Part shown: positions 1 to 64,000 of the stretch, piece after piece
Position numbering within the stretch: the stretch's first letter is position 1
Layout of the letters: every line of letters begins with the position of its first letter
Origin: Alphaproteobacteria bacterium
GTDB lineage: Bacteria; Pseudomonadota; Alphaproteobacteria; UBA828
Direction: 5' to 3'
DNA: 64,000 nucleotides
Assembly (NCBI GenBank): GCA_965214705.1
Contig: OZ243972.1
Location: 768,001-832,000, forward strand
Program-made: the position numbers and the translations under genes
Notes under the pieces: model-generated
Seen by the model: only the letters and a program-made list of their open reading frames with translations
Told to the model about the DNA's origin: nothing
The model's database searches: none

Positions 1-1180
1 CGGGGTCGTCAATCTCGGCACCATCGTCTCCGGCGACTGGCGCGAGCCCTTCGTCGAAGGCGACGCCCTCGTCGCCGCCGACGGCATACTGGAAGCCGTC
101 GGCCAGGTGCCGCCGGCCGCCCTCGACGCCTGCGAGATCGTGATCGACGCCGGTGGAGCCACAGCGATTCCGGGGCTGATCGATTCCCAGGTCCACGTCA
201 CCTTCGGCGACTTCACGCCGCGCCAGAACACCGTGGGCTACCTCACCAGCTACGTTCACGGTGGCACCACCACGGCGATCTCCGCCTCGGAGGTGCACGT
301 GCCGGGCCGGCCGAAAGACCCCGCCGGGGTCAAGGCGCTGGCGGTGGCGGCCTTCAAGTGCTTCGAGCATTACCGGCCGGGCGGCATGCGCGTGCACGGC
401 GGCTCCATCATCCTGGAGCCCGGCCTCACCCGCGCCGATTTCGACGACGTGCACCGCGACGGCGTCTGGCTCGCAAAGGCGGGTTTCGGCGCGGTTGAGA
501 CGGCGCGGGATTACGTGGCACTGGTACGCCACGCCAGGGACGCCGGCCTGCTCACGACTCTGCACACCGGCGGCGCCTCGATCCCCGGCTCCTTCCCGAT
601 TACCGGCGCGGACCTGATCGCCATCGACCCCACGGTCTCCTTCCACATCAACGGCGGGCCGGTCGCCATCGAGGACCGTTACTTCGAGCAGGTGGCGGCG
701 GAGACCGGGATCGCCATGCAGGTCTGCACCGCCGGCAACCTGCGGACCACGCTGCTCTGCGCCGAGATGGCGCGCAAGCACGACGCCTTCGACCGCTTCC
801 TGATCGCGACCGACACGCCCACCGGAAGCGGTGTCATGCCGCTCGGCATGATCTACACCATGGTCCACATCGCCTCGCTCGCGGGCTTCGATCCGACCTG
901 GATGATCGCCGCCTCCACGGGGAACGTGGCCGAGACCTACGGGCTGAACAGCGGTTTCTTGCGACCGGGGCGGGATGCGGACGTGGTCATCGTCGACGCC
1001 CCGCTCGGCGCTACCAGGCCGGATGCGCTTTCGACCATGAGTAACGGCGACCCGGTCGCCATCGGCGCCGTGATCACCGACGGCATCCCCCGCTTCGTCG
1101 GCCGCAGCCGCAACACCCCGCCGACCACGCGCAAGGTCGCCGTCGCCCGCTGCGAGATCCCGGCCTTCGATCCGGCTTAG
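1..1180 (+). CDS. Enamidase-like amidohydrolase (5' end outside the window)
   Basis: Frame is open from nt 2 (GVVNLGTIVSGDW...). Motifs PGLIDSQVH, HTGGASIPGS, SFHINGGP and SRNTPP match what I recall of enamidase-type amidohydrolases. Confidence 0.8.
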   Translation, partial: GVVNLGTIVSGDWREPFVEGDALVAADGILEAVGQVPPAALDACEIVIDAGGATAIPGLIDSQVHVTFGDFTPRQNTVGYLTSYVHGGTTTAISASEVHVPGRPKDPAGVKALAVAAFKCFEHYRPGGMRVHGGSIILEPGLTRADFDDVHRDGVWLAKAGFGAVETARDYVALVRHARDAGLLTTLHTGGASIPGSFPITGADLIAIDPTVSFHINGGPVAIEDRYFEQVAAETGIAMQVCTAGNLRTTLLCAEMARKHDAFDRFLIATDTPTGSGVMPLGMIYTMVHIASLAGFDPTWMIAASTGNVAETYGLNSGFLRPGRDADVVIVDAPLGATRPDALSTMSNGDPVAIGAVITDGIPRFVGRSRNTPPTTRKVAVARCEIPAFDPA

Positions 1181-1192
1181 GCCGAATTCTCC

Positions 1193-1852
1193 TCAGTCGA
1201 TCTCGTCTTCGGGGACGATCCAGGGTTCTTGAAGCGCCGCGTCGCGCCATTCGACGAAGGCCGGGAGGGTGAGCACGGCGCGGCTGTAGGCAGCGCAGGT
1301 CTCGTCGAGATCGACCCCGTAGGTATCGAGCCGGGTGACGACCGGCGCATACATGGCGTCGGCCGCGCAGAAGGCGCCGAACAAGAAGTCGCCGCCGGCG
1401 CCGTAGCGGCTGCGGCAGTCCCGCCAGATCTCGCAGATGCGGGCGATATCGTCGTCGACCCCCGGCCCGCGGCCCCTCCCCTTGAGGTCGAGGCGACGCA
1501 GGTTCATGGGCATGTGGTTGCGGAGCGCGGTGAAGCCCGCGTGCATCTCATTGGAAATCGCGCGGGCCGTAGCGCGCGCATCACGGTCCTCGGGCCAGAG
1601 CCCCACGTCCGGGAACAGCTCGTTGACGTATTCGATGATCGCCAGGGTCTCCCAGATCGTGTGCTCGCCGTGCTGGAGAACGGGGACGCGCCCGGACGGC
1701 GAGACAGCGGCGATGGCCTCCTTCCAGTTGTCGTCGAACAGCAAGAGCAGCCGCTCCTCGAACGGGATTCCGGCGTGGCGCAGCGCAAGCCAGGGCCTGA
1801 GCGACCAGGACGAGTAGTTCTTGTTGCCGATGATCAGGGTGAGATCGCTCAT
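1193..1852 (-). CDS. Glutathione S-transferase family protein
   Basis: GNKNYSSWSLRPW N-terminal motif, SPSGRVPVL, WETLAI; start taken at the MSDL ATG (1852). Confidence 0.9.
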   Translation of the reverse strand: MSDLTLIIGNKNYSSWSLRPWLALRHAGIPFEERLLLLFDDNWKEAIAAVSPSGRVPVLQHGEHTIWETLAIIEYVNELFPDVGLWPEDRDARATARAISNEMHAGFTALRNHMPMNLRRLDLKGRGRGPGVDDDIARICEIWRDCRSRYGAGGDFLFGAFCAADAMYAPVVTRLDTYGVDLDETCAAYSRAVLTLPAFVEWRDAALQEPWIVPEDEID

Positions 1853-1931
1853 GGTGTTACGCACCTGCGCTCCACGTCGCTCCGGGCGGCGAACTATAGC
1901 GCCGCCTTATGCGCCGGCAATGCCAGGCGGT

Positions 1932-2345
1932 CTAACGCGTAGCGTCGATGGTCTGAACGTGGCCGCCGGCGGCGTAGGAGAGGATGGCGAAATCGGCCGT
2001 GAGCAGCGGCGCACCGCACTGACGGGCGGTCGCGATAATGAGGCGATCAGCGGGATCGGCGCGAAACACCCCGGGCAGCCGCACGCTGTCGGCGGCGATC
2101 GCAGGCTCGATGGGCAGCAGCTTGATGCCAGGCAGGGCGAGCACCGCCCTGATCCACGCGCCGACCTCCTGCGCGAGCCGGAGGCGGCCCCGCTCCGCCA
2201 ACAGAGCGATTTCCCACAGCGTGATGGCGGAAACGCCGATGTCGTCCGACTGCCCTGCCCCGGCGATGGCAGCGCGCGCCTCGGGTCCCAGCCGACGCTC
2301 GTCTTCGATGGCCCAGAGCAACACGTGCGTGTCGAGTACGATCAC
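1932..2345 (-). CDS. vapC: VapC-type PIN-domain toxin
   Basis: IVLDTHVLLW ... SAITLWE ... DPADRLIIATA ... LLTAD; overlaps the antitoxin stop by 4 nt. Confidence 0.9.
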   Translation of the reverse strand: MIVLDTHVLLWAIEDERRLGPEARAAIAGAGQSDDIGVSAITLWEIALLAERGRLRLAQEVGAWIRAVLALPGIKLLPIEPAIAADSVRLPGVFRADPADRLIIATARQCGAPLLTADFAILSYAAGGHVQTIDATR

Positions 2346-2584
2346 CGTGCGGCGTTCCAGTCGGCGGGATCGAGTGCCGGCAGGAAGGGATCGTCGTAGG
2401 ACAACACCGATCCCTTCATGGCGCCGATGATGGATCGATCCTCGCCTTCGGGCCGCACCGGCGCGAGCACAGCGACCGGCCGGCCGCGATTGGTGATGGT
2501 CACCGGCTCGCCGTCTTCGCCCATCTCATTGATAATACGGAGACATTTCGCCTGAAATTCAGACGCCGCAATCGTCTTGCCCAT
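2342..2584 (-). CDS. Phd/YefM-family antitoxin
   Basis: 80 aa, ASEFQAKCLRII...VTITNRGRPVAVL; lies directly upstream of the PIN toxin. Confidence 0.9.
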   Translation of the reverse strand: MGKTIAASEFQAKCLRIINEMGEDGEPVTITNRGRPVAVLAPVRPEGEDRSIIGAMKGSVLSYDDPFLPALDPADWNAAR

Positions 2585-2603
2585 GATTTCTGCCTGAAAA
2601 AAT

Positions 2604-2644
2604 ACACGTACGTGTTATATATACGTATTATCAAAGAACGTCAA
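2604..2644 (-). promoter_or_regulatory. Sigma70-like promoter with palindromic operators for the TA pair
   Basis: Minus strand reads TTGACG-17 nt-TATATA (2644-2616). Palindromes ACACGTACGTGT (2604-2615) and ATACGTAT (2621-2628) flank or overlap the -10 box. Confidence 0.6.
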
Positions 2645-2674
2645 TCCGGCGAGGCCGGTCTGATCCCGAAGGGC

Positions 2675-3379
2675 TCAGTCGCCGGAATCGTCCTCGTCGG
2701 CGCCGCTCATCAGCTGGGAGAAGCGCACCGGCAGGATTTCCTCGGTCTCGAACCGACCGTCCCCGTCCTTGGTGACGAGCAACAGGCGCTGATCATCCTC
2801 CAGCCCGGCGGGGATCACCATGCGCCCGCCGGGCTTGAGCTGTTGCAAGAGTGCCGGCGGGAGCAGGTCGGGCGCAGCGGTCGCGATGATGCGATCGTAG
2901 GGCGCATGGTCGGGCCAGCCCAGGCTGCCGTCGCCGATGCGGAACTGGACGTTGCCGTAGCCCTGCTCGTCGAGCCGGCGGCGGCCGCTCTGGGCCAGCT
3001 CCTCGATCAGCTCGACCGTATAGACCTCGGCCGCGAGCTCCGCCAGCAGCGCCGCCTGATAGCCGAGCCCGGTGCCGATTTCGAGCACCCGGTGCTCCCC
3101 GCCGATCTCCAGCAGGTCGGTCATCAGCGCGACGATGAAGGGCTGCGAGATGGTCTTGCCGCAGCCGATGGGGAGCGGTGAATCGAGGTAGGCGTAGAGC
3201 GCCATCTCCACCGGCACGAATGCGTGGCGCGGCACCCGGCCGATCGCCTCCATGACATCGCCCGCGATAGCGTCGCGGCCGGTCTTGCCGCTGGCATGGT
3301 CGGCGTGAAGCGCCACCTGTTCGACCATGGTCCGGCGCAGGATCGCGAATTGGTCTTCGTTGGTATTCGCCGCCGTCAT
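2675..3379 (-). CDS. pcm: Protein-L-isoaspartate O-methyltransferase
   Basis: VPRHAFVP, TISQPFIVALM, VLEIGTGLGYQAA, GDGSLGWPDHAPYDRI; start at MTAANT (3379). Confidence 0.92.
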   Translation of the reverse strand: MTAANTNEDQFAILRRTMVEQVALHADHASGKTGRDAIAGDVMEAIGRVPRHAFVPVEMALYAYLDSPLPIGCGKTISQPFIVALMTDLLEIGGEHRVLEIGTGLGYQAALLAELAAEVYTVELIEELAQSGRRRLDEQGYGNVQFRIGDGSLGWPDHAPYDRIIATAAPDLLPPALLQQLKPGGRMVIPAGLEDDQRLLLVTKDGDGRFETEEILPVRFSQLMSGADEDDSGD

Positions 3380-3599
3380 GGCTCGTTCCTGCGCCTCGGC
3401 GTACGCGTGCTCGCGGGCACCGCGCCCGCCCGTCGCCCCGAAGGGGCGCCACAGAGTGTCACCCCGATTGCTGCTATAAGTAACGCATCTACGCGACAGC
3501 CGCGAGCCCACCGGTGACGATCCTCTGCCCCGTCCGCCCTTGCGCGGGGAGACCGCCCCGCTCTGATGCAACCCGCCCAGCCGGGCGTCCGGCCCGCGC

Positions 3600-5021
3600 A
3601 TGACCGGCTCGCTCGCGCTGCCGCTCTGGATTCTCGCGGTGGTCGGTGCACTCGCGCTCTGGGCCGCGCTTGACCGGATCCTGATGCCGAGCGCGCGCTG
3701 GTTCCTGCGCCGCCGCCTCAACCGCATGATCGAGGAGGTCAACACGCGGCTCGAGCTGCAGATCCCGGCGTTCCAGCAGACCAAGCGCCGGGTGCTGATC
3801 GACCAGCTCGCCTGCGACCCGCACGTGATGGAGGCGATCGAGGCCGAGGCCGAGGCCACCGGCACACCGCGCGAGGTGCTGAGCCGGCAGGTGGAGCGCT
3901 ACGCCCGCGAGATTGTGCCTTCCTTCAACGCCTACGCCTACTTCCGCATCGGCTATCACCTCGCGCGACGGGCGGTGGAAAGCCTCTACCGCGTGCGCCT
4001 CGGCTATTCCGACGACGAAGCGCTGGCCCGCATCGAGCCCGGCGCCAGCGTCGTCTTCGTGATGAACCACCGCAGCAACATGGACTACGTGATCGTCGCC
4101 TACATGGCGGCGCATCGCTCCGCGCTCAGCTACGCCGTGGGCGAATGGGCGCGGGTCTGGCCGCTCAGGATGCTGGTGCGCTCGCTCGGCGCCTACTTCG
4201 TGCGCCGCGGCTCGGGCAGCCGCCTCTACCGCCAGGTGCTGGCCCGCTACGTGCAGGCGGCGACGGCCGGCGGCGTGGTCCAGGCGGTCTATCCCGAGGG
4301 CGGCCTCAGCCGCGACGGCCGCCTGCGCAAGCCCAAGCTCGGGCTCATCAACTACATGGTCACGTCCTTCGACCCGGAGGGGACCCGCGATCTGGTCTTC
4401 GTCCCCGTCGGAATCAATTACGACCGGGTGTTGGAGGACCGCATGCTGGTCCGCGCACCGGGCCCCGGCGAGCCCCGGCGCAGCCGGGCGCGGGTGCTCG
4501 CCACCGCGCTCCGCTTCGCCGCGCATAACGTGAGCCTGATGATCCGGCGGCGCTGGTACCGTTTCGGCTACGCCTGCGTGAACTTCGCCGCACCGATCTC
4601 CATGCGGGACTACGCCAAGGCGAACGGGCTCGATTTCCGCACGCTGGAGCTGGAGGCCCGCCACGAGGCCGTCGAAAAACTCGGCGGCGAGCTATTGGAG
4701 GCGATCGCCGCAGCGATCCCGGTGCTTCCGGTGTCCCTGGTGGCGACGGTGTTCGTGCGTGCGGACGGGGCCCTTGATTTGCTGGAAATCAAGGGGCGCA
4801 CCCAGGCGCTGATCGACCGGCTGGAGCGCGAGGGCGCCTACGTCCACATCCCGCGCGCCGACCGCGACTACGCCGTTACCGTGGGGCTCCGCATGCTGAC
4901 GCTCCGCCACTTCGTGACCGAAGCGGACGGACTCTATCGCGCCAACGAAGGCGAGCGCGACATGCTGCGCTATTACGCCAACGCCATCGAGCACTTCCTG
5001 CCCGAGCGGACGGACGACTAA
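3600..5021 (+). CDS. Glycerol-3-phosphate acyltransferase family protein (PlsB/PlsC-like)
   Basis: HX4D motif NHRSNMD, GAYFVRR, YPEGGLSRDG; N-terminal hydrophobic segment. Confidence 0.85.
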   Translation: MTGSLALPLWILAVVGALALWAALDRILMPSARWFLRRRLNRMIEEVNTRLELQIPAFQQTKRRVLIDQLACDPHVMEAIEAEAEATGTPREVLSRQVERYAREIVPSFNAYAYFRIGYHLARRAVESLYRVRLGYSDDEALARIEPGASVVFVMNHRSNMDYVIVAYMAAHRSALSYAVGEWARVWPLRMLVRSLGAYFVRRGSGSRLYRQVLARYVQAATAGGVVQAVYPEGGLSRDGRLRKPKLGLINYMVTSFDPEGTRDLVFVPVGINYDRVLEDRMLVRAPGPGEPRRSRARVLATALRFAAHNVSLMIRRRWYRFGYACVNFAAPISMRDYAKANGLDFRTLELEARHEAVEKLGGELLEAIAAAIPVLPVSLVATVFVRADGALDLLEIKGRTQALIDRLEREGAYVHIPRADRDYAVTVGLRMLTLRHFVTEADGLYRANEGERDMLRYYANAIEHFLPERTDD

Positions 5022-5075
5022 GCGGGGGAGGGGACGCGCCGGCGCCAGGAGCCGCCGGCGCGCTGGATTACTCGA

Positions 5076-5387
5076 TTACTCCACGCCTTCGACGAAGTAG
5101 ACGCTGCTGTTGGAGGCCCGGAAGCGCATCGGCAGCACCGCCTGATATTCGGCGCAGTTGTACCACTCCTTCGCCCTTTCCATGCTCTCGAAGCGGATGA
5201 TCACGATTCTGGGCGGCTTCGACATGCCGTCCATGTGAGCGACGTTGGTGGTGGCGGCGACCAGCTCCCCGCCGTAGGCCGCGACCGAGGGGCCGGCCTT
5301 CTCGGCGTATTCGTCCATGAGCGCTTGGTCAGTCACTTGCGATTCGGAAATCAGATAGGCAGCAGAGCCACTTGCAAAATTCCGCAT
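5076..5387 (-). CDS. DUF1330-family protein; native start separated by an IS, replacement ATG inside the IS end
   Basis: YLISESQVTD...YGG...IVIIRFESMERAKEWYNCAEYQ. Removing IS 5365-6866 plus one AGCA gives GGAGA-RBS, then ATG CCT GCT GCC TAT (MPAAYLISE) with the ATG at 6875. Confidence 0.75.
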   Translation of the reverse strand: MRNFASGSAAYLISESQVTDQALMDEYAEKAGPSVAAYGGELVAATTNVAHMDGMSKPPRIVIIRFESMERAKEWYNCAEYQAVLPMRFRASNSSVYFVEGVE

Positions 5388-6866
5388 TTGAGCGGGATTT
5401 TGCCGCCGTGGCGGTCAGATTGTCCTGGAAATCGGGACCGCTCTCTGTTCCTGTCGGGTTTCGGACAACGTCGACGGAGAGGGCGGCCCCATGTCGCTGG
5501 GACAGACACTATCCGGATTCTGGCATCACATTCAAGCGGATCTTTTCCCGTGGCTTGAGGAGGAGCTCGGGCCGCTCGGCGAGAGGTACCGGCGCTTCGT
5601 CACCGTGCTTGAGCTTGCGCGGGTCGAGAGCTTCCTTCCCCATTTCCATGGCCTGCCCGGTCGGCCGGTCGAGGATCGGGCGGCCTTGGCCCGCGCCTTC
5701 ATCGCCAAGGCGGTGTTCGACGTACCCACGACGCGCGCCCTGATCGAGCGCCTTGAGAACGACAAGACGCTACGCCGTCTCTGCGGCTGGACCTATGCCG
5801 CAGAGATCCCGAGCGAGGCGACGTTTTCGCGGGCGTTTGCGGAGTTCTCCGAGAGTGCGTTGCCCGCTCGCGTGCATGAGGCGCTGATCAAGCAGACCCT
5901 CGGAGACCATCTGGTCGGGCACGTCTCGCGCGACTCGACGGCGATCGAGGCGCGCGAGAAGCCTCAGCCCAAGCCCAAGGCGGAGAAGCCGAAGCGCAAG
6001 CGCGGCCGCCCGCGCAAGGGCGAGGAGCGGCCCAAGGAGGAGCGCCGCGTGAAACGCCAGCTCACGATGAGCTTGCCCCAGATGCTCGACGACCTGCCGA
6101 AAGCCTGCGACGTCGGCACCAAGCGCAACGCCAGGGGCCATACCACATCGTGGATCGGTTACAAGCTGCACATCGACGCCGCCGATGGCGGCATTCCGAT
6201 CAGTTGCATCCTGACGTCCGCCTCGCTGCACGACAGCCAGGCCGCGATCCCGCTGGCGAGTATGACCGCCGACCGCGTCACCAATCTGTACGACCTCATG
6301 GACTCAGCCTATGACGCGCCCGAGATCGGCTGGCACAGCTACCTGCTGGGCCACGTCCCGATCATCGACGTCAACCCTCGCGACAAGGAGTACAAGGAGG
6401 AGCTGGCGCGCGAGGCCAGGGCGCAGAGAGGCGTCGGTCACCGCCACCCGGCGGACGAGCGCTACAACGAGCGCTCGAACATCGAGCGCATCAACGGTGG
6501 GCTGAAGGACAACTGCGGGGGCCGCCATGTCCGCGTGCGCGGCCATGCCAAGGTTCATTGCCACCTGATGTTCGGCATCCTGGTGCTGACGGTCGACCAG
6601 CTGATGCGCCTCCTGGCCTGAGCGGCGCCTCCGTCGCTGTCACGCCGGCACGCCTCCCTCCGCGGAGGCGCAAAAAGCCATGTCCGCATCGCGACGGCGG
6701 GTCCAAAATGCGCCCGCATGGGCATCGGTTTGCGGCGAATCGGCGCCCCGGCGGCAGCCAGCGACGTCCGCTCGTCCCGAAGTTCATGTTACGTTCCGAC
6801 CGTCAATGTCCTCACGCCGGGCTCTCGGGAAAAGCAGACCGCGCCTGGGAGTTTTGCAAGTGGCTC
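5365..6866 (+). mobile_element. Insertion sequence with DDE transposase (IS5/IS1182-like), 1502 bp
   Basis: TIRs GAGCCACTTGCAAAA (5365-5379) and TTTTGCAAGTGGCTC (6852-6866), 18/19 match when extended; 4-bp target duplication AGCA (5361-5364 and 6867-6870). Confidence 0.93.
5491..6621 (+). CDS. DDE transposase
   Basis: PSEATFSR, SRDSTAI (D1), WIGYKLH, LMDSAYD (D2), YNERSNIERIN (YREK-like, E). Confidence 0.9.
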   Translation: MSLGQTLSGFWHHIQADLFPWLEEELGPLGERYRRFVTVLELARVESFLPHFHGLPGRPVEDRAALARAFIAKAVFDVPTTRALIERLENDKTLRRLCGWTYAAEIPSEATFSRAFAEFSESALPARVHEALIKQTLGDHLVGHVSRDSTAIEAREKPQPKPKAEKPKRKRGRPRKGEERPKEERRVKRQLTMSLPQMLDDLPKACDVGTKRNARGHTTSWIGYKLHIDAADGGIPISCILTSASLHDSQAAIPLASMTADRVTNLYDLMDSAYDAPEIGWHSYLLGHVPIIDVNPRDKEYKEELAREARAQRGVGHRHPADERYNERSNIERINGGLKDNCGGRHVRVRGHAKVHCHLMFGILVLTVDQLMRLLA

Positions 6867-6911
6867 AGCAGGCATGAAAGGTCTCCTTGGGTTGTGTCGT
6901 TTCGGGGAGGA

Positions 6912-8939
6912 TCAGAGCTTGCGGGCCTGGCGGTGGCCTTCGTAGACCGCCTCGTAAGCCGAGCGCGGCGCGTTGGCGTCGCCGATGGTCTCGACCGAGA
7001 CGCCTCGCGCGGCGACCGCATTGTGCAGCGCGTTCTCGGAGCGCCGGCCGGTTGCCATGACGATCCAGTCGGCCTCGATCGTCCGCTCCGCCTCTTCGTG
7101 GTGGACATTGTAGAGCGTCACCTTGTCGCCCTCGATGCGGCGGACGAAGTGATCGACGCAAACCGTCACCCCGGTCTGGTAGAGCTTGGGCAGGATCCAG
7201 TCGAGATAGACGTCGAGGATGGTCTCCATGCCCACCATGGGCCAGCGAGTGACCAGCGTCACCTCGTCGGCCCCACCCTCCTTGCAGGCGACGGCGGTGA
7301 GCGGCGCCACCACGTCACAGAGGTCGTCCAACACCATTACCTTGCCGCGCGGCCGGGCCTGGCCCTGGGCGACCGTATCCCAGCCGACGCAGTTGCCGGT
7401 CTCCCAGCCTGGGAGCCCCTCGCTGGTCCAGCCCTGGAAGCCATCGACCGCGATTGAAGACCCTGTGGCCACGACCACGTGGTCGGGCTTCACCGTCTCC
7501 AGCGCCTGATCCAGATCTTCCTCCGTCACCGGTGCGCCGGTGACGATGCGGGTGCCGTTCTTCTCGGCCTGCGCCGCGAGCCAGCGGCCAATCTCGCCGT
7601 ATTCGGCCCGGGTCGGCAGCAGCGACTGCACCCGCACGTGGCCGCCGGTCTCGCCCTCGGCCTCGTAGAGCGTCACGTTGTGGCCGCGGGCCGAGGCGAC
7701 GCGCGCGTATTCCAGCCCGGCCGGGCCGCCGCCGATGACCAGCACCGACTTGGGATCGGCCACCTTGACCAGCGTGCCCTCGCCCCACTTTCCCTCTCGG
7801 CCCACGGTGGGGTTGTAGATGCACTGCACCCGGCCGCCCCGGCTCACGCTCTTCCAGCAGAAGTTCGCGGCAACGCAAGCGCGAATGTCGTCGGTGCGGC
7901 CCTCCTGCGCCTTCTTGGCCCAGTGGGGGTCGGTGAAGAGCTGGCGGGCGAGGCAGATGGCATCGCCGTCGCCGGCTTCCAGCAGCCGCTCGGCCACGTC
8001 CGGCGTGGTGATGCGGCCCACCAGCAGCACCGGCTTGGATGATATCTCACGGATCTTGCGGGCGTAGCCGCGCTCCCAGCCGGCCTCGAACTCCATCGGC
8101 GTGTGGATGAAGGCGTGATGCACGCCGGCCGAGACGTTGACGTAGTCGATGTCCGCCCGCTTCTCGATCTCGGCGACGATGTCCCGCACCTCGTCGATTT
8201 CCAAATCGCCCGGCCAGAACGAGGTCGAGTTGATGCGGTAGCCGACGAACCTGTCGTCGCCGGCGGCAGCGCGCATCCGCTTCAATGCTTCGAGGGGGAA
8301 GCGCAGGCGGTTGTCCAGCGAGCCGCCCCAGCGGTCGGTGCGCTTGTTGTAGAGCGGCGAGATGAACTGCCAGGGCAGGTAGCCGTGGCTGAGATGGAGT
8401 TCAACCCCGTCGAGCCCCGCCGCGAACGCACGGACTGCAGCGCTGCCGAAGGCCTCTAGCAGCTCCTCGATCTCGTCCTCGTCGAGCTCCTTGGGCGTGG
8501 ACGCGCCGGGGAACTCGCCCAGGGGCACCTGGCTCGGCGAGACGGAGTACCAGGTCTCATCGGGGTCGTAGGTGGCCTCCTGCTTGAAGGTGGGGAAGCC
8601 CCGCACGCCCGAGTGCCAGAGCTGGATCGCGAGCTTGCAGCCTTCGGCGTGGACCGCGTCCGCGATTTTCGACAGCGGCTCGATCTGCCGGTCGTCGAAG
8701 AGCTGCGGCATGAGCAATGGCGCCATGAGTGAGCTCCGGTGGACATGGGTCCCGCCGATGATGATGAGGCCGACCCCTCCCTCGGCGCGTTCCCGGTAGT
8801 AATGGGTCGCCATGTCGATGAAGAGCCCGTTCCACGGGTCGGAGACCCAGCTCGGGCAGGTTGGCGGGAACACCACGCGGTTCTTGATCGTGGTGTTACG
8901 GATCTTCCATTCCGAGAAAAGCCGTGGATAAGCCGCCAT
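6912..8939 (-). CDS. Old-yellow-enzyme family NADH:flavin oxidoreductase with Fe-S and FAD domains (TMADH/DCR-like)
   Basis: YYRERAEGGVGLII, QLWHSG, HGYLPWQFISP...NKRTDRWGG, CxxxxxC...C cluster, GGGPAG; start at MAAYPRLF (8939). Confidence 0.88.
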   Translation of the reverse strand: MAAYPRLFSEWKIRNTTIKNRVVFPPTCPSWVSDPWNGLFIDMATHYYRERAEGGVGLIIIGGTHVHRSSLMAPLLMPQLFDDRQIEPLSKIADAVHAEGCKLAIQLWHSGVRGFPTFKQEATYDPDETWYSVSPSQVPLGEFPGASTPKELDEDEIEELLEAFGSAAVRAFAAGLDGVELHLSHGYLPWQFISPLYNKRTDRWGGSLDNRLRFPLEALKRMRAAAGDDRFVGYRINSTSFWPGDLEIDEVRDIVAEIEKRADIDYVNVSAGVHHAFIHTPMEFEAGWERGYARKIREISSKPVLLVGRITTPDVAERLLEAGDGDAICLARQLFTDPHWAKKAQEGRTDDIRACVAANFCWKSVSRGGRVQCIYNPTVGREGKWGEGTLVKVADPKSVLVIGGGPAGLEYARVASARGHNVTLYEAEGETGGHVRVQSLLPTRAEYGEIGRWLAAQAEKNGTRIVTGAPVTEEDLDQALETVKPDHVVVATGSSIAVDGFQGWTSEGLPGWETGNCVGWDTVAQGQARPRGKVMVLDDLCDVVAPLTAVACKEGGADEVTLVTRWPMVGMETILDVYLDWILPKLYQTGVTVCVDHFVRRIEGDKVTLYNVHHEEAERTIEADWIVMATGRRSENALHNAVAARGVSVETIGDANAPRSAYEAVYEGHRQARKL

Positions 8940-9074
8940 GTCGCATTCCCCCCTGTCGCGGGCACCCCGCCGGCCGGGTGCCCTGTGCACAAACGCCACG
9001 GTCCATTACACTCGGCTTGGCGCGGGAATGCCAGTTTCGCGGCCTCGGGCCTGCTCAAACACGGGAGGGCGGCG

Positions 9075-10490
9075 ATGTCCGACACCTATCTCGCGGTGAT
9101 CCCCTACGAATCCCTCGATCCGTTGACCATAGGCTCGGCCGACGATCCGGCCATGGTCTATCGGGAGACCCTGACCCTCGACATTCCAGAGGCGAACCTG
9201 CTGGCGGCGCTCTACCCGGACGAACCCGCGCCCGTCGCGAACCCCACCGAGGCCTGCGCCGCCGCGCTGGAAGCGCCGCACTCTGGGCCTCGGTTCTCGG
9301 AGATGATCGGGCCGGACAAGAGCCTCGCCATCATCATCGACAACCAGTTTCGCCCGACGCCCACGTCAAAGCTGCTGCCGGCGGTGCTCGATGCCATCGA
9401 GACCCACGGCGTAAAGGACGCGCGCGTGGTCTGCGCCAACGGCAAGGTCTTCCCCATGTCGGAGCGCGACACCGAGCTCAAGCTCGGGCGGGAGAACCTC
9501 GCGCGCATGGAGCGGCTCGGCATTCCCTTCTTCCAGAACGAGCCGCGCGATCCTGAGCAATACGTCTTCATCGGCATGACCACGGGTGGCACGCCGGTCT
9601 GGCTGCACAAGGAGGTCGCGAAGTCCGACGTGACGCTCTCCATGGGCCAGGCGCAGTCCAACCACTGGGGCGCCGGCGGGGGCGGCAAGCTGATCCTGCC
9701 GGGCGTGGTCTCGGACGAGACCATCGAATCGAACCACTGCGCCTTCGTGATGTCGCCGAAGACCCATTACGGCGCCTTGGCCGGGCCGATGCGGACCGAT
9801 ATCGACGAGGCCGCCACCATGTGCGGGCTCTCGGCGACGCTCAACAGCGTGCTGGATACGCGGGGGCGGCTCTGCTTCATCAACTTCGGCGCGCACCCGG
9901 ACGCGCACCGCGAGGCGATCCGCTACTTCAATGGCATCTACGCCTATGACCGCCCCGCCGGTGGGCCGGCCGACATCGCCATCTGCGGCGTCTTCGCGCC
10001 GACCGATCATCTGTTCTTCCACACCGGCTGGGGCTGCATGTCCTCCGACCTGCTGGTGAAGGACGGCGGCACGCTGATCTATTGCAGCCCGTCCCCCGGC
10101 GTGAGCACGCATCTCGGCGACTTCCCCGGCCTCGCGCTCATGGACCTGATGAAGCCCTACATGCCGCCCTCGCCGGCGAACCTGGAACGCGTCTACCGCG
10201 ACATCCACAGCCGCACCATCGAGATGTGGGCGGGCTGCATCTGGGTGCCGATCTATGAGGTCATGGTGCGCAAGCACCTCCATGTGGTGACGCTGGAGGA
10301 GAACCTGGAGATGGCCGCCGATATCGGGATCGAGGCCGGCACGTCGCTGGAGAATGCCTTCGCCGCCGCGATGGCGCGTCACGGCTCGGCCGCCAAGGTC
10401 GCGGTGCTGCCCTTCGCGCGCTACCAGCTGCCGCGCGACGCGATCCGCATGCCGGCTGAGGTCGAGCCCATGGCGCAGGCGGCGGAGTAG
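9075..10490 (+). CDS. Lactate racemase LarA-superfamily (DUF2088) protein
   Basis: IIIDNQFRPTP, NHWGAGGGGKLILPG and IESNH resemble LarA DxTRP, HxxAGFSGGRKxxxPG and NH; RBS GGAGG before ATG 9075. Confidence 0.72.
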   Translation: MSDTYLAVIPYESLDPLTIGSADDPAMVYRETLTLDIPEANLLAALYPDEPAPVANPTEACAAALEAPHSGPRFSEMIGPDKSLAIIIDNQFRPTPTSKLLPAVLDAIETHGVKDARVVCANGKVFPMSERDTELKLGRENLARMERLGIPFFQNEPRDPEQYVFIGMTTGGTPVWLHKEVAKSDVTLSMGQAQSNHWGAGGGGKLILPGVVSDETIESNHCAFVMSPKTHYGALAGPMRTDIDEAATMCGLSATLNSVLDTRGRLCFINFGAHPDAHREAIRYFNGIYAYDRPAGGPADIAICGVFAPTDHLFFHTGWGCMSSDLLVKDGGTLIYCSPSPGVSTHLGDFPGLALMDLMKPYMPPSPANLERVYRDIHSRTIEMWAGCIWVPIYEVMVRKHLHVVTLEENLEMAADIGIEAGTSLENAFAAAMARHGSAAKVAVLPFARYQLPRDAIRMPAEVEPMAQAAE

Positions 10491-10501
10491 GGCCCGTTTC
10501 C

Positions 10502-10816
10502 ATGTCGTCCCCCGGCGCTTCGGCCGCGCCGATCACGGGATCGACCACCGTGGTCGAGTTGCTAGAGCGCTATCCCGGTGGCGAGGCGGCCGAGTTGATG
10601 GCAAGGCTCGCCTGGCCCTGCGCCCATTGCTCGGGCGCGCTGCACGAGCCCATCAGCATGGCCGCCAAGCGCCATGCGAACCGCGCTGGCCCCGTGGTTC
10701 GCGCCTTCCAGGCGCTCGCGCACGGCGGCCCGAGCGAGGCCGAGATCGCCGAGGCCGCGGCCAAGCACGAGAAGCGCGCCGACCCGGCGGCGCTCTGGGC
10801 CCGCTACACGCGTTAG
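10502..10816 (+). CDS. Small CxxC protein, DUF1858-like
   Basis: TTVVELLERYP...CAHC...EPISMAAKRH; starts 11 nt after the LarA-like stop. Confidence 0.55.
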   Translation: MSSPGASAAPITGSTTVVELLERYPGGEAAELMARLAWPCAHCSGALHEPISMAAKRHANRAGPVVRAFQALAHGGPSEAEIAEAAAKHEKRADPAALWARYTR

Positions 10817-11047
10817 ACCGCGCCCGGCTGCGCGGCCGCGTGGCGCAGGTTATGACCTTGGTTCGAAAGCAAAATTAACCTCTCGTGACAATCTGTCATA
10901 ACCTGGCGGATCGCGCACGATATCAAAGGACGTGCGCGACAACCTTTGAGTTATTATCACACTAACGCGCGACTTATCGTTTACACTCGATACGCTTTAT
11001 TATAAGTTCTATACTCTCGATTTAATTTTGTGAGAGGCACGCGTTCT

Positions 11048-11758
11048 ATGGCGCGGTGTAACGTATGCGGTCGCTCGAGGTTCAAGGCGGGTCCTGGAGG
11101 ACGGATGGGCCGAGGCGGCAAGCGACCCGCCTGCGCATCCTGTGGGTCCTTGGAGCGGCATCGCACGGTTCGCGCCGTCTGGCAGCCGCTGGTCGGGACA
11201 GAGCTACGCCGCCTCAAAGCGATTCAGTTCAGTCTCGATCCGTCCGTAAACAAGGACTGGTTCGATTACTTGGAAGTCTCGATCTATGAAAGGAGAAACT
11301 CTCTTGACTTGGAGGACATATACCGCTTGTCCGGAAGTTATGACATTGTCATATGCAATCATGTTCTGGAGCATATCGAAGACGATCGTCGCGCGTTTCG
11401 GGAAATTATGCGCGTTCTAACGCCCTCGGGACTCTTCCAATTCACGGTGCCGCTTCCTTGTACACGCGCCGTCACGGAGGAGTGGGGTTATCCGGACCGT
11501 CCCCACGGGCACTACCGGTTGTATGGGAGAGACGTGATCGATCGTTTCGCCGAGGCCAGGCCGGGAACGCGGTTCCTGTGCGTTCCATGCGGCGATCCCG
11601 TTACCGGAGAACCCGATTTCGTGTACTTCGCATTTCCCAAAGAGCGCCGGCTGAGCGGAATTCACCGGGTGCTCGGTCAGGCGTTCCCGTCGCTGACGGT
11701 GGACGGGCACGGTGGGTCGAGTGCTTCGGCCAGGGTCCGTCACGCCGCAGATCGCTGA
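11048..11758 (+). CDS. SAM-dependent methyltransferase (type 11) with N-terminal Cys pairs
   Basis: CNVC...CASCGSLERHR, YDIVICNHVLEHIEDD...EIMRVLTPSG. Confidence 0.8.
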   Translation: MARCNVCGRSRFKAGPGGRMGRGGKRPACASCGSLERHRTVRAVWQPLVGTELRRLKAIQFSLDPSVNKDWFDYLEVSIYERRNSLDLEDIYRLSGSYDIVICNHVLEHIEDDRRAFREIMRVLTPSGLFQFTVPLPCTRAVTEEWGYPDRPHGHYRLYGRDVIDRFAEARPGTRFLCVPCGDPVTGEPDFVYFAFPKERRLSGIHRVLGQAFPSLTVDGHGGSSASARVRHAADR

Positions 11759-12608
11759 ACGCTTGCAGTGTAGGCCCGCGGGGCGGATCGCCGCGGTGCA
11801 GCGGGATCGTATCGAAGCGCGGTCTCAGGCGACTTTGGCCTTGCTCGATCTCGCCGAAGGCGCGCGAGCGTATCATCTCTGGTACCTGCTCGCCTGGCAG
11901 GACATCCGTCGGCTCTACCGGCGATCGGTCCTGGGGCCCTTCTGGCTCAGCCTCAGCATGGGCGCGCTGGTGGGCGCGCTGGGAAGCCTCTACGGCATGC
12001 TGTTCGAGGTGGAGAGCGCGGACTACGTGCCCTTCCTTGCGCTCGGCTTCATCGTCTGGACGCTGATCTCCGGCGTCATCACCGACGGCTGCAAGGCCTT
12101 CATCACGGCGGAAAGCATCATCAAGCACGTGGGCTTGCCGCTCTCGATCCACGTGTATCGGCTGCTTTGGCGCCACCTCATCATCCTCTTTCACAATGCC
12201 GCGGTGTTCGTCGTTGTGGCCGCGGTCTTTGCCGTCTGGCCGGGCTGGACGGGCCTTCTCGCCCTGCCCGGCCTCCTGCTGCTCTGCTTGAACGGCATCT
12301 GGGCGGGCCTGCTGCTGGGCATCGTCTCGGCCCGATTCCGAGACGTGCCGCCGATCGTGACGAGCGTTGTGCGGATCTGCTTCTTCGTGACCCCGATCAT
12401 CTGGATGCCGGAGCTCTTGCCGGCGCGCACCCTGGTGCTGGACGCCAACCCCTTCTTCCACCTGGTGGAGGTGGTGCGGGCGCCGCTGCTGGGTCAGATG
12501 CCGGGGCTGGCTTCCTGGATCGCGGTGCTGGTCATGACGGCCGCAGGCTGGCTCGTGACCTTCGCGTTCTTCCGCCGTTATCGGCGGCGGATCGCCTACT
12601 GGGTCTGA
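11712..12608 (+). CDS. wzm: Polysaccharide ABC exporter permease Wzm (start uncertain, possibly GTG 11796)
   Basis: DIRRLYRRSVLGPFW, ARFRDV, FFVTPIIW, NPFFHLVEVVRAPLLG. Confidence 0.88.
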   Translation: MGRVLRPGSVTPQIAERLQCRPAGRIAAVQRDRIEARSQATLALLDLAEGARAYHLWYLLAWQDIRRLYRRSVLGPFWLSLSMGALVGALGSLYGMLFEVESADYVPFLALGFIVWTLISGVITDGCKAFITAESIIKHVGLPLSIHVYRLLWRHLIILFHNAAVFVVVAAVFAVWPGWTGLLALPGLLLLCLNGIWAGLLLGIVSARFRDVPPIVTSVVRICFFVTPIIWMPELLPARTLVLDANPFFHLVEVVRAPLLGQMPGLASWIAVLVMTAAGWLVTFAFFRRYRRRIAYWV

Positions 12609-12613
12609 GCGCC

Positions 12614-13360
12614 GTGGTCAGCCTCCGAATCGAAGCGGTCACAGTCGACTTTCCCGTCTACAGCGCCGGCGCGCGATCTCTGAAGAAACGCTTGCTCCAT
12701 CGCGGCACCGGCGGGCGCATCGTGCATGGTGCCGCCAATCGGATGCGAGTGCGCGCTCTTGAGGATGTGAGTCTCGCCATGAAACGAGGCGATCGGATCG
12801 GTCTTGTCGGCTCCAACGGCGCGGGCAAGACGACGCTGCTGCGCGTGCTCGCCGGCGCATACGAGCCCACGCAGGGTCGCATCGAGCGACGCGGACGGAC
12901 TGCATCGCTGCTCAACGTCTCCCTCGGTATCGATTCCGAAGCGACAGGCTACGAGAACATCATGACCCGAGGGCTCCTCCTGGGCCTTCGGCCGGATCAA
13001 GTCCGCGTGCGCGTGGATGAGATCGCGGCATTTACCGAGCTCGGTGATTACCTGGCGCTGCCGGTGCACACCTATTCGGCGGGCATGCGGCTGCGGCTCG
13101 CCTTTGCGGTGTGCACCAGTTTCGATCCCGAAATCCTGCTCATGGACGAGTGGTTGGGCATCGGCGATCGGACGTTCGTTGAAAAGGCGAAACACCGGCT
13201 CGAACAGTTCGTGGAACGTGCGGGCATATTGGTGCTCGCCTCGCAGAATACCTCCCTGCTCCAGCGGATTTGTTCCAGAGGCGTTTTGCTCGACGAGGGA
13301 AGGGTCACGTGTTTCGGATCGATCGATGAAGTGCTACGCATGTATCGGGAGATCGCCTGA
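12614..13360 (+). CDS. wzt: Polysaccharide ABC exporter ATPase Wzt, no C-terminal carbohydrate-binding domain
   Basis: GSNGAGKTT Walker A, YSAGMRLRLAF signature, LLMDE Walker B. Confidence 0.9.
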   Translation: MVSLRIEAVTVDFPVYSAGARSLKKRLLHRGTGGRIVHGAANRMRVRALEDVSLAMKRGDRIGLVGSNGAGKTTLLRVLAGAYEPTQGRIERRGRTASLLNVSLGIDSEATGYENIMTRGLLLGLRPDQVRVRVDEIAAFTELGDYLALPVHTYSAGMRLRLAFAVCTSFDPEILLMDEWLGIGDRTFVEKAKHRLEQFVERAGILVLASQNTSLLQRICSRGVLLDEGRVTCFGSIDEVLRMYREIA

Positions 13361-13425
13361 TTGTAATGTTCTGAATTGCCGCGACTAATCGGACATATGA
13401 TGCAAGTTTCCCAACTTAATATCTA

Positions 13426-13453
13426 TTGACGATGCACTCCTATATCGTACACT
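13426..13453 (+). promoter_or_regulatory. Possible sigma70 promoter of the glycosyltransferase/rml operon
   Basis: TTGACG-16 nt-TACACT in AT-rich intergenic DNA. Confidence 0.4.
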
Positions 13454-13497
13454 GTCCGCGCTATATAACGTTTCTTCAGTCCTCGGAATAACATACC

Positions 13498-13903
13498 GTG
13501 AGTCCCCCCAGAAACGTTGAACACACCCTGGATGAGACTGGCTCCTGGTCCGCACTTCTTGCATTCGAAGCGCATCGATCCAGAGTCGGCGCCATTAGCG
13601 CTGCGCGGCCACGAGGGCGGAACGAGGGACAGGTGACGTGCGATGGCCATGAGGAGACGATCCATGCCCTTCGAGCGACAATCGAGTCTCACGAAGCCAC
13701 CATCGAGGCTCGAGAGGCGACCATAAGAGCCCGTGATGCCACCATTCACGACCTTCTAAGTTCCACCAGTTGGAAAGCCACCGCTCCACTTCGCTCCGTG
13801 TCCCGAACCTTCAGATGGTATCGGCGCGCACTCCGCAGAGCCCCCAGACACCTGTATCGGCAGGGCAAGGAGCAATTCTCACGCGTCACAAGTTCCATGC
13901 GTT
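13498..13903 (+). pseudogene. 5' fragment (coiled-coil N-terminus) of a large glycosyltransferase split by IS66
   Basis: Heptad repeats and an LLSSTSWKATAPLR motif. Joins in frame (...TSSMR|FALAES...) to the ORF after 16359 when the IS and one TSD are removed. Confidence 0.8.
13648..13752 (+). repeat. Five degenerate 21-bp (heptad) coding repeats
   Basis: HEETIHA/LRATIES/HEATIEA/REATIRA/RDATIHD. Confidence 0.7.
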
Positions 13904-14055
13904 GTAACTACCCAGGTACCCCGCCGCCAGATCTGAGTGCGTGCTGATGTTGGTCGCCGCCGGTGCCGTTTGTCCGTCGGCGCGTCGATGATCTGCCCTT
14001 GACTGTATAGGCACGCTCGCCTATGGGTTGCTCTCTCGCATGAGAGGAGCAGCCG

Positions 14056-14725
14056 GTGGGGTATTTCGGATCGAAGGCGACGACCGGTCTGAGCCAGGCG
14101 CTGATTGCGCTGATGCCCCCGCACTCTGTCTATATCGAGAGCCACTTGGGGGGGCGGGGCGCTGATGAAGCGCAAGCCTGCGGCCGTGCGCTCGATCGGG
14201 ATTGACCGCGACGAGCGGGCGCTTGAGTCCTTCGACTGTGGCTACCCGGTGGAGTTGGTGCACGGCTGCGCCCACTCCTTCCTGGCCTCGTTCCCGTTCC
14301 TGGGCCCGGAGCTGGTCTACAGCGATCCGCCCTATCTGCACGCGACCCGGCGTTCGTCGCAGCGCTACCGCTTCGAGTACGAGGAGGCCGACCACGTCGC
14401 GCTCCTCGAACTGCTCAAGGGTCTGCCCTGCCAGGTGATGGTCTCGGGCCACCCGTCTGCGCTCTATGACGAGTTGCTGGCGGGCTGGCGCCGGCTGGCG
14501 CTGCAGGTGACGACCCAGGCCCAGGTGCGGACCGAGGCGGTGTGGTTCAACTTCGCGCCCGACCGGGTGCACTGGGCGAGCTACGCGGGCCGCAACTTCA
14601 CCGACCGCCAGCGCATCAAGCGCAAGGCGGCCAACTGGGGCCGGCGCTACGAGGCCATGCCGGCGGGCGAACGCCTGGCGGTGCTGGCCGCGATCATGGC
14701 CGTCGAGGCTGACGAGGGTTTGTGA
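14056..14725 (+). pseudogene. Dam/D12-like DNA adenine methyltransferase, +1 frameshift in a G7 tract
   Basis: RBS GAGAGGAG, GTG start, MGYFGSKATTG...PPHSVYIESHLG, then G7 at 14148-14154. G6 would give HLGGGALMKRKP...IGID...YSDPPY (222 aa). Confidence 0.8.
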
Positions 14726-16263
14726 CAGTGTCGCGCTGGCACGCGGACCTCGCCGCTCACGACGAGGCTTTCGCGTGCCTGCAGGACCTTTTCACCCCAC
14801 AATCCTTCGCGATGACCGCCGTCAAAGCCATCCGGGAATGGGGCCAGGGGCTGCTTCGCCTGAGCGCGGCGCTGGTCAAGGAGAACGACGCGCTGGAGCG
14901 GGAGAACGCCCGCTTGCGCGAGCGGATCGCCGAACTTGAGCGCAGCGCCGCGCTCGACAGCACCACCAGCTCCAGGCCGCCGGCCAGCGACGGCCTGAAG
15001 AAGAAGAGCGCAGACCAGGAGAAGCGCACCCGGAGCCGGCGCGGCAAATCCGACAGGCCCAGCGGCGGTCAGCCGGGCCACAAGGGAACCACCCTGGAGC
15101 GGACCGAGAACCCGGACCACGTCGTGGATCATGATCCGTCCGCCTGTGAGGGCTGCGGCGCGCCGCTGTCGGACGCCGACCGTCACGGAGCCCCCGTCTG
15201 CCGGCAGGTCTTCGATGTGCCCGAGCCGCAGCCCCTCGAGGCCACCGAGCATCGCGGCCATCGCTGCCTCTGCGCCGCCTGCGGCACCATGACAACAGCC
15301 GCCTTCCCGAACGGCGTGAGCGCCCCGGTCCAGTACGGGCCGCGCATCACCGCGTGGGTGACCTACCTGCTGCACGCTCAGTTCATTCCGGAGAAGCGCG
15401 TCGCCGAGGTCATGAGCGATCTCTTCGCGGTCAAGATCTCAACGGCCACCATCGCCGCCATGGGCAGGCGCACCGCCCGGCGCTTCGAGGGCTTCCTCGA
15501 TCGTGTCGCAGAGATCATCCGCACCGAAGCCCCGGTCAAACACCTCGACGAGACCGGCATCCGCATCGCCGCCCGGACCCATTGGCTCCACGTGCTGTGC
15601 ACCCCGTTGCTGACCATCCTGCGCGTCGCCAGCGGGCGCGGCCATTTCGACGAGAAGCTCAACGGCATCGTCATCCATGACGACTATGCCACCTACTTCG
15701 CTCTCGAGGGCGTGCGCCACGGGGCCTGCAACGCCCATCACCTGCGTGAGCTCCAGGCCCTGATCGAGATCGAGAAGGAAGACTGGGCAACGAGCATGCA
15801 CCAGCTGCTCTCCCGTGCCAACAGAGCCGCCCGCTTCGCCCGCAAGAATGATCGCGACGTGCCCGCATCGCTGGTCGCCCGCATCTCGCGAGCCTGGGAC
15901 CGCATCCTCGAACGTGCCATCGCCGCTCACGAAGAGATGCCGCCGCTCCAGACCGGAAAGCGCGGACGACAAAAGCGCCGCATCGGTCACAACCTCGCGC
16001 TCCGGCTCCAGAAGTACAAGGAGGGCTGCCTGCGCTTCCTCACCGACCCGCGAACCCCGTTCTCGAACAATGAGGCGGAGCGCGATCTGCGAATGGGCAA
16101 GCTGCGTCAGAAAATCTCAGGCGGCTTCCGCTCGATGCAAGGTGCCTGCGACTTCGCCAACCTGCGGTCCGTCATCGCCACCGCTCGAAAACAGCGCTGG
16201 AATGTCCTCGAAACCCTGGCGCACCCCGATCCCATGCAGCTAATCCCGGTACTGCGCTTCTGA
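14722..16263 (+). CDS. IS66-family transposase (TnpC-like)
   Basis: Coiled coil, SSRPPASD, GGQPGHKG, CxxC zinc finger, HLDETG, CNAHHLREL, NNEAERDLR; GTGA overlap with the MTase stop. Confidence 0.93.
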   Translation: MTVSRWHADLAAHDEAFACLQDLFTPQSFAMTAVKAIREWGQGLLRLSAALVKENDALERENARLRERIAELERSAALDSTTSSRPPASDGLKKKSADQEKRTRSRRGKSDRPSGGQPGHKGTTLERTENPDHVVDHDPSACEGCGAPLSDADRHGAPVCRQVFDVPEPQPLEATEHRGHRCLCAACGTMTTAAFPNGVSAPVQYGPRITAWVTYLLHAQFIPEKRVAEVMSDLFAVKISTATIAAMGRRTARRFEGFLDRVAEIIRTEAPVKHLDETGIRIAARTHWLHVLCTPLLTILRVASGRGHFDEKLNGIVIHDDYATYFALEGVRHGACNAHHLRELQALIEIEKEDWATSMHQLLSRANRAARFARKNDRDVPASLVARISRAWDRILERAIAAHEEMPPLQTGKRGRQKRRIGHNLALRLQKYKEGCLRFLTDPRTPFSNNEAERDLRMGKLRQKISGGFRSMQGACDFANLRSVIATARKQRWNVLETLAHPDPMQLIPVLRF

Positions 16264-16359
16264 AATCCCCCGCCGCTCCGCTCCACGTCAGCGGCACCAG
16301 GCCAGAGGCATCAGTCCATCACGCGTGAGTGCTCGGCGGAATCAGACCTGGGCAGTTAC

Positions 16360-19086
16360 CATGCGTTTTGCTCTTGCAGAATCACCCGCAGGAGTTCACT
16401 CGAAGCGAAGCGCCTGGCCGATTGAAATCTCGAACTCTGTTTCGGAGATTATTCGCGAAAGCAGAATACAACATGTCGAAGGAACATCCCGAAATACTCA
16501 ACGACGACCTGACAGGAAAGCCCTCAAGATAACGGTCATTGCGTGGGACTTGGCACACAATCCCTTGGGACGCGCGTACCTGCTAGCGGATGCGTTGCGA
16601 CACGAATACGACGTCGAGCTTATTGGGGCGACCTTCCCCGACTTCGGCAACGACATTTGGAAGCCGCTACGCGATTGTAAGCGCGTCAAGATCAAGCACG
16701 TACCGGGCGCCTATTTCCCAGAATATTTCAGGACCATGAAAGCGATGGTCGAACACGTTGAGGGAGACGTCCTTTACGTGTCCAAGCCGAGGTTTCCGAG
16801 TTTGGGGTTGGCTGTTCTTGCCAAGATGAAAAGAAACAGACCAGTCATTCTCGACATAGATGACCATGAGCTCAGCTTCTTCGGTGCTCGAGAGCCCCTA
16901 AGTCTAGAGGAGTTGAGAGCCGAGCGAGGCATTCTGGATGTCGACGTGCCTTTTGGCGAGGCCTGGACCCGCCACTGTGAAACGCTGATTCCGCTCGTTG
17001 ACCAAATCACCGTGTCGAATGAGACGCTCAAGGGAAGGTACGGAGGCATCGTTCTGCCCCATGTCCGTGACGAGTCGGAATTCGACCCGACCATATATCC
17101 TCGCGAGGAGATTCGGCGTGAGCTCGGCTTCGTACCGGAAGACAGAGTCATTCTGTTTGCGGGAACCCCACGCAAGCACAAGGGGCTCTCGCGGCTTATC
17201 GCCGCGCTGAGAGAGCTGGATCGACCGACGTACAAGCTCCTGGTTGTCGGTTCGCCGGCTGATGGTACCGTGACCAGACTGCTGCGGCGCGTCGACCCGA
17301 GCCGCGCAACGCTGGTTCCGGACGTACCGTACTCGGATCTACCCGGCTATCTTTGCGCCGCCGACCTCGTTCCTCTGCTTCAAGACGAGGCTGAACCTAC
17401 GTCGGCATTTCAAATGCCCGCCAAATTTACCGATGCACTCGCCATGGGCATCCCCATCGTCGCGAGCAATGTCCCGCCCTTGGTCGATGCCGCGAACGAC
17501 GGCCTTGTGGAATTGCTGGGAAACGCAACGCCGGCGCAAAAGATCAACGAAATCTTCTCCAACTACGCAATTCATAAGAAGCGAGCCACTGAAAACCGTG
17601 AGAATTTTCTCGGCAAATTCAGCTACGCAAGCAATTTGCCTAAAATAAAGCAAGTGGTGGAACGGCATGCCGACCACCCTAAGCCCGTCCCGCATGCCTT
17701 CCACGATCTCGTCGAGTATCAGGAGAGTATCTATTCCCAGACGGGAAAGCTGCGCATAACCGCTCCCAAGGTCATCATACCAAGCAAAGTCATAACAGCT
17801 CCATCCGTTGCTACCGCAGCATTGGCGCAGCGCAAGACTGAGAGGGCGCGGCTGCGCGCGCAGCGATCGTACGTCGACGACAAATTGGATGTGGTCTTTT
17901 TTTGGAAGCAAAACGACAGCGGGATTTACGGCAGGCGTCAGGACATGTTCGTCAAGTACCTGGCGCGCGATCCAAGGGTCAACCGCATCTTCCACTTCGA
18001 CGCTCCGATGAATTTCTTTCGCTCTGTGGGCCTGGCGGCCAGAGCGGATTCCATGGGGCGGTGCAGCCATTCGCGACTGGTTGGACGCCAGACGCTGAAC
18101 AGGAGGCTCGGACTCGCCAACAGGGGTAAGGTCAGATTCGACACCTTCATCCACGTCTCAAACCGTCGCGGCCCGAGGGTGCTCAAGCATATTCTTCCGG
18201 GGAAAGACGACTATCTCGAATTCCTAAGCCGCGTCATCAGACGTCATGAGATCGGGCAGCGGAGGACCGTTCTCTGGGCGTGCCCCGTCAACTTTCATTT
18301 CTTGAACATAGAGGATCATTTGCAGGCAGACCTCGTGGTCGCCGATGTCATCGACGACGAGCGAAAATGGCCGGTGAGTGAGGCATATAGAGATAAGCTG
18401 AGTCGCAATTATGAAGAGGTATTGGGGATTAGCGATCTCGTCATAACAAACTGTGAGAGTGTTTCCCAGAGCATGAGCGCCCTATCCGACAGCATCCATC
18501 TGCTGCCGAATGCCGTGGAACCCCTGGAAGAGGAGGCGAGGCACTGGCCTAAGCCGCGCGACCTCAAGCGTCTCTCGGGGCCGGTGATCGGATACGTCGG
18601 CAACTTGGATATCGCGCGCATAGACCTGGATCTGTTGAGGAGCGTGGTGAGTAAACGCCCTGGCTGGAATTTCGTCTTTATCGGCTCCATGCATAAGGGT
18701 GATGAGATCAGAGAGTTGGAAATATACGGCAATGTTCATTTCTTGGGAGTTCGAGTCTACGAGCAAGCGCTGCGCTATATCCGGCATTTCGATGTGGCCA
18801 TTATACCGCATTTAGATAACGAACTGACGAGAAGCATGAATCCCCTTAAGTTGTACGTTTATTTTTCTCTGCTGGTGCCTGTTGTGTCGACAGAGATACA
18901 GAATATCGGGGATTTCAGCGAGTTCGTTCGCCGCAAGAGTTCGTGCGCACAATCGACGAATGTCTCTGCAACGATCCACTAGAAAATGAACTGCCGCGTC
19001 TTCGAGAGTTACTAAAGGAGAATTCATGGCCTGAGCGCGTGAAGTACGTGCTTGAGTTGATCGAGCGGAAATTCGCAGTGTGCTAG
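16360..19086 (+). pseudogene. 3' part of a two-domain GT4-like glycosyltransferase; also frameshifted near 18930
   Basis: Two GT-B modules (FAGTPRKHKG...PAKFTDALAMG; GYVGNL...NPLKLYVY). The natural C-terminus (SPQEFVRTIDEC...ENSWPERV...VC*) continues in another frame to TAG 19086. Confidence 0.8.
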
Positions 19087-19105
19087 CAGCTTGGAGTGCA
19101 TAGCA

Positions 19106-29420: not shown

Positions 29421-30430
29421 CGGACCGGAGCCAGACTCCGCAAGAGGCTGCCGCCCCCTGCCATGACGATCCGCCCGGCGAGGTCAGCGTCATCATGGTC
29501 TCATACAGGACCGGGCCCGTGCTCGCGCCTGCCGTCGACGCGGTGCTTGCGCCCGATCAAGAGGGCGTTGGCGAACTGATCCTCGTCGACAATGGCAACC
29601 CGCCAACGGTGACGGCGACGCTCGCCAGCCGGACGGACGCGGACCCGCGGCTGCGCATTGTCAGCGGTCATGGCAACGTGGGCTACGCGCGCGGCTGCAA
29701 CCTCGGCGCGCGAGAGGCGCGGGGACGCCACCTGCTGCTACTGAACCCGGACTGCTGCCTCAGGCCCGGCGCGGTTCCGGCGCTGCTGACGGAAGCTGCC
29801 GCGCTCGGCGACGAATGGATGCTGGGCTGGCGTGTGCGCAATCCCGACGGCACCGACCAGCGCGGGTCGCGGCGGGCGTTGCTCACCCCGCTCACCGCGC
29901 TTGTCGAGGCGTTCCGGCTCGACAGGCTCTCTCCCACGCTGTTTCAGCAACATCGGCTTAGCCAACACGAGACCGCGCTTCCCGAGGTTACGGCCCGCGT
30001 GCCTGCCATCAGCGGCGCCTGCATGATGCTGCCGGCCACCACCTATCGCGCCGCCGGCGGCCTGGACGAGGGCTACTTTCTGCACGTCGAAGATCTCGAC
30101 CTCTGCCTGCGCCTGCACCGGGCCGGGATCCCCATCTACTTCGCACCCCACGTGGAGGCGGTTCATCACGCGAGCACCAGCCGCACGCACCCGCTTCTGA
30201 TCGAGTGGTACAAGACCCGCGGCTTTCTCCGCTACTTCGGGCTGCACTACGGCAGGCTTCATTGGCTGCCCGTTCTGGTGCCGTTGGCGGCAGCGACCCT
30301 CGGCCGTTTGGGCCTCCGGGCCATGCTGACGTTTTCCGTCCTGCCGGGCAGCGCGCTGAAAGTCGTCGTCCGCCTCGCTTATTCCACCAAGCGCCCTGGA
30401 TGGAGGCTTGACGGGCCGCGGTCGTGGTAA
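29417..30430 (+). CDS. GT2 glycosyltransferase (rhamnosyltransferase-like)
   Basis: VSVIMVSY, LVDNG, NVGYARGCNLG, LLLNPD, ISGACM, DEGYFLHVEDLD; ATGA coupling with rmlA. Confidence 0.88.
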   Translation: MTDRSQTPQEAAAPCHDDPPGEVSVIMVSYRTGPVLAPAVDAVLAPDQEGVGELILVDNGNPPTVTATLASRTDADPRLRIVSGHGNVGYARGCNLGAREARGRHLLLLNPDCCLRPGAVPALLTEAAALGDEWMLGWRVRNPDGTDQRGSRRALLTPLTALVEAFRLDRLSPTLFQQHRLSQHETALPEVTARVPAISGACMMLPATTYRAAGGLDEGYFLHVEDLDLCLRLHRAGIPIYFAPHVEAVHHASTSRTHPLLIEWYKTRGFLRYFGLHYGRLHWLPVLVPLAAATLGRLGLRAMLTFSVLPGSALKVVVRLAYSTKRPGWRLDGPRSW

Positions 30431-30488
30431 GAACTCCCGGCTAGAGGATCGACTGATCCATCGGTGCCTGGAAGCGCGGGGGAGTGCG

Positions 30489-31217
30489 ATGAACGACCGG
30501 ATCATCCTGATTACCAACGTGGAGCATTTCGTGGGCCGGCCGGTCGCCGCCGAGCTCGTCGCCCAGGGGGCGACAGTGGTCTGCCACGACAGGAGCTTCG
30601 CGGATTCCGCCGCAGCACGCGAATTCGAAGCAGGCAATCCCGCTCTTAGCGTCGTCCGGCCGCAATCGCCGGCGGAGATCGTCGCGGCCGCAACGGAGGC
30701 CTGCGGGCGAATTGACGTTGTCGTCTGCAACGACGCCGGCGCTGCGATCCGCGCGCCCATCGAGCAGGCGCGTCCGGGGGACTTGCGATCCGCGCTCGAG
30801 GAGATGGTGGTCTTTCCCTTCGAGATGGCGAGTGCCGTCGTGCCGCAGATGAAGGCCCGCAAGCGGGGCAAGATCCTGTTCATCACCTCAGCGACGCCGC
30901 TCAGGGGGCTGCCAAACTACTCGATGTACGTGACCGCGCGCGGTGCCACCAACGCGCTCACCGTGTCACTCGCGCAGGAGCTCGGTCGGGACAACATTCA
31001 GGTCAACGCGATCGCGCCCAACTACGTCGAGAGCCCGACCTATTTCCCGCCCGAGCTGGTCGAGGATCCCGAAACCCTGGCCAAAATGACCCGAAACATC
31101 CCCCTGAAGCGCCTCGGAAAGCCCGAGGAGGTCGCTGCTCTGGTGGCCTTCTATGCCTCGGACAAGAGCGATTTCATCACCGGCCACGTCATGCCGTTCG
31201 CCGGCGGCTGGGCTTGA
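30489..31217 (+). CDS. Halohydrin dehalogenase (SDR fold)
   Basis: Both HHDH diagnostic motifs are present: T-x4-F-x-G (TNVEHFVG) and S-x12-Y-x3-R (SATPLRGLPNYSMYVTAR); also PNYVESPTYFP. Confidence 0.85.
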   Translation: MNDRIILITNVEHFVGRPVAAELVAQGATVVCHDRSFADSAAAREFEAGNPALSVVRPQSPAEIVAAATEACGRIDVVVCNDAGAAIRAPIEQARPGDLRSALEEMVVFPFEMASAVVPQMKARKRGKILFITSATPLRGLPNYSMYVTARGATNALTVSLAQELGRDNIQVNAIAPNYVESPTYFPPELVEDPETLAKMTRNIPLKRLGKPEEVAALVAFYASDKSDFITGHVMPFAGGWA

Positions 31218-31431
31218 GGACACCGCGAGCTGCAGCGTCGAGGACGCTTTGACTGCCTCGGCCCATGCTATGTTGAAGACGCACCGGGCGAGGAGGAGGC
31301 GCGTTCCGAGATTCGCGATCCCCCTAACGCCTCGTTGGCCGCCGTCGTTGGATGCAGCCCAGGAGCCGGCACAATCCAACGTCTGCGGCGGGCCACCGAA
31401 CGGGCGCAAGCCACGAGCGAGGGCATGCACC

Positions 31432-32658
31432 ATGAGCGACTACACCGTGAAGACGTTGCCCGATGTCGCGCTGACCGATCACTTGCGCTCGGTTCTCGAC
31501 CGGCTCGACGCATCGACCGCCGACATCGAAACCTGCATCACACTGCCGAGAGAGGTCTACACCTCGGAGGCCTGGTTCGAATTCGAAAAGCGCGCCGTGT
31601 GGGATCCCGAGTGGGTGTGCCTGGGCCACATCGGACAAATCCCGGAGGTTGGCGATTACTTCTCAATCACCATCAACGACGACCCCTTGCTGGTGTTGCG
31701 GGACGAGACGGGCGAGGTCCGCGTCATGACGGCGGTGTGCCAGCACCGCGGCCACATCCTCGGCGAGCACGCCGGAAACGCGAAGGTATTCACCTGTCCC
31801 CATCACGGCTGGTCCTACGATCTCAGCGGCGCTCTGATCAGTGCACCAATGATGGACGCGCACGCCTCGCTGGATGAGCTGCGCCGGACCAGCTGCCTGC
31901 CGACGCTGCGCTCGGACATCTGGAACGGCTTCGTCTTCATCAACATGGACGGCAATGCGCCGCCGCTGAATTCCCGCCTCAGGCGGCTGACGGAGGAGAT
32001 CGCCAACCACCATCTTGGCGATATGGGAGCGACACCGACGTGCGACTTCTCCGGCTACCCGTGGAACTGGAAATCCATGCAGGAGAATGCCGTCGAGCCG
32101 CATCACACGTGGTTCGTGCACAAGGGGCCACACGACTTCGCGCCGTCTCGGCTGGCCACGTTTGTCGAATGGGACGACGACGATGACGGGGCGGTCTATC
32201 ACCCCACGGGATTTCTTTATAAAGACGGCGGCTTCACCGCCGGGTTTCAATCTCTGTTTCCGATCATCGAAACGCTGACCGACAACGAGCGTCAGCGGGT
32301 GATGTTCGCGAGCATAATGCCCAATCTCTTCATCGGCACGGTGCCCGACGGCTGCCTCTACTACATGATCCTGCCTGACGGGGCTAACAGCCTGACCCTG
32401 CGGGTGGGATACCTGTTTCCGCATTCGACCCTGGCCTTGGACAACTTCGACCTGACCTTCAAGGCCGTCGTCGACGGCATCGTCATCTATAACGACCAGG
32501 ATACTGAGGCCAACACCGCCGTTCACAAGGGCTTGCGGTCGCGTTTCGCCAATCGCGGACGCTATGCGCCGTTGGAAGGGACTCTGCCGCAGATAAACCG
32601 CTGGCTGGTCAAGCGCTACAAGTCATACGCGGCGCAACTGGACGCGGGATCGGCCTGA
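31432..32658 (+). CDS. Rieske non-heme iron oxygenase alpha subunit
   Basis: CQHRG...CPHHGW Rieske motif; NWKSMQENAVEPHHTWFVH iron-binding region; QD. Confidence 0.9.
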   Translation: MSDYTVKTLPDVALTDHLRSVLDRLDASTADIETCITLPREVYTSEAWFEFEKRAVWDPEWVCLGHIGQIPEVGDYFSITINDDPLLVLRDETGEVRVMTAVCQHRGHILGEHAGNAKVFTCPHHGWSYDLSGALISAPMMDAHASLDELRRTSCLPTLRSDIWNGFVFINMDGNAPPLNSRLRRLTEEIANHHLGDMGATPTCDFSGYPWNWKSMQENAVEPHHTWFVHKGPHDFAPSRLATFVEWDDDDDGAVYHPTGFLYKDGGFTAGFQSLFPIIETLTDNERQRVMFASIMPNLFIGTVPDGCLYYMILPDGANSLTLRVGYLFPHSTLALDNFDLTFKAVVDGIVIYNDQDTEANTAVHKGLRSRFANRGRYAPLEGTLPQINRWLVKRYKSYAAQLDAGSA

Positions 32659-32667
32659 CGCTGTCCC

Positions 32668-33324
32668 CTACGCCCCTATTTCCTTGGCGCGGTTTTCCAG
32701 TGCCGCGATGGCGTCGGCGGCGGTCACGGCCCCGCCGGCGTTGGTCAGCGCCCGCATGAGCGTGAGCGCCGCGTCATGGCCCTGCGCACTGGTGCCGGCC
32801 ACGCAGTCCTCCAGCACGTACACCCTGTAATCGCGCTGATAGGCGTCGCCCGTCGTCCACAGCACGCAGACATCACTGCAGACGCCGGCGATCAGGAGCG
32901 TGTCGACACCCAGGCGACGCAGGTTCATGTCGAGCTCGGTGCCGAGGAAGATGCTGAAGCGCCGCTTGAGAACACGGATGTCACCGGGCTCGGGCGCCAG
33001 CTCATCGACGATCTCGAAGCCCTTCGTGCCTTCGATACAGGGCGGTGCCGGCGGCTCTCCGGGCGCCGCGCGGGGGTGCTTGCCGGTAACCCAGCCGCTC
33101 CGCCCATCCCAGAGGAGGCGCCCGCCGTCGAGCCCGTCGGCGCGGTGCGCTTCCTGGCTGAACACGATCGGCACCCGCGCCTTGCGGGCCGCAGCGATTA
33201 CCCGGCCGATCCGGGTCACCATGCGCTCCGCCCCGATCGCGTAGGAGCCAACATCGTCGTCGAGGAAGTCGTTCTGCATATCGACCACGGCGAGCGCTGG
33301 TTGTCCGATCTCCAGTCCGTCCAT
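32668..33324 (-). CDS. Isochorismatase-family cysteine hydrolase
   Basis: VVDMQNDF, KRRFS, AGVCSDVCV (D-K-C triad). Confidence 0.88.
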   Translation of the reverse strand: MDGLEIGQPALAVVDMQNDFLDDDVGSYAIGAERMVTRIGRVIAAARKARVPIVFSQEAHRADGLDGGRLLWDGRSGWVTGKHPRAAPGEPPAPPCIEGTKGFEIVDELAPEPGDIRVLKRRFSIFLGTELDMNLRRLGVDTLLIAGVCSDVCVLWTTGDAYQRDYRVYVLEDCVAGTSAQGHDAALTLMRALTNAGGAVTAADAIAALENRAKEIGA

Positions 33325-33568
33325 CCGTGCGTCCTCCGATCCTTTCAGCCCTGTTGGTCGGGCGGGGCAGCGCTTGTCTATTGTAGCGCATAAGTAATTT
33401 GCGCCTTTGTTGCGGCCCACCGCAGCGGCCGGTAGAGTGCCGTTCCAGCCGCAAGACGCGACCAAAAGCAATTGAGATAACGTCCGTCACTTATTGGAGG
33501 CGGATGTTCGCAAACAAACACTCTTGCGGAATTGAGGTTCGGCTTTCGCGACGATGGGAGGCGGAGCA

Positions 33569-34918
33569 ATGGCCATTGGCAACTCTGTCAAGGAGACCGA
33601 GCGCTATCTCGACGCGATCGAGCGCTTCAATCCGGAAATCAATGCGGTCCTCACCAAGACCCCGGAGATGGCTCTCGAAATGGCTCACAAGGCCGACAAG
33701 GCTGCCGATGAAGGCGAGTGGCTCGGGCTTCTGCACGGCGTGCCGATGCTGATTAAAGACTGCCTCAACGTCGCTGGCACCCGGACCACGTTCGGCTCGG
33801 GAATGTATCGGGAGAACATCGCCAACTCGGATTCCGAAGTCGTCCGGCGGATCAGGAATTCGGGACCGGTGTTTCTCGGCAAGACCAATCTGCCCGAGTT
33901 CTGCTACGGCGCGACGACCCACAACGTTCATTACGGCAACTGCCTGAATCCCTGGGATACGACGCGGATACCCGGCGGCTCGAGCGGAGGCACCGCGGCG
34001 GCACTGGCGTCGGGCATGTGCCGCATTGCGTTCGGATCCGACACCGGCGGCTCGGTCCGGGGGCCGTCTGCCCTCTGCGGCATCTCGGGCATTCGTCCGA
34101 CCGTCGGCCGCATCCCCAACACCAACGCTCTGGCGCTCACGATCCACGCCGACACGATCGGCATGATGGCGCGGACGGTGCCGGACGTCGCGCGAGGCTT
34201 TGCCACGATCGCCGGTCACGACCCCGAAGACTCACTGAGCGAAGACGTGCCCCTCGAAAACTTTTTGCCGACGCTGCGGGACGGCATCGAGAATACCAGG
34301 GTCGGGATTCCCACCTCCTTCTACTTCGAGAATTGCCAACCGGACGTCGTTGCGCGCGTCATGGAGGCCTCGAAAGTCATCGAAGCCTGCGGAGCCACGC
34401 TGGTGGATATCGACATCGAGGGCGCCGAAGAGGCGCGGGTCGCTGCGGGCCCCACCATACTGGCGATCGACATGGCGGACATGCACCGCGACGGCCTGAA
34501 GAATTACCCGGAGGAATACGGCGACGAGGTCTTGAGGCGCCTACGCGCCGGCGAGCCGTTCAAGGGAACCGATTATGCGAACGCGTTGAGAATTCTGATC
34601 CGGTGGAAGCATCAGTTCAAACGCATCTTCCAAGAGGTCGACATGCTGCTGACGCCGACGACACCGATCGTTGCGCCGAAGTGGACGGACGCGGAGGACC
34701 TGCAGAAATCGACCCACTCAATTCTGCGCAACTGTTTTGGCTTCAGTTACGCGGGCGTGCCCTGCCTTAGCGTTCCCGCCGGTCTCGATTCCCAAGGCAT
34801 GCCGGTCGGCATGCAGCTAACGGCGAAATGGTTTCAGGAGCCGCTGCTGTTCCGCGCGGGCGTCGCTTACCAGGAGCGCACCGGGTTTCACAAATTGAGG
34901 CCGAAGCTTTCGGCCTAG
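33569..34918 (+). CDS. Amidase-signature family amidase
   Basis: IKD, GKTNLPEF, PGGSSGG, GSDTGGSVR. Confidence 0.92.
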   Translation: MAIGNSVKETERYLDAIERFNPEINAVLTKTPEMALEMAHKADKAADEGEWLGLLHGVPMLIKDCLNVAGTRTTFGSGMYRENIANSDSEVVRRIRNSGPVFLGKTNLPEFCYGATTHNVHYGNCLNPWDTTRIPGGSSGGTAAALASGMCRIAFGSDTGGSVRGPSALCGISGIRPTVGRIPNTNALALTIHADTIGMMARTVPDVARGFATIAGHDPEDSLSEDVPLENFLPTLRDGIENTRVGIPTSFYFENCQPDVVARVMEASKVIEACGATLVDIDIEGAEEARVAAGPTILAIDMADMHRDGLKNYPEEYGDEVLRRLRAGEPFKGTDYANALRILIRWKHQFKRIFQEVDMLLTPTTPIVAPKWTDAEDLQKSTHSILRNCFGFSYAGVPCLSVPAGLDSQGMPVGMQLTAKWFQEPLLFRAGVAYQERTGFHKLRPKLSA

Positions 34919-34945
34919 AGCTCGTCCGTCGCAGACGAACGCGGG

Positions 34946-35860
34946 CTAAAGCCCGCTTTCCCCACCGACCGTGTTGTTGGATCCGAACGGCACGCGCCTG
35001 CGAAAGTCCGCAGCCATCTCCGCGTGAGTGACCATCCTGGCACCCTGATGTCTCAGAATATGGTCGGCGAGGCGTTCCAGCGCCAACATGACGTGGGGCT
35101 TCGACGCGGCGTCGGGATGCATCCCTAGTGGGTACACGGCGTAGTCGTGATTGCGGTAAATCCAGTCGAAGAAGTCGATCCAGATTTGGCCGATCTGTTG
35201 ACCCGTGACCCAACCGTGGCTGTTGGGCGCGGTCTTCACGAACATTGTCGGCGGTGCATCGTCCAGGTGCCAGCTGAGGGGAATTTCGACGATGTCGACT
35301 TCCTTCCCCGGCACCCACGGCTTCATCCAGTCCGCGGCATCTCTCGTATAGTCGATCTTCGTCCAGCTATCACCGGTCCTCAGGTAGTACGGAAAGCAGT
35401 CTTCCTCCATCATGCTGTACTCGTGCGAAAAGCCGCGCTCGAGCAGCAAATCCACGGTGATGGAGGAGAATTCGGCCCACGGTGTCGCATAACCCCGTGG
35501 CCTTTCGCCGGTCAACGCCTGGCAAAGCTCGATACTCTTGTCGAGCACATCCCTCTCCTGTTGGGCGCTCATCGCGATCGGGTTCTCGTGTGAATAGCCG
35601 TGGACGCCGATCTCGTGGCCGTCCTTCGCGATCATCTCTGCCGCTTTGGGGAAGCTCTCCATCGAGTGCCCGGTAATGTGCCATGTCGTCGTGATGTTGT
35701 AGCGCCGGAAGAATTCCAGCAGGCGGGGGACTCCACGCTTCGCCGCGAAGACGCCGCGCGAAATATCGCAGGGTGAATCGGCGCCGCCAAACGAGCCGAG
35801 CCAGAGGGACACGGCGTCGAAGTGCGGATTGAAGCAAACCTGGATGTCCTTTTCTGCCAT
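34946..35860 (-). CDS. Polysaccharide deacetylase (CE4, HP0310/PuuE-like), copy 2
   Basis: WLGSFGGADSPCDISRG, HEIGVHGYSHE, SWHLDD, MHPD. Confidence 0.85.
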   Translation of the reverse strand: MAEKDIQVCFNPHFDAVSLWLGSFGGADSPCDISRGVFAAKRGVPRLLEFFRRYNITTTWHITGHSMESFPKAAEMIAKDGHEIGVHGYSHENPIAMSAQQERDVLDKSIELCQALTGERPRGYATPWAEFSSITVDLLLERGFSHEYSMMEEDCFPYYLRTGDSWTKIDYTRDAADWMKPWVPGKEVDIVEIPLSWHLDDAPPTMFVKTAPNSHGWVTGQQIGQIWIDFFDWIYRNHDYAVYPLGMHPDAASKPHVMLALERLADHILRHQGARMVTHAEMAADFRRRVPFGSNNTVGGESGL

Positions 35861-35942
35861 TTTGCTGTCCTCCCGAAGCACTCCGCGGATTGAAACGGCC
35901 GGCCAGCGCCGCGCGGATCACGATTCTGGTGAGGGCTCCGCG

Positions 35943-36857
35943 CTACAGCCCGGCTTCTCCGCCGACCGTGTTGCTTGATCCGAACGGCACGCGCTTGCGA
36001 AAGTCCGCCGCCATCTCCGCGTGGGTGACCATCCTGACGCCCTGATGTCTCAGGATGTGGTCGACCAGCCGCTCCATCGCCAACATGACGTGAGGCTTGG
36101 CCGCGGCGTCGGGATGGAGCGCCAAAGGATAAATCGCGTAGTCGTGGTTGCGGTAAATCCAGTCGAAGTAATCGAGCCAGATCTGGCCGATCTCTTGACC
36201 CGTGATCCAGCCGTGGCTGTTGGGCGCGGTCTTCACGAACATCGTCGGCGGCGCATCGTCCAGATGCCAGCTGAGGGGAATCTCGACGATGTCGACTTCC
36301 TTCCCCGGCACCCAAGGCTTCATCCAGTCGGCAGCATCTCTCGTATAGTCGATCTTGGTCCAGCTATCTCCGGTCCGCAGGTAATACGGAAAACAGTCCT
36401 CCTCCATCATGCTGAACTCGTGCGAAAAGCCGCACTCCAGCAGCAGGTCCACGGTGATGGGGGTGAATTCCGCCCACGGTGTCGCATAGCCCCTTGGCCT
36501 TTCGCCGGTCAGCGCCTGGCAAAGCGCGATGCTCTTTTCGAGAACGTCCCTCTCCTGCTGGGGGCTCATGGCGAGCGGGTTTTCGTGGGAGTAGCCGTGC
36601 ACGCCGATCTCGTGGCCGTCCTTCGCGATCATCTCGGCCGCTTTCGGAAAGCTCTCGATTGAGTGCCCGGTAATGTGCCAAGTCGTTGTGATGCCGTAGC
36701 GCCGGAAGAAATCCAGCAGACGGGGGACACCGCGCTTCGCCGCAAAGACGCCGCGCGAAATGTCGCAGGGCGAATCAGCGCCGCCGAACGAGCCGAGCCA
36801 AAGGGACACCGCATCGAAGTGGGGGTTGAAGCAAACCTGGATGTCTTTTTCTGCCAT
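35943..36857 (-). CDS. Polysaccharide deacetylase (CE4, HP0310/PuuE-like), copy 1
   Basis: Same motifs and the same 304-aa length; about 25 substitutions versus copy 2 by manual count. Confidence 0.85.
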   Translation of the reverse strand: MAEKDIQVCFNPHFDAVSLWLGSFGGADSPCDISRGVFAAKRGVPRLLDFFRRYGITTTWHITGHSIESFPKAAEMIAKDGHEIGVHGYSHENPLAMSPQQERDVLEKSIALCQALTGERPRGYATPWAEFTPITVDLLLECGFSHEFSMMEEDCFPYYLRTGDSWTKIDYTRDAADWMKPWVPGKEVDIVEIPLSWHLDDAPPTMFVKTAPNSHGWITGQEIGQIWLDYFDWIYRNHDYAIYPLALHPDAAAKPHVMLAMERLVDHILRHQGVRMVTHAEMAADFRKRVPFGSSNTVGGEAGL

Positions 36858-36878
36858 CTTTCAGTTCTCCTTCGGCCA

Positions 36879-37922
36879 TCACTCGCCGGCCGCCGTCTGC
36901 CCGTCGTCGCCGGCGCGCCGGGTACGCCAGATGCGTCGGCGCACGTTGAGTCCGCCGGTTCTGCTCAACTGGGCGAGCGACACGGCAATGATGAGTGCGC
37001 CGCCGTAGAAAAAGCTCTGCACAAACGTGGGCAGTCCGAGGATGGCGAGCCCCGTAATGCCGGTGACGAGGAAGTACACGGAGAGAAACGCGCCCCACGG
37101 ATTGAACTGACCCGGCATGATCGTGGTGGAGCCGAGAAAGGCCGCAGCAAAGGCCGGCAGCAGCATCGTGAGCGCAGACGTGGGGTCGACGCCCCCGGCC
37201 GCACCCGCATACATGATGCCGGCAACGGCGGCCAACACGCTGCAGGACACGAACGACAGCGTCCGAACCCGCCCGACCGCAATGCCATTGAGCTTCGAGA
37301 CTTCTCTCGATTTACCCACAAACAAATGCTGACGCCCAATGGGCGTAAATTCGAAGACGAGCCAGACAACCAAGCAAATTCCGACCGCAATGTAGAAGCT
37401 GAACGGAAGACCACCGATGTCGCGATTTGTTATCAGGACCACCAGCCAGTCGGACAAGCCGGTATAGGAGTTCGAATTACTGATCCACAAGACAATGCCG
37501 GCCAATATGGTCCCCATGCCCAGCGTCATGATGAAACTGTCGATGCCGACGAGGATGCAGAAGAAAGCGTTGACCAGTCCCACCGTGATTGCCATGCCAA
37601 TGGCAATCCCGATCGCCGGCCCGATATCCATGCCGTACCTGATGTTAAGAACACCGACGATATTGCTCGACAGAGTCATCACGGCGGCCACCGACAGGTC
37701 GTAGTCGCCGCCCCTGAGTGTGACCACCGTCGCGATGGTGAGCACAACAATCGGTGCCGCAGACGCCAGAATCGAGGTCATCGTTCTCGGAACGAGGAAC
37801 GCGTTGGGAGCCATCGCACCGAAAAATATGATGATCGCTATGAAGCACAGCGGCACGGAGAGCCGCCGCAGGAGTTGGCCGTAATCGAGGCGCGTCAGCT
37901 CCACGGTCGCACCACTGCACAC
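36879..37922 (-). CDS. Sugar-type (RbsC-like) ABC permease
   Basis: GDYDLSV, SFIMTLG, TPIGR, AAAFLG; multiple transmembrane segments. Confidence 0.88.
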   Translation of the reverse strand: MCSGATVELTRLDYGQLLRRLSVPLCFIAIIIFFGAMAPNAFLVPRTMTSILASAAPIVVLTIATVVTLRGGDYDLSVAAVMTLSSNIVGVLNIRYGMDIGPAIGIAIGMAITVGLVNAFFCILVGIDSFIMTLGMGTILAGIVLWISNSNSYTGLSDWLVVLITNRDIGGLPFSFYIAVGICLVVWLVFEFTPIGRQHLFVGKSREVSKLNGIAVGRVRTLSFVSCSVLAAVAGIMYAGAAGGVDPTSALTMLLPAFAAAFLGSTTIMPGQFNPWGAFLSVYFLVTGITGLAILGLPTFVQSFFYGGALIIAVSLAQLSRTGGLNVRRRIWRTRRAGDDGQTAAGE

Positions 37923-37944
37923 AGGGTGGCTTGGCCTGCCACGC

Positions 37945-39537
37945 TCAAACCCTCGCTTCGACCGGCCGGTTCATCGAGGCCAGGCGCGAGCCCCATTCAT
38001 AGCAGGCCTCGCCGATGGAGCGTTTGTTGACCTCCGCACCGCTCAGTTCCACCCGTATGAAGCCTCCACCGAAGACCAGAACCCGGTCGCAAATTTCGGC
38101 CAACTGTTCCCAGTCAGAGCTCGCAATGAGGACGGTGCCGCCTGCCCTCGCAAACTGGTCGAGCAATTCCAGAATGTCCTCGTGGGCCGCGATGTCGACC
38201 GCTTGCGTCGGCTCGTCGAGCAGAAGCACGCGCTTGCCCGCCGCGAGCCACTTTGCGACCAGCACCTTCTGGCGGTTGCCGCCGCTCAGCGTCTTGAGCA
38301 AGGCGTTCATGGCCGGCGTGATGATGCCGTACCGAGCAACCGTATCCCGCGCAGCCGCCCCGAGCTTCGGCCGCGAGACCCACGGATTGAGGCCTGCGCG
38401 CGGCTTGAGAAGCTGGACCGTGAGATTGTCCGTTACCGAGAGCTCGAGCGCTACGCCGGCCTTGTCCCGCTCGAGGGGCACCAGGCCCACCCCCATCCTG
38501 ACCGCGTTCTCGGGACTATGGCGCTTGAGATTGGCACTTTCGCCTTCGACCCTGATCTCGCCGGATGCGTTCTCCTTGAGCCCGAAGAGCGCTTGATTGA
38601 CATCGGCATAGCCGGAGCCGACGAGCCCGGCGAAGCCCACGATTTCGCCCGCCCTCGCCTCGAACGAAACGCCATCGAGCCCGGACGCGCTCAGATCGGT
38701 CGCGCTCAGGCGAGGCTCGCCGGCCGAACGTGCTTCTCTCGGTCCGGCCTTGTCGAGACTATGCCCCACGATCATTCGTACGATCTCGGAGGGCTCCGTC
38801 GACGCCGTCTCGACCCTTCCGGCCACTTCGCCGTCGCGCAGGACCGTCGCGACGGTGGTGACTTCCATGATCTCGTCCAGGTCGTGGGAGACAAGCATCA
38901 ACGCATGGCCGGTCTCGGCAAGCGAGGCGAAGGTGCGGTAGAGATCGCGCTTCTCGTCCAGGCTCATGGCCGCAGTCGGCTCATCGAGAATGAGCACGCG
39001 GCGGCCATCGGAATTGGCCCGCCGGCCACCGGAGTCGGATCCGGATACCTCCCTGACGGCCCTCGCAATTGCGACCAACGCACGGTCTCCCAAACTGAGG
39101 GTCGAGACCGGATCTTCCGGTCGTCTGTCGATCGAATAGCGCTCCAGGACTTCTCTGGTCGCGCGGGCCATCTGCTTCCGCGACTGCTTCCGCCTCCCCG
39201 AAGCGATCTCAGAGACGAAGAGATTCTCCAGAATCGAAATTTCGGGGATGAGGGCCTTGTCCTGATGAACGAAGCTCAGGCCAAGGCCGCGCGCTTCCCC
39301 CGGCTTGAGGGGGAAGGAGAGCGGCGAACCCCACAGCGTTGCGGCCGCACCGGAGTCCGGCTCGTGGTAGCCCGAGAGTATCTTGATGAGAGTGGACTTG
39401 CCCGACCCGTTCGCGCCGAGCAAGCCGTGAATTTGGCCAGGGATGAGGTCTAAACCAACGTCCTTCAGAACCGTGTTGTTTCCAAAGGTCTTGGATAGAC
39501 TCTCAATCCCCAGCGCGACTTCAGAAGCCGACGTCAC
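37945..39537 (-). CDS. Sugar-type ABC ATP-binding protein (two ATPase domains)
   Basis: GANGSGKST, ILDEPT, LSGGNRQK, LLDEPT. Confidence 0.9.
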   Translation of the reverse strand: MTSASEVALGIESLSKTFGNNTVLKDVGLDLIPGQIHGLLGANGSGKSTLIKILSGYHEPDSGAAATLWGSPLSFPLKPGEARGLGLSFVHQDKALIPEISILENLFVSEIASGRRKQSRKQMARATREVLERYSIDRRPEDPVSTLSLGDRALVAIARAVREVSGSDSGGRRANSDGRRVLILDEPTAAMSLDEKRDLYRTFASLAETGHALMLVSHDLDEIMEVTTVATVLRDGEVAGRVETASTEPSEIVRMIVGHSLDKAGPREARSAGEPRLSATDLSASGLDGVSFEARAGEIVGFAGLVGSGYADVNQALFGLKENASGEIRVEGESANLKRHSPENAVRMGVGLVPLERDKAGVALELSVTDNLTVQLLKPRAGLNPWVSRPKLGAAARDTVARYGIITPAMNALLKTLSGGNRQKVLVAKWLAAGKRVLLLDEPTQAVDIAAHEDILELLDQFARAGGTVLIASSDWEQLAEICDRVLVFGGGFIRVELSGAEVNKRSIGEACYEWGSRLASMNRPVEARV

Positions 39538-39578
39538 GACCGATGTTCGCGGTCGAGCGTCCCACTAAAACCCGAGGC

Positions 39579-40727
39579 CTATTCCTCGAGCCCCCAAAGC
39601 TTGAAGAACCCTTGCCTGACCTTGTCGCCATAGCCGACCGAGTAGGCTGCGGGGGTGCCGGCTTCGGTCACGTTCGACGAATCCCAGATGCGCATCGGTA
39701 TCTTCCGATCAACCGGGGGATTCTCTTCGCCGAGCAGAAGCCGAGCGGCCAGGTCAAGGAGCGACAGTCCGATGTGTTCGTTGCTCTCGCCCACATCCAT
39801 CAGCACGTAGTCACCCTTGGCAATCTCATCGAGGACCGATGGCGTGCCGGCGTAAGTGACGACGTGTACCGTGCCGGGATCCGCCAGTTGCCTGAGCACC
39901 GGCACGATGTAAGGCGTTTCCGGGTCATAGAGCGGCAGGATGTAGTTAAGCTCCGGATCGGCCAGCATCGCGCCCCGCACTGCGGCAGGCACCGTGGTCG
40001 CCCATTGCGCTACGGTCGCGTTCGCAATCGAAACTTCACAGTTCGGACAGTACTTTTCCAGCCCGTCCACGATCGCCTTGGTCTGAACCGGCGAACCGGT
40101 GATTTCATCCGACTTGATGATCAGCACATGCGCGTTGCCCTCGGAGTGCAACGCGGTGTACGCCGCTTGCAGGAGGCCGCAAATCTCGTAGGGCGCCCCC
40201 ACCGTCGCCTCGACATTGGCTGAGATACCCTGCGTGAGCCCGGACGCATGAGAATCCATCACCTTGATGCCGGCGGCCTTGGCTTCCGCGAGTTGCGGAC
40301 CCAGGAGCCGCGGATCCGAGCCTCCCGTCAGGTCGATGACCGCAGCACCATCTGTGATGGCTTGCGCGATCCCCCGCTGATGTTCGGCCAGCGATCCCTG
40401 ATTCTGCCAATCCTTGAACTGGAAGCCGATGATCGGCTCGAGCTTGCGAATGCTGGAGTAGATGCCTTCGGTGAACGGGTTGGCACTGGTCACCGAAATG
40501 CCATAGATCAACTTGCCACCGAGCGCCGCCTTGATGTCGATCGGGTCTCCCGGAGCCACAAAGTCCGGCTCGCCCCGGTAGCTGGCGATCAACTCTTCGA
40601 GTTCAGCCCTGAGTTCCGGCGTCAGGCTGGATTCTTCCGCCGTGCCATTCGACGAAAACCCAACCAACGCCACGGATGCCGCGAGCAGACCGACGGCGGC
40701 TATCCTCTTTGGTTTCAAAAAGTTCAT
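39579..40727 (-). CDS. Periplasmic substrate-binding protein (sugar-type fold)
   Basis: Signal peptide MNFLKPKRIAAVGLLAASVAL; first gene of the ABC operon. Confidence 0.82.
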   Translation of the reverse strand: MNFLKPKRIAAVGLLAASVALVGFSSNGTAEESSLTPELRAELEELIASYRGEPDFVAPGDPIDIKAALGGKLIYGISVTSANPFTEGIYSSIRKLEPIIGFQFKDWQNQGSLAEHQRGIAQAITDGAAVIDLTGGSDPRLLGPQLAEAKAAGIKVMDSHASGLTQGISANVEATVGAPYEICGLLQAAYTALHSEGNAHVLIIKSDEITGSPVQTKAIVDGLEKYCPNCEVSIANATVAQWATTVPAAVRGAMLADPELNYILPLYDPETPYIVPVLRQLADPGTVHVVTYAGTPSVLDEIAKGDYVLMDVGESNEHIGLSLLDLAARLLLGEENPPVDRKIPMRIWDSSNVTEAGTPAAYSVGYGDKVRQGFFKLWGLEE

Positions 40728-41160
40728 TGTTAGCCTCCCATGAATTTCTAGTTAGTCTTTTGCGGCAATGAGATTTAGTTCTCATGCCTTTGCCGCGACC
40801 CGAGCCCGCCAATCCCACGGGATGGTGCGTTGCCATTCTCAAGCGCGTATCGAAAGATTAGTGAGAAATGTAGCGCGATCCCCCCACTCGTGCTCTGCCT
40901 GCCTTTCAACTCAACGAATCGGCGAAAACCACGGCGCGCGCATCGCATTCGATGCAGATCGGCGGCACGCTATTAGGCTTAGCAGATGGGGTGGAGGCCC
41001 ACAAGACGAAAGGCTGGAGGACGCCGGGGAGCGAACAGGCGATGAGCCCTCATGGCAAATCGCAATGGGCGCATCAGCGAGGCAAGGCTGACTCCTCCGG
41101 CCGTACCGAGAGCTTTCCAGCCTCGGGACAGCGCGCCCGCTGCCGCAGCCGATCTTGGCG

Positions 41161-42270
41161 TCAAACCTCCGTCCGTACGGCGTCCGCCGCGAGCGGCGCA
41201 AGCCGCGCCGGACTGAAAGGCGCGAGGTCCACGCGGCTGCTTGCACCATCGGCGATCAGCTCAGCCACCGCCTCGCCCGTGGCCGGGGCGTTCAGCATCC
41301 CCCACACGCTGTGCGCGGTCGCCACATAGGCGCCTTGAATACCGGGGACGGCGCCGATGAGCGGCAACCCGTCCTCGACCACAGGGCGATAGCAGGCCTG
41401 CTCCGCCAGCACCTCCGCATCGCCGAGCGCGGGCGCAACCTGCGCCGTCATGGCGCGGAGACGGGCCGCGCCGCCTTCCTCCGGCGCCACGGCGGCAGGA
41501 TCCACCGGCAACGGCGCCTCGCTGGAAAGGCCGCAGACATATGTCGTGCCGTCGGGGCGGGGATAGACCTCCGGCGAGGCAAAGTCGCCCGTCGCCGTCT
41601 CGAGCTCCACGAAGAGCGCGTAGGGCACCGGCTTGGGCGTGTAACGGAAGACCACGCTGTGACCCTTCAGGCCGTAGATCGCCGGCAGCGGCAGCCAGCG
41701 GCTCGCGAGCACCGACCAAGGGCCCATGGCGATGACGACCGCATCGCCCGCGACCTCCTGTCCGTCCACCACGGCGCCACGCACGCCGCCGCCCTCGCCG
41801 AACATGAGGCCGTTGACGCTGCCCATGAGCAGGCGCGCGCCCGCTCCAATCGCCGCGCGCATCATGGCCTTGGTGAAGTCCGCCGGGTTGACCTGGGCCG
41901 TGGTTTCGCTGGTGCCGAGCCGGCGGTGAACGGCCGAATCCTGCGCCAGCCAGCCGGGCCCGTCGAGCCGCCGGAAGGAACCCACGTCCCGTCGCGCGCT
42001 GGCAACCACGCCGAGCGTGTCGAGCCTGCGGTAGCCCCACTCGTCGTCGATCGTCACGGCAAGCTCGGCGTGCAAGGCGAAGCTGCGCCGCGCCAGGGGC
42101 TCGACCGGCGAGCCGTCGCACCAGTCGAGCGCCAGAAACCCGCCCGACTTGCCCGAGGCCGCGTTGGCGATGCCGGTGCGCTCAATCACCACGGGCTCGA
42201 TGCCGCGCTGGCCGAGGAAGTAGGCGATCGACGTGCCGATCACGCCGCCGCCGCAGATCAAGACGCGCAT
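41161..42270 (-). CDS. FAD-dependent oxidoreductase (DAO family)
   Basis: GGGVIG, ASGKSGGF, QACYRP...DGLPLIG, HSVWGMLNAPATG. Confidence 0.88.
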   Translation of the reverse strand: MRVLICGGGVIGTSIAYFLGQRGIEPVVIERTGIANAASGKSGGFLALDWCDGSPVEPLARRSFALHAELAVTIDDEWGYRRLDTLGVVASARRDVGSFRRLDGPGWLAQDSAVHRRLGTSETTAQVNPADFTKAMMRAAIGAGARLLMGSVNGLMFGEGGGVRGAVVDGQEVAGDAVVIAMGPWSVLASRWLPLPAIYGLKGHSVVFRYTPKPVPYALFVELETATGDFASPEVYPRPDGTTYVCGLSSEAPLPVDPAAVAPEEGGAARLRAMTAQVAPALGDAEVLAEQACYRPVVEDGLPLIGAVPGIQGAYVATAHSVWGMLNAPATGEAVAELIADGASSRVDLAPFSPARLAPLAADAVRTEV

Positions 42271-42428
42271 CCGCGCCTCGCCGCGGCCGACCATCGCCAC
42301 CAGCTAAACATTACGGCTTCCTCATTGGGCCTGAAGCATCAAACCCTGCGCTGGCCCTGCTGCGGTTGCAACAGCCAACTTGTCCGCTACAGTCGGCGCC
42401 CTTTTGACCCACGGATGGACAGACACTC

Positions 42429-42812
42429 ATGCTCAACCGCGAGGAACTGATCGCCTTGGTCGAGGACGCCTACTTCTTCAACGTCGACAACAAGAACCTG
42501 GAGCCTGCGGTCGCGTGCTTCGCGGAAGATGCCGAGATCCACGTCCAATCGGCGCACGTGAGCCATGTCGGGCACGATCAGATCAGGCGCATGTTCAAAG
42601 ACTTCATGACTGCGACCAAGATCATCTACCACGGCGATTTCAGCCACGTGGTGGACGTGGAGAGTCAGTGGATCGCCTCGCAGTTCGTCGCCCGCAATGA
42701 CTATGACGACGGCCGCCACGTGGAGATGCGCAACTGCAACTTCTTCCAGATCGAAGACGACCGCTTCAAGCGCGTGACCATCTACATGACCGACGAGAAC
42801 CCGCTGGTTTAG
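42429..42812 (+). CDS. NTF2/SnoaL-like protein
   Basis: 127 aa, YFFNVD...CFAEDA...GHDQIRRMF...CNFF...RVTIY. Confidence 0.75.
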   Translation: MLNREELIALVEDAYFFNVDNKNLEPAVACFAEDAEIHVQSAHVSHVGHDQIRRMFKDFMTATKIIYHGDFSHVVDVESQWIASQFVARNDYDDGRHVEMRNCNFFQIEDDRFKRVTIYMTDENPLV

Positions 42813-42889
42813 TTTTGCTCCGGTCGCCCTTCCTTGCGGCGATGGGCGTCATTCGCCAGACTCGCGGCCGGCACAGGTGAGGAACAGGC

Positions 42890-43900
42890 ATGAGCGACCG
42901 CCCGCAGATCGACCCGCCCTACCTGCTCTTCCTCGGCGACGCGCGCGACGCGCTCGCCGCCAAGACCGCGCGCGGGGTGTTCGTCTTTCGGCCGGAGTGG
43001 TGCCTCGGCCAGCTCAGGCTGCCGGGCTGCAAACCCCGCCTCGATCTGCCCGAGATGACGGTCGAGGAAGCGGCGGCCAAGGGCGCGAAGTGCCTCATCG
43101 TCGGCGTCGCCAATGCGGGCGGCGTGGTCTCAGACAGCTGGACCGCCACCCTCGTGGCGGCACTCGAAGCGGGCCTCGACGTGGCGAGTGGGCTTCATGT
43201 GCGGCTCAGCGACCTACCGGCGGTGCGCGATGCGGCCGAGGCCAACGGCCGGCATCTCTTCGACGTGCGCCATCCGTCCCAGGAGTTCAAGGTGGGCACG
43301 GGCATCCGCAGGGCCGGCAAGCGCCTGCTCACGGTGGGCACCGACGCCTCGGTGGGCAAGATGTACGCCACGCTCGCGCTCGAAGCCGAATGGCGCCGGC
43401 GCGGCGTCCCCTGCACCTTCCGCGCGACCGGGCAGACCGGCATCTTCGTCGCCGGCCGCGGAGTCTCCGTCGATGCGGTGGTGGCCGACTTCATCTCCGG
43501 CGCCACCGAGTGGCTCACCCCCGAGAACGACCCAGATCACTGGGACCTTGTCGAGGGGCAGGGCTCGCTCCACCACCCCTCCTACGCGGGCGTGACGCTC
43601 GGCCTGATCCACGGCGCCCAGCCGGACGCCATCGTGGTCTGCCACGAGCCGACACGGACCAACATGCGGGGCCTGCCGGACTGGCCGCTGCCCGAGCTCG
43701 GCGCCTCCATCGAGGCCAACCTGCAGGCGGCGCGGCTCACCAATCCCGACGTTGTCTGCGCAGGTATCTGCGTCAACACCGAGGCGCTGGCAGAGGCGGA
43801 GGCGGAGGCGTTGCTGGCTGAGTTGGGCACCGCCCACGGCCTGCCCTGCGTCGATCCGATCCGCACCGGCGTGGGCCCGATCGCCGACCGCGTGATCTAG
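42890..43900 (+). CDS. dgcN: DUF1611 protein / D-glutamate N-acetyltransferase
   Basis: AAKTARG, GTDASVGKM, TGQTGI, VEGQGSL; adjacent to the epimerase gene. Confidence 0.85.
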   Translation: MSDRPQIDPPYLLFLGDARDALAAKTARGVFVFRPEWCLGQLRLPGCKPRLDLPEMTVEEAAAKGAKCLIVGVANAGGVVSDSWTATLVAALEAGLDVASGLHVRLSDLPAVRDAAEANGRHLFDVRHPSQEFKVGTGIRRAGKRLLTVGTDASVGKMYATLALEAEWRRRGVPCTFRATGQTGIFVAGRGVSVDAVVADFISGATEWLTPENDPDHWDLVEGQGSLHHPSYAGVTLGLIHGAQPDAIVVCHEPTRTNMRGLPDWPLPELGASIEANLQAARLTNPDVVCAGICVNTEALAEAEAEALLAELGTAHGLPCVDPIRTGVGPIADRVI

Positions 43901-43912
43901 GAGCCGACGCCG

Positions 43913-44896
43913 GTGAGCCGGCGCCTCGCCGTTCGCCTCGAATCCTGGCCGCTCGCGAGTGCCTTTCGCATCTCCCGCGGCGCAAAGACCGAGGCCCACG
44001 TCGTCGTTGCCGAGATCGCCGATGGCCCGCACATCGGTCGGGGCGAGGCGGTCCCCTACCCCCGTTACAACGAGACGCCCGAGGGGACGCGCGCCGAGAT
44101 CGAAGGCGTGCGAGACGCCGTGGAAGGCGGTCTCGTCCGCGAAGGTCTGCTGGAGATGCTGCCGCCGGGCGCTGCCCGCAATGCGCTGGACTGCGCGCTC
44201 TGGGACCTGGAGGCGAAGCAGGCGGGCCGCCCGGCCTGGGCGCTGGCGGGCCTGGAGGCGCCGCAGCCGTGCATCACCGCCGTGACGCTCAGCCTCGATA
44301 CGCCGGAGAAGATGGGCGCGGCCGCCGCCCGCCACGCCACGCTCCCTCTGCTCAAGCTCAAGGTCACCGGCGAAGGCGACCTCGCGCGCATCGAGGCGGT
44401 CCGTGCGAACGCGCCCGGTGCCCGGCTGATCGTGGACGCGAACGAGGGCTGGACCGTGCCGATGCTGGAGGAATATTTGCCGGCCTTTGCCGACCTCGGG
44501 GTCGAGATGGTGGAGCAGCCGCTGCCCGCGGCGGACGATGCCGCGCTCGAAGGACGGCAGTTCGCGATCCCGCTCTGCGCCGACGAGAGCTGCCACACGC
44601 GCGAAGACCTAACGCGGCTCGCCGGCCGCTACCCGATGGTCAACGTCAAGCTGGACAAGACCGGGGGGCTTACCGAGGCGCTAGCGCTCGCGATGGAGGC
44701 GCGGACCATGGGGTTCGACATCATGGTGGGCAGCATGGTCGGCACCTCGCTCGGCATGGCGCCGGCGGCGCTGCTCGCCGGCTTCGCCGACTACGTTGAT
44801 CTCGACGGCCCGCTGCTGCTCGCCCGCGACCGCTCGCCGGGACTGAGCTACGACGGCGCGGTCATGGCGCCGCCTGAGCCTGCACTCTGGGGGTAG
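43913..44896 (+). CDS. dgcA: N-acetyl-D-Glu racemase / L-Ala-D/L-Glu epimerase (enolase superfamily)
   Basis: FRISRG, KLK, DANEGW, EQP, ADES, NVKLDKTGG, DLDG. Confidence 0.85.
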   Translation: MSRRLAVRLESWPLASAFRISRGAKTEAHVVVAEIADGPHIGRGEAVPYPRYNETPEGTRAEIEGVRDAVEGGLVREGLLEMLPPGAARNALDCALWDLEAKQAGRPAWALAGLEAPQPCITAVTLSLDTPEKMGAAAARHATLPLLKLKVTGEGDLARIEAVRANAPGARLIVDANEGWTVPMLEEYLPAFADLGVEMVEQPLPAADDAALEGRQFAIPLCADESCHTREDLTRLAGRYPMVNVKLDKTGGLTEALALAMEARTMGFDIMVGSMVGTSLGMAPAALLAGFADYVDLDGPLLLARDRSPGLSYDGAVMAPPEPALWG

Positions 44897-44983
44897 CTCG
44901 CCTAAAATTCTTTACCGATTGATCTATAGTAAAGATTGAAATATGGTTTGTCTGAATTGGCCGCGCAAAAATAGGACGACCTC

Positions 44984-45211
44984 ATGCCGCGCGTGAGCGC
45001 GAAGCGTCAGATTACGCTCCCCATCGATCAGTGCAGAGAAGTCGGGATCGGGCCGGGGGACGAATACCGCAGCTATGTTGCCGGTGGCCGCATCACCATC
45101 GTGCGGAAGACCGCTGGTGCCGCCAAGGGTTTCTTGCGCCATGTAGCCGGCGATCCCGCCGTCAGCGACGAGGAATCCCTGCAGGACGCGCTTGACGAGC
45201 CAAAGTCTTGA
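44984..45211 (+). CDS. AbrB/MazE-like antitoxin
   Basis: RVSAKRQITLP...GIGPGD; 4-nt overlap with the PIN gene. Confidence 0.85.
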   Translation: MPRVSAKRQITLPIDQCREVGIGPGDEYRSYVAGGRITIVRKTAGAAKGFLRHVAGDPAVSDEESLQDALDEPKS

Positions 45212-45642
45212 TCGCCGTCGACACCAATGTCTTGCTTCGCTATCTGCTGCACGACGATGAGGCCCAGGCGGCGCGGGCGAACGCTGTTTTCGATGCTGCC
45301 GAAACCGTTCTGATCACGGACGTCGTACTTGCGGAAACCGTGTGGACGCTCTCCGGCCGCAAGTATCGGCTGGCCAAGGCCGAGCTGGCGGCGGTCCTCG
45401 AACGGCTGTTCAGCGAGCCGAATATCCGTTTCGAGGACGATCAGGTGGTTTGGCGCGCCTTGCAGGCGTACAAGAGCGCCGCGCCAGTGGACGAGGCCGG
45501 GTCGGGGAAGGGCGCCGGCTTCGTTGATGCGTTGATCGTGTTCAAGGCGCTGCGCACCGCATCGGGCTCCGGCGAGACGTTGAACGGCGTCTACACTTTC
45601 GACGCGGCCATGGGGCAGCTACCGCACACTGTATCGCTCTAG
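45208..45642 (+). CDS. vapC: VapC-type PIN-domain toxin
   Basis: IAVDTNVLLRY, VLAETVW, FVDALI, YTFD. Confidence 0.88.
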   Translation: MIAVDTNVLLRYLLHDDEAQAARANAVFDAAETVLITDVVLAETVWTLSGRKYRLAKAELAAVLERLFSEPNIRFEDDQVVWRALQAYKSAAPVDEAGSGKGAGFVDALIVFKALRTASGSGETLNGVYTFDAAMGQLPHTVSL

Positions 45643-45752
45643 CCCCCAACTCTTATCGGGGCTGTAGCCTTGTTTCCGTGCACCCGATCTGAAATTCTGG
45701 CGGGGCAATCGGAAAGGCCCGGCCAGCACCGGGCCGGCACAGCGAGGAGGCG

Positions 45753-46406
45753 ATGGGCCGCCTGTTGGACCTCGGGGAGCGGGTGGAGCTCGTCTCCATG
45801 GACCCGCACTTCCATGACATCAGCATCTCCCTCTACCGCGAGACCGGGGAAGGCGGCGCCTCGGGCTATCTCGCGCACAGCTACAGCGGGAAGGAAGGCA
45901 CTACCGAGCGGTTGGCGTTCGTGATGCGGGCGATGGCTGTGATGGGCGGCATGGTGCCGGCGCCGGGCCAGCCGGGGCGCCTCGCTTTCGCGTGCGGCGA
46001 AGAACACCGGGCGGCGGTGAAGCGGCTTTTCCTCGAAGCCTGCAAGAAGGCGCCGGATTCCGAGGTCGCGGCACTGCCCATGAGCATCTACGACAAGAAG
46101 AACGACTTCACCATCGACGCCACAGCCACAGGCAGCGGGGGCTACCGGCTTGCTGTCGCAGGCGGTGAGGGCGATGACAAAGTGGCGCGGCGCGTGGACG
46201 GCGTGACCAGGGGGCTGATCAAGCTCGCCGAGATGGAGCCCGGCGCCGAGCTGGGCGAGGCCCGCTTCGCCTGCGGCACGACCCACGACGAGCTGGTGGG
46301 CCTCCTGCTCGGCCGGGCGCTCAACGTCCGCGCCGCCATGCGCGAGGCGGAGGCTGCGGCGGCGCGGGGCGTCCTCGCCGCGCCGAGCGCACAACAACAG
46401 ACCTGA
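45753..46406 (+). CDS. Hypothetical protein, first gene of the corrinoid methyltransferase operon
   Basis: RBS GAGGAGG, host-like codon usage, 18-nt gap to the next gene; no family recognised. Confidence 0.7.
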   Translation: MGRLLDLGERVELVSMDPHFHDISISLYRETGEGGASGYLAHSYSGKEGTTERLAFVMRAMAVMGGMVPAPGQPGRLAFACGEEHRAAVKRLFLEACKKAPDSEVAALPMSIYDKKNDFTIDATATGSGGYRLAVAGGEGDDKVARRVDGVTRGLIKLAEMEPGAELGEARFACGTTHDELVGLLLGRALNVRAAMREAEAAAARGVLAAPSAQQQT

Positions 46407-46424
46407 GGGTCGGGAGCGGAAGCG

Positions 46425-47468
46425 ATGACGGCAGTACCCTCGATGACCAGCCGCGAGCGGGTGCTCGCGGCGCTGAAACGCAAGCCGGTGGATCGCACGC
46501 CCGTGTGCAACCCCACCTCGGTCGCGACAGTGGAGCTGATGGACCTGGTGGACGCGAACTTTCCGTTCGCGAACCGCGACCCGGAGCTGATGGCGCGGCT
46601 CGCCGCCACCAGTTACACCGAGCTCGGCTTCGACAGCATCATGCCGGTCTTCTCGATCATCCAGGAATCGTCTGCGCTTGGCTGCAAGATGCAGTGGGAG
46701 CAGAAGGACAACTGGCCAACCGTGCGCATGCGCGAGCCGATCTGGGAGGACGTCGACGACATCCGCATTCCCAACGACTTCCTCCTGCACCCGGACATGG
46801 CGTGCGTAATCGAGGGGATCCGCATGCTGCGCCGCGAGTTCGGCGACGAGGTCGCGATCATCGGCAAGACCATGGGGCCGTGGACCCTCGGCTATCACTG
46901 CTTCGGGGTGGAGCCCTTCCTGCTCATGTCGCTCGACGATCCGGGCAAGACCAAGCTCGCGCTCGACCGCATGAAGGAGGCGACGATCGTCTTCGGGCTG
47001 GCACAGATCGAAGCAGGCGCGGATGCGCTCACCGTCCCCGATCACGCCACCGGCGATCTGGTGAGCGCCGACTACTACAAGCGCTTCCTCAGGGACCTTC
47101 ACATCGAGTTCGTGGAGCGCCTTCCGGTGCCGCTTATCCTCCACATCTGCGGGCGCACCGTGGACCGCATGGGCTATATCGCAGAGACCGGGATCGCCGC
47201 CTTCCACTTCGATTCCAAGAACGCACCGTCCGAGTCCATGGCGGCGATGGACGACAGAGTGTCGCTGGTCGGCAACATCAACAACCCCGAGACGCTGTTC
47301 GCCAAGGGGCCGGAGGACGTGCGCAAAGAGGTCTACGCCAATCTCGACGCCGGCGTGCAGGGGGTCGGGCCGGAATGCGCCATCCCGCTCCAGACCTCGG
47401 TCGAGAACCTGCGCGAGATTCCGCTGGCGGTGCGCGACTGGCATGCCGAGCATGGCAGCCCGCTCTAA
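46425..47468 (+). CDS. MtaA/CmuA-family (URO-D fold) corrinoid methyltransferase
   Basis: MTSRERVLAAL...VDRTP, GPWTL, zinc motif LHICG...PECAIP, LVGNI. Confidence 0.87.
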   Translation: MTAVPSMTSRERVLAALKRKPVDRTPVCNPTSVATVELMDLVDANFPFANRDPELMARLAATSYTELGFDSIMPVFSIIQESSALGCKMQWEQKDNWPTVRMREPIWEDVDDIRIPNDFLLHPDMACVIEGIRMLRREFGDEVAIIGKTMGPWTLGYHCFGVEPFLLMSLDDPGKTKLALDRMKEATIVFGLAQIEAGADALTVPDHATGDLVSADYYKRFLRDLHIEFVERLPVPLILHICGRTVDRMGYIAETGIAAFHFDSKNAPSESMAAMDDRVSLVGNINNPETLFAKGPEDVRKEVYANLDAGVQGVGPECAIPLQTSVENLREIPLAVRDWHAEHGSPL

Positions 47469-47508
47469 GGCCTTGTGACACCCTGTCCGTTTTACCACTG
47501 AGTCCCCG

Positions 47509-48258
47509 ATGGCCGAGCTTGCCGACATCGCCAACGCGGTGATCCGCGACGAGATCGAGGAGTTTCTCGAGCGCCCGGACGAGATCGAGCGCAACGTCGC
47601 GCTGTTCGCGCGCGTGCGGCCCGAGATGCAGGACATCGCTGCCGCGTTGATCGAGGGCGACAATCACACGGTGGACGCGCTCACCGCCAAGGCCCTGGAG
47701 GAGGGCACCGAGGCGCTGGAGATCATGGACGATGGTTTGATCGCCGGCATGGGGATCGTCGGCATCAAGTTCCGCGAGAATTTCATCTTTGTGCCCGAGG
47801 TGCTGGCGTGCGCGCGTGCGATGAAGGCGGGCATGGCCCATATCGAGCCGATCCTGTCGGCCTCGGGCGTCGAGCCCATCGGCACCGTGATCATGGGCAC
47901 GGTCAAGGGCGACCTCCACGACATTGGCAAGAACCTCTGCATCATGATGCTTTCCGGCGCGGGCTTCGACGTGGTCGACCTTGGCGTGGACACGTCGGAA
48001 GACGAGTTTATTGCCGCGCTCGAGGAACACGGGGCGCCGATCATGGGCATGTCCGCGCTGCTCACGACGACGATGCCGAACATGGGCAAGACCATCGAGG
48101 CGCTGATCGACGCCGACATTCGCGACGACGTGATGGTAATGGTGGGGGGCGCGCCGGTGACCCAGGAGTTCGCCGACGACATGGGCGCCGACGGCTATGG
48201 CAAGGACGCGCTCTCCTGCGTGGCGCTCGCCAAGAAGCTGATGGAAGAGCGCGGTTAG
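47509..48258 (+). CDS. Corrinoid (cobalamin-binding) protein
   Basis: Cap motif FVPEV, GDLHDIGKN (DxHxxG), SALLTTT, GGAP. Confidence 0.92.
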   Translation: MAELADIANAVIRDEIEEFLERPDEIERNVALFARVRPEMQDIAAALIEGDNHTVDALTAKALEEGTEALEIMDDGLIAGMGIVGIKFRENFIFVPEVLACARAMKAGMAHIEPILSASGVEPIGTVIMGTVKGDLHDIGKNLCIMMLSGAGFDVVDLGVDTSEDEFIAALEEHGAPIMGMSALLTTTMPNMGKTIEALIDADIRDDVMVMVGGAPVTQEFADDMGADGYGKDALSCVALAKKLMEERG

Positions 48259-48266
48259 GCCGGCCG

Positions 48267-50261
48267 TTGCCGAAGATCAGCCAAGAGGACTATCAGCAGC
48301 GACTGGATCGGCTCACCGAGATCTTTGCGGATATCGTGAGCCATGCCGACGAGCAGGCGACGCACCGCTGCCCCTACCGCGACGCCCGCGACCGCTGCAC
48401 GGCGGCCTTCTCGTGCGGCAACCAGATTCCCGCCGTCGAGAAGGGCGCGCCTGCAACCTGTGGCCACGACGGCACCTTCGACTACAGCCTGGCGTGGGAA
48501 ACGGATCCGGCCACCCGTGAGCGCGCGAAGACGAAGCTCGGCGCGATCAAGCAGGCCGCCGCCGCGCGGCGGGAGGGCGCGGCACCGCCGACGGGGCCGG
48601 GCACCGTCTCCCACGACGGCAAGACTCAGCCGCTCGCCATAGGCATGACGCTCTTCGACTGCGCCGACGAGCTTGCCGTCGAGGTACCCACATCGTGCCA
48701 GCGCAACGGCCGCTGCCACGAATGCGTGGTCGAGGTGAGCGCGGGCGAGGCCGCCCTCTGCGCCCGCACCGAGGCAGAGGGATTTCTGCGTGCGCCCTAT
48801 CGCCTCGCCTGCCAGGCGATGATTGAGCGCGACGACATCGACGTGGCGTTCGCGCCGCTCCGCCGCCGACCGCGCATCCTGGTGCGCGCCCATGCCGACG
48901 CGGCCGGCGCGTCCGAGACCATCGATCCTCTCGTCACGCGGCGGGGCGACGAGGTGCTCTACGACGGCGAGGTGGTGGACCGCTACCGGGGACAGATGCT
49001 CGGGCTCGCGGTCGATCTCGGCACCACCACGGTGGTGCTCGACTTCGTCGACTTGGAGACCGGGCGGAGCGTGCACAGCGCTGCCTTCGAGAACCCGCAG
49101 GCCTTCGGCGGCAGCGACGTGATGCACCGCATCTCCTACGACCGCGACGACAAGGCCGGCGAGCTGCAGAAGGCCGCAGCGTCGGCCATCAACCGCGCCA
49201 TCGTTGACGGCTGCGCTAGGCTCGGCACCAACCGCCAGGCGATCTACGAGATCGTGATCGCCGCCAACTCCACCATGCGCGACATCCTGTTCAAGCTGGA
49301 CGTCCAGGGGATCGGCCAGAAACCCTACAAGTCCTCCATCGAGCACGCCTTCCTGGCCGGCGAGCGCGCGAACACGGCACTCAGCGCCCGCGCGCTGCGG
49401 CTTGGACTGCGCGCCAACCGCGCGGCCCGCGTCTATGGGCTGCCGTTGATCGCCAGCCATGTGGGAGGTGATGCGGCCGCCGCCTTGGTGGCGCTGGAAG
49501 AAGGCTTCGCCGACGCCGATACCGCGATGCTGGTGGACATGGGCACCAACACCGAGGTCGTGCTCAAGCACCGGGGGCGGATGCTCGCCGCCTCGTGCCC
49601 GGCGGGGCCGGCGTTCGAGGGCGGTCTGGTGCGCTACGGCATGCCGGCCTGCGACGGTGCGATCGAAGCGGTCCGCCTCGGCGCCACCGGCGAGGCCAGC
49701 TACGAGACCATCGGCGGCAAGGAACCGCTGGGCCTCTGCGGCTCTGGTTTGATCGATTTGCTGGCGGAACTTCGGCGGAGTGACGTGCTCACCGCCAAGG
49801 GCGTCTTCACCGCGGACCGCAAGCAGAGGGAGATGACCGTGGTGCCCGAGCAGGGGATCACCTTCTCCAAGGAGGACGCCAGCAATCTTGGTCAGGCCAA
49901 GGCCGCCAACTACTGCGGTCAGTACATCGTCATGCGCGCGCTCGGCGCCGATCCCGCAGACATCGAGAGCCTCTACCTAGCAGGTGGCTTCGCCAACTAC
50001 GTGAACGTGCGCAACGCCCAGTTCATCGGCCTGCTGGCGCCGGTGCCGGAGGAACGCGTCGTCAAGGCCGGCAACGCGGCGGCGCGGGGCGCCCGGGCGA
50101 TCCTGCTCTCGGCCACCCGGCGGCACGCGCTGGAGCGCGAGGTCCAGGCCATCGAGCATATCGAGCTGGAGACCACGCCCGATTTCTTCGACCTCTTCGT
50201 GGACGGCTGCCAGTTCAAGCCGATGCCAACGCACCTCGTGCCGGAAGGAACCGCCGCATGA
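48267..50261 (+). CDS. ASKHA-type reductive activator of corrinoid proteins (RACo/DUF4445) with 2Fe-2S domain
   Basis: CQRNGRCHEC...RLAC ferredoxin, VDLGTTTV, NPQAFGGSDV, DMGTNTE, AGPAFEG, GLCGSG, AGGF, GNAA; TTG start assumed. Confidence 0.88.
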   Translation: MPKISQEDYQQRLDRLTEIFADIVSHADEQATHRCPYRDARDRCTAAFSCGNQIPAVEKGAPATCGHDGTFDYSLAWETDPATRERAKTKLGAIKQAAAARREGAAPPTGPGTVSHDGKTQPLAIGMTLFDCADELAVEVPTSCQRNGRCHECVVEVSAGEAALCARTEAEGFLRAPYRLACQAMIERDDIDVAFAPLRRRPRILVRAHADAAGASETIDPLVTRRGDEVLYDGEVVDRYRGQMLGLAVDLGTTTVVLDFVDLETGRSVHSAAFENPQAFGGSDVMHRISYDRDDKAGELQKAAASAINRAIVDGCARLGTNRQAIYEIVIAANSTMRDILFKLDVQGIGQKPYKSSIEHAFLAGERANTALSARALRLGLRANRAARVYGLPLIASHVGGDAAAALVALEEGFADADTAMLVDMGTNTEVVLKHRGRMLAASCPAGPAFEGGLVRYGMPACDGAIEAVRLGATGEASYETIGGKEPLGLCGSGLIDLLAELRRSDVLTAKGVFTADRKQREMTVVPEQGITFSKEDASNLGQAKAANYCGQYIVMRALGADPADIESLYLAGGFANYVNVRNAQFIGLLAPVPEERVVKAGNAAARGARAILLSATRRHALEREVQAIEHIELETTPDFFDLFVDGCQFKPMPTHLVPEGTAA

Positions 50262-51286
50262 CCACCCCGCTGCTCATCGTCATCGGCGAGAACATCCATT
50301 GCACCCGCGTCGCGCTCCGCAAGGGCAAGCGCATCGCCGAACGCGACGGTGCCGAGGTGATCCTCTACGAGAGTGCCGAGGGCGAAGAACGCGCGCTGCC
50401 GGTCACGGCGGAGGCGAAGCGGACCAAGGACTACGAAGAGGGGCGGGTCAAGCACGTTCAGGTCGCGATCGAGACCGCGATGGAGACGGCGGCAGGTGAT
50501 CCGGCCGAGGGCCTGCGCTATATCGAGGCGCAGGTCCGCCATCAGGAGCGCGCGGGCGCGGCCTTCCTCGACCTCAACGTCGACGAGATCGCGCCCAAGC
50601 TCAGCGTGCAGACCGGCGCCATGGCCTGGCTTGCCGAGACAGTCCAGGGGATGACCGACCTCCCGATTTCCGTCGATTCCTCCAGCGTCGACGTGATCCG
50701 CGCTGGCCTCGAGGCCATCGCGCCGGCAAAGGTGCGCCCGATGCTCAACTCCGCCTCGCTGGAGCGGTTGGACGCGCTCGACCTCGCCCGCGAGCACGAC
50801 TGCCGCGTGGTGGTGACCGCCGCCGGCGAGAAGGGGATGCCGGATGGTGCGGACGAGCGGGTGGCGAACGCGTCCCGCATGGTCGAGGCGGCCCTGGGGC
50901 GGGGCTTCGCCGTCGGCGATCTCTACATCGACCCGCTGGTCTTCCCGATCTCGGTTGACTCCCGCTTCGGCAACCACTGCTTTGACGCGATCCGCGCCCT
51001 GCGCGCGCGCTTCGGCGGCGAGGTCCACATCACCGGCGGCATGAGCAACGTCTCGTTCGGGTTGCCGGCCCGCAAGATCCTCAACGATATGTTCGTCCTG
51101 CTCGCAATGGAGGCCGGCGCCGACAGCGGCATCCTCGACCCGGTGGCGAGCCCGCCAGAGGCGATCCTCGCCATCGACCGCACGGACCCCAACTACAAGC
51201 TCGCCGAGGACGTGTTGATGGGACGGGACGAGCACTGCATGGAATATATCCGCGCCTGGCGGAAGAGCAGGCGCAAGGCCAAGTGA
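50258..51286 (+). CDS. Methyltetrahydrofolate:corrinoid methyltransferase (pterin-binding, AcsE/MetH-folate-domain-like)
   Basis: IGENI, LDLN, ISVDS, MLNS, IDPLVFPI, GMSNVSFGLP; ATGA coupling. Confidence 0.87.
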   Translation: MTTPLLIVIGENIHCTRVALRKGKRIAERDGAEVILYESAEGEERALPVTAEAKRTKDYEEGRVKHVQVAIETAMETAAGDPAEGLRYIEAQVRHQERAGAAFLDLNVDEIAPKLSVQTGAMAWLAETVQGMTDLPISVDSSSVDVIRAGLEAIAPAKVRPMLNSASLERLDALDLAREHDCRVVVTAAGEKGMPDGADERVANASRMVEAALGRGFAVGDLYIDPLVFPISVDSRFGNHCFDAIRALRARFGGEVHITGGMSNVSFGLPARKILNDMFVLLAMEAGADSGILDPVASPPEAILAIDRTDPNYKLAEDVLMGRDEHCMEYIRAWRKSRRKAK

Positions 51287-51299
51287 AAAAGAGACACCC

Positions 51300-51701
51300 A
51301 TGACCGAGACCGAGCGGCCGCCGCAAATCGAGCCCGCGCTTCGCACGCTGGCCATGCCCGCCGACGCCAACCCCAACGGCGACATCTTCGGCGGCTGGGT
51401 GCTGGCGCAGATGGACCTCGCCGGCGGCGTCGTGGCGGCGCGGCGCGCCGGCGGGCGCATGGTCACGGTGGCGGTGGAGGCCATGCGCTTCCACGCGCCC
51501 ATCGCCGTCGGCGACCTCGTGACCTGCTACGCCCGGGTGACGAAGACCGGAACGACCTCGATCACCGTCGACATCGAGACCTGGGCGCGCCGGCGACGCG
51601 GCACCGAGGAGGTGAGAGTGACCGAGGGCACCTTCATCTATGTCGCCATCGACGACAACGGCCGTCCCCGCCCTCTGCCCGAAGAACCGCCGGAGCAGTG
51701 A
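51300..51701 (+). CDS. Acyl-CoA thioesterase (YciA-like hotdog fold)
   Basis: MPADANPNGDIFGGWVLAQMDLAG, YVAID. Confidence 0.92.
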   Translation: MTETERPPQIEPALRTLAMPADANPNGDIFGGWVLAQMDLAGGVVAARRAGGRMVTVAVEAMRFHAPIAVGDLVTCYARVTKTGTTSITVDIETWARRRRGTEEVRVTEGTFIYVAIDDNGRPRPLPEEPPEQ

Positions 51702-51722
51702 CGGCAGCGGCGCTCCAGCTGG

Positions 51723-53255
51723 TCAGGAGCGGGCGCTGACGGTGGGGTCGTTAGTCGGGTCCAGGCCGCGGATGACGGTGCAGGGCATCGGCGCGGCGCG
51801 GAGCACCTTGCACGCCCGGCTGGCGTCGTTCTTGTAGAGCCCGAGAAAGCGCGCTCGGTAGAGGGTGCCGCGTCCGTCTGCGAGAGGCACCAGGGTCGCC
51901 GTCGCATCGCTGAGGAGCGGGGCGCGCACCGATGCTCGGCGCATGGCGATTTCCGCCGCAGTGACCGACTCGTAGGCGCCCACCTGGATGGCCCAGGGGC
52001 CGCCCACCGCCGGTGCTGCTGCGAACGTCTTTGTCGGAGACGGCGCTGGGGTCGCGACCGCCGGCTGCGCGGCCTCAAGCGCGGCGACCTCTGGCGTCGC
52101 GGCACCGGGCTTCAACGGCGGGGGCTGGGGAGGCGGCGGGCCCGAGGCGATCTCGATCGGTGTCTCCGGTGCGCGCGGGGCCGGTGGCGGCTCCTCGGCG
52201 ATCTTAATTGGCTCGGGCGGCGGCGCTGCGTCACCTTCGACCAGCTCGGGCGGCTCGGCCGCGGCAACCATAATGGCCACTGGCTTGAAGCGCGGCGCCG
52301 GCGCGGCGAGGCCGGAGCCTCCCGGTGGGCGCGGAATGCCCGCGTAACGCACGCGGCCGCGCTTGGCATCGTTCTCGGCGATCCGCGTGAAGCCGAGGTC
52401 AAGCAGGTTGGACATGTGGGCGTTGCGCGAGCGCGCCGTCTTGCCGCCGAAGACCACGGCGATGACCCGCCGGCCGTCCCGCTCCGCCGAGGCCACGAGG
52501 TTGAAGCCCGAGGCGCGGATATAGCCGGTCTTGATGCCGTCCATGCCGCGATAACGGCCGAGCAGCCGGTTGGGCGAGCGATGCTCGCGCCCGCGATAGC
52601 GGAAGCGCTTGTCGTCGAAATAGTGGTAGCGGTCCGGGAAGTCGCGCATGAGCGCCTGGGCGAGGCGGGCCATGTCTCGTGCCGTGCTGCGCTGCTTCCG
52701 GTTCGGCAGGCCCGACGCATTGCGGAAGGTGGTTCGGGACATGCCGAGCGCCTTGGCCTTCCTGGTCATCTTCCTGCCGAACTCGACCTCCGTGCCGCCC
52801 AGCGCCTCGGCGACCACCACGGCGATATCGTTCGCCGACTTGACGACCAGCGCCTTGATCGCGTCCTCGACACGGATCGTCGAGCCGGCCCGCAGCCCGA
52901 GCTTGGAGGGCGACTGCCCCGCCGCCCGCTTCGAGACCTTCAGCTTCGAATCGAGGCTGAGCTTCCCGTTGTCGACCGCCTCGAAGAGCAGATAGAGGGT
53001 CATCATCTTGGTCAGCGAGGCCGGGTACCGCCTTATGTCGGCGTTGCGTGAGCGCAGAACCTCGCCGGTTTCTGCGTCGATGACGATGGAGGCGTAGCGC
53101 GCGTGCGCTTCTTCGGCGGCGAAGACCTGCGATATGGCGAGAATGCAGAGCGCGAGTGCGAGACTGAGGACGATCGAGCCCGGACGCAAAGTTCTTCTTC
53201 TTCGCCGTGTTCCCACGCCCGCCCCGCCGCTGCCGCCAGCGAATCGACTGAACAC
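51723..53255 (-). CDS. D-alanyl-D-alanine carboxypeptidase (S11) with Pro-rich linker and SPOR domain (start uncertain)
   Basis: PASLTK (SxxK), SAND (SxN), KTG; WAIQVGAY...YRARF. Confidence 0.9.
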   Translation of the reverse strand: MFSRFAGGSGGAGVGTRRRRRTLRPGSIVLSLALALCILAISQVFAAEEAHARYASIVIDAETGEVLRSRNADIRRYPASLTKMMTLYLLFEAVDNGKLSLDSKLKVSKRAAGQSPSKLGLRAGSTIRVEDAIKALVVKSANDIAVVVAEALGGTEVEFGRKMTRKAKALGMSRTTFRNASGLPNRKQRSTARDMARLAQALMRDFPDRYHYFDDKRFRYRGREHRSPNRLLGRYRGMDGIKTGYIRASGFNLVASAERDGRRVIAVVFGGKTARSRNAHMSNLLDLGFTRIAENDAKRGRVRYAGIPRPPGGSGLAAPAPRFKPVAIMVAAAEPPELVEGDAAPPPEPIKIAEEPPPAPRAPETPIEIASGPPPPQPPPLKPGAATPEVAALEAAQPAVATPAPSPTKTFAAAPAVGGPWAIQVGAYESVTAAEIAMRRASVRAPLLSDATATLVPLADGRGTLYRARFLGLYKNDASRACKVLRAAPMPCTVIRGLDPTNDPTVSARS

Positions 53256-53377
53256 TCTTTATGGGTTGTCGGTAGCACGCCCGTCAAGCACGAGCTGTGG
53301 GAAAAGGTCTGGAAGTGCTTGATTCAGTGCAATCTCTGCCTGGCCTGGGCGCCTGCGTATGCTGTGGACAACGCGGA

Positions 53378-54772
53378 CTAGAAGTCGGGCGGCTCGACCC
53401 CGCTCGCCCGCAGCTGAGCCGCGAGATCCATCTTCATGCACTCCAGCGCTGCGGCGTCCTCCGCCTCGCAACGCGCCACCAGCATGGGCTGGGTGTTCGA
53501 TGCGCGCAGCAGCCACCAGCCGTCCGGGCTCTCGGCCCTCACGCCGTCGATGGCGGTGAACGTCGCGCCCGCAGCCGTGAGCCGGTTTCCAATTTCGTCG
53601 GCGACCCGGAACTTGCGCTCGTCCGGACAGGGAAAGCGGACCTCGGGCGTGCTCACCAGTTGCGGCAGTTCGGCCCGCAAGGCCGTGGGCGAGCGCCCCT
53701 CGCCGGCGACCAGCTTGAACAAGCGGAGAGCGGCGTAGAGCGCGTCGTCGAAGCCGTAATAGCGGTCGGCGAAGAAAATGTGGCCGCTCATCTCGCCGGC
53801 GAGCGGTGCGCCGCACTCGGCCATCTTCGCCTTGATCGGCGCATGGCCCGTGCGCCACATCAGCGGCGTGCCGCCGAGGCGGGCGATCTCGTCGAAGAGG
53901 ACCCGGCTCGCCTTGACGTCGCCGATGACGGTCGAGCCGGGCCGTTCGCGCAGCACCTCGCGCGCGAGCAGGGCCACCAGTTGATCGCCCCAGAGGATCG
54001 CGCCGGCCCCGTCCACGACCCCGATGCGGTCGCCGTCGCCATCGAAGGCGATGCCGAGATCGCAGCGCTCGGCCCGCACTGTCTCGATCAGCTGCGCCAG
54101 GTTCTCGGGCACCGTGGGGTCCGGGTGGTGGACGGGGAAGGTCCCGTCGACCGCATCGTTCAGCAGGATGTGGCGGCCCGGAAGGCGGCTTACCAGCGCG
54201 CCGAGCACCGCGCCGGTGGCTCCGTTGCCGGCATCCCACGCAACGGCGAATGGCTGTTCAACGACCTCGGCGAGAAGACGCGCGACATAGGCGTCGCGAA
54301 CGTCGTCATCCTCCGTCGCCCTGCCGGCGCCCTCGGCAAACGTGCCCTCCTGCACGATGAGCGCCAGCGCCTCGATGTCGGCGCCATGAAACGGTCCGCC
54401 GCCCAGCACCATCTTCACGCCGTTGTAGGCCGGCGGGTTGTGCGAGCCCGTAATCATTATCCCGCCGTCGCACCGGCGGTCGTGGACGGCGAAATAGAGC
54501 ATCGGCGTCGGGCCCGCGCCGATGCGAAGAACGTCGGCGCCAGCAGCGCTCAACCCCTCGATGAGATGGGCTTCCAGCTCCGGCGAGCTCAGCCGGCCAT
54601 CGCGCCCCACACAAATCTTCGGCGGCCGATCGATGGTTGCACGTTGCCGCGCGATGGTGGCGAAGCCCCTGCCGATGGCTGCCATGTCGGCCCCGCTCAG
54701 CGTCTCGCCGACGATGCCCCTGATGTCGTAGGCGCCGAGGATCGCCGGATCGAGCGTATGCCCCGCGCTCAT
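53378..54772 (-). CDS. Phosphomannomutase/phosphoglucomutase
   Basis: AYDIRG, TGSHNP, FDGDGDR, GEMSGH, RASNTQP. Confidence 0.94.
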   Translation of the reverse strand: MSAGHTLDPAILGAYDIRGIVGETLSGADMAAIGRGFATIARQRATIDRPPKICVGRDGRLSSPELEAHLIEGLSAAGADVLRIGAGPTPMLYFAVHDRRCDGGIMITGSHNPPAYNGVKMVLGGGPFHGADIEALALIVQEGTFAEGAGRATEDDDVRDAYVARLLAEVVEQPFAVAWDAGNGATGAVLGALVSRLPGRHILLNDAVDGTFPVHHPDPTVPENLAQLIETVRAERCDLGIAFDGDGDRIGVVDGAGAILWGDQLVALLAREVLRERPGSTVIGDVKASRVLFDEIARLGGTPLMWRTGHAPIKAKMAECGAPLAGEMSGHIFFADRYYGFDDALYAALRLFKLVAGEGRSPTALRAELPQLVSTPEVRFPCPDERKFRVADEIGNRLTAAGATFTAIDGVRAESPDGWWLLRASNTQPMLVARCEAEDAAALECMKMDLAAQLRASGVEPPDF

Positions 54773-56085
54773 GGGGAGACCGCAGGCCGGCCGATGCTCA
54801 CGTAGCGAAGGCCGGCGGCCGCCATCTCGGCCGGCTCGTAGATGTTGCGGAGATCGACCACGAGCGGGGTTCGCAACTGGCTCTGCGCGCGCTCCAGGTC
54901 GAGCGCCCTGAACTCGTTCCACTCCGTGAGGATGACCAGCGCGTCCGCGCCCGCCATGGCCTCGTAGGAGTCGTTGCACCACACCACGCCGTCGAGCAGG
55001 GCGCGCGCTTCCGCCATGCCGGCGGGATCGAAGGCGCGCAGCGTCGCCCCTCGCTCCATAAGCCCCGGCAAAATCACGAGACTCGGGCTCTCGCGCACAT
55101 CGTCCGTGTTGGGCTTGAAGGTGACGCCGAGCACGGCGATGGTCTTGCCCGCGACAGAGCCACCGCAGGCCTGCACGATCTTGTTCACCATCGCCGCCTT
55201 CCGCGCGGCGTTCGTGCGAAGCACCGCGTCGACGATGGCGCTCGGCGCGCCGGCTTCCTCGGCGATGCGGACGAAGGCCGCGGTGTCCTTGGGGAAGCAC
55301 GAGCCGCCGAAGCCGGGGCCCGCGTGCAGGAAGTACCGACCGATGCGGCCGTCGAGGCCGATCCCCTTGGCCACGTCCTGCACGTCCGCGCCGAGGCGCT
55401 CGCAGAGGTCGGCGATCTCGTTGATGAATGTGATCTTGGTCGCGAGGAAGCAGTTGGCAGCGTACTTAATGAGCTCCGCCGTCTCCAGCGTGGTGAAGAG
55501 CACCGGCGTTTCGATCAGGAAGAGCGGCCTGTAGAGCGCCCGCATGACCGCCTGCGCACGTTCGGACTCGACTCCGACGACGACGCGGTCGGGGCGCATG
55601 AAGTCGCCGATCGCCGAGCCTTCGCGCAGGAACTCCGGGTTCGAGACCACATCGAACGCGGCGTCCGGCCGACGCTCCCGGATGATGCGCGCGATCTCAC
55701 GCCCGGTACCGACTGGCACGGTCGATTTCGTCGCGACGACGGTGTAGCCGTCGAGAGCGTCCGCGACCTGACCGGCCGCCTCGAACACGAACGAGAGGTC
55801 GGCATAGCCGTCACCCCGCCGGCTAGGCGTGCCGACCGCCAGCATCACCACGTCGGCCGCCGGCACGGCCTCGGCGATGTCGCCGGTGAAGGTGAGGCGG
55901 CCGGCGGTGACATTGGCGGCAAGCAGCGCCTCCAGCCCCGGCTCGTAGATCGGCACGCACCCCGTACGGAGCGCCGCAATCCTTTCCGGCTCGGCATCGA
56001 CGCAGGCGACGGAGAAGCCGAATTCCGAGAAACAGGTGGCAGACACCAGACCGACGTAACCGGCCCCGATCATCGCGACGCGCAT
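54769..56085 (-). CDS. ugd: UDP-glucose 6-dehydrogenase
   Basis: GAGYVG, KSTVPVG, NPEFLREG, GFGGSCFPKD, FKPNTDD. Confidence 0.95.
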   Translation of the reverse strand: MRVAMIGAGYVGLVSATCFSEFGFSVACVDAEPERIAALRTGCVPIYEPGLEALLAANVTAGRLTFTGDIAEAVPAADVVMLAVGTPSRRGDGYADLSFVFEAAGQVADALDGYTVVATKSTVPVGTGREIARIIRERRPDAAFDVVSNPEFLREGSAIGDFMRPDRVVVGVESERAQAVMRALYRPLFLIETPVLFTTLETAELIKYAANCFLATKITFINEIADLCERLGADVQDVAKGIGLDGRIGRYFLHAGPGFGGSCFPKDTAAFVRIAEEAGAPSAIVDAVLRTNAARKAAMVNKIVQACGGSVAGKTIAVLGVTFKPNTDDVRESPSLVILPGLMERGATLRAFDPAGMAEARALLDGVVWCNDSYEAMAGADALVILTEWNEFRALDLERAQSQLRTPLVVDLRNIYEPAEMAAAGLRYVSIGRPAVSP

Positions 56086-56125
56086 GGCGATGCTCCCCGA
56101 AAACGATCCCGCGCGAAGGGCCGCC

Positions 56126-57001
56126 CTACGAGGAGGGCGTCACCTCTCGCAGGAATGACAACAGCTCCTGCCTCAGTTCGGGCCGTTCCATGGCGCAGGC
56201 GATGGTCGCCTGAATGGCCCCCGTCGGGCTGCCGCAATCGAAGCGACGGCCGTTGAAGCGGACGCCATGAAACTGTTCCTCCCGCGCCATCGCAGCCATG
56301 GCGTCGGTCAGCTGAATCTCGCCGCCTGCGCCGGGCTCCTGCGTGGCAAGCCGTGCGAAGATGCCCGGTTGCAGGACGTAGCGGCCGATGAGCGCGAGCC
56401 GCGACGGCGCGCGCGGGGGGGCGGGCTTCTCCACCATACCCGCAAGCGGGAGGGCTCCGCCTTCATCCTCGCCCGCGACCTCGACGATCCCGTACCGGCC
56501 GGTCTCGCTCTGCGGCACCTCGGCAAGCGCCACGACGCTGCCGCCGGTCCGGCCGTGAACCTCGACGAGCTCGGCAAGGCACGGCGGGTCGTCGAGGAGC
56601 AGCTCGTCGGGCAGCAGCACCGCAAACGGCTCGTCGCCCACCAGATCGCGCGCGCAGAGAACGGCATGGCCCAGGCCCAGCGGTTCCTCCTGGCGCACGA
56701 AGGCGGCGCTGCCGGGCGCGAGCACGGCGCCCGCGGTCACCGCCAGAGCAGCATCGTCGCCGCGCGCAGCGAGATAAGCGTTGAGCGCTTCGTCATGCTC
56801 AAAATGGTCCCTGATCGTCGCCTCGCCCCGGCCCGTGACGAAGATAAATTCTTCGATCCCCGCAGCCTGTGCCTCCTCGACCGCATACTGGATGAGCGGC
56901 TTGTCGACTACCGGAAGCAACACCTTGGGCACCGCCTTGCTCGCAGGCAGGAAGCGCGTGCCCATGCCGGCGACGGGGAGCACAGCCTTCCTAACCCGCA
57001 T
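56126..57001 (-). CDS. galU: UTP-glucose-1-phosphate uridylyltransferase
   Basis: KAVLPVAGMGTRFLPASKA, PLGLGHAV, VEKP, GEIQLTDA. Confidence 0.94.
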   Translation of the reverse strand: MRVRKAVLPVAGMGTRFLPASKAVPKVLLPVVDKPLIQYAVEEAQAAGIEEFIFVTGRGEATIRDHFEHDEALNAYLAARGDDAALAVTAGAVLAPGSAAFVRQEEPLGLGHAVLCARDLVGDEPFAVLLPDELLLDDPPCLAELVEVHGRTGGSVVALAEVPQSETGRYGIVEVAGEDEGGALPLAGMVEKPAPPRAPSRLALIGRYVLQPGIFARLATQEPGAGGEIQLTDAMAAMAREEQFHGVRFNGRRFDCGSPTGAIQATIACAMERPELRQELLSFLREVTPSS

Positions 57002-57094
57002 TCCTCACCACGCTGACCTGGGTCGGTGGAGGCGGAGGTGTGCCACGGCGGCCGGAGCACGGCAAGCACGGCGGCACTCGCGGCGTCGCGCGAC

Positions 57095-57841
57095 TCAGCC
57101 GCCCAGCAGCAGCTCCTTCGCCTGGTTGATCTTGGCCGCGAGGTAGTTGGAGCCGCCGTGATCGGGGTGGAGCTTGCGCATGAGCGTGCGGTGCGCCTCC
57201 TTGATCTCCTCCGCCCCGGCCCCAGGCTGGAGGCCGAGGATCTCGTAGGCCTCCTCGCGGGTCATCGGCGTGCGGGCGCCAGCGGCCCTCTTGCGCCCCC
57301 AGCCCTGCCCCGTGCCGGCACCGGCGCTTTGCTCCTGCTCCGCCCGCGCCTCGGCGCGCTCGCGCCAATCGGCGCCGAGAATCCGGTCCATATAGGCCTC
57401 GAGCAGCCGCCGGCCCTCGTCGTCCCGCAAGCTGCACTCCTGGAACAACTCGAGAAGCTGCGGCTCCGAAAGCTCGTCGAGGCGGGCCCCGGCATAGCGG
57501 CCCTGGAGCACCGTGCCCTCCATTTCGCCGCTGTCATGGTCCAGCGTCATGCGCAGATAGGGGGTCTCGACATCCGATTTCTGGCCGGCCGTGGGATGCG
57601 GGTTCATCCGACCCGCGGCAAAGCGGCTCATGAGCCAGGGCAGCCCGGTGATCGCGAGCGGCAGGAAGGCGAGATTCGCCTTGCCGGTCACGGCGAGGAA
57701 GATCGTGGCCGCAGCGCCGGCAGCGATGAAGCCCCACTTGACCCACTTCGCGAGGCTCGAGGGATTGGCCGTGGCGAACCAGCGGCTGAGAAACACGACC
57801 AGCACCAGGAGCGCGATCCCGAGGAGGACGTAGGTGATCAT
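57095..57841 (-). CDS. Membrane-anchored protein with C-terminal Pam18/Tim14-like J domain
   Basis: N-terminal transmembrane segments; [12 protein letters not shown]...[18 protein letters not shown]. Confidence 0.88.
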
Positions 57842-57892
57842 CGGAGGGCGGGGTCTAGCGAGCCGGGCGACGGAAGCGCAGGAGGGGCAGGC

Positions 57893-58603
57893 TCATTTGA
57901 TCTGATGAGCGATCTGCAACACCGCCTCGCCGCGCTGGCGGCTGTAGTCCTTGAGCGCCTTGCGCCCGCCGGCGGCGTAGACCGCGACTGCGCCCAAGAG
58001 CTCCTTGAGCTGGCGCGCGCTCGACGCATCGAAGCGCAGATAGGCGCCGTTGGTGAGCCGCGCGATCTGGCGAAAGGCCAATGATGCCGACGGGTCCGGC
58101 CCCTCGTGGAACATGAAGGCGGGAACCCCGCGCAAGCCGAGCTCGCCGGCGATGGCGCAGAGCTCGTCCACGTTCTCTTCCATGGCGTCGCCGACGAAGA
58201 CCAGCGCGTGGACCTTCTGGACCTGAGTCTCGTCCAGGGCGTGGCGCAGCACCTTGCGGATCTGGGTGTGGCCGCCGAGGCAACGGACGGCGGTCATGAC
58301 GCGCACCAGCGCCCGCGAATCCCGCACCCACTTGCTCGCCTTGCACTCGCCGAAGCCGCGATAGTAGACGAGCTGCACCGAGAGCCCACCGAGTGAGGCC
58401 GTGGCGTCGAACATCTCCCCCTGGATCTGGCAGGCGCGATCCCAGGTCGGCTCCCGGCTCGCCGTCGCGTCCATCGCAAACATGAGGCGCCCGGTTTCTC
58501 CCTGCTTGACCGGCGGCGGGGTCGTCGCGACCCGGCGCAGGAAGGCATCCACGTCAGCGCTGTCGTTTTGGCCCTTCGTCGGCAGCTTTCGGTCACGGGT
58601 CAT
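57893..58603 (-). CDS. vWA-domain protein
   Basis: MIDAS DATAS, GGHT, FVGDA. Confidence 0.82.
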   Translation of the reverse strand: MTRDRKLPTKGQNDSADVDAFLRRVATTPPPVKQGETGRLMFAMDATASREPTWDRACQIQGEMFDATASLGGLSVQLVYYRGFGECKASKWVRDSRALVRVMTAVRCLGGHTQIRKVLRHALDETQVQKVHALVFVGDAMEENVDELCAIAGELGLRGVPAFMFHEGPDPSASLAFRQIARLTNGAYLRFDASSARQLKELLGAVAVYAAGGRKALKDYSRQRGEAVLQIAHQIK

Positions 58604-58618
58604 CGCAGGCTCCCCCTC

Positions 58619-59566
58619 CTATATGGGGGCGACCGGCAGCCGTGCCAGGCGCTCGGTCAGCATAGCGAAGAAGCCGTCGGCGTCGACCCTCTGCAGCACG
58701 TGGGCGTTGGCGGCAGCGCCGCTGCGGCCGTGCAGATCGCACACGGTCCGCCCGAAGCAGTGGCCGTTGCTCAACTCCACATCGACCCGCATGTCACGGC
58801 CCTCGAAGAGATCGGGCGCCAGAAGATAGGCGATCACGCAGGGATCGTGCATGGGCGCGCCGTGGTGATACGCCTCGATGTTCTTCTCGCCGTAGAGGTC
58901 GAGCATGCCGCAGACGGCAGCCCCCGGCGCCGTGCCCAGCGCGCGGATTGCCTCCAGCCTGGGCGGCGTCGCGATTGCCTGATGGGTGACGTCGAGCCCG
59001 ATCATGGTGAGCGGCACGCCGGCCTCGAACACCACGTGCGCCGCATGGGGGTCGGCGTGGATGTTGAACTCGGCCGCCGGCGTGACGTTGCCGAGCCCAA
59101 TCGCGCCCCCCATGGTCACGATTTCGCGCACGTTCGCCCGCATCGCCGGGTTCTTGACGATGGCGAGCGCGACATTGGTGAGGGGCCCAAGCGTCGCCAG
59201 CGTGATGGGCTCCTGCGCCGCCGTCAGCGTATCGACCAGAAAGTCCACCGCATGAGCTGCCTCGGCGGGGCGGCCCGGCTCCGGCAGGTCGGCGCCGTCG
59301 ATCCCCGTCGGCCCGTGGATGTACTCAGCGGTCTCGGGTTCGCGCACCATGGGCCTTGAGCACCCGGCATAGACCGGCACCTCGGGTCGGCCAGCGAGGT
59401 CCCTGATTCGGCGCGCGTTGCTCTCGGTCCGGGCGAGCGGCACGTTGCCCGCGACGGCGGTGATGCCGAGCAGGTCGAACTCCTCGGGGGACGCGAAGGC
59501 GAGCAGCAGGGCGACGGCGTCGTCCTGGCCCGGATCGCAGTCGATGATCAGCGGTCGCGCGCTCAT
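58619..59566 (-). CDS. Nucleoside hydrolase (IU-NH family)
   Basis: DCDPGQDD, AGNV, GPLTN, AEFNIHADP, HDP. Confidence 0.93.
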   Translation of the reverse strand: MSARPLIIDCDPGQDDAVALLLAFASPEEFDLLGITAVAGNVPLARTESNARRIRDLAGRPEVPVYAGCSRPMVREPETAEYIHGPTGIDGADLPEPGRPAEAAHAVDFLVDTLTAAQEPITLATLGPLTNVALAIVKNPAMRANVREIVTMGGAIGLGNVTPAAEFNIHADPHAAHVVFEAGVPLTMIGLDVTHQAIATPPRLEAIRALGTAPGAAVCGMLDLYGEKNIEAYHHGAPMHDPCVIAYLLAPDLFEGRDMRVDVELSNGHCFGRTVCDLHGRSGAAANAHVLQRVDADGFFAMLTERLARLPVAPI

Positions 59567-59696
59567 GGCAGCCCGGAATCATACCTAGCGTCGCGAGCGG
59601 CGGATAGTGCCTGCGAAGAAGAGTGTGCGTCGGTTTCCGCGTGGCCGTGCAACATCCGCGCGCGCAGCGGCGATCGGGATGGCGGTTCCGACGTGG

Positions 59697-60998
59697 CTAA
59701 TCCCGGGGATCGCGCTGGTAGCGAGCAGCGGCGCCAGCGTCGTCGGTGCCGGAGGGTCCGTCGCCGCCTTCACTCCCGCGATCCGGCGCACTAGCACCAG
59801 CGCGCTGCGGATCGGCCGTATCGCGTGGACCCAAATCGAACCGATGCCCCTGGGTGTGGCGACTCCCGCAGTCGGCGCCACTCCACCAAGCATCGGCCGC
59901 CTCGCGCACGGCGCCCCAATCCAGCTCGAAGCCCAGTCCCGGACCGTCGAGAACAGGAAGCCTGCCGTCCTGCAACGTGAGGTCGGGTCGGCTGACGATG
60001 TCCCAGGCCAGAAAATTGTTCATGTACTGGTTGCCATCGTCCAGGTTGGGAGTCATCGCCGCCGCGTGGATCGCCGCCACGGTGGTTATCCCCGTCTCGT
60101 GCAGTCCGTGGATACAAACGTCGACGTTGGCCGCCTCGGCGACGTGGGCCACCTTGCAGAAGCGCAGCAAGCCCCCGGTCTCGTGCAGGCCGACGACGAT
60201 CAAATCGGCAGCGCGCAGGCGGCAGACGTCGAAGGCGTCGCCCAGCGCGATGACACCCTGGTCCGCTGCGATCGAGATGGGACTCGCAGCCCGCACCCGC
60301 GCCAGCGCCTCGATGCTTTCCGCATCGATCGGCTGCTCCACGACTTCGATGTCAAACCGGGACAGCCTTCGCATCATGCGGGCGGCCCGGACGGGGTGCC
60401 AACGCCCGCTCGGGTCGAGGCGTAGGCGTTTGCCGGGTCCGATGGCGGCCCGGACCCGGGCGACGACCTCAGCGTCCAGATCGTCGCCCCGTCCGGCCTC
60501 GACGAAGATCACTTCGTGGCCCGAGGCCGCGAGCCGCGCCGCCTCGCCGGCAATTTCTTCGGCGGTTTCCCCTTGCGGGAAGCCGAAGTAGCGCACTTCG
60601 TCGCGAACCGCGCCGCCCAGCAGAGCGTGAACGGGGCGGTCCACAGCCTTGCCCATGGCGTCCCACAGTGCCATCTCCAGCCCCGCGAGCGCCTTGCCCG
60701 CGAATTTGGAGGCCCTGCAAGACTCCTCGCGACCGAACAGCGCGTGGTAGGCCTCGTCAATCAGGCGGGCGTTCTCGAAAGGACTACGACCGACGCAAAA
60801 GTCCGCCGCGAGCGAGATATGGGCGCGGATCGCCTCGACCGATGGCGTCGCAATCGACTCGCCATAGCCGATCACGCCCTCGTCGGTGTGGACCTCGACC
60901 AGGATTACCTCCGCGCCGTGGGTGACGCCCTGGGACCAGTGAAAGGGTTGCTCGTAGGGGATCCAGAGCGGTGTCGTGACAACCTCGCTAATCTTCAT
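59697..60998 (-). CDS. Mandelate racemase/muconate lactonizing family protein, possibly degenerate
   Basis: TDEGVIGYGES, EMALWDAMGK, RLD, EQP, AD, GPGLG; atypical C-terminal tail. Confidence 0.78.
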   Translation of the reverse strand: MKISEVVTTPLWIPYEQPFHWSQGVTHGAEVILVEVHTDEGVIGYGESIATPSVEAIRAHISLAADFCVGRSPFENARLIDEAYHALFGREESCRASKFAGKALAGLEMALWDAMGKAVDRPVHALLGGAVRDEVRYFGFPQGETAEEIAGEAARLAASGHEVIFVEAGRGDDLDAEVVARVRAAIGPGKRLRLDPSGRWHPVRAARMMRRLSRFDIEVVEQPIDAESIEALARVRAASPISIAADQGVIALGDAFDVCRLRAADLIVVGLHETGGLLRFCKVAHVAEAANVDVCIHGLHETGITTVAAIHAAAMTPNLDDGNQYMNNFLAWDIVSRPDLTLQDGRLPVLDGPGLGFELDWGAVREAADAWWSGADCGSRHTQGHRFDLGPRDTADPQRAGASAPDRGSEGGDGPSGTDDAGAAARYQRDPRD

Positions 60999-61613
60999 GC
61001 CCTCTCCTCCGGCGCTCGGCGCCTTCGGTCGCCCCAAATCGATTTAGCGGGCTACGCACCGCGTTCGATCCTCGCAAATGGGGGAGTGGACGCACACCGT
61101 CCAAATGGTGGGCTTGAGAAATCACGGGTGAGGTCCCTGATGGCCAGGACTCCCCGTGTTGGTCCAGTTTGATTGTTCCGAACCTGGTGTGGTCGAGCAT
61201 CGCATCGTGCAACCACGCCTGGATGCGATCGAACGGGTCTCTTTCGCTCATGATGAGCTTGCGACCCTCGTTGTCCCGGTTGCTCCTCGGGCGAAGATCC
61301 TCGCTCCATGGATTCCGGCAAAGACCGTACCTTTGAGGGACTCAAGCGTCAGTTCTGGCCATCCTCACCAGACCTCCGTGGCAACGGGGGCCGCCAGGCG
61401 GGCAGCATTTGCCGAAGAGACGAGCCCCATCGGGTGGTCTATCTCGAATACTAGTTAACCGGTCCAAATAATGCCATATCTGAGATGACTATATGATCGA
61501 TATAGAAATCGATATGTCTGTAGTGGCAGTTAAAGTGCCTTCTGGTGGGCGCGTGAGCAGCCTTATTGGCGGTGGCGCCGGCCGGGCGCCGGCACGATGT
61601 GCTATCGTGGGCC

Positions 61614-62807
61614 ATGACCCGCTCCGGCGCCCGCGACGTGGCGCTCCTCGCCATCTGCCAGGCGCTCTTCCTCACCTCGATGTCCGCGGTGGTTGCCGCG
61701 GCCGCCCTGATCGGGCACCAGCTCGCCGATACCAAGGTGCTGGCGACGCTCCCCATCGGCATCCAGTTCGTGATGACGATGGTGGCGACGGTACCGGCAT
61801 CGCTCCTCATGAAGCACATCGGGCGGCGCGACGGCTTCACCGTGGGCGCCACCATCGGGCTTGCTGGCGCGCTCCTGGGCCTCTGGGCGATCATGGAGGC
61901 GAGCTTCACGCTCTTCTGTGTCGGCCTCGCGCTGGTCGGCGCAGCCAACGGCTTCGCCCAGTACTATCGCTTTGCCGCGGCGGACGCAGCGAGCGAGGCC
62001 TTCAGGAGCCGAGCGATCTCGCTGGTGCTGGCGGGCGGCGTGATCGCCTCGATAGGCCCCCTGCTCGCCGACTGGTCCAAGGACCTCTTCGCGCCGATCG
62101 CGTTCGCGGGCGTGTTCGCCACCATGGCCGCGCTTTACGTGGCCACGCTCGTGGTCCTTCGTTTCATCACCATTCCGCCGCCGGACGAGGAGGAGCGCAG
62201 CACTTCGGGCCGACCCCTGCTCACGATCATGCGCCAGCCGACATTCATCATCGCCGTGCTCGGCTCCCTCGTCGGCTATGCGATGATGTCGCTGCTGATG
62301 ACCGCGACGCCGCTCGCCATGAAGTACTGCGGCTTCGGCTTCTCCGACTCGGCGCAGACGATCCAGTGGCACGTGCTCGGCATGTTCGCGCCCGCCTTCG
62401 TCACCGGCCATCTGATCAAGCGCTTCGGCACGAAGACGATCATGGCCTGCGGCGCGCTGCTGATCGGGCTCTGCGCCGCGTCCAACCTCCATGGCGTCGC
62501 ACTGCTCAACTTCCATGTCGCCCTGGTCCTACTGGGCGTGGGCTGGAATTTCCTCTTCACCGGCGGCACGACGCTCATAACCGAGATTCACAGCCCGGCG
62601 GAGAAGGCGAAGACGCAAGCGGCCCACGACTTCACCGTGTTCACCGGCGTTGCGGCGGCGGCGCTGCTCTCCGGTGCGCTGCACGAGGCAGTGGGCTGGC
62701 AGACGATGAACTACGCGGTGCTGCCGTTCCTCGCCGCGGTGCTGATCGGGCTCGTCTGGCTCGGGCTCAGCGGGCGAAGGGCCACCGCTTCGTCGGCGGC
62801 CGAATAG
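61614..62807 (+). CDS. MFS transporter
   Basis: About 12 hydrophobic segments, GRRDGF, YRFAAAD, WHVLGMFAP. Confidence 0.9.
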   Translation: MTRSGARDVALLAICQALFLTSMSAVVAAAALIGHQLADTKVLATLPIGIQFVMTMVATVPASLLMKHIGRRDGFTVGATIGLAGALLGLWAIMEASFTLFCVGLALVGAANGFAQYYRFAAADAASEAFRSRAISLVLAGGVIASIGPLLADWSKDLFAPIAFAGVFATMAALYVATLVVLRFITIPPPDEEERSTSGRPLLTIMRQPTFIIAVLGSLVGYAMMSLLMTATPLAMKYCGFGFSDSAQTIQWHVLGMFAPAFVTGHLIKRFGTKTIMACGALLIGLCAASNLHGVALLNFHVALVLLGVGWNFLFTGGTTLITEIHSPAEKAKTQAAHDFTVFTGVAAAALLSGALHEAVGWQTMNYAVLPFLAAVLIGLVWLGLSGRRATASSAAE

Positions 62808-62825
62808 ACGCCTCTCGGCGCCGAG

Positions 62826-63071
62826 CTAACCGCCGCCGATCCGGGGCAGGAAGCAGACCTCGCTCTCGGGCGCGACCGCTGCGAACAGGTCGTCCTGATG
62901 GATGTGGCCGTCCACCGCGACGGCCATGCCCTCCTCCAGCTCGCGCCCGATGCCCGCGTAGCGGGCCTCGAGCGCGCGGATCACGCCGCGAATATCGGTC
63001 GCCTCGACCTCTAGCTCGGTCACCCCGCCCGTGTAGCGGGCGAGACTCGAAGGCAGGACGACCCGCGCCAA
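62826..63071 (-). CDS. MoaD/ThiS-family sulfur carrier protein
   Basis: 81 aa ending PRIGGG (C-terminal Gly-Gly). Confidence 0.85.
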   Translation of the reverse strand: MARVVLPSSLARYTGGVTELEVEATDIRGVIRALEARYAGIGRELEEGMAVAVDGHIHQDDLFAAVAPESEVCFLPRIGGG

Positions 63072-63075
63072 CGGG

Positions 63076-64000
63076 TCAGGCGCCGCCGTTGTCGAGCGCT
63101 TCGAGCAGGCGCGGCGGCGACATCGGCAGGTCGGTCATGCGTATGCCGGTCGCGTTCTCGATCGCGTTGGCGACCGCCGCCATCGGCGGCACGATCGGCG
63201 TCTCGCCGACGCCGCGCACGCCGTACGGGTGGTTCGGGTTCGGCACCTCGACGATGACCGCGTCGATCATCGGCAGATCGGAGGCCACCGGCATGCGGTA
63301 ATCGAGGAAGCCCGGATTTTCGAGCCGGCCATCCTTGTCGTAGATGTACTCCTCGTTGAGCGCCCAGCCGATGCCCTGGGCGGCGCCGCCCTGAATCTGG
63401 CCCTCGACGTAGCTCGGATGGACCGCCTTGCCTGCGTCCTGCACCGCGGTATAGCGCAGTACGGTGACGCGTCCGGTCTCGCGGTCGACCTCGACGTCGC
63501 ACACGTGGGTGCCGAAGCCGGGGCCGGCGCCTTGCGCGTTGATGGAGGCGGTCGCCGCGATCGGGCCGCCGGTCTTGCCCGCCTGGGCCGCGATCTCGGC
63601 CATGCTCATAGGCTCGAAATCACCGGCGTTGCTGCCCGAGGGCTTGGCATAACCGTCTTCCCACTCGACCGCCTCGACCGGGATGTCCCAGATCTTGGCG
63701 GCACGCTCGCGCAACTGCTCAACGACCTTGCCCGCCGCATCGATCGCCGCCATGCCGGTGGCGAAGGTCACGCGGCTGCCACCGGTGAGGAAGGTGTAGC
63801 CGATGGTGTCGGTATCGGCGACCAGCGGACGCACTCTCTCCGGCGGAATGCCGAGCGCTTCCGCCGCCTGCAGCTGGATGGAAGCGCGCGAGCCGCCGAT
63901 GTCGGGGTTGCCCTCGATCACCGTCGCCGTGCCATCCTCGTTGACGTTGATGGTGGCGCAGGATTCGCCGCCGATGTTGAACCAGAAGCCGGTGGCGATG
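63076..64000 (-). CDS. Xanthine dehydrogenase-family molybdopterin-binding subunit (C-terminal part; runs off the window)
   Basis: TGGSR, VEVDRETG, QDAGKAVHP..VEGQIQGG, GVRGVGE. Confidence 0.92.
   Translation of the reverse strand, partial: IATGFWFNIGGESCATINVNEDGTATVIEGNPDIGGSRASIQLQAAEALGIPPERVRPLVADTDTIGYTFLTGGSRVTFATGMAAIDAAGKVVEQLRERAAKIWDIPVEAVEWEDGYAKPSGSNAGDFEPMSMAEIAAQAGKTGGPIAATASINAQGAGPGFGTHVCDVEVDRETGRVTVLRYTAVQDAGKAVHPSYVEGQIQGGAAQGIGWALNEEYIYDKDGRLENPGFLDYRMPVASDLPMIDAVIVEVPNPNHPYGVRGVGETPIVPPMAAVANAIENATGIRMTDLPMSPPRLLEALDNGGA

Follow-up and report, generated by a model that had tools for sequence, protein, structure and literature searches.

Results

The window, a 64,000-nt stretch of an alphaproteobacterial genome, contains a 2456-bp IS66-family element (13904-16359). 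Only two open reading frames (ORFs) lie within it, a Dam-like gene followed by a transposase gene, together with the following features (window positions):

13896-13903: target-site duplication CATGCGTT, left copy, 8 bp
13904-13928, + strand: left terminal inverted repeat (IRL), starting GTAACTACCCAGGT; same end in 12/12 copies and in the 82% subfamily
13999-14027, + strand: promoter-like TTGACT (13999-14004), 17 nt, TATGGG (14022-14027); weak -10
14007-14024: predicted palindromic operator ATAG-N10-CTAT, 18 bp, filling the 17-nt spacer and overlapping the -10
14028-14052, + strand: predicted 5'-leader hairpin (fold and covariation), its 3' arm over the GGAG ribosome-binding site
14056-14725, + strand: Upf31-family Dam-fold gene ("methyltransferase"), frameshifted in the window copy; 222 aa from intact paralogues
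14148-14154, + strand: G7 run at which the frame shifts, inside the codons for motif I; G6 in intact paralogues
14324-14335, + strand: DPPY (motif IV) codons; D90, P91 and P92 invariant in 46 sequences
14722-14725, + strand: GTGA, transposase start codon overlapping the stop codon of the upstream gene
14722-16263, + strand: IS66-family DDE transposase, 513 aa; DUF6444, weak zf-IS66 and DDE_Tnp_IS66
16335-16359, - strand: right terminal inverted repeat (IRR), ending ACCTGGGCAGTTAC at 16359
16360-16367: target-site duplication CATGCGTT, right copy, 8 bp

An earlier note, made from the sequence, had described an IS66 element with a Dam-like gene, placed before the transposase and co-expressed with it, and this reading holds. 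Members of the IS66 family have terminal inverted repeats starting with GTAA and generate an 8-bp target duplication (ISfinder); both features are present here. The ends are of the GTAACT... type, with 13/14 terminal bases identical between IRL and IRR, and the genome carries 12 full copies at 97-100% identity, all of them (12/12) flanked by their own perfect 8-bp duplication, different at each site, in keeping with the repeats and duplication read in that note. The upstream gene is intact in 7/12 full copies. Two young sublineages can be distinguished, one of five frameshifted copies (0-1 substitutions apart) and one of six intact copies (0-1 apart); the frameshifted lineage is present at five sites and has transposed at least four times. 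The element is a genuine insertion sequence, active and present in multiple copies, and its upstream protein is dispensable in cis, because the frameshifted lineage has kept moving.

The transposase scores 135.3 bits against DDE_Tnp_IS66 (PF03050; cut-off 23.1) and 283.3 bits against NF033517 (cut-off 180). Canonical IS66 elements (tnpA, tnpB, tnpC) share with it the DDE transposase family (Pfam, NCBIfam) and the presence of accessory gene(s) upstream, but they have tnpA and tnpB before tnpC, whereas TnpA and TnpB are missing here: TnpB_IS66 has 52 matches elsewhere in the genome and none within the element, and long ORFs 3' of three of the TnpB genes (putative TnpC) gave no BLASTP match to the transposase at E 1e-3. 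Both in this genome and on plasmids, the elements most closely related to it are IS66 elements with a single gene, which we take to be the ISBst12 group of ISfinder. In that group the transposase is the sole gene and the length stays below about 1.9 kb, whereas the element described here has two genes and 2456 bp. The single-gene elements of this genome (1666-1682 bp) have nearly identical ends and transposases that are 56-59% identical, and share DDE_Tnp_IS66 with DUF6444, GTAACT... ends and the 8-bp duplication; what sets our element apart is a further gene of 222 aa ahead of the transposase, together with a promoter, predicted operator and leader that belong to it. Single-gene elements named in plasmid records include ISGst1 and ISGka4, and plasmid relatives are annotated as lone IS66 transposases. 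In a quick tree, which excludes the putative canonical TnpC ORFs (outgroup) and the partial sequence S_L072x, the transposase groups with the single-gene elements, making the element a derivative of that subgroup and not a plain member. The upstream gene is an addition to the 5' leader of a single-gene IS66 backbone. With such a backbone nothing was replaced in the tnpA/tnpB slot, and the earlier placement of the gene in that accessory slot has to be given up.

In the window copy, the upstream gene is split into ORFs of 49 aa (14056-14205) and 186 aa (14165-14725) by a single additional G within the run at 14148-14154. Metatranscriptome contigs of relatives have one G fewer at this run, the assembly looks long-read, and the frameshift may be a homopolymer miscall; one relative (L040) likewise combines a long G run with a premature stop, possibly through long-read homopolymer error. 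Programmed phase variation at this site was considered and rejected, as the run varies from G2 to G6 among subfamilies and is mostly G3-G5 in the second clade. The Dam-like motifs named in the earlier note are largely as described: YFGSK (codons at 14062-14076) and DPPY are present, while motif I, given as HLGGG, reads HLGGG in the intact paralogue and HLGGR in the window copy. G32 is invariant along with the DPPY residues D90, P91 and P92 in 46 sequences, and DPPY is retained in 117/118 close and 108/113 distant full-length relatives. Values of dN/dS range from 0.13 to 0.33 for the upstream gene and from 0.15 to 0.40 for the transposase, showing that both genes are under purifying selection.

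The designation as Dam-like can be kept in part. Motif I and DPPY are there, and the best PDB relatives in both profile and fold comparisons are Dam enzymes (DpnM, 1.6e-9; E. coli Dam, 5.7e-6; Foldseek TM about 0.5), but the protein falls below the Dam cut-offs of Pfam (PF02086, 14.6 vs 22) and TIGRFAM (TIGR00571, 26 vs 114.85) and has no Dam DNA-binding domain. Its residues 22-65 align to DpnM 35-77 and residues 81-159 to DpnM 183-266, and the roughly 105 residues missing correspond to the DNA-binding (target-recognition) domain. E. coli Dam, DpnM and T4 Dam (D12 class) thus have the same Rossmann core, motif I and DPPY, but where they carry a helical DNA-binding domain with a recognition hairpin, the protein encoded here has a C-terminal two-helix domain: its predicted structure is a compact core followed by two helices (181-221). 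The homodimer prediction scored 0.30, against a mark of 0.42, and so speaks neither for nor against a dimer.

The sole studied homologue is Upf31 (upf31.0) of the IncP-1 beta plasmid pBP136, which is 43% identical over 222 aligned positions (full length; E 7e-61) and likewise keeps HLGGG and DPPY. According to the available part of the preprint describing it, Upf31 represses its own promoter upf31p (from 4.76 to 0.09 XylE units), with inverted CAGCATCG repeats as its likely operator, has a helical C-terminal dimerization domain by prediction, is proposed to interact with KorB, and yields neither GATC methylation nor an SMRT signal in methylase-free E. coli (bioRxiv 10.1101/2024.02.05.579024). 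The C-terminal helices reported there also occur in the predicted model of our protein. No word beginning with "transpos" occurs in the available text of the preprint, and the upf31 gene stands alone on its plasmid, whereas its counterpart here is coupled to a transposase.

The earlier note had asked whether the gene pair recurs at other sites, and it does so well beyond the 12 copies of this genome. Among related loci drawn from 14 other assemblies, 80/80 show a same-strand match to an IS66 transposase 3' of the upstream gene, adjoining it in 79/80 (the exception, L041, has it 2.5 kb off). Junctions between the two genes are GTGA overlaps or gaps of 5-37 nt on the same strand, with GTGA in 11/13 representative elements. 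In a metagenome set with upstream proteins 65-72% identical to that of the window element, 53/66 loci with at least 300 nt of downstream sequence have an IS66 transposase match (22-45% identity); 8/9 sampled downstream ORFs are DDE_Tnp_IS66, and GTAACTACTC... ends enclose both genes in 9/9 loci inspected. Metagenomes also contain the pair in a second IS66 lineage that is deeply diverged. The quick tree ties the gene to at least two transposase lineages with single-gene relatives between them, and the same upstream protein occurs next to transposases that share about 30% identity, next to a transposase of a different family, and by itself. Multiple copies and a pair recurring at many sites and genomes rule out a one-off capture of a methyltransferase-like gene.

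The distribution of the element is patchy. A phylum sample of 400 other genomes held no close homologue and matches at 42-45% in two of them; the elements abound in metagenomes from marine hosts and from sediment and in several phylum-level bins, and the arrangement is widespread in environmental bacteria. In PLSDB, 198 plasmids carry homologues, all below 60% identity, and 134/198 of these plasmids are conjugative; an IS66 element was found beside the gene in 0/9 plasmids inspected. No IS66 element with such a gene was described in the literature searched; ISfinder and TnPedia lay outside the scope of that search, and prior registration is possible.

The gene could be plain cargo, a selfish passenger with an autoregulated promoter and no role in transposition. 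The frameshifted lineage that reached five sites and the genes found alone on plasmids are compatible with this, and insertion sequences that carry passenger genes form a recognized class (PMC3129680). Yet the gene always sits between the sole promoter and the transposase, on the same strand, with the tight junctions described above; at least two transposase lineages bear it, with single-gene relatives between them in the quick tree; and any repressor of this promoter necessarily represses the transposase as well. We regard the cargo explanation as highly improbable.

The promoter proposed in the earlier note, TTGACT-17 nt-TATGGG, is present as written, but a strict consensus scan of 13850-16450 returned 0 sites because TATGGG fails the -10 rule of the scanner; the promoter call therefore rests on relatives that keep an identical layout, with the consensus CTTGACA-N-CATAG-N10-CTATGCT. 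Strict matches to the predicted operator, always equally far from the start codon, occur in 73/80 and 63/76 related IS loci, against 0/1600 and 1/1520 in shuffle controls (1 in 3120 in total). Its half-sites are constant, and the intervening N10 is variable (57 distinct sequences). ATAG-N10-CTAT has a single exact match in the window and 25 in the genome, 16 of them within copies of this IS; the nine sites outside, vs about 18 expected by composition, show no enrichment. The motif was not found in the left ends of single-gene IS66 relatives. On plasmids where the gene lacks an adjoining transposase, the motif still accompanies it: among the nine plasmid homologues inspected, 3/9 have two to three operator copies, 4/9 have the variant ATCG-N10-CGAT directly after TTGACA, and 2/9 are without operator. 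The upf31 promoter has the same design as that of the IS element, TTGACA being followed directly by an inverted repeat whose arms are separated by N10, but with half-sites of the ATCG/CGAT type instead of ATAG/CTAT. In roughly half of the 12 subfamilies inspected a GATC precedes the -35 by 8-10 nt, and in only two is there one close to the element end, which is too patchy for a conserved regulatory site.

Downstream of the promoter, the leader hairpin folds at -14.8 kcal/mol, which is not significant alone (z -0.84), but its stem is 93.3% paired over 33 leaders vs 79.8% in shuffles (0/500), with compensatory changes in 4/5 pairs. All RNA libraries examined (4/4) yielded metatranscriptome contigs with a likeness of at least 85%, although DNA carry-over is possible; one contig (X18 record 11; 14622-14854) spans the gene junction, although contigs cannot prove a single transcript.

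Two enzymatic readings can be weighed against these data. The first, put forward in the earlier note, is a working DNA adenine methyltransferase that broadly modifies host or vehicle DNA, protecting the element and its carrier from restriction or changing the host methylome. The conserved motif I and DPPY, the purifying selection on the gene, the Dam enzymes as best structural relatives and the conjugative nature of most homologue-bearing plasmids are in line with this. However, the DNA-binding domain of Dam is absent, the scores lie under the Pfam and TIGR00571 cut-offs, Upf31 is negative for GATC methylation and SMRT signal in the available preprint text, GATC is found near the promoter in only about half of the subfamilies, and the operator motif is rarer outside the IS than expected. 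Broad methylation is an unlikely explanation, and restriction protection or methylome change is not the reading we favor, given the low Dam scores, the missing domain and the reported Upf31 result.

In the second, the protein would methylate only the adenines of its own operator. In IS10 and Tn5, Dam keeps transposase expression low by methylating promoter adenines; here the promoter, and through it transposition, would respond to the hemimethylated state that follows replication, making this a similar switch with an on-board enzyme. The catalytic motifs are kept even though the homologue behaves as a repressor in the part of the preprint available, the ATAG/CTAT half-sites hold symmetric adenines, and these half-sites co-vary with the protein lineage (ATCG/CGAT in the Upf31 branch); so long a target would presumably also have gone unnoticed in motif discovery on a test strain in which such sites were few or absent. 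On the other side, no family member has direct methylation evidence, binding and catalysis would both be needed at one site, and Upf31 repression is accounted for without methylation in that text. We think this second reading improbable too; methylation of some kind by the upstream protein is possible.

Discussion

Our data suggest that the element is probably an autorepressed operon in which an Upf31-like protein throttles the transposase in trans. A single left-end promoter would drive the 222-aa Upf31-family Dam-fold protein, to which the transposase would be translationally coupled via GTGA, and binding of this protein to the CATAG-N10-CTATG operator would turn the promoter off. The cell's total Upf31-like protein would in that case set the upper limit of transposase output and act as a trans-acting, copy-number-dependent brake on all copies, with the leader hairpin over the ribosome-binding site as a second damper. 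The upstream protein most likely binds the operator and represses, since Upf31 is reported to repress its own promoter, and we infer that repression limits transposition; alternatively, a host factor might bind the operator, or the operator might be a site of methylation. Several points count against the autorepressor model: a pure repressor would not need the conserved DPPY, the -10 of the window copy is weak and escapes the strict promoter scan, and it is difficult to tell cargo from a brake whose loss has no consequence. Self-regulation of transposition is the best-supported of the roles suggested in the earlier note.

In IS1 and IS911, small upstream-encoded products (InsA and OrfA, respectively) limit transposase expression in trans. 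The proposed regulator resembles these and the Dam control of IS10/Tn5 in outline, but differs from all of them in having a Dam methyltransferase fold, in acting at its own promoter and operator instead of a terminal repeat, and in being common to conjugative plasmids. To our knowledge, self-control of IS copy number is known for few families only, and for none in the single-gene IS66 branch.

A more speculative extension is that the gene, promoter, operator and hairpin form a portable cassette, captured repeatedly by unrelated mobile elements, whose retained pocket would flip or methylate its own operator adenines and thereby report copy number and replication state to the genes downstream. 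We consider this rather unlikely. Such a cassette would have been taken up by two or more deep IS66 lineages, by an IS1634-family element and by conjugative plasmids.

A whole IS66 lineage has its transposase behind a gene from the family of a reported plasmid autorepressor. The Upf31 family, with its methyltransferase fold and conserved catalytic residues and no methylation found, thereby gains a second, independent genomic context, and the conserved operator is a concrete candidate substrate for it. The "DNA adenine methylase" labels carried by thousands of such 220-aa proteins may be wrong or incomplete. The portable cassette, if true, would be a self-contained epigenetic governor for transposons.

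A two-gene IS66 element and its insertion site

As the earlier note had described, two genes lie between the terminal inverted repeats of the window copy, joined by a GTGA overlap and enclosed by an 8-bp target duplication, and the promoter-like sequence that it placed in front of them is found exactly there. The ends were read from the sequence.

12167-13360: ABC-transporter ATPase gene, just upstream of the interrupted gene
13498-13903 and 16368-18982: interrupted gene, split by the IS
13896-13903 and 16360-16367: direct repeat CATGCGTT, flanking both ends
13904: start of the left end, GTAACTACCCAGGT
13999-14027: promoter-like TTGACT, 17 nt, TATGGG
14007-14024: putative operator ATAG-N10-CTAT, the sole exact match in the 64-kb window
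14056-14205 and 14165-14725: upstream gene, broken in this copy
14722-14725: GTGA, stop codon of the upstream gene overlapping the transposase GTG start
14722-16263: IS66-family DDE transposase gene, the downstream of the two
16359: finish of the right end, ACCTGGGCAGTTAC, a near-complement of the left end

The transposase scores far above the cut-offs of both PF03050 (135 bits) and NF033517 (283 bits), and it matches DUF6444 as well as, weakly, zf-IS66. One additional G in the run at 14148-14154 (G7 vs G6 in an alignment of all genomic copies), within the codons of the SAM-binding motif, breaks the upstream gene. Once the IS and one copy of the duplication are taken out, an open frame of 1006 codons crosses the insertion site; the part beyond the site encodes a group 1 glycosyltransferase (PF13692, PF00534), which together with the adjoining ATPase gene makes the site look like a polysaccharide locus.

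The gene pair is a mobile unit

The source genome (7.92 Mb, 3 contigs, 67% G+C) holds 12 full-length copies at 97-100% identity, all with identical ends and each with its own perfect 8-bp duplication, so the element is a mobile unit and not a chance neighborhood. A subfamily at 82% identity, present in two copies, shares its ends, its GTGA junction and the layout of its promoter; one further copy is truncated and one is split by another IS, bringing the two-gene element to 16 copies or fragments. In the split copy (L095, G000:C1:2066576-2071152), a 2.1-kb IS interrupts the Dam-fold gene. The genome contains at least 23 near-identical matches to this IS, which codes for a protein of ~608 aa; two of its ORFs scanned against Pfam gave no match.

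The transposase ORF is open in all 12 full copies (513-524 aa), and the 222-aa upstream ORF is intact in seven. The other five, among them the window copy, all have the G7 frameshift and are 0-1 substitutions apart, as are six of the intact copies, the seventh being older; the frameshifted and intact sublineages are thus equally young. Five near-identical frameshifted copies imply that this form has transposed at least four times and that the upstream protein is dispensable in cis; intact copies could be supplying it in trans. Broken copies also seem common in public data, since many family representatives (e.g., P0137, P0140, P0144 and P0151) start precisely at position 37 of the intact protein (MKRKP...), the gene-caller output expected for a frameshifted N-terminal part like that of the window copy. 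In the relative L040 (~4001-4672, in a Binatia-labeled assembly), the G run in the motif I codons is much longer and there is a premature stop, reflecting either a separate slippage event or a homopolymer error in long reads.

The earlier note had proposed searching for the pair at other sites, and it recurs well beyond these 12 copies. Relatives of the intact upstream protein form 3490 clusters at E 1e-3 in a 90%-clustered collection, the best 120 of which have ~220 aa and an identity of 70% or more; a 50%-clustered library contains 5976 matching representatives at E 1e-3, of which 488 also pass 1e-30. Among species-representative genomes, the best 80 loci come from 14 assemblies labeled Alphaproteobacteria, Dehalococcoidia, Binatia and Tectimicrobiota, which are MAG labels open to binning errors. 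An IS66 transposase match lies downstream on the same strand in 80/80, adjacent in 79 and 2.5 kb off in the remaining one (L041), and the copy number is at least ten in many of these assemblies. Of 13 representative elements, 11 have the GTGA junction, the upstream gene being broken in both exceptions. The element is nonetheless patchy, as none of 400 genomes sampled from the same phylum has a close homolog.

A metagenome scan seeded with a 70%-identical relative gave 80 further loci, with upstream proteins 65-72% identical to that of the window element. Where at least 300 nt of downstream sequence was available, 53/66 had an IS66 transposase match, just 22-45% identical to the window element's transposase. 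The downstream ORF is typically 483 aa long and starts 5-37 nt past the upstream stop codon, and eight of nine sampled were DDE_Tnp_IS66. All nine loci inspected have GTAACTACTC... ends around both genes, three of them with an 8-bp duplication. Coral- and sponge-labeled metatranscriptome libraries (X15, X18, X19 and X20) contain relatives of the element at a likeness of at least 85%; one contig spans the two-gene junction (14622-14854), which does not prove transcription.

The upstream protein resembles Dam and Upf31

The earlier reading of a Dam-like methyltransferase holds in part: motif I and DPPY are kept, and the best solved relatives recovered with a profile built from 46 relatives are DpnM (1.6e-9) and E. 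coli Dam (5.7e-6), but the protein falls below the Dam cut-offs (PF02086, 14.6 vs 22; TIGR00571, 26 vs 114.85). The alignment to DpnM and Dam is limited to the motif I and DPPY segments, and the ~105 residues between them that form the DNA-binding domain of Dam are missing. In an AlphaFold model (pLDDT 91.6), a compact Rossmann core precedes two C-terminal helices (181-200 and 203-221). The top Foldseek matches are Mcbe1, Dam and DpnM (TM ~0.5), beside generic small methyltransferases. Residues G32, D90, P91 and P92 are invariant among the 46 relatives, and DPPY is present in 117/118 close and 108/113 distant full-length relatives. The upstream gene is at least as constrained as the transposase (dN/dS 0.13-0.33 vs 0.15-0.40).

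Plasmid homologs, all below 60% identity, occur in 198 records, of which 134 are conjugative plasmids, and the gene stands alone in all nine records inspected. They include upf31.0 of IncP-1 beta plasmids; Upf31 of pBP136 is 43% identical, end to end, to the intact upstream protein. In a preprint, Upf31 is reported as showing no GATC methylation, giving no SMRT signal in methylase-free E. coli, repressing its own promoter from 4.76 to 0.09 XylE units, likely through an operator of inverted CAGCATCG repeats, and having a predicted C-terminal dimerization domain (bioRxiv 10.1101/2024.02.05.579024). No word beginning with "transpos" occurs in its text. On the Sphingobium plasmid NZ_CP084410.1 (L090, 3873-6149), an IS1380-family (ISSp1-like) transposase lies on the same strand as a 49%-identical homolog, 200 nt downstream of it; H3 and H4 have search scores like that of L090.

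A putative operator palindrome accompanies the Dam-fold gene

We had spotted a palindrome in the IS promoter, between its -35 and -10, before reading the Upf31 preprint. A strict ATAG-N10-CTAT at constant distance to the start codon occurs in 73/80 genome loci and 63/76 metagenome loci, as compared with 0/1600 and 1/1520 shuffled upstream regions, respectively. The half-sites are constant, whereas the ten bases between them are free to differ, with 57 versions across the metagenome set. Given the consensus CTTGACA-N-CATAG-N10-CTATGCT, the palindrome occupies the 17-nt spacer and overlaps the -10, which is weak in the window copy, as a strict consensus scan finds nothing promoter-like in the element's region. 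Across the genome, 16 of 25 exact matches fall within copies of the element, and the nine outside are fewer than the ~18 expected by base composition.

Unlike the window element, single-gene IS66 relatives lack the palindrome. Plasmid homologs carry operators without a transposase: ATAG-N10-CTAT is present two or three times in three of nine; in four, of the Upf31 branch, ATCG-N10-CGAT comes directly after TTGACA; and two have neither type. The Dam-fold gene being the sole gene common to all operator contexts, its product is the most parsimonious choice of operator-binding protein, in agreement with the autorepression reported for Upf31. A pure repressor leaves the conserved catalytic motifs unexplained, and we therefore keep two further readings that would account for them: methylation restricted to the operator, which we think unlikely, and broad methylation by the same protein, which we hold to be just as improbable.

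A single-gene backbone with an added cassette

Other IS66-type elements of the genome have one gene, 1666-1682 bp, 8-bp duplications and ends GTAACTGCCCAGGT.../...ACCTGGGCAGTTAC; their transposases are 56-59% identical to that of the window element. They number ~11 copies in three groups, in a genome very rich in IS66-type elements (52 TnpB_IS66 matches, canonical IS66). Plasmid relatives of the transposase (E 1e-30) are lone "IS66 family" or "IS66-like ISGst1/ISGka4" transposases from Bacillus, Geobacillus, Deinococcus and cyanobacteria. In a quick maximum-likelihood transposase tree of 34 rows, with three "canonical" ORFs of unverified identity and a partial row omitted, the window element's clade has support 100, as has a second gene-carrying clade (18 of its 19 rows, with one long-branch outlier). 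Single-gene elements are placed between the two, ISGst1 being sister to the second (support 99). The "accessory-gene slot" of the earlier note is thus imprecise: the element is a single-gene IS66 backbone plus one added gene. Between the two clades, upstream proteins are ~70% identical vs ~30% for transposases, so the cassette either moved between transposase lineages or was lost several times.

Among the 13 metagenome loci without an IS66 match, two have an IS1634-family transposase, and a further pair is near-identical to one of them. At L123, 3 kb of downstream sequence contains no transposase, and the remaining loci have little sequence on that side. In L099 (1-3240; also L100, L101 and L126), a 67-68% identical Dam-fold gene lies upstream of the IS1634-family transposase (NF033559, ~248 bits) and keeps its promoter, operator and a GTAACTAC remnant; a 16-nt inverted repeat (16-31 / 3177-3192) surrounds both genes along with a 95-aa ORF. 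A second IS family appears to have acquired the cassette.

A candidate copy-number brake

We infer operator binding, repression and an effect on transposition. On the most probable reading, a single promoter would give a single message, from which the Dam-fold protein would be translated first and the transposase by coupling to it; the Dam-fold protein would then return to the operator and close the promoter. Because this protein would diffuse, each copy would be repressed by the sum of all copies, providing a copy-number brake. A leader hairpin, conserved with compensatory changes and with its 3' arm over the ribosome-binding site, should lower translation further: it is 93.3% paired vs 79.8% in shuffles (0/500), with slid controls at only 25-46%, and the leader fold of the window copy by itself is not significant.

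ISs with upstream repressors, Dam-regulated ISs and ISs with passenger genes are known. In the literature searched, we found no IS66 lineage with its transposase behind an Upf31-type Dam-fold autoregulatory cassette.
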